Positions 1 through 64,000 of a DNA stretch of 64,000 nucleotides are shown here, piece after piece. Origin of the DNA: Dicyema japonicum (taxonomy: Eukaryota > Animalia > Dicyemida). The stretch's first letter is position 1, and every line of letters starts with the position of its first letter. Position numbers and translations under genes: made by a program. The notes below the pieces were generated by a model. The model had not been told where the DNA came from. It did no database searches and saw only the letters and a list, made by a program, of their open reading frames with translations. Where the stretch lies: NCBI GenBank assembly GCA_011109175.1, contig RDEW01000038.1, forward strand, positions 367,155 through 431,154, given 5' to 3'.

Positions 1-294
1 AAATGTGAAGGTTTCTCTAATTTTTTCAAAGTAAGTAAAAGCACGCATTAATTGGATTAAAGAAAAAACACCTAGGTATTTAATTTTATTTTAATAAAAT
101 TTAAATACGTTTTTTGTTTATTTAAGGCATTTAAAAAAATTTATTTGCTCATTGTTCTTCAAAATTATTGATTTCATTTTTTCTAAGAGATAGCACTTAA
201 TTATAGCATTATAACATTTATAAACTACAAAAAATTGCATTTAAAAAATAAGCACTTAAAAATTTTGATTTTTTGAAAAAAGGAAAAAATAAGA

Positions 295-480
295 TTTGTA
301 GTGAAGATGCCAGAACTTTGATAGCACTGATTACTGCCGTTTCGAACCTTATCCAAAGTCGCTGCGAGGCTTCGAAGCAGCCTTCGTTCGACACTGGGAG
401 AAATGCATACGTCTTTATTAAAACAAAAATGTCAACTATTTGTTGAGCTCATTATAATATAGTTTTTGCACATTAGTGTC
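295..480 (+). mobile_element. degenerate mariner-like transposase C-terminal remnant
   Basis: Frame reads FEAAFVRHWEKCIRLY*, resembling the mariner W.KCI C-terminal motif; no TIR identified. Confidence 0.3.
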
Positions 481-1299
481 TATAAAATTTCTGTTTTTTC
501 TCATTAAAACTTTCGACTTTTTAATCCCCCACTCAACATAACATGTTGTTACAGAGTATCCGTTAAAATAGTAATAGTTGATTTTATATTTTGAATCTCC
601 CGTTCAGTTTTGAAATTTCATTATTTTCGAAATAGTATGTCACCAGAAAACTAACTACCCCATCCTGTGACACATGGTGAGGTGGTTATCCAAAAATTTT
701 TTCCTGGTTTTTATAACAGATACTTTATTCCCGATATTGATCAGTCGCCACCGAGATCTAGCCTTTAGGCACAATGGTACACGTGAAAGAGTTGTATATC
801 AGAATCAGTAATCAAGAGGACAAATGTGGACCTCAACCTTCTTAATGATTTCATATGGAGATGCAGTAAGGGAAGAATCAACAGCATTACAATACACAGA
901 TTGCTTCTGGAAAAGCAGTATTTCCCATCAATCTGTTCCCCCTTATCTGCAATTCGTGAATAATTACTGAAAAACCTAGAGTGGCCAACAATTTCATTTA
1001 TTTTTGTTAGAAATCTGTTTTACACTGGTCCTGCTGGTAAGTTTCCTCTTCGAATAAACGTAGCAAGGAGAGGTGCCTCGTAGAGAGGAATGTTTGCTTA
1101 ACAAATCTTTGAACTTTAATTGGCCAAGTTTATATACTTTATAGTTTTACGATATTTATAAGCAATTTTTATGACATTTAATTACAATCGTACAATTTGA
1201 ACAAATAGTGCCCAACAACTAACTCTGAATATTTCTTTGCTTTTTTTAAATCTGTTTCTTAAGACTCCCAATTAGTAAAAACTGAAAGTCCTTGATTTT

Positions 1300-1590
1300 T
1301 TGCTAAATTTGTGTCCCATGAGACCATGGCAGATGCTTGGCGTAATGAAGTGGCTATATAGGGCACCTAGCGTCGAAGAAAAAGAGTTCCTTGTCAAAGG
1401 AGTGCCAAGAAAGGAGAACATCGATCACTTGTCCATGTTAGTTACCACAACCTCACTAACATGTAAGAGACCGGCTACCATTAATCGTCCAACTGAGAAT
1501 GCTGGATGCTCCCACAAGTCCCTTAAAGGTATTGGTGGTCCAGATCCGAAATTCTTGTTAAATAAACAAATTAAAAAAATAATAATTTAA
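1300..1590 (+). CDS. possible terminal exon of an unidentified gene
   Basis: 96-codon open frame ending in the AT-rich spacer convergent with the mS38 gene; no family recognised and upstream exons unresolved. Confidence 0.2.
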   Translation: MLNLCPMRPWQMLGVMKWLYRAPSVEEKEFLVKGVPRKENIDHLSMLVTTTSLTCKRPATINRPTENAGCSHKSLKGIGGPDPKFLLNKQIKKIII

Positions 1591-1614
1591 ATAATTATAA
1601 CAAAAAAATCAAAA

Positions 1615-2185
1615 TCACATTCTTTTTAGTTTGACAATATAATCAAGAGAGAATCCCCGATCTCTGGCTCTCTCAAGCTCACATTTCATTTTCTCATTAA
1701 AGTCAACATTTTTGGCCTTCTCTAAGATCTCCTTTACTTGTTTGTTCAACATTTCTTGCAGTTTCACTTTTTTTGCCTCCTTTTTGAGGGCAATGTAGTA
1801 CTTGTTCTTTCTGAAGTATCTCTTCCTTCTGTGTTTCTTCATCTGCCGCCTTTTCATTGGGATACCCTTGTTCTTGTTCCGGCGGAATATACACAGAAAT
1901 TCCACAGGAAAGCAGAAGGGCTCATGGATTTCTGCTACTTTGGCCTCCGCGTAGTCAAGATCGAGGAATGTGTTATTTAGAACGGAATTAGTGGGGTAGA
2001 TTAACGGAATCTCGAGTTTTAGGGAACATACAAGCAAATTTGGTGTCATGAGACTCACACGTGGCCTGTATGTTGATGTAGTTATCGATCTTATGGTTTA
2101 TTTGAACATTGATGTTGTAAGCTGAGTTACTATCATTTTTATTAACAATCGTACTTTTATTTCTCGAAAATGAAATAAAGTTCAT
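1615..2185 (-). CDS. AURKAIP1: mitochondrial ribosomal protein mS38 / AURKAIP1-like; 5' exon structure uncertain
   Basis: Basic block KGIPMKRRQMKKHRRKRYFRK followed by a Lys/Glu helix matches the DUF1713/mS38 pattern. ATG at 2185 abuts an AT-rich promoter-like tract, and the upstream sequence is Ser/Thr/Arg-rich like a mitochondrial presequence. Confidence 0.6.
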
Positions 2186-4329
2186 ATCCTCACAAAGAGA
2201 TTATTATATTTTAAAATTTAAATTTTTATAAAAAAATTATTATTTATGTAAATAAAATAGAAAATTTAAGTAATTTTTTGGTTGAGGTGGTTGCGTGCCT
2301 CTCTTCCACAAATGTCTTTTCACGTTAGATATCTACTAGTCGTTCTTTCTTGGCACCTTAAAAAATACTCAATCCTATGTATAGCTGACAACGGAATATT
2401 GCAGATTGGAAATCCCTGTCTGATTACCCTCTAAACAACCTGCTCTCACAGTGGACTTGATTTGCAATCTGACAATAGGGGAACTTGGAAGAGGATATGT
2501 AGAAGGATACTGAAGAACAAGTAAACAATTAATTTATGATTTTCCTGGAGTACTTATTAAAAATGTAGAAAGTAACATAACAAAAGTAAATGGGGAAATT
2601 AATCCGATCTTTAGTTGAGGAGTTAATAGCACTCCCAAATTTTCAATAAGCATATGAATTCTTAGGGTTTTCTCTCGTGCCGTGCTTTTTACTATCCTTC
2701 CTACCAGTTTCTTTCATAAAATGTTATATGCACCTATATTGCTTTCACAGGTCCCAGCCGTTTTTCGGTGGACGACGTAATAGATAAGTGATTCTCACCC
2801 ATATGAGGATGGGATGGGCATCTATGAAGATTTCAGATAGATATTCGTTATTCTTCATCTGACATCTGTCGAGGAGTGCAGCATTATTTACGAGTTCTGT
2901 CTTTTATCCGTTTTTATGCCATAAAGCCCTACTGAAACGATCTTGTCATAAGTATTCTTTAAGTGACTTTGCTTGGAATGTAGTCGATTTTGTTTAATAT
3001 TTTTATTTTCTCTTCGCTCCTGATGAGTTTTGATAAACCCCTCCGAGTTTTAGATACAGATTTCGCTACTACGTTTAATTCCCGCTTTGAAATTACTGTC
3101 CCCTAAATAGAATTATCAACCTCATTTATTCCTGTGGGGAGCATACAAGAGATTGTTTTTTACACGATTAGGCCGTAACACTTGATGGCCGATTCAAAAT
3201 TGATCGGTGCACTGCACGGCGTCTGATGGGAGTAGCATTATCCGACAATTGCCATATTATGCATCCCCATCCATTTCACCCCCTGCAGGCTAATGTTCAA
3301 AAGCTGTAATGGAAAACTGAGTAGACAGACAGAGAGTACGAAAAACTGTCATTACAGAGGTGTCAACCACAATGCCTTACATAAATTATTTAATAGTTAC
3401 TCCATAATTGCAGGTTCTCTCCCCCTTTTACTTCGTTTAATTCTTGTGACGTCATATGATCCGCCACGGCATCAAAAGGATCATCCTTCGTCATTTGAAT
3501 GGATTATTCCCATGAGTTCCAGCCCTGTGGTTGTGGACGAGGAAATCCTTGGAAGGCTGATATAATTTGCGTCACGTTATTTGATCCTAATCCTATCAGT
3601 TTACAGAACATGTGAGAATATATTGAATGGAAATTAAATAGTTTGATAATGTTGCAGCGAAATGGCGCTCAGAACAAAACTAGCTACTCAATAAAACTTC
3701 ACAGTCCCCCAAGACTCCCATTTCCCTCACTTCCTCCAACCATTCCGCCCAAACTGGAAATCCCAAAAACTAGCCCTCCGTCGATAATGAGCATCCTTCA
3801 CAGGAATTCACTCTCTAAGTCTGAAGCCCACAAGTAAGCATATTCTCTCACTCTAGAAAAAGTTCTGCGAAAGATGAGAATTTAGGTTCGTTTAACCTTA
3901 TTATTAGCCTCTAAATATAATACAAGTAACTCAGTTCCAACGAGGAATAATAACTTTGGTTTGTTTGGGGGGTAATATTAGGCGCCAAACCTGACCTTAA
4001 GCATAGGAGAGACTTGAGCCCATTCAGAGATGAGAACACGGGTTCGTTCTGTTTTAATTTGAGATCCCAAATATTTGACGACAAGTGGGAAAGACTCGAT
4101 TCCTTACCAAGATACTATTTCTAGTCTCTTTGGTTGTAATATTAGACTCGAAATATACATTTACCCCCATTTCTGGTATTCCACTTCCCCCAGAATTTAC
4201 TAATGCATTCGGTCGTTCCGTGAATAATTAATAATTATTGATTATAATATTTCCTATTATTTTTGTCCCCAAAATCATTTGGATAGGAGTCCTCAACTAA
4301 GTGGTCTCAGTTTCCCGGTTGAGTGAGAC

Positions 4330-5620
4330 ACGTCCATATCCCCTATTATGAGAACTCCTCCATTGGAGTAGAGAAGAGAAAGATCCTTTTTGGATGCTGA
4401 TCAGGTACTGGGCGTCTCCTGCGACAGGTGGATGATATATGCCCTCTTAGGATTCGAAGAAGACCAAGAGTAAAAAGGACTCCTGTGGTGTTAGAAGGAA
4501 TCAAACTATCTAAGCGGTCCCCTTTTCCATGGTCATGTGCGACCTCTCTCAAGTCCTCCTGATGTTCCCGCATCTCAGTTTACTCTGACTTACTTGAGAT
4601 CTAAATCAAGTATACAGGAAGTGCGACTCTTGGGCGTCCACAGAAACGTGGTCTAGTCTTACCAAAGTATTCCTCCGTCGCAATGTTTGTGGGTGTATCC
4701 ATTCTTAATATGTGTCCGAAGAGCCTCCACCTCAAATCAGTACTCTCGAGCTTTGACTTTTCTCACGTTCGGTGAATTGACGACAGAACTGGTTTAACAA
4801 AGGTTCCGGTCCTCCAAGACTCATACCTCCATCACTTCCTCTATCCTCAGCCGAAATGATATACTTGATCGTCTGTGGTCAATCCAGTTATTTTTGACTG
4901 TCTCCAAGTAAGGGCCCGAGCTTATTGGTCTTCCTCGATGGCTCATCCGATTTTCTTTGCATCCTTCTGATATCCACTGGTTCCGTTTTGGGAACATTCA
5001 CCTAAAGAACCTTTTGAAGTTCATTATGAACTTCTAATAGGCAAAGAAGAGCTATTTCTTGATAATGAAGTCGACGTGGAAAGCATAAATGGATTCATGC
5101 CATCTTCATAAAACTTTCGAAGGTCATGGAGCACCGTCTCCAAGTAAAGGTAGTCCCTTTGAGGAGTACCCACATTATATGCGAATATTATTGGTATAGC
5201 TCTGCCAATTCGAACTCAGAATCTTGCGGATAAAAGAACTCATCATCACATAGTCCAGAAATCCTACTGCCTTCCAAGGATTATATCTTTGGTTGACAGA
5301 GGCGCCATTTGTGACCTCAACCATATCCGTCCTTGATCTCCCAGTCCTGAATCCTCTATGACTTGATACCAGATAGTTGTCCACTTGATCTTTGATACGA
5401 TTCAATAGGACTAATGCCCAGACTTTCCATAGAATATTAAGCAAGATAACCGATCGTAGAAAAGAATACCCCCGATTTACTTACGGAAAAGCAATCTGTC
5501 CAAAGCAAATGAGGGAATCAATAACTACGAATGCGAATCGATTAATTAATGCATTTGCTTTATTGGGGGTAACTCAAACCTTCATGAGCACAGTTATCCT
5601 CGCTAATTCTCCATAAATCA
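4330..5620 (-). mobile_element. decayed RTE-clade non-LTR retrotransposon fragment
   Basis: LLNRIKDQVDNYL..HRGFRTGRSRTDMV (RT N-terminal motifs) and C-terminal EDLREVAHD; multiple stops and frameshifts. Confidence 0.65.
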
Positions 5621-5988
5621 GAAATATGGTTGAAGGGATTTTATATCAGCTGTCATAGGGATTACCACAATTTAGACATCCAACATTAAAAAAAGACCAT
5701 ATCCACTAGCAAGCAAATTATTTGGATGTTACTCGTAAGGGAAAAAAGTTTGATCTCTTCGTTACATCGTAGGCTATTTTATCCACGATCAGGTGACTCA
5801 CATTGATGTTCCAAGAATATTGGTCCCTATTGTTGATAAGAACTCTCAATATATCCTGAGTACCTTTATATATAATGATTGATTATGAACTCAAAATACC
5901 CACGCAGTTGATTCTCCCATTGCTTCCAAATTACATGGAAGGGTTTCCCCAACTTTTGTGCATTTATATTTTATTAACTCCAGTTTCG

Positions 5989-6190
5989 CTAACATGTAGG
6001 AAACTGGCAACCGCAAGACAGAACGCAGTGCAAGCAAAGAGATCCTAAACTTCTATCCCAGCAAGAGAGATGATGTCCACATCGTAAACGAGAACGTTCC
6101 ACTCTGAAAGCCCTCGGAAGAAGCAGTTCTGAAGCGCTAATCTCAGGAGGTATACGCTCCACTATATTGTTCTCCTCGAGGGTTCGCATT
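5989..6190 (-). mobile_element. 3' remnant of an Ingi/Vingi-like LINE
   Basis: RSRLRCGHH...CLHC matches the C-terminal LQCGHHP..CPFC motif of the element at 58492-61658. Confidence 0.45.
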
Positions 6191-7061
6191 TGGGGATGTC
6201 TACTTTCTTAGCTGCTTTTCAAAGTGGGAATTTATTTTTATTAAATTTAGTACAATTTATTGACTTATTTTCGCTACGTCCCATTTAGTATAATGGCTAT
6301 GTTCGAGGATGAATTGAGACGTAACTCTGGTGTTTATTGCTTAGTTCTAGTGCCATATGCTTAGAAGACATCGAATGCGCAAACTTTCGGAAACATAGAA
6401 GCACCAAATGCGTTTATGTCACTGTCAAATGGCTAAAATTGGAGGAACTTATAAGAATTGTCTCCCTTAGGGAGAACAAGGGACTTGGCTATTAATTCTC
6501 AAACGTTAGCCACGTCCAAAGTAAGTACTCTTTACTGAAAGTTCGCCCATAATTTGGGAGATTGACAGAGAAGGCATAATAAAGATTCACTGGCATAAAG
6601 TAAGCTACTCTTGTCTGACAGTTTGGTCCATAATTTGGGAGATGGGAATAGAAGGTGTACTACTTCCGTTTAATCCTTGTCATAAAGAGTAAAAATTAGC
6701 GTTTAAGGTCGGCACAACTAATCGAGTCGTATTTACGAGTATATCTTTTTGTGATAAAAGAAATTTGTACAGTAACTTCCAGTTGATCTCCCAGTCCGAT
6801 CGTACTAATCACCACCGAATACAAATAACGGCCGTCTACCACATAATCTACGCCTTCAGCCTTAATAAAGAAAACTTCCCTAAGAGTGCGTCATTCCAGG
6901 AAGAGAAATCAGTCAAACTAGCAAGAAATCAAAAGGTGTGAGTCCACATGAACTGATGTCGTGACCCCAATGTAAATTAAGCATAATTTAAATTATCGAT
7001 TCACTAACGATTAGTGAGTTTTCTGACAAAATATTAAAACCACATGTTTTGAAAGCCGCAG

Positions 7062-7499
7062 TCAATTTATAATCATATTAAACAAATCCACGGGACTCAG
7101 ACTCTTTGAGTACATCGATAATTCCTGGCACTTGCAGAGTCGACTGTCACTCTAATCTGTTAGGGAATCACCAACCGACCAGTACAAGTGGGAGCACTTG
7201 TAGCAGTATATCAGATAGACGGGATAGGTGTCTTCCAGTTTACTGAATAACTCAACATAGCTCAGTCTCCAGTTTATTTTCGAGTCTTCGACCACTTGGA
7301 TTTCTTCTAAGGAGTCATTCCTTATTTTTTCGTAGATCAGAAATCTCCAGATGACCTCCCCCGACAATATCCTATAGAATAACTTGCACGCGCGTCGAAT
7401 ATTGTCCAGATCGTCAGGATCTTCAACGTACTTTAATATGTTAAAGACAATATTCAAAGGGAGATCGTCAAAGAAACTGAAATGTCTTCTATCCCCCAT
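7062..7499 (-). CDS. F-box protein (24-nt intron 7152-7175); may extend upstream
   Basis: FDDLPLNIVFNILKYVEDPDDLDNIRRACKLFYRIL...IW is an F-box. A GT-AG intron restores a Cys-containing C-terminus (CYKCSHLYWSSDSRLCKC) ending at TGA 7062-7064. Confidence 0.8.
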
Positions 7500-7693
7500 G
7501 GCCACCTCAGAGTAATGTTATGAACAACTTTATCGACGAAAGAGCGCGTCGCCCTGCAGGCCAATTCATGTTGAGACCAAAGCATCGAGGACCCCACGCA
7601 CTCTTTGCGATTCTCGAGGACCAATTTGGCTGTCCTCAGGAGATCCCTGACAATCCGAACATTGTGTCTTAAATAAAGGACCAAATATAATCA

Positions 7694-8158
7694 TCAAATA
7701 CTTCTTTTAGAAAAACTGGACAAAATCAGAAACAGTTTCTTCTGACTGTATCCCCCAAGTTGATTGCAGTTTTCAAGCAGAATTTTGATAATCTGAGTTT
7801 TAAAACCGAAAACCCTAGAAATGTAAAGCAGCATCTGAAAGTCGGCGCCAATGTAGCTTATTTCGATAAAGTTAATCAGGTCGTCTATATTTGTCCTGAT
7901 TTTGACTTCTGAGGAGAATTTACGCCTGTAAAATAAATTGGACATTTTTCTGAGTCCAATAGGAATGATATTTTCGTTTATAAATGATTTTTCGCAAATT
8001 CTGGTGGGTTTTAACACTTTTAACCTCTCAAATAATTTGCTCTCGAGGTCTTTAACGATTATACTTCTAATGTATTTTCTTTCGGTCCAACCATAATTTA
8101 ATTTGATATATGCGTCATCCTCAAAGAAGAACATTTTGTATTTGCTGTTAATTAACAT
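7694..8158 (-). CDS. hypothetical protein, possibly the 5' exon of the F-box gene
   Basis: 154-codon ORF starting next to an AT-rich spacer (8160-8250); no family recognised. Confidence 0.5.
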   Translation of the reverse strand: MLINSKYKMFFFEDDAYIKLNYGWTERKYIRSIIVKDLESKLFERLKVLKPTRICEKSFINENIIPIGLRKMSNLFYRRKFSSEVKIRTNIDDLINFIEISYIGADFQMLLYISRVFGFKTQIIKILLENCNQLGGYSQKKLFLILSSFSKRSI

Positions 8159-10075
8159 TTTATTAATTTTTGGATTAACCGGATTAAATATTTAAAATTT
8201 TAATTTTTAATAAAATTTAAAATTAATTCAAATTTTATTATTTAAATAAAAATGTCGTTCAATATTGGTCTTCATTGTAAGCCATCAAGTTCCTTGATCT
8301 CGTCGTCTCTGTTTGTGATGTTTATAGACTTATGTGTGGTACAGAGTAAGCAAGGTGGACAAAATCTGAAATCCATAATTTCGGCATTCTGAAAGAAGTG
8401 ACGTCACCAGTATTGCTAATGGAATTTAGCACTACTTGCCAAACCAATTTATCAGTTGTTTTCACCATTTCATGACCCCGAGTGAGTAAAAATCATACAT
8501 TGAAGAATTTGTAGAATAACTCTACCTCATCATGGAAGGCCATCAATTGGCCACTACGAAGGAACATATCAATCATATTTCCATTTTAAACAATCGACAT
8601 ATCGCATCATTATTTTAGCCATCTATAAACCCAAAAACATTTGGAGCAGTAATCTAAATAATTTTATTTGCTCTAAATACTAAAGTTGGCTAATCAAGTG
8701 AGTTTTTATGTCCCTCATATTAGACTGGTGTATCTTCTCACCATAAAACCCCTCATCTTCCATGTCTACGTGTGACGCAATTAATGTACGATTGAACTTT
8801 TTGTCGATAATTTAAATTATGCAGAATATTTGTGCTTACTCTCACTTCCTAGTTACAGTAAAACATTTTATTTTAAGAGCAGACAACATCCCTGTCCCAG
8901 AGACGTCGACTTGCAAAGTTCGTCGACCGGCAGCCAACCGTAGCATTAGCCTCTGGTCATCATGGGAGAATAAAAAGCCCAACACCTCACTACTTGTCTT
9001 TGGACGAAATGCACTGAGAACAGCGGATGCTGACTCAGCCCACTACCAAGCGTGTAGACATTGCTGGACACATGTCCCCCATAGGTTTTGGTTTTCGTTC
9101 CGTGTTCTCTGTAACAACAGATACACTTAATGAAATCTGGGAGAGTCCGCTTTTGGTAGTTACTTTTCTGTTATTCACTGGTTTCGTTCACTTGAAAGGA
9201 CGGGGGGTAAATGAATAATAAAAAAGAGGTGGAAACGAGGGGTTCAGATAAGGTGATACTTACATAAAATACACAACACAAATTAATATGAGATATCGGG
9301 GATAAGGTCATGAATTGCAGAGCTTACTGGTTCCTTTGAAAAGTCGTGATTCTCGGAGACCAAATATCACTGTCAAAAATTTCCTTGTGATGCTATTAAG
9401 GGGAACATGTAAGACAGAGTTAGGGGAAATAATCATAAAACATTGCATAGAGCGGATAATGTTTCGAATTTGATACGAAAACTAATAAAAATAATATTTT
9501 TTTGCTAAAAGTTAAATCAGGGTCATCGTTTTTTTTCCTACGTTGATAGCAGATATGTGGAGGGCAAAAAAGAAAAGGCTGATTGAGCGCATTTTTATAC
9601 GAGGGAATCACAAAAGCTGTTTATTAAATTAAATAAAATTGAACATTTGATGATTATTGGGTACGAAGTGGTGACCCCAGAACTCTTCAAACAAGACAAT
9701 ACTCGTATGATCATGATGGGTAAATGTCAATGTAATAAGTGCATGCAACCTTAGTTAGTATGAGAAATGTGGCCATCGGTGATTCCAGCTTATACTAGTA
9801 TCGCCCCTTTCTATTCAACACGCTTTAGATATACGTGGAATTTTCAGAGCTATGAAGCGACACGCAATCTTCCAACAGGAACTACGAGATAGTTGTCTAG
9901 TCACAAAGCTTGTGTATTACTTAGCGACTTTTATTAAACATCAGGAATTTCAAGATAGGTTTCAGAAAAGTGGCAAACGAGAACCAAAATTAATGACTGA
10001 AACTTAATAAACATTCTTGTTTAAACACTAAAATAACATTTAAAAATTAAATAAATTAAAAATAAATAGCGGGCA

Positions 10076-11844
10076 ATGTCTTGTTTGTATTGTGATACAT
10101 TTGGTAATGATCCAAAATGTACTCATGACCAGTCAGAAGTTCTCATAAGAATAAAAAACGACTGGGAACTTCGTGAGGCAGTCCGAATAACCAAAAAATT
10201 GTACTTTTCCCAATAAACATAGAACTCTCAAAAAAGCCCTGGATAGATACTACGGCAATGATCCCCTCGCAATCTGGCTTAGGTTATCGATATACTTATT
10301 ATTAGTTACTTGGAAGAAGTTAAGGGTTTCCTCACTCCAAATGAAATCTTCGATGAGTTGAGAGATTGCATAACAGACTTCATGCGCTATTCTGAGTGGT
10401 TGAGGGACACTAGATTTATCGATTTGTGCATTTCCTACGTTTCTTGTTATTTCTATTTCAGGCCACCAGAGAGAGACACTTGTTTGTACTCAACAGACTC
10501 GGTGTAGGCACGGACAGCGGTAAGTTTTATATTTGTTGGGCCCGATTGTGCGAGGTTGAGAAAAAGACTGAAATGGCGGAGATTGTTTTCAGACAGGGCT
10601 TGAATTCCATGGATCGGCCAATAAAGGAATTAAAGGACGAATTTAACGAGTTTCTGGCTAGAAAAAGGGCTCAGAATGTGCACACCAAAACCGCAAAGCT
10701 ACAATTTGACCTGAAGTTGACCAAGAAATTCAACACCGATTGTTTTGAAGAATTGAATTACATAATGAACTTCAAATCTTCTGTCCCCCATAGTATAAGG
10801 CGCTTAAAGTCTGTTAAAATTCAGAAAAACTGTTTTGACGTCTTCCTTTTGCGTGATAATACCTCATTTGAAGAGAACGCATCAATGCATCACATCGATC
10901 AGAATTTTGATTATATTTTCGCGGTTTTTGTTTAAATTTGAATTTCAGGTTACCAAAGGAATGCGTCCGGCGACGTGGTGGCCTTTCAAAAACGGGAAAT
11001 ACCGGTTTGTGAAAACTATCATGCGTGATCCCCTTTTTTTCAAAGTGGAGTCTGCTAATGGTCACGTGGGGTCTGCTGTGGTGAGCTGTTGGTTGTATTG
11101 GCAGATTTTTTTTGAAAGGAGTTTGCTGAAGCAGTTTAGAATCACTCAGAAAATAAAGGCTGAGTTGGGGGAGAATAACCCCTTTCAGAGCTTCCACAGT
11201 GTCTTTGCCTTGAAGAACGCTTATTTTCTGGTGGGGGATGACGTGAAATATTTGGGAAGACTGTCGGTTTGGTATGTCTTCATTCCAGGACTTGGTGGTT
11301 AGACTGCAACTGGTTAATGAGCCCGCCATAAGCGTGTTTCTGGCTTCCCATCTGATCAGACTTATAGTGACATTGCATTCAATTGGGGTTGTTCACGGAA
11401 ATATCCACGTGGGATGTTTTTTGGTCTCTACCCTGTTAGGCTGATGTCTTATTAAAGGCCAGTGTCTGCTGACGGTTTCAACTTTGACTCCCAAATACTG
11501 AAACTGTGTGACTTTAGAGGGGCTGTGGACGACGGAAATGGGGATTTTAAGGTAGATGGGTTGTCTTATTATGGTGGGACTACCGAGGAGTGATGACTGT
11601 GATTAGGTCTCTGTTCGGGGCTGAGGATGGAAGATTTGCAGAGTTGTTGCTATTTGGTAGTTTAGTGTGGGCTGGAATCTTGGGTGGATTGATGATATTT
11701 TTGAGGAAATGGAATGGGGTTCCCGATGTGGTTGAGAAGACCTTGAAAGTATGGGAACGCAATTTTATGGTTTTATTCAGTGGCAAATACCGTTGTTCCC
11801 TCTTGTCTGAGATTGGGAAGATTGTAATGACCATTAATAATTAA
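10076..11844 (+). CDS. BUB1B: BubR1/Bub1 (Mad3-Bub1) family spindle-checkpoint protein with degenerate kinase domain, ~535 aa, 7 micro-introns
   Basis: Introns 10201-10222, 10283-10305, 10439-10461, 10924-10948, 11267-11288, 11435-11457 and 11552-11574 (GT-GG) give one 1608-nt frame. It has the Mad3/BUB1 TPR region (YYGNDPLAIW, LGVGTDSGKFYICWA, FRQG..P) and kinase remnants (VVHGNIH, LKLCDFRGAVD, WDYRG...SLFG). Confidence 0.85.
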
Positions 11845-12341
11845 TTTTGTTGTTGTATTTGAGGTTATTGTTGTGAGGTTAATGATTAAGCAAGGATTAA
11901 ATAGGTGCTGAATGTAAAATAAGGAAACATTTGTAATAATCCTATTTTATTTATGAATTGAATGTGGGTAGAGGAGAGAGGGAATAAGGACTGGCTGGAA
12001 GTTAACTTTTCTAAGAGGAGAATGGCTAACAGTTAGGATATTTGAATCTAGTTAATAATACTGCACTTTACGAAGGGACATATCATTATCTATCGTGATC
12101 CTAAGAGGAAGGATCAGCCACCAAAAAAATCAGAAGTAATCAGGATAACCCTGATTAATGCCCGCTCTCTTCTGAAGGGCTTCAGAGCTGACTGCATTAG
12201 TCAGCACAGTGCATATGGATGTTTTGATAGTAAATGAGACGAAGATCAAGAAGGGAAGTTCTTTTAAACTTAATGGATTTTCATCAATTGATATTCCTTG
12301 GAAGAAGGGTTCTATTTCTGGAACTGGAACTTCGATTTATT

Positions 12342-15300
12342 TTTTTTCGTTGTCGTTGTGTGTTGTTGTTTTCGCCTATTGTGATTATTTTCCTATTTTT
12401 GACTTTCTCTTATTGACTATTTTCGCCTATTGAGACTATTCTCCTATTCTTGATTTTCGCCTATTGAGATTATTCCCCTATTCTTGATTTTCGCCTATTG
12501 TTGATTCAGTGGAATGTTACTCGAAAAGTCATCGTCTAATTGCTCTGCCTGCAAGATGAGCAATTTGAGAAAGTTTGAAATTTCTTGTTCTGCCTGTGGA
12601 GTCTTCTTTCACCTCGGGTGTTTGAAGTTCTCTCAGGCCTCTATCCGTGCTCTTGGGGTATGGCACTGCCGCTCGTGCCTTGGAATTGGTTCGGGGTTTC
12701 CTAATGGTCACGCGAGTGCATGTACCTCCGGGGAAGACCTTTCCCATTTGGATCCAGATTCGCTGCTCAAAATTATCAATGAACGCCGGTCATCGAGGAG
12801 TATCCCGGTGAAGATCCCTAAAGCAGCCCGCCCCCTAGCTGTCGAAGGCTTAACCAAAGCAATCGACGATGCACTCCGCTCCGACTCTATAAACGACTGG
12901 ATACGTTTGTTTAATTTTGCTCCTTTCGCTCTTGGCTCCTCAGAGATCGCAATGGGAAGAGTCTCTCTCGATTGAGATGAAGAACAACATCCGCGCATTT
13001 ATGGATGGAACTCACTTTACGGACCTCACGTCCTTCTGCATCCGTTCAACTGAGACTCGGAGTTCAACTCGGGAAACGGAGATTCTTCGCCTAAGAAGAC
13101 CGTACGATCGAAGTTGCTTGAAGGAGGAACCCGATCCGCATTGAAGGCCCTCTCACTCTCAGATGGACCACGCAATCCAACCATTGATACTTACAAGACG
13201 CTATTGGGGAAACATCCACCCTCTCCGAATGACCTACGCCATTGCTCGCCCCCATCAGAAGCGACCCCTTTGACCACGTCGCCTGAGGATGTCATCACGG
13301 CGTTATGGAACTTTGCACCAAGTAGCTGTGGAGGTCTCGATGGCTTAAGGCCCGGCCATCTTAAAGACCTTATTTCACCGACTATTGGAGACCAAGCAAG
13401 TCGTCTTTCATACTCACTCACTTCTCTTATGAACAGGATATTATCTGGACATTTGCCTGATTTGATACGTCATATCTTGTTTTCGGCTAGTCTGATTGCC
13501 GTCGACAAAAGGGAGGTGGAATCCGCCCGATCGCGGTCGGATTCACTTTCAGAAGACTAGCAGCCAAGATTGCTTCCAGATTTTCTACGTCAATCTTGTC
13601 AAAATCCTTACTTCCCAGTCAAGTTGGAGTCGGAGTTCGTCTTGGATGTGAGGCAGCCGTTCACTCCGTCAGAAGATTCAGGAACAGCAGCATTCAAGAC
13701 TTTAAAAGGCACATTATGGTAAAACTGGACATCAAGAACGCTTTTAACAGCTTAAGAAGAGACTGCATTCTGGAGGCCTGCAAGGAAAGATGTCCGTACA
13801 TATTTGAACTGGTCAATTATTCATACGGAAAACCTTCATCACTATTGCACGGGGATTTCATAGTTCCATCGTCCTCAGGTGTTCAACAGGGCGACCCCCT
13901 CGGACCACTGCTGTTCTCCCTCGGCATTGAGAGGATCACGAAGCTCTCTAGATGCCCACTCAACATCTGGTACCTCGATGACGCTGTCTTAGGAGGTCCC
14001 CCGGAAACGGTCTTCCAGGACTTAGAAGTACTCATCCCGCGCTGTCCGAGGTGGGTCTTCAGTTGAATATAACGAAATGTGAAATAACAAACTGTGGTCT
14101 TGCTGACGATGACTTCTCTTCAATTGTTCAAAAATTTTACTCCTTGTTTCCGGTGGGATTTCGACCCCTGAAAATGAATTGATTTTTCTTGGATCCCCGA
14201 TCACTAGTAATGCGATGAAGCATGTCCTCCTTGACAAAAAACGACTCCTATGCGATTCGCTGGAAAGATTACAGCTGCTGGACTTGCACACAGCACTATT
14301 CCTATTGAAAAGAAGTCTCAACATCCAGAGAATCTCCTATCTACTAAGGACAGCTCCATATTATTCTCAACTGGAGCTGCTCGAGAATTTTGATTTGTCT
14401 CTCCTCAGCTCGACGGAGCAAATATTTAATGTCCGATTCGACGATGATACATGGATGCAGGCTACACTCCCAGTTAGATTCGGGGGTCTTGGAATCCGTC
14501 GAACTTTGGACGTCTCACTTCCCGCTCATTTATCATCACTCACGGCCTGCGAACCTTTGGTCAGGAGGATTCTACACTCCCCACCCGAATTCTCAACTGA
14601 CCAAGAGATAATCCACGCACGAGAAGCCTGGAATGCCACCAACCTCCCCCTGCCTCCTTCCCAAGATCGCCAGCGAAACCTGGACAACTTATTATGCTGG
14701 AAATCATTTGGACTCCTACTGGAATCTGCCAATCAGCACCGACGCGCTTGTTTGCTTTCGGGGGCTTCCCCTGAGAGCGGAGCTTGGCTAAACGCCATCC
14801 CCAATGGAGCTTTGGGCACTTTTCTGGATGATGAATGCGTTAGAACTGGTATCTCTCTGCGGCTGGGACTAAAAGTATGTGTACCTCACCCGTGCCGATG
14901 TGGCATCCTGATAGACTGCTATGGCCTGCACCCTCTCACCTGCAGGAGGAGCGCTGGCAGATCCCCAAGGCACAAGGCTCTGAATGAAATTGTCAGGCGA
15001 GCTATGGATGCTGCTGGATACTCGGCCATTCTTGAACCGGTCGGGTTATGCAGAAGTGACGGAAAACGACCGGACGGGATGACCATATTTCCATTTGAGG
15101 CCGGGAAACCACTGGTTTGGGATGTGACATGTACAGACACGTTCGCCCAGAAAAACCTTCACGAGAGTGCTACAAGGGCCTGCTCAGGATCCGTAAAGGC
15201 GGAGAAGACCAAACTCGTTAAATACGTCGACCTTCCCGATAATGTCAAATTTGTTCCCCTTGCTATGGAGACTTCCGGATCCTACTCCCCCTCTACACTC

Positions 15301-15487
15301 GAGTTTTTAGGACGTCTTGGAAACCGGATCACCTCATGCACTGGAGATCTCCGCGAACGCCGCTGGCTATTTGAGCGAATTTCGCTCGCAATTTTGAGAG
15401 GGAACAGCCACGCGGTGAGGGCGGCAACTACCTGACTTCTATTGTTTAAATTTTTTGATTTGTAAAAAAATTGATATTTTCAAAAAA
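12342..15487 (+). mobile_element. CRE-clade non-LTR retrotransposon (PHD finger + RT + CCHC + restriction-like endonuclease), near full length
   Basis: C4HC3 PHD at 12544-12680; RT motifs KLDIKNAFNS, GVQQGDPLGPLLF and WYLDD; CRCG..HPLTC, RH..LN, RPDG and DVT motifs; A-rich tail; 14-bp TSD AACTTCGATTTATT at 12328-12341 and 15488-15501; about 4 frameshifts. Confidence 0.9.
12368..12500 (+). repeat. ~34-bp tandem repeats in the CRE 5' UTR
   Basis: About four imperfect copies of ttttcgcctattgagactattctcctattcttga. Confidence 0.8.
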
Positions 15488-18130
15488 AACTTCGATTTAT
15501 TATAAATCTAATTTGAATACGAAGAGACCAAGAATTATTGAAGAAGATGTATGTGAACTAGTCAGTGTGCAAATACAAACAAATATTGGATGGATAACAG
15601 TTGGAGGAATTTATTCTAAAAGCTTACGTGAGTATCCTTGGATCATTGCGAAATTTTTTAACGAAAACGTGAATCCGATTTTGGTTGGGGACATGGACGC
15701 AAAGCATGTTGATTATGGATGTGTTACAACAAATCAGGATGGAAAATGTCTTATAAAGTGGATGGAATCAGGAGAATTAAAAATTTTGACGTCAGCAGAA
15801 ATAAATCACTATGCAACTTATAGTGGTGATAAACTTGGATTGTTCATAATGCCTCTGACGATGAGTGAAATGTGTGATCCTCCATATATCGAAAATGACA
15901 TAGGAAGTGATCACATCCCACAAACGATTGAATTAAAAACTGGTCCGGTTTACACACGACATTTATTCATTGGATATGATGTCAGCAAAATTGATTAGAA
16001 TCACTTCAATTTCTACATCAGGCTGAAAATTGGTAATGTTTGTGATTTGGGGATTTCGAATCCGGGAGATATCGACATTCTGGATAACAAAATAAGATCT
16101 TTGTTGTTAAGTTATCTGGAAAATTATGGAAAAAGAAAAAATCTGTTGCCGAAGGAGAATATGATAATAGGAGTAGAAGAACGCTCTTTGCGTCAGGAGA
16201 AGAATAAGTTTGAAAATAAATTAAAGAGGTGTTGGGATATCTTCGACTCTCAAGAACTTAAAATGCAGATTAAGTTAGTGAAGAAGAAAATAATGGATGT
16301 TGTAAAGAAGAATGAAGAAAAATTATGGAAAAGAGAATGTTCAAAGTTACGTCGACAGAACCCAAAATTTTGGAAATTATATGCAAGAATGAATTCTCCC
16401 AGTAATAAGAATGAAGAAATATCTCTCAAGTCAGATGATGGTCTCTCTATTCCAAAAGAAGAAATTCCAAATGTTTTACGTCGACAATTGTCCAAAATTC
16501 AAGAGATAGATCCGGCATTTTTTATTCCGATAGAAGTACAAGATACAAGAAGTAGTTATAAAGAAAAGTCGAAACTGAGTGGTCCCTTGTGTCATCCTAT
16601 AACGCTGGAAGAAATAAATGCTGAAATTAAGGGTTGCAAAAATAAAGCACCAGGGTGTGATTTTATCCCAATGAGTATTTTCAAGAACGCAGGCCCAATT
16701 TTAATTGAGTGCCTAAAAATATTATATAATTCTTCTTGGAGTTTTGGTCATGTTCCAGCTTATTTGAAACGAACAATTGTACGCATGGTTGTGAAAAAAG
16801 GAAAGCCAAGGTCAAAAGCAGATAGTTATAGGCCAATTAGCCTAGTCTGCTCAATATCGAAAGTTATGGAAAAAATTGTTTTCAATCGTCTATCAAAGCA
16901 TGCTGAGGATAATAATTTTCTCTCTGATAATCAACTGGGATTTCGGCATAAAAAAGGGACTGGAGATTGCTTTAAAGAGCTAAGATCTGCAATCGAAATT
17001 TCACGAAATAAAAAGGAATTTCTTACAATAGCATGTTTGGATATAACAAAAGCGTTTGACAGTGTTTGGCACGTGGACTTGTTGATACGTTGTCAAAAGC
17101 AGAAATTGGGAAAACTGCGTTATTATGGATAGAAAACTTTCTTTCAAAAAGAAAGTCATATATACGTGTTGGAAATTTAATTTCAAAGTAAATTGAATTG
17201 CGAAGAGGAGTTCCACAGGGTTCAATTCTCAGCCCGCTACTCTTCAATTGCGTAATGAGAGATTTGCCGAAAACAGAGAGCGTAAATAGTCAAATGATTA
17301 TTTATGCTGATGACATTCTTGTGCTTGATTCAAGCATGAATAAACAAATTTCATGGAAAAGGGTGGAATCCCATATTACTAAGATTGGAAAGTGGTGCCA
17401 AAACAATGGGTTGATTTTATCGAGGGAAAAAACAACAGTCACTTGGATTGCAAGTAAAAGAAAAAATATTAATCAATGTGTGAATACTGGGGATATAAAA
17501 ATCTCTGAAACATTGAAGTATCTCGGATTGTTGATAGACCGACGAGGATCTTTCAAGGAACATATTAAAACACGAAGAAAGAAAGCTACAGAAATGTTGA
17601 AATCTTTAATTCGATTTCATTTGGAGCCTAAAACTTTTCTTTTTGTGTATTCGGCGTGTGTTGAACCTTTCTTGATATATGGTTATCAAGGATGGTTTAG
17701 AACAAAAGAAAATGATGTCTTTGTCAAAAAATTGGAAAAGTCCAGAAGATTTGCGATTAAATTGGCATATGGACTGGACTTAAAATCTAATATCGAAAAG
17801 GATTACGACCTGAAAGTCAGAAAGATAGAAAAATTATTACATCACTTATGGAAAATGTGATATAATTTTTGGGGTCCAAACGAAGTAGAGACATGTGGTG
17901 TCTCATAAAATGACCCTACACGATGAATACAAACCCACTTAATTAGTTTTGGTTCAGGTTTTGGTTTCTTAACAGTAATTAGTTTTGGGGTTTGTTAGAA
18001 AATAAAATTTGTCTTGTCTTGTCTACTGAGTTCGACTTGTGAGTGTCATAGGACTAATCGTTTCATTTCGAGGAAAAAAAGTCGATATTGCAAGTAGCGC
18101 ATAGTTGCAGGTAGCGCTCGCGACATAATA

Positions 18131-18475
18131 CAGTAGGACCCCGCCCCAATCAAACCCCGGCCCTGGGGTACCCTCTGTATTTGGGGCGATTTTTTAAATA
18201 AATATAATTATAAATGATCTTTTACATTTTTTCACATTTTTCGTTCAATAAATTCAAAATAAAAACCCCGCTTTTTGGGGCACTTTCTCTATAGAAAATT
18301 TAAAAATCTATTATTTAGTTTTTATCTTTAATTTATTAATTTTCAAATAATTGTCAGCATGCCTGCGAAGCTTAGTCGTCATTTGAAACAACAGATTTTC
18401 GATTCTTTAATAAATCAAAATATGTCAGAAAGAAAAATTTGTCGATTATACAAGATTGGAAAGGAACTGTTTCTC
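18131..18475 (+). mobile_element. pogo/Tigger DNA transposon, 5' end
   Basis: TA then CAGTAGGACCCCGCCCCAAT, matching the terminus at 51229; ORF from 18359 is an HTH-like N-terminus running into the gap. Confidence 0.7.
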
Positions 18476-19096
18476 NNNNNNNNNNNNNNNNNNNNNNNNN
18501 NNNNNNNNNNNNNNNNNNNNNNNNNNNNNNNNNNNNNNNNNNNNNNNNNNNNNNNNNNNNNNNNNNNNNNNNNNNNNNNNNNNNNNNNNNNNNNNNNNNN
18601 NNNNNNNNNNNNNNNNNNNNNNNNNNNNNNNNNNNNNNNNNNNNNNNNNNNNNNNNNNNNNNNNNNNNNNNNNNNNNNNNNNNNNNNNNNNNNNNNNNNN
18701 NNNNNNNNNNNNNNNNNNNNNNNNNNNNNNNNNNNNNNNNNNNNNNNNNNNNNNNNNNNNNNNNNNNNNNNNNNNNNNNNNNNNNNNNNNNNNNNNNNNN
18801 NNNNNNNNNNNNNNNNNNNNNNNNNNNNNNNNNNNNNNNNNNNNNNNNNNNNNNNNNNNNNNNNNNNNNNNNNNNNNNNNNNNNNNNNNNNNNNNNNNNN
18901 NNNNNNNNNNNNNNNNNNNNNNNNNNNNNNNNNNNNNNNNNNNNNNNNNNNNNNNNNNNNNNNNNNNNNNNNNNNNNNNNNNNNNNNNNNNNNNNNNNNN
19001 NNNNNNNNNNNNNNNNNNNNNNNNNNNNNNNNNNNNNNNNNNNNNNNNNNNNNNNNNNNNNNNNNNNNNNNNNNNNNNNNNNNNNNNNNNNNNNNN
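18476..19096. other. assembly gap (N run, 621 nt)
   Basis: Continuous N; ORFs spanning it are artefacts. Confidence 1.
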
Positions 19097-19165
19097 TGCA
19101 TAAGCCCTGATTGCGTGGCTATTCCTTCTCAAATTTGCTAACAAACTCGCTCGAATAACCAGCAA
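19097..19165 (-). mobile_element. CRE element 3' end fragment
   Basis: Similar to the FERISLAILRGNSHAVRA terminus at 15370-15435. Confidence 0.6.
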
Positions 19166-20312
19166 AAATCTGATTCCTCAACGTCCTTGTATTTATTTTA
19201 TTTATTCACCCCCGGTCTTTTATGTAAAAGAAACTGGTGGCTACAAGAAAGTAATATTCATAAGCGGACATCCTTAGAGTCCGATAAATCTTGGATGGCA
19301 AAAATTGAAGGCTGGTATTCAGTGAAAGAACGTGCGAAGATTAAAAATCGTTTGGCCGCCTCATATAGAGTAGTCAACGTTTCGGTGATAAATATGAATT
19401 TTTAATATCCCTGGATATATCTGAAACAGGTTTTATCCAGTTCCTTCCGTCTGAGTGGGAACACCCTTACTAATACCACTTACAGTCATATCCGCCATTG
19501 TGGAAACTTCTCCGCTAGACTAAAGAAGAGAGGGATCATTTTATGCTGCCGACATACACTGGGCGTCTCTTGAGTTGAGTGGATGACGTTTCATAGAAAT
19601 TATGGGATCTAGTTACTGAAGAGTTTGTGGGACCGCTCTACTGTGTTATAAAACGTAAAATTTAAATCTTCAGATGCTAGTGGAGTCATCGGACTTAATT
19701 CCAAGCCTCTGTCTTAAAACACTTCCAAGATCCTAACGACAACAGAAAATCCTAATTGCAGCCAACCTACCAAGCAGTCCAGTATAAAATCCCTCTTAGA
19801 TACCTGAAGAACTCCCAAAATATGGGTTGATGCTATTCCTATGAGAGAGCATCACAGGACGTTTATCCCCGTCGAATTTTGCCTTCTTGTGGATCTGAGA
19901 TCATATAGTTATCTGAGGACATTTTTCTTTCAATCCATCAATCTTGGAGCTAAAAGGTCCATCAGTTCGTCCATGCTCAAGAGGAAGACATAAGTAGATA
20001 TTCAATGCAATAGAGCCACGTCATTAACTCAACCTTACGGCCAATTAACCATTCGACTGACTGATTATGAGATTTGTCATTGACTGGTTTTAACAGACGT
20101 GTTATGTAAATCAATGACAAAAATTGAACTGTTAGATTCGTAAAAGTAAACATTTCGTGGTTTTTGGAGTTGTGCAACAGAAATAACATGGACGTGTCGA
20201 TTCATGAAATTATTCGCTGAAAACTAGCGCACCTAATTACGATGGCAAAACTTCCAGCAGAGAAAATAAATAATGTTATTTTCCGCGTTTATTTAATTAA
20301 GGAAAATTCAGA

Positions 20313-21104
20313 ATGATTGCTGTTCTCATAATTTTTTTGGTTTCCCTCCAACAAAACGACACAGAGTTTATCAGTCTTCAGAAACTACAAATTCTTAGCC
20401 AATTGGGACTTGCAGAACCACCAACAAACAATCATTTGTTCCTACAAGAACTCAAAAAGAGCTTTTCCACAAATCAAATCATCCACCAAAAATCAGTCAA
20501 TAGCACTGAATTTGGGAGAAGCTTTTTGTTTGAAATAATCAACCACCGTTTTGACAAACTCTTCATTGATTACACCGTTTTTGACAAATGCAGATATAAA
20601 AATATTATGGAAATTGACTTCAAAATGCTCAGACTGAAGAATTTTGTTAGACGGGACACGTGGAATTTGACTGTGCATATCAGAATGGAAGAGATATCCG
20701 AGATAATGATTCTGAATTTGACTTTTAGCAAGAAAATCGAGGTTTTATTATGAATTAAACTCCAGAACGTCTCTTTGAGATTTGCGGAGGGAAAAGAGAT
20801 CAGTAAAAGATCACCAAACTGCTTCGGGTGCTGCCTTAAAAGTCGCTTGGTTAAGTTTTCTGATATGGGCTGGGACTGGATTCTGTCACCAACCTCCTAC
20901 TGGGCTCAAGAGTGCAGCGGGAAATGTTCTGGAAGCAATGTTCAACAGCAGCCACCTCTTCACGTGTACCTGAGAATCCTAAATAACAACGCATGCTGTG
21001 TTCCCGTGGAGTTTGATGATGTAACGATCGTCTATTTGCAGTCAAATAAAATTCTAATGAAGGATTTAAAATACTTGAATGCCAAAAAATGTCAATGTGC
21101 TTAA
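20313..21104 (+). CDS. TGF-beta superfamily ligand precursor (9-Cys, TGF-beta/activin type), ~255 aa, one 24-nt intron 20742-20765
   Basis: Signal peptide, prodomain motif ILSQLGLAEPP, KR cleavage site and mature domain C..CC, MGWDWILSP, CSGKC, CC, CQC. An in-frame GT-AG intron removes the TGA at 20751. Confidence 0.9.
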
Positions 21105-21989
21105 CTTTATATAATCTTGGTTGATCTTTTTAATGTTTATTTGTTATGACTTTCCCACAGCGAATTAATTAAACAATATTTTACAGGTTTTTGGCGCAAA
21201 CAAAGAATAATTGATAATTTTTAATTTTTTATACAAAAATTGTCAATTAAAGTTAGCCACCTGAAATTAATTGTTATTGAATATTTTTAATATTAAATTG
21301 CCAGGCCATGTTTATGCAAGGAAACCCATTCAGGGTCGCTCACGCAGAGGAATTCCGATCGACCGTAAAGAAGGTTACCTCGATAGAATCCCTCTGCAGA
21401 CACAAAACACTTCCGGAGATCAGTTGGGTCGTTGACGGAGTACTCAAAGAGGGTTTGGGAGCTGTTGGAAGTGGGATCACCTAATTAGTGAGTTTAATTT
21501 TTTTTCTTGGTGGTTTTGGGGTTCTATATATGGAGGTATGTCTAACTAAATGGATACTTATACGTTTTTTAACGTGAAAAACACAAAATTAGATAATTAC
21601 TGGGTCCTAGTCTTACTATTCCCTCGATCTGGGGGAAATATAACTAGTTAGTGAGTCCTGACCCTTACTATATCTCTCTCTACGCTTGAATAGCGTTCCC
21701 GGAGGTACCCTAGAAGGATGAGATAAGAATTGCATTTCCCAATATTTATTTTTTCCATCAAAAATAATCACATCCATTTTTGGTAGTAAATTGAAATTAA
21801 TTAAAATATAACGATTTTATCCTCTCATCCATCATTCAATATCATCATTTTACTACGAGAACTTTCTAGAAAACTTCACAATATTAGTCAATATCATTCC
21901 ACAGTTGAATATCTTAAGGAAAAAGACCCCTTAAGGTCCAACTGGATAGTCTGCTATGTAAAATCTATGGATTCTGTGATTTCTTCTAT

Positions 21990-22330
21990 TTTTATCGGAT
22001 ATTCCTTTTTTGTGGGAATATGCCTTCCCAGTTCGATAGGTATTATTAAGCACTCTCCCCCTGCAATGGTAATGACAAAGCATGCGCAACTCGAGAAACT
22101 ATTAATAAAGTTGTCTTCCTCCACTTGCCTCTGTCATACGCAAGCTCACGTAGTCCATCCAGATCCTCTCTCTTAGACATCTCTCAAATTTTTGGAAGCC
22201 CCGCCGATGACCATAAGGAGTGTGGTTCTTGGTCGTACGCGGAATCTGGGAGCGCAGAGGCAAAAAAGTTTTCCATGACCACGTTAACTGGGGCATCTTG
22301 GTCCATTTTCAGAAAAGCGTGTTAACCACC
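21990..22330 (-). mobile_element. RTE 3' remnant
   Basis: RPRTT..., EDLDGLRELAYDRGKWR C-terminal motif shared with other RTE copies. Confidence 0.55.
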
Positions 22331-23299
22331 CGAATTATTATTAAGAGACCTTTCAAAAATTAATAGCTGATATTCCTTATATTTATGCTAAGAGAAAGAT
22401 TCATTGGACGAGGTTAACCCTAAAAGTGTGTATCCAATGTCTCGCGATTCTGCGATTTGTTCCAGGAGCATTAGATCATGGGGATGATTGGTAACATCTC
22501 CCACGAGTCGTTTATGGTAATAGAGAGCGACTCTACCTTTCGACGATTTAACTGAGCCGAGATATTTTTCTCAAATTTCGGGCTAATTAATTTCAGGTGA
22601 AAGCGTAATTATGTCTTAATTGTTCTCGCAAGACAACAGTCGTCAAGCGACAGATTTTTACGTTGCTTTGGCATCTGAACATTCGAACCACTTTAAAATT
22701 TGCCATTAAAAATCTACACGTAACATTTAAACCCGGGGGACCTTTGATAATAGAATTTTCAATATCGGGAGACCGATGCATAATCTCTCATCCATTAAAC
22801 TGGAGAATCAATACATACTACGAGCCAATTGAAGACAAATCATTAAGATGTAGTACAAGTACCTTCATCACAGGATCTCTGCAGGATCAATACATCTCAT
22901 TTAGCCACGTTTTGGCTTATTTAAACAAACTAATAATCCCAACTTCAACACGTAAGAAGACGAGCCATTAGGATCCTCCAGATAGGTTAGGTCAATTCAC
23001 TGGCAACTAGGTTAGGTGATTCGAGACAAAAAAAGTGAGGGAGGGTCCATGTGTATCGTCCAATCCACGTGGTAGAACTCAGTTTAATTACCCTCCGTAT
23101 AACTCCTAATTTTTGTTTAGTAAATCTCGTCTTTTAGGGATATTAAGTCCTGATTCTTTGTTGGGCTTACAGAAAACGATAATGTCCCCACATTTACTGA
23201 ATATTTGAAGAAAAGATCAGAGGTGGATAATACTCTAAATAAGGCTAATTGAAGAAAATTGAAGTAAATTCTTTAATAAATAGAGAAAGCTTGAATATG

Positions 23300-23780
23300 A
23301 GCACACGTGGTAGACAATATTAATCATCAACTACTTTACGCACTCCCCAATATCTTCCCGCCCATCATTAGAGCTTCTATGCAAACAATTTGTTCTACCG
23401 AGTATCGAAGACGCCTGTGCTACATGGATTCCATCGCTATCACGTCGGCACAGAACAAGCTGAAAGTTTTACAAAACCGATGTCTCAGAATATTATTGAG
23501 ATTGTCGAAAAAGACGTCCATTTTGTCACTACGGAGAGCACTAAACGTCTCCCCAATCATGGAATACCTTACTGAACCCCATCAATATGGCAAAGTCCCC
23601 TGACCATCCCCTCGGACTATATCTGGACGCTTTCCCGAGATACGAGAAGAAACCTTCCCCGTTGTGGAGATTAATCCAGAACTCCAAAACTAACCGCAGG
23701 AAAAGGACTGTTATGGACACCGGGATCACTTAATTAGACATAACTCTTATCCTCTTTCTCGTGATGTCTTGGTTAATAAA
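23300..23780 (+). mobile_element. 5'-truncated LINE C-terminus and 3' UTR
   Basis: KLKVLQNRCLRILL motif; 23585-23780 is homologous to 40099-40290 and 37195-37310 (minus strand); TAA tail. Confidence 0.6.
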
Positions 23781-23830
23781 GTAAATTAAAATCAAGTACA
23801 AACAAGGAAACACGCCTAAGGTGTGATCGT

Positions 23831-24052
23831 CACGTGACTCCAGGAGATACCAATTTTGGAATTGAGAATCATTTGTTGACAGTGGCGTCAGCTTTTGTAA
23901 ATTTCCGTCACACGTGACATAGCCACGTCACAGGTTGACAATCAGTCATTTCTGTCTGATTATCAATTTACAAATTCTCAGAAAATTCTGATTTCAAAAC
24001 CACAATGCCTATATAAGTTTTCAGTACTACTCACTATATCTCAAAACACGTG
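23831..24052 (+). promoter_or_regulatory. E-box cluster with TATA-like motif
   Basis: CACGTG at 23831, 23911 and 24047; CACGTC at 23924; TATATAA at 24010; no downstream gene identified. Confidence 0.25.
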
Positions 24053-24684
24053 GGAAATGAATAAATTCTCATCAATTTTATATTGGAAATTCCCATTTTA
24101 ACGTGTTGATGGGAAAAACTAAATTGCTCTCTGCAGCCAAAATAAAATATTTCCGTTGTCGGGGGATAGTCTTGATTTTCTCCTTTGGATGCAAGGGTGA
24201 CTACTAATAGATATTCTGATTTTAAGCCTTGTCCTTCATTTAGTGGCTAAATATATTATCTGACCCTAATACCGTGAAACAAGGTCGCATGAATAAACTT
24301 AATCTGCTTGAAATTTTCTTAAAACGACTGAAACCCAGGCTAATATAGAGATACCCAACGTCAAAGGGAGGACCAAATTTAAGTAATTCAGGTGGATTTG
24401 GCATCTCAAAATGGCGGTTTTATGAATCGAACAGTCCCTACCCGACTCCCTAATCAAGTTTGGTAGTGGAATAGCCGCCATCCCCGAATACCGCCGTCAA
24501 ACGTCAAAGGAAGGGCCAAATTTGACATGAAGGCAGTACTAAATGTCAAGCCCAGTGAAAGCACAAAACCCTAACCGCAGGAAAATAGAGTTGTGTGAAT
24601 TATCACAAGACAGTTAGGATTAATGGTGACATTAAAAAAGCAACTAAGAAATAATTGTTAATGAAAGATGTCATTCAGCATCTT

Positions 24685-25435
24685 CTAAATAGAGGACTGG
24701 TTGGCGGAACTGTTGTTCATAATAGTCTGAGCTTTTCTGACTACACTCTGAGCCATCTGCCTAACACGTTGAATCTTCTTCTCCACTTCCTCCCGTTGAA
24801 ACTCAATAAACTCAGTGCTATCTCGAAGGATCTTCAACCTTGTGGCTTTTTCGACTTCTTTAGTACGTGGAACAGCCAATCTGAGTTTCTCCATAAGGTT
24901 TGTTATGGCCCTTCTTCGTTGCTGCTCCTTGACGTTGTGGTCTGAACGACGCTCAACTTCTGTGCTGTAAAAGTCGCCACAAACACCCAGATCGTCATAA
25001 AAGTTCATCTTAATGTCTGGTTGAGTCTCAAGAAGCATAGTCTTTCGACCAGAGGGTAGTTGACTGGACAGGGTAAGTTTCTCGGCGGCTAAACATAAGT
25101 CAAATTCAAATAAATTAAATGATAAATTGAGCATAAAATGTACCTGAGGGAGACATTTTGGTATTAATGTTCTTGGTGGGTATTATTATGGGTTTCAGGT
25201 CCTCACATTTGAACTTTTTAGAGGGCTGAAGGGTGAAATCATCATTGGACATAGTAGAGAAGCCGAATGGGGGACTGTACATATCGTCGAACAGACCATT
25301 AAATTCATTAAAGGAATAATTAGGCCACTCATATTCATAATTATTAAAGTCTAGAGTAGGCTCTGTCTTCAAAAAGTCTGGTTCCAACAATTGGCCGTGA
25401 ACATCCAAGGCACTATCGAAATCCCAGACTGACAT
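24685..25435 (-). CDS. MYC: Myc/Max-network bHLH-Zip factor with Myc-like architecture, ~231 aa, 55-nt intron 25089-25143
   Basis: C-terminal RRSDHNVKEQQRRRAITNLMEKLRLAVP...EKATRLKILRDSTEFI has the H/E/R E-box residues; long acidic N-terminus; a GT-AG intron joins the two ORFs in frame. Confidence 0.75.
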
Positions 25436-26789
25436 ATGTAAATTGCAAACGCAAACCAGATAGCGCAAAAAACGCTTTAAATACGAAAATTTTCCGCTCT
25501 TCTGACGTCAACATATCAAACGGTGGTGATACCGTCTGCCAAAATCAGCAGATTGTTGGACAATCGATCTCCAAAGTGATTAGTTGTACTCCAGAATATC
25601 TGTCTAACCGCCAAGTTAGCTGTGGTTAGAACTTTAAGATTCGATGGAGTTCCCGCCAAAACATTCTTTGATGGTTGGATTATTTTAATCTTTTGGCTCA
25701 AAATTAATCTTTTTAATTACTTGTGTTTAATAGCAGTCGTTACTTGGCAATTGTGAGATTTTTATCAAAGCAATTAGTTTTAGCATTTAAAGTTATGTGC
25801 GGTTAAATTCTTTCACTCAGACTATTTAAATATTTCGGCACAAAACAATTATTATTTTTCTATAACCGAAAAATAATTTTTCAACCCTTAAATTATTAAT
25901 TTACCATGGGGATAATATTTCACTTTTTTGTTGATTAAAGGGCATGATGCTGTCATCCTTCGTGGATTGGCTTACGTCAAAGAGCCTTACAAACCGCACT
26001 TTTGTGTGTAAAGCCTTGAAGTTTCCGAAATGAAAGCCATTACCGACTCAATTCGACTTTGGTAATTCAAGTGGATTTGATGTCTCAAACTGGCGGTTTT
26101 TACCAACCTTGGTAGTTAAGGGTGATACATGGCTGACGTCCTGATCTTATATCAAACTGGAAGAGCAATAGAGTTTGATTATTCACTTTTTCCAATTTAT
26201 GCTAATCACTTCCTCAAGTTATGTAAGATCTTAATTAGCACTTTAAAATAATTCTGACGAGGCTTGAAATGAGATTGAATTATCACTAAATAATTATAAT
26301 TTATCAACTAAATGCTAATAACTAATGAAAATTTATTAATAATTTTAAGTGATTTTCTTGATTAAAATATTTTTCCATTTGTCTCAAAAGACCCATTTAC
26401 AATTTTGAAGACCAAAAGTATTATAAATTTATTAAAACATGGCGTGTCTAGAATTTGATAGCCTCTTGTTTGTTTCCTTTACTTACAATCACTGGGAACT
26501 TACCTTTTTTTCTTCTGCTAAGATCCCAAAAGAGTTCTAATCTCCTCAATCGGGTCGGTGTGAGCTGATTAGGCGACTGAATCTGAATTTTTGGTCAAAT
26601 TGGATCGTCTTAAAATAATTTCTGGTCATTCAATCGATCCCTTATGTTTGTAGCGGAAATTGTTGCTGTCATTGAGATCTTTAAAAAAGATCTGACAATA
26701 GGTCCCACTAGAGACAATAATTACTTTTGACAATTATTCATACTGTTGATTCAATTGCTCATCAAAATTTGTCTTACTCATAGCTTGAG

Positions 26790-27055
26790 ACACCAGTCAT
26801 TTATATGCTTACAAAGTAATTATAGAGGGCCATTAAAATGGTCTCCCAATCACTTATGTGCTTACATGGGAATTATAGTGGGTCATTAAAACTAGTCTCC
26901 CCCATAGTTTGAAATAACAGTCATTTATGCACTTATATAGGAATTATAAGGGGTGATTAAACTGGTCTCTGTAATAGCTTAAGACAGTCAATTAATCATA
27001 AATGACTCTGAAGACTCGTCTTGTTCATGTAAGAATTATAGGGATCATTAAAGTC
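26790..27055. repeat. degenerate ~55-70-bp minisatellite
   Basis: About four copies of the core cagtcatttat...gaattatagngggtcattaaa...gtctc. Confidence 0.6.
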
Positions 27056-28459
27056 ATTATCTTATCTCAAGCACCCAATCTATTAAACTCCTTAGGATAT
27101 TGAGTGTAGTTTACTGAGTGAAATATAAGAGGCAAAGAACAATAGTGTTATCACAATGAAAATAATACGTGTTAGTGATTGCTGTGATATTGATTAATCA
27201 GACTGAAATATAATTAATAATCACCGATCAAATGGTTGGTCTCTAACATAAATTACAATTAAATGACTCTTAGAACAATTGAGTTTCTCTTAACTGGATT
27301 TTCATACGACGCCTAGAAATTATGAGAATTTTTTACTTTTATTTATCAAAGTATCCCAATCCCGATATTATTGAACAATTAAACAGAAGTTTTATGAACA
27401 CTTCCTTCTCTGATTTCCTGGGGCTTGACCGCGGGGATCGGAAGAGACCTGATGGGAGACATGGAAAGGGTATGAGGTGTGTGGAAGATCTCTCTTGGCT
27501 TACTCATTCTGACTCACCAAATTCCCAGTCTGCCGAACGGAAAAAACTAAAGAAGTAATCACCACCAATCACTTCGAAAACTCTAGAACGATTGGAAGAA
27601 TTATTAAGGGGGTCATCAATTAAATTGGAAATACGACGCGACTCAGAGAGAGAACGGAGATGTTTTCATGACTCCTTGATGAAGAAAACAAAGAACGAGT
27701 CAAAATGGAAGACTCAGTTAACTGAAAAATATTTGGTCACTTCAGAGAGATAAACCCAGAGAGAACAAAAAGCTCGAAATCTCGGAGTCAAAGACAATAC
27801 TCTGCAGATAATTGAATTAAAGACTATTCTATCGAAGGCTTGATTCCTCTATGTGCATCACTCGTGTTGAAGACAGTGACGAGGGGGAGTGCTTGCGATA
27901 TTAATCCAATGGTGGAAAAAGACAATGCAAGGCATGTTAAAAGGGTCACTGGTGAAATTTCAGATGAATTCCTAGGATTTATTGATTCTCTCCCAAACTT
28001 TTCACTGTGTTAATGAACAGATCTCTCAATATGCTGAAGTGTTCCGGATTACCTCTAAGGACTTATATAAATTTTAGGTCAATCACACGCACTTCCCCAT
28101 ATCTGGGAGAATTCATTGACCATGCCAATTTTAAAGGCAGCATAACCGAATGATGACCCATCTTATCGCACTTTCGACATAACGCATGTTATCCTGTTCT
28201 AACGCGAATCTCCCTTGCTTTGGCAATCCCGCGTTCCAGTATGGTTTTAGAGCAGGTCATCTACCACGATTCAAATGACTCTCCAGATTTGACTATTTGT
28301 TCTGGTTGAATTTTTCGTGTCAAAGAAAACATTTTGGAAGGTGATATGATGGCAAAACTCTCAGTCCATTGAGGATTAAAAAGACGTTTTCTATCGGTTA
28401 CTTATTTTCTTATTTATAGACATAATTGAAGAGCTACAAACAGAATTTATGATTAAGCG

Positions 28460-28660
28460 AGTTAGGTTAGTTAAGTAACCCCCTCACTAACTTGTAGGAT
28501 GCCAGCAGCTATTAAATAGGACGCAGCATATGTTGGTCACTCCCATAGATCGGTCAGTCCCGGAATTGTAGACAAACGTTGTGCTAATTTATGACATTCA
28601 AATAGGCATTTTGTTGTCAACACGTAGAGGTTGAAAGGGACAGAGGATATCGTATGTTGA
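28460..28660 (-). mobile_element. Vingi-like LINE 3' end
   Basis: Alignable by eye with 58492-58690; (CTAA)n-type tail. Confidence 0.7.
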
Positions 28661-28723
28661 TAGATAGGGGTGGTGCCCACCTTTTCAACGATTAAGATTT
28701 TTAATAATAATAACACCAGAGAC

Positions 28724-29178
28724 GAGGTGTCGTCACCACTTCTATTGCACTATGTCTTATTCGTATTCCTTACCGATTTCTCCGTTCACTCTGGGATCTT
28801 TCAATTGCAGAGGACTTGTTCAACCTTACAAGAAACACCAACTAGTATGCGATCTAACTAAATATGACGTCTCTGTCTGCTGTCTACAAGAGACAAAAAT
28901 GACCGTACAATGTACAGAACTGTTTGGAAAATTCTATCTTTTTATCCTCCCGTCGGCCTGCCAACATTATGGTCTCGGATTTGCAGTCCATCAGAACCTG
29001 ATTCACTACGTTACAAGGGGGTGGACAACATCTTATATTATAATGGAAATGGCGGACGACCTGGACTACCTAAGAGAACTAGTGCGCAACAGAAGATCAT
29101 GGTCGAAGCTAACAGAGAAGATGGTTTGGAATACGGCACAAGGGAAACTTAACTAATTTTATGTTTTCTCGGGAGTGC
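28724..29178 (+). mobile_element. internally deleted mini-RTE with direct flanking repeat
   Basis: APE N-terminus (GSFNCRGL...CCLQETK) fused to the RTE C-terminus (DDLDYLRELVRNRRSW); 26-bp direct repeat at 28698-28723 and 29179-29204. Confidence 0.75.
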
Positions 29179-29786
29179 TTTTTAATAATAATAACACCAG
29201 AGACCACGGTTACACGAACTGACTAATTACATGATCCTAGCATGCTTAGCAGGGACCTCACCTTGGCCTGATGCTCCTCCCTCGACCCCACACAAGCACG
29301 CATCGGTCGAGTGACTGGGTCTTCGCAGTCACGACGGTGCGTACCATGATTTATTCATATCAGGGCTTCAAGTCGAAATGGTGGCTAGAACTCTCCAGAA
29401 ATCCAGTGTTCCGTGATTTTGGAGGTTCTTTTCCGACTAGCCTCGATCTTCAAGATATTCGTCCAAGAAATAAATGGACCCCATATACCACATGCATAAG
29501 AGATGCATGATTCAATGAATTGTTTATAATAGTGCTCAAAACAGAATGCTTTTCGATCTTCCATAACCCTGTGAGGCATTTCAGAACATTAGTTTTCTTT
29601 TAGCGTTTTCAACATGGGGAGAGAATGACATATGCATGTCAAAAGTCACCCCAAGGATCCTTTGGGATTTTCTGAAAGGAATAGCTTCATCGTTTGCCTT
29701 CAGTTCAACAGTCTGTCATCCCAGTCTCTTGTCTGAACTAAATAGGGTTCTAAAACTTTTAGTAAGAAAGAAACTAGAGTAAACGG

Positions 29787-31265
29787 TTATATAGAGGCTG
29801 CCCTGACTGCGTGGCTATTCCCTCTCAGAATAGCGAGTGAGATTCCCTCAAATAGCCAGCAGCGCTCACAAGGGTCTCCTTTTCGTGCAGCAATTTGATT
29901 CCCTAGACGACTCAAGAATTCCAGGCGCAAAGGAACCAGAAGTCTCAACGGCGAGTAGAGCAAACAAAAAATCCTTGGGTAGGCAAGCTTCCATAAGGCT
30001 GGAATATAATTTTTGTTAATAGAGTAGTTGAACATTCTCGTTAATGCAGCGATTCTATAGTCGCCCAGATTCTTTAGTAGGATCATCGGGATCTTATCCG
30101 GTCCGTTATAATAGGTTGTTTTAATGGCTTTCAATGCATATCTCACGTCGTTTTCAGTGAAGTGAATCGTATCAGGGTCCTTTTTCGGTTTACTGAGATA
30201 TTTCGGGGATACATCCGACTTCTTATGGTCTTTATGGGATATTTTCACATAGTATTTTATTAGGTTGTTTAAGTCCTTTTGTCTGTGATCTACCGCAGAC
30301 GATCTTTTATCAGCTCTTGAGGCGTCTCAGATGGTCTTCCATATTTCAGTAGTGGGTCTATTTCTATTCAAAGAGGAGAACACATGCTTCCATCTTGATG
30401 TTTGTGCTTTTACCTCTCTGTTTTTTAGTTCATTGTTCAAAGCCTTCAGTAGTTAGTCCGTCAGACTTTTCAAGTTGGTTTCTTTCCTTGGTTAATGCCG
30501 ATTTGCCATATCCCCTGGTGTTTAGGTACAGATTGTAATCCAAGATAGTGCGGTTTACATAAGCGACTACTTTGTCCATGGAAGTAAAGCCTCCAGGTAC
30601 TGCAGTAGGTTGTCAGTAAGTGTACGATAAAGTCTCCAGTCTGCGCGTTTGTAGTTGAATTGTTCTGGGGACCTCCTCCTAGTTGACGTTTTTCTCTTGA
30701 TCTTCAAAAGGATGACATTTTGGTCACTTCTTGAGTTGTAAGTGACTGACCATGTCGATATTGCCGCCAGGCCGAAAGAACAAGAAGTTAGTTGGTATGA
30801 CTCCCTGAAGGGGGTTCTCGTATGTTTTGACGGGTCATTCATGACCGTGAAAGGTCCTGTCTGCGAAATTAGTACTTTTCCTCTCGAGTCGGACGGTTGA
30901 CTTGCCAGCCATCAAGGGTGTTTGGTGTTGATATCCCCGCCAATGATCACGTCGTTCAAGGAAGCCAAAGTAGATAAATTGGGCATATTGTAGTGCTTCG
31001 GGCAAGAACCAGGTGGGGGCACATAGACGTTCACAAATGTAATTTTTCCATTTGTTGTTTCAAGTGAGACTGCATTGACTTCAGTAACATCGTCGTCTCC
31101 AAAGATATTATCAACCATTGAAGTGATGTCCACACATTTAAGGTCTTTCCGATATAAAATGAGTAGACCACCATCCCTTCCTCTTCCGGTCAGTCCGTAT
31201 TGACTTGTATCCAGGGAACACCGGGGCACCACAATCCAAAGAATTACAGTACTTCTATGTTGCAA
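29787..31265 (-). mobile_element. APE-LINE fragment joined to a CRE 3' end
   Basis: APE (NVYVPP, GGDINTKH) at 30912-31265, RT start (GPDKIP) at 30000-30250 and CRE terminus (SLAILRGNSHAVRA) at 29787-30000. Confidence 0.7.
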
Positions 31266-31269
31266 TTAT

Positions 31270-31995
31270 GAGGGTGAAAAACTTGAACCCTTGATTATTG
31301 GGAAATATAATAAACCTCGCTGTTTCAAAAATTTCGATGTTGAAGATTCTGGTGTTTTATAAAAAAAGAAGTGAAGATCATTCCTTGGTTCTACGATTAG
31401 TTAATTTAACTGTTCTTTACTTAAATAAAGCCATTAGATATGGGGATCATAAAAATATTCAAAAACTATTACTCAAATTTTTATGTCTTCAGGACATCGA
31501 AAGTGATCTTAACGTCTTTCAAAACTAAACCTTCGAAATGCTGGTTTCAAAAAGTTGGAATGAAGTAATAGAAATTTCAATCACAGATTGTTGGAAACAA
31601 ATTGAAAAAAATCGTGATGTCTTAAATATTGATGATCGCCCAACTGATGAAATATTAACCGAAGCTGATGATGAAAAAACTATTGAATGCGACACTTTTA
31701 TCTATAATGGAGATATAGCTGAATACGAGGACGTGACAGAGAAACAAATTCTGGAAACTTTGAATACTCTAAAACAGAACATTTCCTGCATAACATTAAA
31801 GTCATTAAAAATACTACGAATACCGAATGACAGTAATGAGAATCCGAAATGGTTACAAAATTGGAGGGAAAATAACCGATTACTTTGTTAAAGAGCGACT
31901 TGATAGATATAAAATAAAATCTCTTATTTTTACATTTATATGGTTTAAAATAAAATATTTTAGAATAGAAAAAACAATAACCCCTGTTTTCGGGG
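31270..31995 (+). mobile_element. Tigger/pogo transposase 3' fragment with internal deletion
   Basis: KLEPLIIGKYNKPRCFKN and SWNEV...DCWK motifs; GC-rich terminal motif near 31981-32005. Confidence 0.6.
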
Positions 31996-32066
31996 CACCC
32001 CCGGTTACACTCTACATGGATTTATGCAAAATATCATATATACACTTCTCTCTCCTATTATCTATT

Positions 32067-33960
32067 CATGTCTGTTTTTTATGATGTACTACACCAAGAC
32101 ACCTCATGCAAAGGGTGCAGAGTATCCAATTCTCGCAAGTGCGGGATTCGATGTTCTGTATGTGTTGGTTACTACCACATAGGTTGTGAAAAACTATCCA
32201 AGAAAATTGCCCGATCACTTCCCTCGTGGTCGTGCCGGTCGTGCCGACTGGAACTCACTAAAATTGAACCTCATGATCATTTTGTGTCATCATCATCTGT
32301 ATCAGATCTTCTGGAAGCCATGTCTCCGGAGGATTTTCTGGTTTTATTATCAAACACGCGACAAAAGAAGATTATCCCTGTGAGGATCCCCAAGGCTTCC
32401 CGGATCTCAATTGCTTCTGCCTTTTTTTCTTGCATTGAGAAAGCTGTGTCCAATGGCTCGAAAAAAATTGGATGGTTCTTTTCTCTTTCCCTGTCCTGGC
32501 TATGGGGTTAGAGCGTAAGCCTGCCCCATCTTCTCGGAAACCCTCTCTATCCCATGTCCTGAAGAAGCGCGTGAGTGCCTTTATGGATTCATGGGAGTCC
32601 CTGGCTGAAGAATTATTTGTTTCCCCAGTTGATTACTTCCCAAAGTCCAATTCCAAACAATCCAGTATGGCTCCTGAGAGGCTTCGCTCTCGTGTCAGGA
32701 GGAAATTGATGGAGGGCGATCTTACTGCTGCAGTTCGAACTGTTTGTACGGATTCTGACCCAGTGAAAGCCACTCAGGAGACACTCTTTATATTGGGTCA
32801 GAAACATCCTCCATAACCAGAAGACTTTTGTAAACCTGTTCGTCCAGAACAATCTATGCATAATATTTCCACTTCAACCATTTACAACGCTCTTTGTTCT
32901 TTCCGAAGAAGTAGCAGTGGAGGAGTTGACGATCTCAAACCTGGCCATCTGTCAGACTTGGTGTTCCATTCTCTCGGCAGGCCTGGATCGCTATTCTTGG
33001 AGCGAACCCGGGATCTCGTAGCTCGCATGCTTTCCGGAAACGTTTCCGATTTTGGTCGGAATCTCCTCTTTTCGGCGAATCTAACGGGCCTTGGAAAGAA
33101 AGATGGTGGTATTCGCCCCATTGCAATTGGAAACGTATTTCGACGTTTATCCGCAAAAATGGCTTGTCGTATTGTTATCTCCCGAATTTCAGCCGAATTT
33201 TGTCCTTCGCAGCTTGGTGTCGGAATCCTGCCTCAAAACAGCCAGTTGTCACTCGACGGGGGCCTGGATGAACGCTTACCCATCTGCCGAAATTGGAAAC
33301 CTGTTGGATGATGAGGCTGTGAGAATAGCTACCTCGCTTCGTCTTGGTCTTAAATTGTGTGCCGAAAGAAAATGCCGCTGTGGACGTTGGATCGATCCTT
33401 TTGGTTATCATCCCTTGTCATGCAAGATGAGTGCGGGTCGTTTCCTCAGGCACTCCTGTCTTAACATGACATTAAAGAATTCCCTTGCCTCTGCTGGACA
33501 CCATTGCCTGTTAGAACCTGCTGGTCTTTCCCGAAACGATGGAAAACGCCCTGATGGGATGACGACTTTTCCATTCGCCAACGGACGAAACCTGATTTGG
33601 AACGCGACGTGTGTTGATACTTATTCCCCGTCTAATTTGGTTGCTTCTGCTTCAGACCCAGGACATGCTTAAAAGCAGGCCGAGGAACGAAAGAGGAGGA
33701 AGTACTAGAGAATTTCGGAGGAGTATCTTTTTGTTCCATTCGCGGTGGAAACGTCAGGAATCCTTGGCCCCCAAGCAGATGAGTTGGTTCGTAAGATCGG
33801 CTCCATGATTCAAGCTGTGACCAAGGATCCGCGAGAGACTGGTTGGTTCCGAGAACGTATCTCGTTGGCTATTGTTAGGGGAAATAGCATGGCCATTCAG
33901 ATGCCTTAATTTAATTTTTATTCATTTGATAATAAAATTTCTTCTAACTATAAAAAAAAA
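32067..33960 (+). mobile_element. second CRE element (PHD...RLE) with most of the RT deleted
   Basis: PHD CKGC...CSVC..YHIGC...WSCRSC; GIRPIAIG and QLGVG jump directly to GAWMNAYP; RPDG; terminus SLAIVRGNS; poly-A. Confidence 0.85.
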
Positions 33961-34289
33961 TTTAAAAGAAGGTAATTAAACTTACATTAAACGTCAACAT
34001 CATTGACATCAAGGTCATTTAACCGATGAATATAATTTCATAGAGAACAGCTCCATATATCAATTAGATCTCTAATATATAACTTCACACTTTTTATGAA
34101 AATGAAATTTCGACCTCTTCTCGGGACAAGACCTTGTGATCTCTAACCTGCCCTTTAGGTATGTTTTAGTCAATTTAAATTTAATTGGACCGTTCTTTTA
34201 AATTTCCAAAGTCCCATGGGATACCTGTGTGGATAGCTTCTCTCTCAGACCTTGCTGTGACATTTATTATTATTAATAGCACTTTCGAA

Positions 34290-34850
34290 GAACCAAAAAT
34301 GTAATTTATTTAATTAAGGTTCCGCTTGTGCCGTATTTTTCTTTAGGTTATTTTTTTCCCACTATTCTCTTGACCAACTTCCTCCATCCTCCGCGGTTAC
34401 AGGCAGTTATTCCGAGCGTATCCAGATCATCTCCAGTTTTCAGCTTTCGTCCTACATTGGTCAGGTCCTTGTGTAGAATCTCTGGCAAAGTTATGCGAGG
34501 TCTTCCACGGAACGAGATATTCACTTCTGGGCAGAAATAGTTATCCATTGCTATTTTGGCAGGCGTCATCTGGCTCATTCGAAGGATGTGACCAAACAGA
34601 CGCCATCTTGATTCCAGGATATCCAGACTCGATGGTCTTGTATTACATACTTTGTATAGATTTTTGTTTGTAATTTTTTTCCGGCCAGTCGATGCCAAGC
34701 AACAGTCGGGGTTGCTTACGATGGAAGGCATCTAGTTTGTCCATTACCGCTTCTGAAACACCCCAGGTTGCAGCGTTGTACATTAGGACTGGTTTCACGA
34801 AGGCATTGTATAGTCTCACACGTAGTTGTGTGCTAATTTGTTTGCTGTGA
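34290..34850 (-). mobile_element. 5'-truncated RTE
   Basis: RLYNAFVKPVL, RWRLFGHILR and RGRPRITL motifs; AAT tail. Confidence 0.8.
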
Positions 34851-35049
34851 CATTTATTTATTTAATAACCCCGAAAAGGGAACACCAAGAAAGAAGGAGT
34901 AAACCAACTAATTAAGTGATGTCGGTACGCCTCAACAGGACATTAACTAACCCAGACTTAGCCTCGGAAAAGACTGACCCTAAAAATAAATACGAATGTC
35001 TCGATGGACAGTTCATTTTTGAACCAGTGGCAAACATCAGGACTTATAA

Positions 35050-35495
35050 GAAACAGTTCACTGACCTTAACTTCGTGAAGGTGCTCGTCTCAAAATTTAA
35101 AGAATCCTCAAACCGGTCACTATCCACATTGTACATCCAATTCACAGAACCAACTATAAATTATGGATGTGTAGTTTGGGGAACAAAACTTGCCAGAAAA
35201 ACATGGATATGATCAACTCCGCTCAATCCAGTATGACCAACACAATCTATCGAATCACAGGACTACCAATAAAGGCAACCCCATTTGAGGTCCTTGTGAG
35301 GGAGTCGGGCGGGATATTTACCCGAAATGGTAAACCTCCAGAAGAACGGTGTTTTCGAGAATGCGTCGATTCCCGAAAGCAACGCCGGGAAAAGATGAGA
35401 ATATTGCTGAGAGAAGCCGGTATCACCTGACGGCGTTTTTCCTTTTAATTAGTTTACATGGTGATTTTTGGCTTAATAATAATAACCTTGAGTAT
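35050..35495 (+). mobile_element. 5'-truncated LINE C-terminus
   Basis: LYIQFTEPTINYGCVVW...RITGLPIKATP; (AAT)n tail at ~35475-35495. Confidence 0.55.
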
Positions 35496-37194
35496 TTATA
35501 GTGTCCACAATAATCCCCCTATTACGAATTATTAATAATCAACTTTAACGTTGACGGTATCTCCCCAAATAGTATAAAATAGTTTGTGATTTCCAACAAC
35601 TGCAACTTCAAAATAAATAAGTTGAATGCAATCTAATTAACATAAAAACACAACCCTCCCGATAAGGAGTATTGCCTCAAACTTAGGCAGAACTCACACT
35701 TTATTTTAAGAAGTAAGAACAGTAATGCTAATTAATCCAGGCATTTCCAATAGACTTATCGTCCTTTTCTTTGTGTGTGAGTTCTAGAAGAAAATCCAGA
35801 TCCTCAGTGCTGAACGGTGTCACTCGTCAACCCCGGAGCATAACCTTCAACCGAATGGACAGCAGTAAGATTGGAACTATGGACTTCATGATTTTGGTCT
35901 GGAACTTATCACACTGAGCCATCAAATCGACAAGGGTAAAATAAAATTGGTAAACGTTGATTAGAACCGAGGGATGCACTCGTGCAATCATGAGAACTAT
36001 GTTCTATGGCCTAATACTTGATGTGTGGACTTGAGGGAGGAGCAACGGGCCAAGATAAGGTCAGCTTGTCATGATCACGTGATTAGTTTGGTTTCACAGT
36101 GGTCTGTAAATTGAATTCATTTATGTACTTTGAGATGTTAATGACATTATTAAAGGGAGGCCCGTTAGAGTTAAAATATTACAGACACCAGCATAAAGGG
36201 GGAAATAATGACTGCGAATCCGGGTCGTACCCTTCCACAATGTAACTCATAGACATTTATAATAATTATTCTGTCACTCATACACCACTTCGGTGTACTT
36301 CAGAAGGCAATTTAAGATGGAAAGCAAATCAGGGTCCATAATGGTTTGAATTGCTGAGTAAACATGTTAGGCGATATTTTCCATGGTTCTCATTGCGACT
36401 CCTGTAATCTTGGTTTCTTGTAGACCACCGATGGAGAATTTTATCTCTCACAATCTTCACAAAGCATTATCCTTGACCACAGTTTAGAGATTCCTCTAGA
36501 TATGAATGTAGTCAGGTCCTTTTCGAACATTGTGTTTTCCATAAAAAAACTACTCATTTATTACTCATTAGGTAAGCTCATGTTCTCGTACAAATATAGG
36601 CCTGTTCGGAGAAAAACTAAAAAAACTGGACTCTTTTCACCCCGCACAACAGAGACGAATGTTGTCCTCCATTTTGTGATAGAACCTGATTGACAGAAAA
36701 TCTAGATTCCAGATATTCCACATAAATCGTCACCAGTACAATTTCTGAATGTATTAAACGGCGTGAGTACCTTCTAACTTGTTAATTAATTGGTTCATCT
36801 CGATGGATTGATTCCAAGCATTTACTCTTCCATCAAGTCTCAATTATTTTTTACTTCAATGAACATTTTGCTATGATAATTTACAACTTGAAATCAGTTG
36901 TGAAAAAGTTGGCATAAATTTTATAAACTTTTTCAGTAATCTTAGAGAAACGGAAGATGATCTCCGACACCCACAAACAAGTCTTGTAAGTTTTTAGTGT
37001 TCAGCTTTTGAATTCAAACCTTAGTGACCTTATTGATGCTGGAGTTGGTAGATTGAATAATTTTTTTTAATTTATTGTACCAAATTAAGAAAATAAAGTA
37101 TTTTTACAGTGGCACCTGTGAAATAATAATAAAAATGGTACACCTGTTAGTTTGAGATGTTTATAGACGAGCCAAGTGAAACAATTTAATTTAT

Positions 37195-38340
37195 TAACCC
37201 AGAAATCACGAAAAAGAGGATAGAGTTATTGTCTAATTAAGTGATCCCGGAGTCCATACCAGTCCTTTTCCTGCGGTTTTTTTACCCCAAGATCACCGGA
37301 TTAGAAAAAGTTCTAGATAGTCAGATATAGAGTGAAAGCGGACAGCCGGTTTTTATTGCCCACTGTAGAAATGACTTCACTCTCCACCTTAGGTGTTCTT
37401 TAACATTCAATACGTTATCCACAGTTTTCTTATTTATTATTTTCAAGGCAGCAAGTTGTGCGGCTTCTAATTTTTGAGACGACGATTCAGAAATCATCGA
37501 GCTCCAGGAGGGACATGCGTATTCGATTACTGGCAGTATGTATTGTCTGTAAATTTTCTGTAGTAAGAAGGTGTTGTGCCCGATTGGTGATCGGGACAAA
37601 ATTTTCAATATGTTGGTCCTCCTCCTGACTTTGGTAATAACGTCATTGACATGTTGGCCGAATGTCAGGAGAGTATCCAACTTTAATCCTAGTATTGTTG
37701 GAGACTTATAGGAATTTCATATCCAAACAATTTGATTTTGGGAGAGTATAATGATCTTCTATATGTAGAGAAAATTGTTATAAACGACTTTCCTGTAGAA
37801 ACTTCCAGTCGATTTGATGTGAGCCAATGTTCCAGCATACTAATATAACTTTGAAGTTTTATCCCTGTCTTCTCATAGTTAGCGTCTCTCGTGAAAGAAC
37901 AATGTCATCTGCGTATGAGAGTATTAATGTATCGGGATCGTGTTGGTGGGAAGGTCATTGGTGTACAGGTTAAGAGCAGGGGAGAGAGAGGTGAACCTTG
38001 AGGGACACCATTCGGCAATAAACGGGATTTAGATTTTCTGTTGTCTGACATCACTTGTCCTCTTCTTCCACTTAAAAAGTTCGACAGCCATCTTTTAATG
38101 TTTGGATTTATAAGAGTGTTAGAAATTTTCTCTATAAGCAGCGTCCGGGAAACGGAGTCGAATGCTTTCTTCAAGTCTATTGAAGCCATTATGGTCCTTT
38201 TATGTGGTTTTGGATAAGAGAATCCATCAGATATATATTGATTTAATTTTGTTAAGTGAGTCGTAGTAGAATGATTTTCACCGAATCCATGCTGGAATAC
38301 TCGATTTGGTACAATATTTTTCATTCGTGTTAAAAATAAT
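37195..38340 (-). mobile_element. Ingi/Vingi-like LINE, RT to 3' end
   Basis: QHGF..NHSTTTHL...GFSYPKPHKRTIMASIDLKKAFD, GVPQGSPLSP and YADD; C-terminal YILPVIEYACPSW. Confidence 0.8.
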
Positions 38341-40046
38341 TCCGTGTTACACATTCTATCGTGTTACATTTTGACCTTGAAATTTGACACCAATCAACCT
38401 TGATATTAATCCTCTAAAATTAATCCACTTAACACAATTCACAGCTTGAAAAATTAAATCACCACTAGCTAAATAACTGTTGTTTTGTTAATATTATTAA
38501 TGTAATATTTAATTTTATAATTAAGTTATTATTTTATAAAAATAAATCTATTCAACCCTTAAAATTACAATAGATACTAGATCCCTATGCGGCCTTCGGC
38601 CGCTGTTCTTCTAATAAATACTATATCCCTATTCAGCCTTCGGCCGCTGCTCTTCTTCTGATAGATACTAGATCCCTGCCTTTAGCCGCTGTTCTTTTGA
38701 TAGACACTAATATAAATAAACATAAGAAATTCAATTTTATTACAAAAGTTTAACGAATTACTCTAATTAGGGATTTTAGCACTTCTTTTTCTTGTTCATT
38801 TTTAATTCTAATTTTGTTTTCCGATATTATTTCCTCAACCGTAAAGGGTCCTATTGTGACCAAATTTAAAAAACCTTCATAAAATGAATTCAATTTCATT
38901 TTTTTATATTTTGGATCGTTATTAAAGTCTTTCGCTACTAAGACCGAATCTCCAATTTCCATTGATCCATTATTTAAATTTCGTTTTCTTTTCATTCTCT
39001 GATAATACTGTTCATTGTTAATTTCAACATCTAAAATAAAAATGTTTTCTATATACCTTCTTTGATTTTATTTCACAGTCATCCTCATTATTCAAACTTG
39101 ATAGTTCTTCCTCATTATCCTTATCCATATCTAAACATTATAAAGTCACTATAGACAATTGAATCGAGGCTCGTAGACCATTTGTGATTTCCTTTTACAA
39201 ATAGTCTTTTTTGTAACCAACGCGTTAACGTTTGGTTACACCTTTCAACTTGACCCTGTGATTGAGGGTGCCTTGGGCGACTAAACTTCTGTAAAACGTT
39301 GCATTCTTGGCATAATGAAGGAACTATTTCATTTTTGAATTCTTTTCCGTTGTCTGATTGTAATATTTGAGGAGGTCCAAAATTATAAAAAATGTTTATT
39401 TTTTAAATAGAAGCAATTAGAAATGCTTCTTTCGAATTAGTAGCTCGGGCAAAGCAAAATTTTGAATAAATATCAATTACGTTAAAAATATATTTGAGAC
39501 CATGATTTTCCTCAGACCATCGACTCAAATCTACCATATCCATTTGATAGCGCTCTCTTGGAGCTTTCGCTTTAATGTTTATTAAAAAAATATGTGCTTT
39601 TAGCGACTGACTTTGTGCACACGCCATTCAGCACAAACTTTTCGGATGATAGATCTCTTAATAGTAAAAAAATAGTTGTCAGAGTATTCTTTCATTTTGT
39701 TTACTCCATAATGCGTTTTCAAATGTAAATTCAGACTTCATAGTTTCCAAATCATCTTGAGCAATTACAATTTTTTGTTCCATCATTGGTTATTAGCCTA
39801 GAGTCTTCTAGTAAGAAACATTTTGTCTTATTTAGAAATCGGGACTTCTTCATTCCAGTTAAACTTCCATCAATCTTATTGTTTTCCAAATAAGCAACAA
39901 TATTTTTGTACTCTTCAATAGTTAGTACTAAATTTTTAAGTAGCATTTTTGATAAAAACGGCAACATCTGAATATCAAGGTTGATTCGTGTCGAAAAAAT
40001 AAAATTTCAAGGTCAAAATGTAACACGATAGAATTTGTAACGCGGA
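38341..40046 (-). mobile_element. Ginger-type (Gypsy-integrase) DNA transposon with TIRs
   Basis: 45-bp TIRs at 38341-38385 and 40002-40046 (2 mismatches), extended ~20 bp after an indel. Broken integrase ORF with CAEC..C, RYQMDMVD, LQSDNGKEF, PQSQGQVER and GPF motifs; one premature TAA. Confidence 0.85.
38571..38710 (-). repeat. three tandem ~45-bp units resembling Helitron 3' ends
   Basis: Minus-strand unit TATCTATCAGAAGAACAGCGGCCGAAGGCCGCATAGGGATCTAG: a GC hairpin 8 nt before CTAG, followed by T. Confidence 0.65.
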
Positions 40047-40098
40047 TGGCGAGCCACATTAATTTTTCTAAAATTCGGGACATTGCACATAGTATTGC

Positions 40099-40290
40099 AA
40101 AGAGGATAAGAGTTATTGTCTAATTAAGTGATCCCGGAGTCTATACCAGTCATTTTCCTGCTGTTAGTTTTGGAGTCCTGGATTAATTCTCAGAACGGGG
40201 TAGGTTCTTTTCTTATCTCGGGCAGGCGTCCAGATATAGTTCGATGTCAGGCCCGAGGAGATGGTCAGGGGACTTTGCCATCTTGAGAAT
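40099..40290 (-). repeat. LINE 3' UTR copy
   Basis: Homologous to 23585-23780. Confidence 0.7.
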
Positions 40291-41609
40291 CAATAAAAAC
40301 TGTTTTTACAGTTACAAGTGTCCCACGTAATTTACACACCAGATCCCCTTGTGAGTTGATAGAAAAGTAGCCAAGATATTTTCAACAACATACTTAACCT
40401 TTTCAATGTTTTTCTGATTGAACGCGGAACCAGAGTACTTAAAATAAAAATTGATAGTATTTTATTTAATTATTCGAAACAATTTAAAAATTTTGAAAAA
40501 TTTAAAAAAATCAATAAAAGTTTGGATACTAAATGCAATCAGGTTTCCAAATTTAAAAAATTAAAACATTTTTTTCTATCCGAGTGAGCATGAAAGTGGT
40601 GATGGATTTGTGAGATATTTAAAACTGCCAAATCGATGAATCAAGCCAAATATTTTGATTACCCACAGTTGGCCAGAATTATATTTGTCAAAATAATATA
40701 GTTAATCTATTTTATTTAGGATCGGTACAAAATCCACGTTCTTCCTCGTGTAATGAAATGAGATTGTATTGTTATAAATTCCACAAGAAGCACTTGAGAT
40801 AGTATTTTTATTTTCTTATTAACCCCAAGAACAAAAAGAAGGTAGCAATAACCGTCTAATTAAGTCACTTTGGGGTTATTATTATTAAAAATCAAGAATC
40901 ACCGAAACACCCGGTTTCTCAAAGTAGTCTCGTCATCCAGGTGTTTGTCCCTTGACCTGACGCACATAGGTGTCATTCGAGCTCCCGTTCTCCTCACGAA
41001 AACACCGAATGGTGTAAATAGCCAATTAGAGAACCTTTGTAGTGTCGTAGTGACTGTAGCTTAAAGTCGTCGATCTTCTTTAGATTTGTTTGTGACTTGT
41101 TAGTACTCCATGTAGCACAGCCATGGTGATAATCAGTTTATGTATTATGAGTGAGCTGAACATCGACTGAAGCAGACTTTGTAGTTTCCATGGAAAGGTT
41201 TTTCAAAGTTTTGTTTTTGTTGAGACAGGGAGATGGTGCTGTCAACCTGTTTACTGAATGTCATGGGGGGGTCGTATATGACTTGTGGAGGGGATTAACT
41301 CTCTATTGAAGAGTTTGTTAGTCTCCTATTTGAGGTATCATTGTTAATGACTTTATAGGGCTCGTGCATAATAGGTTCCTCATAAGCCAACTGCTCAGAT
41401 GGTCTAATAAATCTTGTAAGCGATCAACCGCAGTATAAACACACCGGTCTCTTGATGATTACATCATCAACATATGCGAGAATCAGCGTATCATCGTTGA
41501 TACGAACCCCAAGGACTGAGTATATCTTCAGTTTTTTTCTGTTCAGGACTGTCTGTCAAAGCCCTTTAGTTTATTTCTCTTTCGTATGAAAGCCCATGTT
41601 TCTGTGTTA

Positions 41610-41952
41610 GGATTATTTATTGCCCAGAATCACAGTTAAAGATAGTCCTCGACTAACTCCCAGTTCCCGCAATCAATGAGAAGAATCATTTCCAAGCATC
41701 ACGACCATTCATATCCTCCATTTTTAGAACCTCTTCAGTGGAGTAGGGAAGAGCGGGATCATTTTACAGACTGGCCAGACATTAGGTGACACCTTTGTAA
41801 AATAGATCACATGACACCTCTTAGGAATTGAAGAAGGCTAGACAAGAAGGGAATCCTTCAATTGTGTATGTATCTGTGAAGGAATCGAACCCGCAGCAAA
41901 TCACGATACTGTTTTCTGTTTGGATGAAAGGCGAGTACACCAGAGTCGATTG
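41610..41952 (-). mobile_element. tRNA-derived SINE, family B
   Basis: B box GGGTTCGATTCC (41881-41892) and degenerate A box; body alignable with 53397-53662. Confidence 0.6.
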
Positions 41953-42063
41953 AAGGGAAATCTTCAAAGATAAAATATGATTTTTTTTAAATTGTTTTTA
42001 TTTAATTTTTTTTCATTTAGGTCAATCAATTTAAAAACGTTAATTCTGAGTGAAACATCAAAA

Positions 42064-43394
42064 ATGAAAATTATTGCAATTCTTTGTTTCGGTCTCTTAG
42101 GCCTTTGTCTAGACAATGGACTCGCTCTCGTGCCTCCGAAGGGTTGGCTAAGTTGGCAATACATAAGATGTAATACAAACTGCACAGACAATCCCGACGG
42201 ATGCTTAAAGTATATGCTGTATATTTAGTTAAGCGAAAACCTGATAAAAAGAACAGCCGATTATATGGTCAGGACAGGATTGAGAGACTCGGGGTACGAA
42301 TATATCGTTATTGATGACTGCTGGATGAGCAAAACTCGGGACGCCAAGGGAATATTAGTACCCGATCCCGAACGATTCCCCAGCGGAATCAAAACCCTGA
42401 CAGACTACGTACTTGTGTTAAAAAATTCAGGTCCATAAAAAAGGACTCAAATTCGGTATCTACGCTGACATGGGATTGAAGACCTGCCAACAATATCCCG
42501 GATCTCTTTTATACCTACAAATAGACGCATCCACCTTTGCCAACTGGGGAGTGGATTACCTTAAAATGGACGGATGTTATGGAGGAACTAAACTATACGA
42601 TGTCGGTAGTGCCTTTTCATTACTGAAGGGTACCCCCTGATGAGTTTCTATCTCAACCAAACTGGAAGACCCATTCTGTTCTCCTGTAGTTGGCCAGACT
42701 ATGAGGGGAATGTAAGACTTGGTTTATATGTTAGCCAAATTACGTCAACGTGGCCAAATACTGCAATATTTGGAGGAATGCTGCGGACATTCAGGATTCA
42801 TGGACATCGTTGGTCGGCATAATTGAGGACTATGGGGAGAATAAGGGGGATTTCTTGAAAATGTCAGGACCGGGGCATTTCAATGACCCTGATATGGTAA
42901 ATAACTATTACTAACATTCATAGCTTCTCGTGGGAGCCTTTGGTCTCAGTTACGAAGCCCAGAGGACTCAGATGATTATGTGGGCCATGCTGGCGGCTCC
43001 CTTGATGATTTCCAATGATGTGGCTCTTCTGGACCCTAAATTGGTGGCTCTACTTAGGAACAGATACATCCTAAACTTGAATAATGACCCACTAGGCAAA
43101 TCAGCTGTTCTCTATGAGAAAGTACGAGTTTATGGTAATTGACAGAAAGGCACAACACGTGTCTGGTTCAGAGAATTGAGCAATGGAAGATTTGCTTTTT
43201 CCTTTTTAAGTTTTTCCACAGCTGCAAACTATTATCACTACACAACAAGACTAACCACCCCCAATAATGTTCGCTACGTTGTCCATGAATTAACCACCAA
43301 CATAAAATTCGCGGAAATTAATAACGGAGATTACTTCACAGCGACTCTCGCTCCATACGGCACGTGTGCCATAGTGTTAGTGCCGATAGAATAG
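42064..43394 (+). CDS. NAGA: GH27 alpha-N-acetylgalactosaminidase (alpha-galactosidase family), 395 aa, six micro-introns
   Basis: Signal peptide; [25 protein letters not shown] (nucleophile), FSCSWP, WRNAAD (acid/base) and FNDPDML. Introns 42210-42233, 42409-42430, 42606-42628, 42712-42734, 42897-42923 and 43122-43145 give an intact 1188-nt frame. Confidence 0.92.
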
Positions 43395-44339
43395 ACGGTC
43401 CCCTTTCTCGTGTTTTTACTTTCGCTTTACTAACAATTCTTTTTGGGCGGTTTAATTTGAGTGAAATAATTCCCAAGTAATTATAGGTGTGGCCCACCAC
43501 AATTAGCTCTTTGCTAGCCATATTTAAGGGGTGGTGAGGAGATACTGAGGGAGGGGAGGAACGTTAATGAGTTATAATCTCCCCTTCTGAATCAATCACT
43601 TCTCTTCACATGTCTAACTTATTTATTTAAATACCAAGAATCACAGTTAAATTAAGAAAAAACACATCACTCAGTGTTCCTCTCGAGATCTAACACACTT
43701 CATGTACTGGCAATCGTTCATGTGAAATGAACTGTGGACCCGTTTTCCTCACTAAGGTCTCTAAGGGATAGGGTCTACCATCCCAAGACCGGATACACTC
43801 ATTGATCTCTTAGGTTTGTCTATAAGGCCTCTTGAAGTAGTTTCTTTAATTAGTTTGATCGATCAAGTGTCTTCATGTGCTAGAGTTGGTCTTACATAAA
43901 AGTTGATTCTTGAACAAAATCGCGTGCTTTATGTTTAAATCTCCGCATGATAGAAATTTTGGAGTTCTATCAGGGAAAACTTGTAGTATTTAGCCAAGAG
44001 CAGGAAAAAGCATGTAAATGTTCATAATTGCCACTACTTAGAGTGGGAGTCAGTATGTTGTCATATTTGGTCTTCATGCTGTATGGCAGAGGTCCTCAAC
44101 CGGTGGGTCACAGATAGATGTCGGTCCGTAGACCAATTGATGTTGGGAAAGAAATATAGTTTAAAATATAGTTCGTATGTATATGCACAGTTTTTAAAGT
44201 TTTATTATTTCAGTTTATCATAGTCATTCGTTGGTCGTAAGCTAAGTTTAGTGTGTTTGTGTGTCTTGTGATTGTTGGCACGAAATAGCATCATATTCTT
44301 TTTTATATTTAGCAATTTCAATTTAAATTTTTCATCAAA

Positions 44340-45968
44340 AGACCCTCCCCAGAGAGAAAAGTCGTAGTCTACATAAAACCAGACACTCTGATAAAATATT
44401 ACACATCTATATCCTACAGGAAGTTTTCAAAAGAACACCAAGTATTCCTGAAAAAGATTGAACCGAAACGCTCCGATGACTGGATCCTATTTATTAGTCA
44501 GATGTTCGCAGAGCCATATCTAAGGCCAACAACTCAGAGGCCAAAGGACCAGACAACATAACCACATGTGAACTGAAGCACCTAGGCCATCGAGCTCTGG
44601 AACTATTAGCCTATATCATCAACCTATCCATTAACACAAATACAATCCCTGAAATATGGAAGAAGTCTCTAATCAGACCTATCCGAAAACCCAACAAACC
44701 AATAGATGAACCATCTTCCTATCGCCCAATATCCATTCTAAGTCCGGTCTCAAGAATCCTTGAAAGGCTTGTTTTGGAAAAAATACAAGACTCAATCCCA
44801 ATACCTCCGACCCAGCACGGATTCCGGGACAACCATTCGACAACAACACACCTTACAACCCTCACACAATTCATTGCGGAAGGATTTAACTTTCCCAAAC
44901 CACATCAGAAGACAGTACTTATATCCGTGGACATCACAAAAGCGTTTGACTCAGTCCCAGGAAACTCCTAACAAAAAAAATATACGAAACCAACATCCAT
45001 CTGAACCTGAAACTTTGGCTTGGAAACTTCTTAAATGGAAGACGAGCACAAGTACTCTGCAACAACATCAAATCAAGATCTCGCTATTTCCCAAATGGAG
45101 TCCCTCAAGGCTCCCACTATCACCCCAACTCTTCAATCTCTACATAAACGACATGCCACAAACCTGTAATGAAAACTGTCTAACCCTCTCCTATGCCGAC
45201 GATATCATTCTTGCTCCAAGAACAGAAGCATTCAATCAGCGACTCAGTTGGCTCAACAAATGCTCGACAACTTGGAACTATGGCTCTCGAAGCGGAGACT
45301 TGACACATCAGCAGCAAAGTCCTTTGTCACACTGTTTACCACCTACAAGAGACAGCTCTGTATCGAACCAAAAGTCTTTATGAAGAACGAAGCTATCTCT
45401 ATTAACAAAACACGAAGATTCTGGGAGTAACCTTTGATCAGGGACTCACCTTTATCCGGCATGTTGAAAACAGAGTAACTTCTGCTGTGAAAAAATGAGA
45501 ATTTTAAAAGTGCTCTCAAAAACACTTAGAGATCAAACTGGGATCCTTGCCACGATTTACAAACAATTTATCCGACCAACGATGACGTATGCAAGTCCTT
45601 CATGGGCAATACAAATGTCACGATCTTCCACATTGAAATTTTCTGCAATCGAGGAGACAGCAATAAGGTTAATTGGACCAGATCACAATATCCAACCTAT
45701 TGAAAACTTTTTAATTGAACTACAACGGAAACTATTAAAGGAGGCTGTTCTACCAAGCTGCCCTCTATTCCAAATACTATCGAATTATCTACAATCATAC
45801 AGAAATTTGAGCCGATGCCATGTCCAATGAGAAGAGCTGTTTAGGATTCTCGACCTCGCCGGACTCGTCCTCACCTTTGTCGGTCTGGGATCACTTAGTT
45901 AGATGATAACTTTTATTTCTTTCTCTTTGACCCAGTGATCCTGGGGGTAATAATAATAATAATAATAA
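44340..45968 (+). mobile_element. 5'-truncated Ingi/Vingi-like LINE with (AAT)7 tail
   Basis: YRPISIL, QHGFRDNHST, GFNFPKPHQKTV..DITKAFD, GVPQG and YADD; frameshifted; homologous to 57430-58240 and 49410-49555. Confidence 0.85.
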
Positions 45969-46910
45969 CCATCCTCACCTGCCTGTTTACCAGCCTCCTC
46001 AGCCAGGTTCGATTCTGGTTGCTGAAACAACTTCGAGAGCGCCTTGTCCAATTGAACCTTCTGCCCATATGGCATCTCCGGGCTCTGCCTCCTATACTCC
46101 AGTGTCAAGCTCTCTAGGGTCCGCTTTAATACAGTGGACTGTAGATAGGCCTGGAGCTTCCTCTCTACCCCCAACTGCTTCAGATAACCCTTGTTGTACT
46201 TTGTTGCAATTCCTTCCCACATCATTACTATTGGAATAACGAGGACTTGCACCAAACATCTGCTCCATCTCGTTTGCAAGCAAGTCATACTTCCTTTTTT
46301 TCTCCACCTCCACAGTCTGCAAACAGTCTTGAGACGTGATGCCAACCTCTATGATAAGGACTTGGCCAGACTCCTTATCATGTACCACAATGTCCGGTTA
46401 ATTGTGCTTGACTAGCATCGAGGTACGGATAACACTGTCTACCTTAATTTGGACCCTGGTGTTCTCTACTACAGATTGCACCTTATGAATCCGCAACTTT
46501 CTGGTGTGGCGAATACTATACTTGCATAGTAGAAGATGAAGACTCCTTACTACCTCGTTGTGCCTCCACACATAGTCTGGCAGAGCATGGATCCACATCG
46601 AGTGGCTAAATGATCAAACCAACATGCTCCTTGACTTACAGTGGGGACATGTATTTGTTGATCGACCCCAAAAAATATTGTGGTCTTGCGTATACGTGTA
46701 CAGCGCCTTCGATCGAGGTGAGTTGTCACCGTATTTTAGCCATATTGTCGACGACTTAAGGTCGACATGTGGGTTGTCCAATGCTCTGAAGAGGACTTTA
46801 TGAAGTCTTTTTAAGTTGATCTTTTCCATCAAATTATTATATTGTAATTCGATCAACGCCTTCACATTTACTAGCCCACCATCATCAACACCATACTTAG
46901 CAGACAAAAA
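45969..46910 (-). mobile_element. 5'-truncated R4/Dong-like RLE retrotransposon
   Basis: CPHC..DHLATRC zinc knuckle, RHNEV, NKPDIVVHD, IIEVGIT and KKRKY; runs into a (TTA)7 tract. Confidence 0.8.
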
Positions 46911-47059
46911 AGGTCTGATAGTGCCTAGGTGGGTTGCCCGTGATTTCTCGGTCGTATATATAGATTAACTTTTTTTTTATATTTAGTTATATTAACTTTT
47001 TTTCAAAATATTTTATCTATATTTTTTTATTTTTAACAATAAAATATTATTTATCAACT

Positions 47060-48395
47060 AGGATAACACAAGACTTGTCCGTTTCCTATTATCGAACACA
47101 ATTAACTGTACGAGTTGGGAACACAACATCGAAGCCTTTCGGGACAACAGTTGGAATACCTCAGGGAGACTCTCTATCTCCGGTTCTATTCGTCGTATAC
47201 CTGGAAGCGGCATTGAGAGCTCTTAGAACAAAATGTGAAGGATGCATGCCGATGGAGATTATATATGCAGATGACATAGATTTTGTGTCAGAAAATGATC
47301 TGGAACTTGGACTTGCTTTAGAGAAAATCCCTGGAGAATTTAAGAATTGGTCTCTGCGAGTTAATCAGGAAAAGACTGAACACATAAGAATCACAAGGGA
47401 ATTAAAATATATTGATGAAATTGGAGGAAAAAAAGGAAATTGGGATCCTTACTTGGTGATAGTGAGGACATGATGTATAGAAGAGTTCTAGCCACTGCCA
47501 TGTATAAGAAAATGCAGAAGATATGGAGTCGACGAAAACTAATAAAAACAAATCTAAGAATAAGACTATACAACGCATATATAAAACCGGTGCTTGTGTA
47601 CAACTCGGGTACATGGGGGGTCACAGAGCTAGAGCTCAAGAAAATGGATATATTTCATCGCAAGCAATTTAATGGGCCTAGGTTAGCCCAAGAAGATTTC
47701 AAATAAAAAATTATACTCTGTGGCACAATCGAGGCCAATAAGAATCGACATTATTGAATCAAGGGTGGCTTAGTGGTTAGGTGTCGGGCTTAAGTGGCTT
47801 AGGCTACGGGTTCGAATCTCGCTGCTGTTCACCTGGTGGAAGGTTCCACGCATCTACGATGCAGAAATGGTTTGACGAGTGACGCCGTCATCAGTGAATA
47901 CTCACTGCGGAACTGGATTTGTCTAGAAAGGACACTCACACAAGAAAAAGAAAAAAAAAGAAGTGAAGATCATTCCTTGGTTCTACGATTAGTTAAAATT
48001 AACTGTTCTTTACTTAAATAAAGTGTGTGTCCTGCCTATGCGGAGCTATAAAATACTATGGCTCTCGTGAAAAGGCTTTATTATTATTATTATTATTGAA
48101 TCAAGGTGGAGACTGTTCGGTCACGTGCTCAGAATGGACATAAACGCCCCTGCAAATATAATAATGGACAATTACTTCAACAATGAGAACAAACCATCAT
48201 TCAGAGAAAGACCCAGAGTCACTTTACCCGTGGCTCTGAACAAAGATCTTAATGGGATTAGAAGAAATCTTAAATCTGCAGAAGACCTAGAAGATCTAAG
48301 GACAGATGCGCAAAGCAGATTGCGGAACGTGTGGCACAAACGGGACCTTAGTTAATATAACGTTCTTTGGTTTTGTGAAAGTGCTTTTTAATAAT
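47060..48395 (+). mobile_element. 5'-truncated RTE interrupted by a SINE
   Basis: GIPQGDSLSPVLF, YADDI, RLYNAYIKPVL and RLFGHVLRM; 3' end GAAAGTGCTTTTTAATAAT. Confidence 0.85.
47765..48091 (+). mobile_element. tRNA-derived SINE, family A, with 15-bp TSD
   Basis: A box GTGGCTTAGTGG, B box GGTTCGAATC, (TTA)n tail; TSD ATTATTGAATCAAGG at 47750-47764 and 48092-48106. Confidence 0.85.
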
Positions 48396-48409
48396 AGTAT
48401 TAATTATGG

Positions 48410-48855
48410 GGAAGAGCGGCTGCTGACATTACGGAGTTAGCGTTTCCGCGGAAAACTGCAATCCCAATTCGTTGCCTCAGGCAGACCGCTTCACGTACGT
48501 CTTTCTTACGGTGGGCCAATTTCCCCCGATTTCCGTCAGGAAAAAGGTTGTGATACTTCCCGAGGAACCAGACGTCTCGATTGCCACCGGTACAAAACGA
48601 AAGCAGTCTCCAATTTCGCCATATTTTTTAATCTTGATTTTCTTGGCTGCCGATCCAGCAGACTGCGCCGAACTGAGTATCATCGAGTTCGAGAAAGAAT
48701 CCACAACAGTGCAGTCCCATACGAGCGATTTTCCCTCAATGAAATGATAGTTAACGCATCCGGTCTTTTCCCGTCTCCGCGGTCCAATCCCACGGGTTCA
48801 GTACTGCCGGGAAGCCTGCAGCTTCAAAAGCACGCCAAATAATGGACAATTGTTT
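48410..48855 (-). mobile_element. CRE RLE-domain 3' fragment
   Basis: EPVGLDRGDGKRPD, FVPVAIETSG and terminal AVFRGN motifs. Confidence 0.75.
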
Positions 48856-49729
48856 AATAGGTTCGCCATATTGTAAAACAATTTTTAAAAATAAATAAAA
48901 ATTAAATTAATCTTAATAAATAAAAATTTGTATTAAACAATCAACATGTCCCACTAGTCTTTAGCAAACTTGAACAGCTTGGTAAAATCTAAACCAAAGT
49001 GTCCTATTGCTCAAATGGGTCAGGAAATATGTCCAAAATTTGGAAATATCATACTACAGAGATGCTATAGAAGAGTTATATCGCCAAATTTGTCGAGTGA
49101 GGTTAATCCCTCCCATTGGTTGGAAACCCATGGAGAAGTTAGAGGTTTTAATTGCTATTCTTAGAAAGGAGGTTTTAATTGCTATTAACTAATGTCATTT
49201 CCACCAACAAATATAAGCAACATCACGGATATTGCTTATGGTGGACAGCGGGTTCTCTCACAACGTGCCGAAAGGACAGCGATTGGATCCACCATATGGA
49301 AGCAAACCCTATAAAACTAAAGAATAATCGTGAACAAATAATAGAGCTACTGGAATGAGAGGAAACCAATGATATGATGATGAAACAAGGGACATGTTTT
49401 GACAATACTATTATTATTACCCTCAGGATCACTGGGTCAAAGAAAAGAAATAAAAAGTTCTCATCTAACTAAGTGATCCAAGACCTACAAAGGAGAGGAC
49501 GAGTTCGGCAGGGTCGAGAATCTTGAACAGCTCTTCTCATTGGACATGGCTCAAAATTTCTGTATGATTGTAGATATTTCGATAGTGTGTGGAATAGAGG
49601 GCAGCTCGGTAAACTATTTTTTAAAATAATCAGTCAATTACAAATTTTTCTTATTTCTTAAATCTTTTTCAAATTGAAAAAATCTAATATTTTTGTAATG
49701 TCTCAAAAGATGTATTTTGAGCTACATTT

Positions 49730-51229
49730 TCTAACTTTCCATTATTTCATAAGTTTCTGATATCGTTGTTTTGTCCTCTGTGTCAACTCCATTATAAAAC
49801 TCGCAACTCTTGACTAGATCTTCGTTTTCTTCAGATATTACTTCAGTTACTATTTCTTCCAGGAGTTCTTCCCCAAAATTTTTATCTTCAACTGATTCTT
49901 CTCTATTTTCCTCAATTTTCTTCCAACAATTAATTATTGTTGTTTCTTTAACTTCCATCCACGCTTTTTTAACAAGTACCATAATCTGTCGCATATTTTT
50001 CAAAGATTTAAGATTAATTGTTGTATCTTCCAAATTGAGCATAAAATCCATTAGGAAGTTTATGTACTTTAAAACACTTTATTATACCAATGTCTAAAGG
50101 TTGAATCAAAGATGTTGTTTTTTTCGAAAGAAAAAACAATTTAACATTTGAGTATTCCAATAAATAATGGCATTTAGCATTATCCATTATTAAAAGTATT
50201 TTTCTATCTTGTGAGAGAAAGTCGTCGTTAATCTTTGAAAGCCACATTTTGAAAATTTCTTTATTCATCCAGGAATTTTTTGACGCTGCATATAAAATAC
50301 CGAATTTTTCACAATCTATGTTAAAATATAATTAAGCAAACTTTTCATACAACTAAGTGATTTGTATTTTCCAATAACAAGGGGTCTTAATTTATTTCCT
50401 GATGCATTACAGCAAAGGAGAAATGTTACTCTTTACTGAATTTTGTACCATGACATGTTTCTATAGATTCGACATAAGATCTTGAAGGAAATTTTTATAC
50501 AAAGATGTTTCATCACAGTTAAAAATATTTTCATGACCATAAGTTTTCAACAAATTATCGAATTGAAAGAAAAAATTTGCCAAATTACTTTTATCTGCTG
50601 AATTTTTTTCACCACAAATGGTTTTAAAAACCAGATCATGTCTCTTCTTAAATCTGTCTAACCAACCGTTTGAGGCTTTAAAAGATGTTGAATAATTCAA
50701 TTTTGTGTTTTTTCGCGATGGCTTTGATTAAAGTACCCGAAATATAAGGAATCATCCCTCAAACGACGAAAAGCATTAAAAGTTAATTCGTCAAGTTTTT
50801 CAAATTGATTGACTTCATTAGAAACTGGTTCAACTTCATCTATTTGAACTAATCTTGAAATGACTGATCCGGTATTAATGAAAGAAGAAATGTTTTTTTT
50901 GATTCGGGAAATAGTGCCTTTGCTTATCTTGAATTTTTGGCAACTTCTCTTTCAGAAGAAGTTTGTAGACACTTTGCAAGTTTAATTTTTGTTTCAATAG
51001 AAATTTTGGAAGACATTACACAAAGACAATTATCACGTGTTCAAAAATAATATTATTCAAAATAATATTATGTAATAAAATATTAAAATATTTAGTAAAG
51101 TGCCCCATACTGGGGTTTTGATAATTTCCAAATTTGGAAATTATTGATGGAAAATGTACTAAAAAATAAAATCGCCCCAAAAAGTGAGGGTGCCCAAGAC
51201 GGGGGTTTTATTGGGGCGGGGTTCGACTG
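49730..51229 (-). mobile_element. pogo/Tigger transposon, decayed transposase and 5' TIR
   Basis: TIR ending at 51229 followed by TA; ATG at 51016; HTH, ASNGWLDRFKKRH, NCDETSL, MDNAKCH and QPLDIGII motifs; frameshifts. Confidence 0.85.
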
Positions 51230-51249
51230 TAGTAATCTTCAGGGAGCTT

Positions 51250-51720
51250 CCAACTACAGTATGTTCCTAAGGGAATGTCTGCGAATGATAGCAGGTTCTT
51301 TATTAATATGCAATGACTGACATATTTCTGGTTTTATGCCCATACAGGATTGTAGGCAGAAGATCCCGATACAGCTCTTATTATTGAGTTTTTGAACATA
51401 GTCAACCCACTTTCACTAGTTACACTTGTATTTCCCCTCTCAGGCACAGCAGTCCCCCTTTTCAATGTGTAGTGGAAATCCATCAAACATCCGTCGACTG
51501 TGCTACGGCCAACGGTTATAGAATACCTTTCCTGAACAGTTTTATCTAATTTATCAAGAGTAATAGCCGTATCCTCATCTACCCAATACTTGCTGTTTCT
51601 GTTCCGTTTAGTGCTACTGTCACCACATCGAGTAGTTGTATCGAATTCACATTGTTTCAGAAATTTGGGAACAATTCCTAAAAAGATAGTTCGTGGAATA
51701 TTCAGCATTCGTCGTACTGT
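51250..51720 (-). mobile_element. Tc1/IS630-like transposase fragment
   Basis: WVDEDTAITL...RSTV..CL..FHYTLKR...PER and KTRNMSVIA motifs. Confidence 0.6.
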
Positions 51721-53396
51721 ATATAGTGATGCTATGATTAGGAAAGTGACGTTAATTGTCAGAAACTACGTCTCCGTACACGTTCTTCAGGACCGGGTCA
51801 TTATAAATCTTCCATGTCCCCTATAAACTTACTTTTCTGGCCGATCTCCCGACTCCGGAATCCGATAATGATGTTCTTCTCTCTTATGCAGATTATATAT
51901 TGCTGTGGCTTCGTGAGAGCGAGACATCCTGAAGGCCACCGAAAGGATACAAATTAACCAGGACCGGCTCAACGCCTAAATAATGGAGAACCGGCTCATG
52001 TGAATGCATAAAAGTAGACCACGTCCTTTTTTTACATCTGAAAAAAGATTGGGAAGGAAGACAGACACCTCAAAGTTAAACAAGGTCGACATCCCTTTCA
52101 ACAGATGTCAAAGGATCTTGAGTGTGACACTTGAAATGCATCTTTGTCTAACACCTACGTAGAAAATATTTTTGTGATGTTAAAAAAGAAACTGTATTAA
52201 AAAGCATATCTGGAATATGGAAGATCGGTACTCACTCGGTCCTGAGGAACTTTTAAGGACATTACATAGACCCATGTTTCTCGTATGAATGCTCCTCGGA
52301 CAAATATGAGGAAGATCGACGAAATGGAAAAGAGAGTTTTCAGATTTGTGGAGAACATCAAACCGGCTCCTCTGGAGTCCCTTATGCTACTGGACTTCAG
52401 AATGCGTGAATGCAGCCGGGTAAATTAAATTAGCTGCCAAGTATGGTCATCCGAGGAGGAAAGAACACCTGGCCAAGATGAGGTCTCTAATGGCCCACAT
52501 TTTTAAGCGTTGTAACTAGGGAAATTTTTTATGGCAACTAAAATTTATTAAAAAAGAAAGAGGCAACTATGAATTCTTAAAAGTAAAACATTAAAAAAAA
52601 GTGTTATATAATTAAAAAATGATCCTACCCTGGAAAATGGCATTTTTGGCAAAAAATTGCCCTAATTAAAACCTAAACGATCAAAATACATTCATTGTTT
52701 CTGTTCATACGATTAAAATACTTTCATACGTTTCATTTTTCTGGGTTTGAGGCTAATATGAGATGATAAGGTAATAAACTAATGAGGAAATGCTAGAACG
52801 CAATTAAAATGGAAATGGGGTACGTCAGAAGTGTCCAGGCCGCATAGGCGGACAAGTTGAAACCCTGACCTAACTCCTAATCCGGTTTTCTAATAAAGTT
52901 TCTAAGTTTCTAATGAGGAAAATTGATAGAATGTACTTACTCCCAGTAAGAGATAACTCCAGTGTGTGACATTGAAGCACCATGAAGCACATAAGTTCTA
53001 GTTCATTATGTAGACAAAAGAATTGTTTTTATTTATAGAAAGAATTTATTAGGTTGCCATAACAACAGAGAGTGAATATGCTTTACAGACTCTACTCAAT
53101 TTACGGACCACTACTCGTATGTTGAGTTACTCCTGTACTCACGGAAGCTACGACCCGTAGTCATGGTTACGGATTCCTTCGCGTCTGTAAGGAAGATGGA
53201 AACTTGCTTCGCCAGTCCATATCCAAGTCAAAAGAAAATCGATTGGTACAAAAGTTACAATCTCCAATCGAATTCCTCTAAAGGAATCTTTCGTACGGTA
53301 GTTGGGAAAATGCAAGACAACAAACGTTGGATGGTTGAGTGCGGAAACTGGGATCACATGACTGTTTAGTGATTTTTATGTCTTTCTTTCCAGGTG

Positions 53397-53662
53397 ATCC
53401 GTGATTCTAAATAGTTCCAATTCCAATGGCTCTAAATAGACGTGCCATTTCCAAACATCATGTCTATCCATATCCATCGTGTGGGAACTCCTCCACTAGG
53501 GTAGGGAAGAGAGTGATCCTTTCGGCCAAACATTCGGTGTCTCCTGAAAAAAGTGAATTACATGACGCCTTTTAACCCATTGACCAAGTAGGTAGCTGAA
53601 AGGGGATCGAACTCACAAATAATCAGGACTCGAGTGAAGGCACTAACCACTAAGCTATCTCG
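53397..53662 (-). mobile_element. tRNA-derived SINE, family B, second copy
   Basis: A box TAGCTTAGTGGTTA, B box GAGTTCGATCCC; body similar to 41690-41830. Confidence 0.65.
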
Positions 53663-56463
53663 TCTCTTCACTCTTTAAAAATGATGGGATTGATTCGTAG
53701 TTTACGATCTGGTGTAAAAATATATGAATATTTGATGATATAATTGAATAAAAATAAATTATTTATATTAAAAAATTAATTTTATTTCTTATCATATGGC
53801 AAACCTTATTTTAAATCGATAACGCCGCAAATAAATAGGTAGACGTTTCTGTTTGTTGCTACGCATGGTTGGATATGATAAAATCTGTAACCCTAAGTTC
53901 TCCCAGGTTGTACATGGTTGCTCATTTCCAAGACCACCGATTCTATTAAACAGTTAAAGAATAAAATTCTAAGCAACAAGATCAAGAAATTTACGGAATA
54001 TTTTGTAGTCATTGTTAATTTACGATTTTAGAGAAAAAGCAGTTATCAAAAAATAGACATAAAATCGTTAAATGGTTCCAAATATAGTTGGATTAATAGC
54101 TCCAGCTTTGATAACACAAATACTATTCTTCTATCCTCTGATTATTTCATAAATGAATAAAGTTCCTCTTAAGGTTATTTTATAACACGTTCTTGATCTC
54201 TTCTATCAAAATTGTGGTTACTTGTAATGTTTAATGGGGGTTATCTTAAATCATAAATGCTTAGTGGTTAAGAGTAGTTCTTGGGTAACGAAAGATCTTG
54301 GTAGCATAAGGGTAGTGTTAATGAAATGATCCTGGTGACTTGGGAGTAGTTTCTGTGTCAATAGGCGACCTTGGTAACTCGTGAGTGATTTATATGAAAG
54401 GATCTTAGTAATTTTGCTTATTCTAGAATAGAATCTTATCGGCCTAATAGTTTGTAAAATTAGCTAGACTTCTAAGAATAACTTTGATGAGATGATAATA
54501 CTACTTATCTTATAAGAGTCTTAAGTGTTTAGTTATTTTACATTAAAAGTGGTTCTGGACTCCTTAAGAGTGTAATGAAGAGATCTTGTACTGTTCGGGT
54601 TAACGGAAGGATCTCAGTGCCTTTAGAGTAGTGTATGATTTGAAAAAGGGTTTTGAGTGCTTTATTAACTGTTGGGGAAAATTTTCGTATTCCACAGGAT
54701 CCCTACTTTATGGAGTGACTTATCTAAAAAAGATGATCTTGACTGGTTAAGAGTAGTCCGCGTTAAAAGAACTTGAATGTTAAGACCTGTGAGATCGTAC
54801 TGGTTTGAGTATTTAAAAAATGATATAGGCATTCCCGTGACGTCTTCCACCGTGGATAGCCACCGAAAGAACGCCAATCTGTGTTTTACGATTCTTCCTT
54901 CTAGCGAAATGTCAGTCTCTAGGCCTTAATTAAGCTTTTTGAGAAGAAATCTGAAAATTAAGAGTAGTGACATTTTATGCGACAAGAGTGGAGAATGTCT
55001 GTACTTAAAGCAAATTTCGCAGTTATCCAATGATTTTCATAACTTAAACCCACTGTTGAAGGAAATTAAGTTTATTTGGTTCATAATTTGACCTGTGTAA
55101 GCTTGTTGTCACGTGTATAATATCGGTGTCTCATTGATTGTTCTATTGTGTGACATAATTCGAGACAATCGATTTACAACATATCGATTTTCATGCATTA
55201 CTGCTTTATTTTTCTTATGAAACCTGAGAGTCTACGTGAGCAGATAAATTTGTCATAAAGACAAAAAACCGAGGGGCGTACAGTAGCCGCCCTGACTGCG
55301 TGGCTATTCCTCTACGGATGGAGAGTTAACTGCGAAATGGCCTTTAAAAAAGTATCTCGGTCGAGACGGAGATGAAACTGAGATCTGACAGAGCTGTAAA
55401 GACTGAAAATAAAAAACTGGACAATCACTGAAACTCTGGATCTCTCAACCACCACAATAAATCAGAGATTAAGTTTAAATAATATTCTCAAGGATTAAGT
55501 TAGCTTAAGCTGATGCAACAACTCCAGGTTTACAATGGTAAGCCCAGCACAAACAGTCATAACTAACTAATCCAAGGAAGGAACCAAAAGGAGAACATCT
55601 GCTTGTGCCTACCAAATCCATCTTCCAATACTTCATTACAGGCTTCCACTTCTGAAGAGAGGTGGAGAAGTAGGTCCGCCCTCTTCCATTTTTGTCCCAC
55701 GTCCTACCGTCGCGGACATCGCTTTATTCTTTAGCGGAATAGTTTTCATAATGCAATCGTCATCAGAGGGTTTGGTCAGGGAGAAAGGTAGGAAGATACT
55801 TTTTAAACAGCTGTGTCGTGCCAGAAGGACTTGTCGCCTCACGAGTGGGATTTGTTTGACAAGAATTGACCTGTGTGAACCCTTCAAAAACGCTATGTTA
55901 AGACGAGATGCGTGTGGACTTGTGTAGTGGACATCCCAAATCTTTCACAATGACACGCAAAAAAAATTTAGTATAAAATTCATTATTGAAAATTAGGATT
56001 GCACAGAAAAAATTGACCTTATCGATTAACGGATCTGTGGGATCGTTCTTGTTAGCCAACAGTTATCTTCACTTAGAAGACTGGGGTAAATAAATGTCCC
56101 TTAATTATCTGAAAAAAGTTTACCTTGAAGACCAGTGTGTTTTTATTTTTATGTCAGAGTTGAGCTTTGATTTGAGTAAATCTGCAAACCTTGTCTTCCA
56201 ATTTGATGGGCATGTAACAGGATTGGCCCCTTCTAGATATCGGAGCAAGAAGGAAGAATGTTCTCCAAGCTCTTCTTTGTACTCGAGCATTGCGCCTGAG
56301 AAGGGAACCTTCCTCTCTATTTTCCGTGCAGTAATACTAACACTTGGATGCGAACCCTCATCTCATTACTTTTCGCTTCCATAGACTCATGAGCATTGAT
56401 TACATGGAGTTCAAGAACTAAAAAATTATCGGATAAACGAATACTGGAACAATTTGGACATTG

Positions 56464-56802
56464 TTATGTTGTCCAATTAAATCGTGTCCGACCCTTGGAG
56501 ATCTCATGAACGAGTTTCCTCCACTCTCCCCGATCCGTCGCAATTTGGAGTAACCTTGATATAGGCATTCCCGTGACGTCTTCCACCGTGGATAGCCACT
56601 GAGTCCTCGGTCGGCCAGGTCTTCTCTTCCCAGTAATATTGCTCAGCATAATGGTTCTTTCTAGATAATCGAGCGGACAACATGCCCAAAGAACGCCAAT
56701 ATGTGTTTTACAATTCTTCCTTCTAGCAAAATGTGTGTCTCTACCCGTTTGAGTACATCGATGTTTGTTATTTTGGAAGTCCAAGGGATTCTTAGTAACC
56801 TC
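56464..56802 (-). mobile_element. short RTE-like 3' insertion with 31-bp TSD
   Basis: GKRRPGRPRTQW..DRGEWR; direct repeats 56433-56463 and 56803-56833 (1 mismatch); deleted copy at 54825-54925. Confidence 0.8.
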
Positions 56803-57429
56803 ATAAACGAATACTGGAACAACTTGGACATTGACTACTTCAATTAAGCCCTGATTAAATAAATCAATGTTCGATTATCAAAGGCTTGTAAAGCTTAACA
56901 ATCCAAACAATCAATTATTTTCTTCATACTAAATGAAATAGTTTTTTATTTACCCCCCAATACCTGTGCTTGATTGCATAGTAATTCCGTTAGTTCATTT
57001 GGTGTGGAGCAGAAATCGAAGGCGAATCAGGACAAGAAAAAGAGTGGTTCGTCTTATGGTCTTCTAGAAGGCTAAATGGTTTTCTCGGTAGTAGCTACAG
57101 AATGAACGACAAACTATCCTTCGCAATCCAATAATTTTGTAGGTCAAAACGAGGTCACGGATGAAAGGACATTGTCCTAAGATGATTAATTACAGTCGTA
57201 TGTCCCGGTGGACAGTTCATTTTTGAACTAGTCGCCGTGGAAACGTCAGGAATCATAAGAAGGTGACGAGTCCTGCTAAAAAAATCGAATCGCTCATCGC
57301 GAAAAAGAAAAATGATAGGAAAGGGGCTGGCTCATTGAGCACAATAGATGGACGAGACTATCGAAGGCTCTCTGCAGGAACCCCCCAATGCAGAAAGTCT
57401 GGAAGTGGATCAAGAACATCAGAAGAACC

Positions 57430-58240
57430 TCCCCAGAACAAAAAGTGAAGTCTACATCTAACCCAGATAAAATATTATACGTCTATCTCCTACAAGGAGT
57501 TTTTAAAAGAACACCAAGTATTCTTGAAAATGATTGAAACGAAACGCTCCGATGACCGGATCCTCTTTACTAGCCATGATGTCCACAGAGCTATATCCAA
57601 GACCAACACCTCAGAGGCCAGAGGACCAGACAATATAACCACATGTGAACTGAAGCACCTAAGCCATCTAGCCCTATTAGCATATATTTTCAACCTATCA
57701 TTCTTGCCTCCAAGGACAGAGGCATTCAATCAGCGACTCAGTCCATTCAACAAATGCTTGATAAACTAAAACTATGGTTCTCGAAACGGAGGCTCGACAC
57801 ATCAGCAACAAAGTCCTCTGTTACGAACCAAAAATCCTTATGAAAAACGAGGCTGCTACTATCAACAAAACACGGAGGATTCTGGTGGTAACCTTTGATC
57901 AAAGACTCTTTTATCCTACATGCTAAAAACAGAGTATCTTCTGCTCTGAAGAAAATGAGAATTCTAAAAGTGATTTCAAAACACTTAGAGACCAAACTGA
58001 GAGCATTGCCACAATTTATGAACAATTTACCCGACCCACGATGACGTATGCAAGTCCATCGTGGGATATGCAGATTTCACGCTATACACTATCAAAGTAT
58101 CTAAATCATACAGAAAGTTTGAGCAGATGCCATACTCGATGAGAAGATCTGTACAAGATTCTTGACCCTACCGGACTTTTCTTTTCCTTGTTGGTCTGAG
58201 ATCACTTAGTTGAGAGCTATTACTTCTTTATCTTTAACCC
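57430..58240 (+). mobile_element. internally deleted copy of the 44340-45968 LINE
   Basis: Collinear with that copy but jumps from the RT start (~57700) to the post-YADD region; same 3' UTR. Confidence 0.75.
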
Positions 58241-61200
58241 AATAAAATAAAAAAAATAAATAAAATTATTTCCAAAGACCAAGGGTAACCAAACTAACTA
58301 ACTCCTTGATCGTGACTCGTTCCAGCATTGCCACCAGGTAACGACGTTGTCCCCGGGGAAGAATTTTTGGATCCTCTTGATGCCGGCCAGGCATTGGGCG
58401 CCTCCTCTGTAAGGTGGATCAAGTGACGCCATCGGAAAAAAAATAATTTTGACAAACTATCCACGTAGCACCACATGGCGCCACGAGAATTTAGTTAGTT
58501 AAGTAACCCCAGCCTCACTAACTTGTAGGAGGCCAGCAGCTATTAAGTAGTACGCAGCAGATGTTGGTCGCTCCCATAAATCAGTCAGTTCCGGCATTGT
58601 GGAGAAATGTTGCGCCAATTCATGACATTAAAATAGGTGATTTGTTGTCAGCACGTGGAAGTTGCAAAAGGGGCAGAGTACATCATATGCTGGTAGATAT
58701 GGGTGGTGCCCACATTGTAGACCAGCCAGGTTTACTCGTACGTCCCTTGAATGAGAGGATTCTGATTGATCTATTGGAGGAGAGGGTCGGTGTAGTATTT
58801 TATTATCTCCGAGTCTTCGGATGCTTCTCGTAGAAACAAAATCGTTTATCTGTTTCAGACGACTCCTGTCATTGGGGATGGAAGGAATGGATGATAACAT
58901 TCGAGAAAGGTCACTGGTTGTCATAATAATTTTCATTTTGTTTTGCGGCTTGCATAGGGAGTGGCAGGGATGTTCTAGACTGTAGGCTTGGGAGAGGAAC
59001 TGCAGGGCTCTCATTTCCAGATGGTCTCCAATTGGAAGGATCTTTGACTCCCAATGTAGATGATCGACAGGATCTGAGACATCCAGTAATTATCCTGAGC
59101 GCGATGTTTTGTACTTTTTGTAGCTTGTCAATAGAAGTAAGAGAAGCAGAGGTTGATCAGCAAGGGCTTGCATAGTTAATAGTTGTTCGAATGAATTGTT
59201 TATGATGGTTAGGGCTACTTTGTTTTGGCCAAAGGAATGGCCTGACACAGCTTTTTGTGATGTTTCGTAACGGTGAGTGGTTGTCCATTAATTGTTAAAA
59301 TTGGTTGAAAATTTAGTTGGCGTCGGTTGGACCTGAATACAGTGACGGTGGATTTCGATGGAGAGGGGGATAGGTGGTTTGCTCCAAGCCACTCTTCAAG
59401 AGTGTTCAAGTGGATCTGAACATCCTTCGTTGCTTCGTTAACGTCCATGTTTTAGAGGCTAACAATCATGTCATCCGATACAATAGAAGTGTCTTGGAAT
59501 TGATTGGAATGTCGATAGGTGTAAGTTGAATAAGGTGGGTTATAAACGGAGCCTTGAAGAACTCCACTTGGAAGAAGTCTGTAGTGATAGACATGACATA
59601 ATTTCAGATCGACCAATTCTTCCAGAGAGGAAATTTGTTAACCAATTCTGTAGACGTGGAGGAATTCCAGATACAAGAATTTTGTTACTTAGCACGCGCC
59701 TTGATGTTCGATCGAACGCCTTGGTAGGACGATCGATGCGAGGATAGTCCGTTTGGGAGGATTATAATTGTTAAAAACAGCAGCGATATATTGAGTTAGG
59801 TAAGAAAGATGTGTTAATGTTGAGTATTGTGGACGAAAGCCATGTTGAAAATCAGGAAAGGGAAGATACTTCGATATTAGTTTCAGTACAACACGTTCAA
59901 CAATTTTCGATACTACAGATGTAGTGAAATTGGTCTGAAAGATCCCGGATCCGAAGGATCATTCTTGGGCTTCAGGATTGGGATTATTTTGGATTTGTTC
60001 CATAGTGCAGGAATTCTGCAGGTGTTGATGAACACAAAAATTATGTCTGCTATTGCTTTGAGTCCTTGCGTTCCCAAATGCTTTAAGTGCAGATTCCATC
60101 AAGCCCTTTGGTACGAGAGTTTTTGGCGTTTTTGATGAGTTTTTCGACATCCGACGTACTGATTTCAATCGGTTTTCCTTGAGGAGTTTGAACGTTTTTC
60201 AATTTGCATGGACGAGAGCATTTGTTCATATCTATGTGACTCACTTTTGCGTAGTGGTCCATTATGACATTTGCCTGATGAGTGAAATCACGTGGTGTTT
60301 GATCCTTGTCAATACTGGTGGCGTGGATTGTCTCCATTCTATTTTGTTTAGACTGAATTCTACGTAAGGTGCCCCAAAAATCCTTTAGTTTTGTTCGGTG
60401 GTTAATTTTTGTGATGAAATTGTTCCAATGGTCCAATTTCATCTTGTTGATTAATTCTATCCAACCTTATAGTTGCCGTATAAATTCTTGATTTTTGAGT
60501 CGACGTCTTGTATGAATCTTTTCGATAATTTCCTTAGTAAATTGGGATTATAGTCTGCAATGAGTCCTTTGGAATGTATTTCTTGTCGGCACTGAGGATG
60601 ACCTCATTACAAAATTTAATTCCGGCTCAAGCGATTTGAAATTCTCAACGGAAAAGTCGGATAGAAATTTTTCTGTTTCTTCTCTGAATGAATCCCATTT
60701 TGCACGTTTGTAATTTGTTATAGTTTTCCAGTGCCTAACAATAGGCGAGAGTAGTTCGATTGACAGTGAATTGGATTATGGTCCGAGTGTAGGTCATATA
60801 CAATTCTCCAAGATATCGCCGAAGATAGTGATGAAGAACATAGTGTGAGGTCAAGTGATGTATTAGAGTCTCCAGGTCTGGAAACTGTTCCGAGTGTGTG
60901 ATTTCCTGTCATTGAAGATAACTAATTGTTCTAGTTGAGAGAGAACCTGAAACCCCTCTCATTACTCGTTTGGCCGATTGCAAGAGAGGATCTTTTGCAT
61001 TTAGATCTTCGCAGATTATCACATTTTCAATCTTTGCAATTCGGTTAGTTTTGGGGAGTAATGTTTCATACTGGGACTTGGTGGCGGGATGTGAATATTT
61101 ACAAATATATACCTTGTGTGGTTTATTTTCACCAAGACGGAAGTAAGTTCGATGTGATCGTCATCTTCAAACAGAGCTTGTGTCTGAGCGGAAATAACGG

Positions 61201-61438
61201 AGAATGGAATAGATTTTTGTATGAGAACACCGCCTCCTCTGTTTGAATTCGGTCGGTCACGGCGGACAATTGAGTAGTCTTTGTAGTGTGGAAGCGCTGA
61301 CTTTCTTGATAGTTTCGTTTCCTGTAGCATGGCAATATCAATTTTGTGGGAAGTTAGAAATGCAAAAAGTTCATTTGATTTGTGTGTGAGGCCGTTTATG
61401 TTGAATTGCATGATATTAAGGAATTTCCCGTTTTTATG

Positions 61439-61483
61439 GGGCCCGGGGTTCTGTTCGATGTCCCCAGCAAGGATTAGGAGTAG
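61439..61483 (-). other. 2A/StopGo ribosome-skipping peptide LLLILAGDIEQNPGP
   Basis: Exact D-[VI]-E-x-N-P-G-P motif with a Leu-rich upstream helix, in frame with and 9 codons before the APE start at 61411. Confidence 0.85.
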
Positions 61484-61586
61484 CCAATCCGATCTTGGGA
61501 GCGAAAGCTACGCGCCCGCTCAATAGCCGCCATCATCCAGTCCGACTTCCCAGAGGTCGCTGAAAAGGTTGACAGGTGAATAGTAG

Positions 61587-61658
61587 TGGTTCTTTTAGTT
61601 GCCAGTTTGATACCGGCATCCAATTTTCTCCACGTGAAGGTGAACCATATCGAAAATT
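61587..61658 (-). ncRNA. candidate HDV-like self-cleaving ribozyme at the LINE 5' end
   Basis: Hand-folded: P1 AATTTTC/GAAAATT, P2 TGGTT/AACCA, P3 CAC/GTG around L3 CTTCAC, J1/4 GG, P4 TGCCGGT/ACTGGCA and C-TAA in J4/2. Confidence 0.55.
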
Positions 61659-61919
61659 TATTTTCACCAAGAAGGAAGTAAGATTTTTAAACTATTTGGT
61701 GTTACCGTGGTCTTTTCCAATGATCACGGGGGTAATAATAATGATAATTTAATTAAATTATTAAACAACAAAATTTAAAAAATAGTAATATAAAAAATTA
61801 CAAGTTTATGTTTTGAACTGTCATCAAAAGAAAATAAGAAAAGCTGCACGTCGGATATTAAAGAACGAAACAATAACAAAAATAGAGAAAATCCAAGGCC
61901 TTAAAGACAATGCGAAGTT

Positions 61920-62740
61920 TTATAAGCATATGCGGACGACGTGGACTTTATTTTGAATAACAAAGAGAGTTAATTGCACTTTTGGAGAAAATGCCTGATA
62001 AAATGGCTGAGTGGTCATTAAAAGTAAACACAAACAAAACCAAAATCACGGAGCAAAAAAGAAGTGAGGAAAGGACCGGGGAGCACTGATATAGATCAAA
62101 ATAACTAGGATCCCTTCTCGGTGACACCGAAGATACAGTACGAAGGAAGACACTAACTAATGTCGCTTTCAACAAAATGAAGAAGACCTGGCTTGTGCAC
62201 AAAAGGCTTGACCCTAAAACTTGAATAAGACTATACAATGTTTTAGTGAGGCCAATCCTATTATATAATGCCGGTACATGGGCATGTACAAGGCAGGAAC
62301 TCGAAAAGTTGAATTCTTTTCACAGAAATCATCTCCGGGTACTCCTTTCTTCCAGAAGCTTTTTCAAAACGCCGTCCGAAATCTTATACAGAGAACAGGA
62401 ACTGAGCCAATATCATGTGAAAGTTACTAATTACAAAATGGAGGCTCTTTGGACACATACTACGCCACGATATGGGGACCCCTGCCAACATAGCAATGGA
62501 GGAGTATTTTGTCTTAGAAGCTTCTCGTTTCCGCGGCCGGCCGAGGACAACACTGCCGGTTATTCTAGATGAAGATCTCAGGAGGATTGGAAAGTGCCTT
62601 AAAGATGGGGATGATCTAGATATGCTACGGAACATGGCAACGGATCGAATAAGATGGGGGACGTTAATTAGATTGTTAACTTTTCGTGTTGCACATGGTT
62701 TGTCATGATCTTGGCATCGAGTACGTGCCTATAATAATAA
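61920..62740 (+). mobile_element. 5'-truncated RTE
   Basis: AYADDVDF, RPILLYNAGTW, RGRPRTTL and DDLDMLR motifs; TAA-type tail. Confidence 0.8.
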
Positions 62741-64000
62741 TAAGTTTATGTTTTTTAACGTGAGTAGTTATTTTTGGTTTTACCGTGGTCTTTTGAAATT
62801 TTCATTTCAACACAGAATTGTGAGATTATTTAAGGGGATTAGCACCTCGCCGGTACGGAAAACGCCAAACATCGCGTTGACGATTGATTACTTCACAGTG
62901 AGACTTCCTCAAGGTGACCAAGTCACCTGAACATCTCCTTGGCCAGAAGTCAATTTATACCTGGAAGCCGGCCGAGAAGAAACTTTTCCTTTTGTGGAGG
63001 ATTCCAAGACCATCCACAGAGGAAGGTTGATATTACACCGAGATCACTTACTGTTACTTTTCTTGAATGTGTGCCATACAAGAGCAATAAAGAACACTTG
63101 AATCATTTTAACGAATCTTCGAAAATTGTAGACTACATTTTTTTATTGTCAACGCCCCACGATACTCCGAATAATCCGAACATAATCGCCTTTGGCTTGC
63201 TACTGCAGTAGTAAACCTTGTTTCTTTAACTGATCTGCTTCAAAAGACGAAAAATGTTGGGTCTCCCCCATTAAAATAATAGGTAAATGAAAGAAATAAT
63301 TATTCAAAAACTGCAAATTTCTTTATTTTTAATGTCGTTTACTTTCCATTATAATTTTTCTTAAATTTTAATTTTCTCTTTGACGGACGGTTGTAATTTG
63401 TTAGTTTTTTCCAAGTTTTCCATTGGACTTCACTACAAAATCCAATTAACTGATCAAAGAACATGTTCTTTCTACTCATTGCAAAGTATATAAAAATGGG
63501 GTACTTTGTGTGACCTAGGGGTTTGTCCCCAGTCAGAAATTGAAAATGTCTTAGTATCCTAAAAAAAATAAACCCTCTCTTCATTCAACAACAATTTGCA
63601 TTAAAGATCACTCCGACATTATACACGTGACGATTGTGCTGACATTAAACAGGGATGAGAGAACAAATACTATGGAACGAGATCTTTATAAGAGAAGAGG
63701 CGAAAAATCTGCAACTTTATTCATAACCAACGAAAGGGACAGGACACGTGCAGTATTTGCAGTTGTGGGGGAGAACAAATGATTCTTTTTAATTCCATCC
63801 CGGCACTGAGGGTTGGTGGATTACATGACGTCACTCTAGTAGAATGAGAGAAGGTGAGAAACAGAAAAGTCTCTGAAATGACATGGGATGACATTGTTAC
63901 TACGGTTCACAAGGGTACTTGAGACAGTTCGAAGTTGTAGATACATCTACTCTAACATGCATGCACTGTGCTCGAAAGGCCATAAGAATGTGTCCCTTGA

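Follow-up and report, generated by a model that had tools for sequence, protein, structure and literature searches.

A predicted HDV-like ribozyme and an N-terminal 2A peptide at the head of an abundant single-ORF LINE in an animal genome

Does a LINE of an animal genome begin with both a self-cleaving ribozyme and a ribosome-skipping 2A peptide, as L1Tc and ingi do in trypanosomatids? The question is raised by the minus strand of the window (the whole 64,000-nucleotide stretch of DNA analyzed here), where the original prediction placed an HDV-like ribozyme and a 2A peptide ahead of an APE-type LINE. We conclude that the element is probably headed by a 5' HDV-like ribozyme, predicted from its fold, and by an N-terminal 2A, in an arrangement like that of L1Tc/ingi. 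Sequence comparison lends this reading three independent kinds of support: the family boundary falls at the predicted cut site, the best-supported family variants within the fold all lie in one helix (P4), and the module recurs in relatives with covarying helices.

How much of the element is present can be judged from its parts. It occupies 61658-58494 of the minus strand (~3165 bp) and is complete in extent from the 5' boundary to the family 3' end, and the claim that the module heads a full-length LINE is borne out. The features, from 5' to 3' along the element, are as follows.

61659-61682, minus strand: extra letters at the 5' junction (blastn, E 3.8e-6)
61587-61658, minus strand: candidate HDV-like ribozyme, with predicted cleavage between 61659 and 61658
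61484-61586, minus strand: leader from the ribozyme to the 2A peptide (three-frame translations)
61494-61495, minus strand: site at which this copy is one base shorter (contig comparison)
61439-61483, minus strand: 2A/StopGo peptide LLLILAGDIEQNPGP (translation), with the predicted skip between Gly (61444-61442) and Pro (61441-61439)
60700-61411, minus strand: APE endonuclease domain (Pfam PF03372, E 3.6e-8; tblastn of relatives), with in-frame stops
59240-59970, minus strand: reverse transcriptase domain, split over three frames (tblastn with P0057, P0011, P0064, and P0088, whose RVT_1 maps here)
58538-59254, minus strand: C-terminal region with a Cys/His motif near 58690-58630 (translation and tblastn)
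58494-58520, minus strand: family 3' end, a short TAAC-type repeat (alignment with the copy at 28466-28683)

Relatives of 900-1200 aa align by tblastn from the 2A peptide (61483) to 58538, and the only domains found in them are PF03372, PF14529, and PF00078 (RVT_1). The element has no room for an RNase H domain, and Pfam found no match to one in the C-terminal pieces or in the full-length relatives. The reading frame is broken in many places, as it changes at least six times (near 60092, 59915, 59725-59500, 59260, 59204-59079, and 59068) and is interrupted by several stops. The copy is therefore old, and the module cannot operate from it. Judged on its sequence, the copy is a full-length but mutationally dead member of a very abundant single-ORF LINE that carries APE, reverse transcriptase, and a Cys/His tail.

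The 3' end was located with the help of 28466-28683, a 5'-truncated copy of the family 3' end that is 84% identical and in which homology stops at the TAAC-type repeat near 58494. No clean target-site duplication was found in 58440-58494 and 61683-61700, only an imperfect ATAGTTT..AAAAT about 35 nt past the supposed 3' end, so that the 3' end of this copy is placed only approximately. A different repeat family lies directly 3' of the LINE (57417-58241), with copies 76-83% identical at 44333-45934 and 49433-49588. Just upstream of the element is a separate insertion on the plus strand, the 3' part of a 5'-truncated LINE (61695-62794) with ORFs in 62246-62708 and an A/T-rich triplet tail, bounded by direct repeats of ~22 nt (61695-61716 and 62773-62794).

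Whether the element starts with an HDV-type ribozyme depends first on architecture. The first 72 nt, 61658-61587 of the minus strand, can be arranged as an HDV-type nested double pseudoknot, in which RNA position i equals 61659 minus the coordinate. Every detail of the fold that the original prediction had drawn by hand is present in the minus-strand sequence, as listed here.

61658-61652 and 61628-61622, minus strand: P1, 7 bp, AAUUUUC/GAAAAUU, RNA positions 1-7 and 31-37
61651-61648, minus strand: J1/2, 4 nt
61647-61642 and 61592-61587, minus strand: P2, 6 bp, UGGUUC/GAACCA, RNA positions 12-17 and 67-72
61641-61639 and 61631-61629, minus strand: P3, (A)CC/GG(A), 2+1
61638-61632, minus strand: L3, UUCACGU
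61621-61620, minus strand: P1.1, GG (G38 G39), with A40 next
61618-61600, minus strand: P4, 7 bp, RNA positions 41-47 and 53-59, with A60 next
61598, minus strand: candidate catalytic C (C61), which opens C-U-A-A in J4/2, 1 nt past P4
61598-61593, minus strand: J4/2, CUAAAA, which runs into P2

In this fold, P1 encloses P3, P2 crosses P1, and P4 sits between P1.1 and J4/2. The L3 loop of HDV-like ribozymes has a conserved G and U (PMC3774820), and here the U is at position 1 and the G at position 6 of the loop, five positions apart. P1.1 is able to form, as G38 and G39 can pair with C23 and U22 of L3, and J4/2 contains C-N-R-A. The pseudoknot-free minimum free energy fold recovers P2 and P4 at -20.6 kcal/mol (z = -3.2), and all 6 bp of P2 were recovered both by that fold and by the descriptor scanner. 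P1 consists of six A-U pairs and one G-C pair.

The original prediction took this copy to be possibly decayed, and its ORF is indeed broken. The two signs of decay that the prediction named are minor. One was a J4/2 longer than canonical, which is not really aberrant, as the relatives have C-N-A-A plus 1-3 nt at that place. The other was an A instead of a G at +1. The letter was read correctly, and most relatives do have G there (one has C), but as a sign of decay it is minor, since the A pairs with U37.

Is the fold more than chance would give? An A/T-rich 5' UTR might satisfy a permissive pseudoknot descriptor, and our first descriptor was permissive: it required a P1 with 6 bp or more, a P2 with 5 or more, a P3 containing two Watson-Crick pairs, a P1.1 that pairs with L3, a P4 with 4 or more, and C-N-R-A preceding P2. 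The descriptor matched 11 times in the window, at the candidate and at ten other places, against 12.9 times per dinucleotide-shuffled window, and a loose match at any given position is expected at ~1e-4 per nt. The first descriptor also missed real-looking folds in three of the relative loci described below (L003, L007, and L001). Since shuffles matched it as often as the window did, it was used only in combination with position.

The Rfam models gave a mixed answer. In an E-value scan, RF02682 (HDV-F-prausnitzii) aligned over its full model to exactly 61658-61587 with 15.6 bits and E 2.6, placing P1, P3, and P4 at the candidate coordinates. Thus, the Infernal-type HDV search that had been proposed as a check found the position over the full model, but at a score below the gathering level (44 bits), and no Rfam model had a match at gathering level anywhere in the window. 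The Rfam HDV-type models contain no pseudoknot partner P2 and have narrow seed sets. We conclude that the fold alone is moderately unusual and no more, and that it exceeds chance because it is placed at the family 5' terminus and recurs in relatives. Chance resemblance has on its side the roughly 13 loose matches in every shuffled 64-kb window and the Rfam E-value of 2.6, and we nonetheless regard it as very improbable. A shuffled window yields on average 0.05 matches of candidate quality (GG with 20 or more helix pairs), the candidate sits at the first nucleotide of the family, and the architecture recurs at a like distance from 2A in unrelated contigs (p < 0.002) with compensatory changes.

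The 5' boundary of the family was read from contigs of three runs of one organism, compared over 61200-61800. The family is very high-copy, with a summed contig depth of ~80,000-140,000 over 61494-61661. At the boundary, the summed depth is ~79,000 in the bin 61641-61661, falls to 568 in 61662-81, and is 0 further out. Each run has 8-10 contigs that depart from the window sequence at precisely 61658, entering flanks that do not resemble one another (agreement 0.44-0.46), and 3-4 contigs that depart at 61659. As contigs leave at 61658, the family and P1 begin at the same nucleotide, the place where HDV-type ribozymes cut. No second copy of the 5' end is present within the window.

The junction of this particular copy bears on the same nucleotide. 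The stretch 61657-61682, made up of the junction letters and the first 2 nt of the element, duplicates the APE stretch 61147-61122 of the same element on the minus strand, with 25 of 26 letters identical. We infer a template jump by reverse transcriptase at the RNA 5' end, and as the 26-nt copy abuts +1, it fits a jump from an RNA that would have ended at, or within 2 nt of, 61658. Putative template jumps have been mentioned for R2 5' junctions (PMC3774820).

A sharp 5' end of this kind, read as it is from contigs, could arise from a fixed transcription start too. Accordingly, the fold might be real but non-cleaving, either as a promoter or transcription-start element in DNA or as a 5' protective or IRES-like structure in RNA, with 61658 as the transcription start. 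A precise 5' end is what any LINE with an internal promoter would be expected to have, and the 77 nt of the L1Tc ribozyme also act as its promoter (PMC5814959, PMC3383444). A transcription start, however, would not explain why the family's first nucleotide is precisely where the helix required at the cut site begins. Moreover, the features that are conserved are those of the HDV active site, namely, how U and G are spaced in L3, the dinucleotide following P1 that pairs with L3, and a C-N-A-A that joins P4 to P2. We consider a non-cleaving fold unlikely, and note that non-cleaving roles and cleavage are not mutually exclusive.

Variation within the family is a second line of evidence for the ribozyme reading. 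Among the best 40 of 109 differences, five lie inside the fold, and all five are in P4 (RNA positions 42, 45, 48, 50, and 53), which is the dispensable helix of the fold. One of them, G45 to A45, turns a G-U pair into an A-U pair. Among the same best 40 of 109, no variant falls in P1, P2, P3, L3, P1.1, or J4/2, the other 53 nt. Variation confined in this way was counted for the ribozyme.

Whether the ribozyme of this copy could still cut is a separate matter. The module may be genuine in the family while the ribozyme at this locus, with its A-A in P3 and its weak P1, is inactive as well, so that the whole locus is a fossil. We give this a chance somewhat short of even. The copy is old by its at least six frame changes and several stops, and the outer pair of P3, an A-A mismatch here, is paired in relatives (A-U, G-U, or G-C). 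Against a fossil, P1, P3, and L3 show no well-supported variant among the best 40 of 109, so the copy seems to carry the usual letters, and an active R2 ribozyme with both a 4-bp P1 and a P3 mismatch is on record (PMC3774820).

The contigs also contain a hint of shorter elements. Summed depth over 61494-61661, the ribozyme and leader, is about twice that over 61410-61493, the 2A and the start of APE, and 7-9 contigs per run depart from the window sequence at 61495/6. The excess and the departures together suggest non-autonomous derivatives with the first ~165 nt only. Such putative derivatives would be likened to NARTc and RIME, the derivatives of L1Tc and ingi that share the 5' module.

The third line of evidence for a ribozyme comes from related LINEs. 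The loci compared were the octopus locus, the loci of the phmmer matches P0004, P0005, and P0012, and 25 metagenome loci (small N-terminus alignment). In one phmmer match, P0028 (Octopus sinensis, contig VCDQ01001009), the first residues of the protein are the translated ribozyme core. A covariance model built from the 72 nt of the window alone, with P1, P3, and P4 paired, found L001 of Octopus sinensis at 2996-3061 (E 0.0027) and the metagenome locus L012 at 446-517 (E 0.055). A second model, built from the window, L001, and L012, added L002, L010, and L005 (E 0.07-0.38) and L007 (E 3.9). When up to 450 nt ahead of each 2A were scanned with a relaxed descriptor, L012, L005, L007, L002, L003, and the window matched. 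For five of the 19 loci (L012, L005, L007, L002, and the window), the match ends 91, 118, 121, 125, or 146 nt before 2A; in 500 shuffles, the mean number of such loci was 0.44 and the highest was 3, the interval of 80-160 nt having been chosen after seeing the data.

The relatives keep the pairing and change the letters. The fold of L012 consists of P1 GCAGCAC/GUGCUGC, P2 UGUCCCC/GGGGACG, P3 ACC/GGU, GG, an 8-bp P4, and CGAA, with an L3 identical to that of the window; in Rfam, it reaches 26.6 bits with HDV_ribozyme and 22.6 bits with RF02682, both full-length. L007 has P1 CCUCGUC/GACGGGG and a P1.1 of A-G that pairs with C-U of L3, and L005 has a P1.1 of A-C that pairs with G-U of L3. The catalytic C stands in a C-N-A-A context in L001, L002, L003, L005, L007, and L012 as well. 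P1, P2, and P4 differ in letters among relatives with pairing kept; for P2, this is seen in L012, L005, L007, and L003. In the alignment of the window, L001, and L012, 95.9% of cells are paired, against 30-52% with the partner columns slid, and both sides have changed in 11 of 17 pairs; none of 500 shuffles reaches any of these measures. The alignment was fitted to structure, so the pair count leans towards structure. The pair-counting tool left P2 out, and P2 was not counted because the model-made alignment (A8) contained a false match and a misaligned P2. Compensatory helix changes among these three homologues are what would be expected of a ribozyme.

Not every relative could be used. Rfam E-value scans gave no HDV match in L001-L004 or L032-L035, and no ribozyme was found in L004, in L030 (5'-truncated), or in L031 (of the G-D-I-H-P-N-P-G-P type). 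L032-L035, contigs of element length that are related to the window's best full-length relative, have a P1-P3-L3 core 200-260 nt before 2A with an ambiguous P2 (4 bp) and P4, and they were not taken as positives; nor was L010, which looks P4-less at 91-150. L010 and the first 260 nt of L032-L035 may hold divergent or minimal HDV-like variants. A MAFFT alignment of six candidate ribozymes was structurally inconsistent and was dropped. The closest relative of the ribozyme is L001, whose P2 letters match those of the window and whose J4/2 letters nearly do, while the proteins are only ~36% identical. The likeness raises the question of a host-parasite link.

The 2A peptide is the second half of the module. 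LLLILAGDIEQNPGP lies ~125 nt downstream of the ribozyme, in frame with the APE domain (PF03372), which starts ten codons later, and a 2A directly before APE was indeed what had been predicted. It has D-[VI]-E-x-N-P-G-P after a hydrophobic, helix-prone tract, and a six-frame translation of the whole window contains the pattern D[VI]ExNPGP a single time, while none of 300 shuffles contains it. A phmmer search with the 2A and the APE N terminus as the query found a 2A motif near the N terminus in 46 of the 152 best cluster representatives, and one protein (P0001) has a near-identical 2A. Among P0003-P0152 are many LINE N termini with an L-rich tract followed by G-x-H-P-N-P-G-P, where His replaces the usual Glu-x. 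By their sequences, these proteins form a large group of 2A-like variants.

Upstream of the 2A, this copy is one base off. One leader frame is open from the first ribozyme codon (61656) to 61477 and has AUG AUG at 61537-61532, and translation confirmed the predicted short leader MMAAIERARSF.. one frameshift away, in the frame neighboring that of 2A. An extra letter behind 61494 is found in 22, 11, and 13 contigs of the three runs, or 25-39% of summed depth, and the one-base-shorter state of this copy has the larger share. With the extra base at 61494/5, the AUG-AUG leader and the 2A share one frame.

The frame before the 2A is open in relatives too. All seven relatives lack stops in the 2A frame from ribozyme to 2A, over 155-351 nt, while nine of their 14 remaining frames contain stops. 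In-frame AUGs occur in L001 just before the ribozyme and inside its J1/2. The first in-frame AUG of L007 and L012 comes only four codons ahead of the 2A motif, and L010 lacks one altogether. The annotated octopus protein starts at the AUG inside the ribozyme. Ruminski et al., in 2011, reportedly found that the ORF is often open through such ribozymes and that the fold promotes translation initiation. A frame open through the fold, with several relatives lacking an AUG, points to a role in translation, and this is the remaining point in favor of a non-cleaving structure.

How would a ribozyme and a 2A work together in live copies? The transcript, whether from the element's own promoter or from read-through of host DNA, would fold during synthesis and cut itself 5' of A61658, which would remove upstream sequence. 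The RNA would then start at +1 with a 5'-OH, its uncapped end buried in a compact fold. Translation would proceed without a cap, and the leader would be read first. At NPG/P the ribosome would skip and free a short leader peptide (32 residues if started at AUG-AUG), then continue with Pro-His-Lys.. into an APE-RT product that starts with proline. Reverse transcription that runs all the way to the RNA end would regenerate the ribozyme in every full-length copy. Cleavage, skipping, and cap-independent initiation are what we infer from L1Tc (PMC5814959, PMC3185411), R2 (PMC3774820), and the 2As of animal LINEs (PMC3708506).

The two devices may do more than sit side by side. The open frame across the ribozyme and the spacing suggest that they are functionally coupled through uncapped RNA, unconventional initiation, and clean-up of the N terminus by 2A. 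We speculate, tentatively and with more doubt than confidence, that ribozyme, leader, and 2A form one cap-independent cassette common to many animal LINEs. Translation would often start without an AUG, within or just after the fold, and the 2A would discard the resulting heterogeneous N-terminal peptide. The 2A would be kept ~90-150 nt downstream so that APE-RT always begins with the same proline. Disposal of a ribozyme-encoded peptide would explain why N-terminal 2As are frequent in single-ORF LINEs.

How the family compares with known LINEs depends on which part is considered. As a whole, the element resembles Vingi, which is ~3.1-3.2 kb, has a single ORF of ~1000 aa, lacks RNase H (examples are Vingi-2_Gav, 3128 bp, and Vingi-1_ACar), and has ~75 nt at its 5' terminus that SINEs reuse, which we count as a further likeness (PMC5786205, PMC13708176). 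Vingi is compatible with the 3165 bp, the single APE and RT ORF, and the absence of RNase H, but these features are common to other clades, and so do not decide on Vingi membership. Neither a ribozyme nor a 2A is listed for Vingi in the literature compared. Compact single-ORF LINEs such as Vingi and RTE are used as gene-insertion tools with their native 5' UTRs (PMC13708176), and a 5' module of this sort would bear on such use.

In its predicted ribozyme, the element is like R2, R4, RTE, and LOA/Baggins, in which a 5'-terminal double pseudoknot frees the element RNA from longer transcripts, with a P1 of 6-7 bp, a P2 of 5 bp or more, and a variable P4 (PMC3774820; clade list in PMC5786205). One more LINE lineage would thereby join the list of ribozyme bearers (PMC5786205). 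The R2 ribozyme cuts upstream in 28S sequence, whereas P1 here consists wholly of element sequence, and no 2A after ribozymes of the R2/R4/RTE/LOA/Baggins type is described in the literature compared.

In its 2A, the element is like other animal APE LINEs. Odon et al. (2013) described 2A-like sequences at the N terminus of Rex1, Crack, L2, L2A, CR1, and Ingi-1_AC, with activity for several families (PMC3708506). As in those elements, the 2A lies immediately upstream of APE in a single-ORF element, with an L-rich hydrophobic tract before G-D-I-E-x-N-P-G-P. The same study found no 2A in Vingi elements and made no mention of ribozymes, the upstream RNA being outside its scope (PMC3708506). What differs here is that the 2A lies at a nearly fixed distance past a predicted ribozyme, and that the stretch between them is open in frame.

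Ribozymes at LINE 5' ends and N-terminal 2As are thus known separately in animals, and together only in trypanosomatid L1Tc/ingi; a full-text literature search found no description of the pair in animal LINEs. L1Tc has an HDV-like ribozyme (L1TcRz) in its first 77 nt, at +1, combined with an N-terminal 2A (L1Tc2A) (PMC5814959). The window element has the corresponding parts, a predicted ribozyme that would occupy the first ~75 nt and cut at +1 and a D-x-E-x-NPGP 2A that precedes a single APE-RT ORF in the same frame, without ORF1. Non-autonomous derivatives of L1Tc/ingi share the 5' module (PMC5814959, PMC4035085), and depth and loose contig ends hint at the same here. L1Tc/ingi differ in their kinetoplastid hosts, in their RNase H domain, and in helix letters that are unrelated to ours. 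Without RNase H, the window element is not an Ingi element, despite its L1Tc-like 5' end. Instead, we read the window family, from its sequence, as a putative new animal member of the L1Tc/ingi-type arrangement, with the pair now found in a very abundant LINE of an animal genome and, at near-fixed spacing, in octopus and marine-metagenome relatives.
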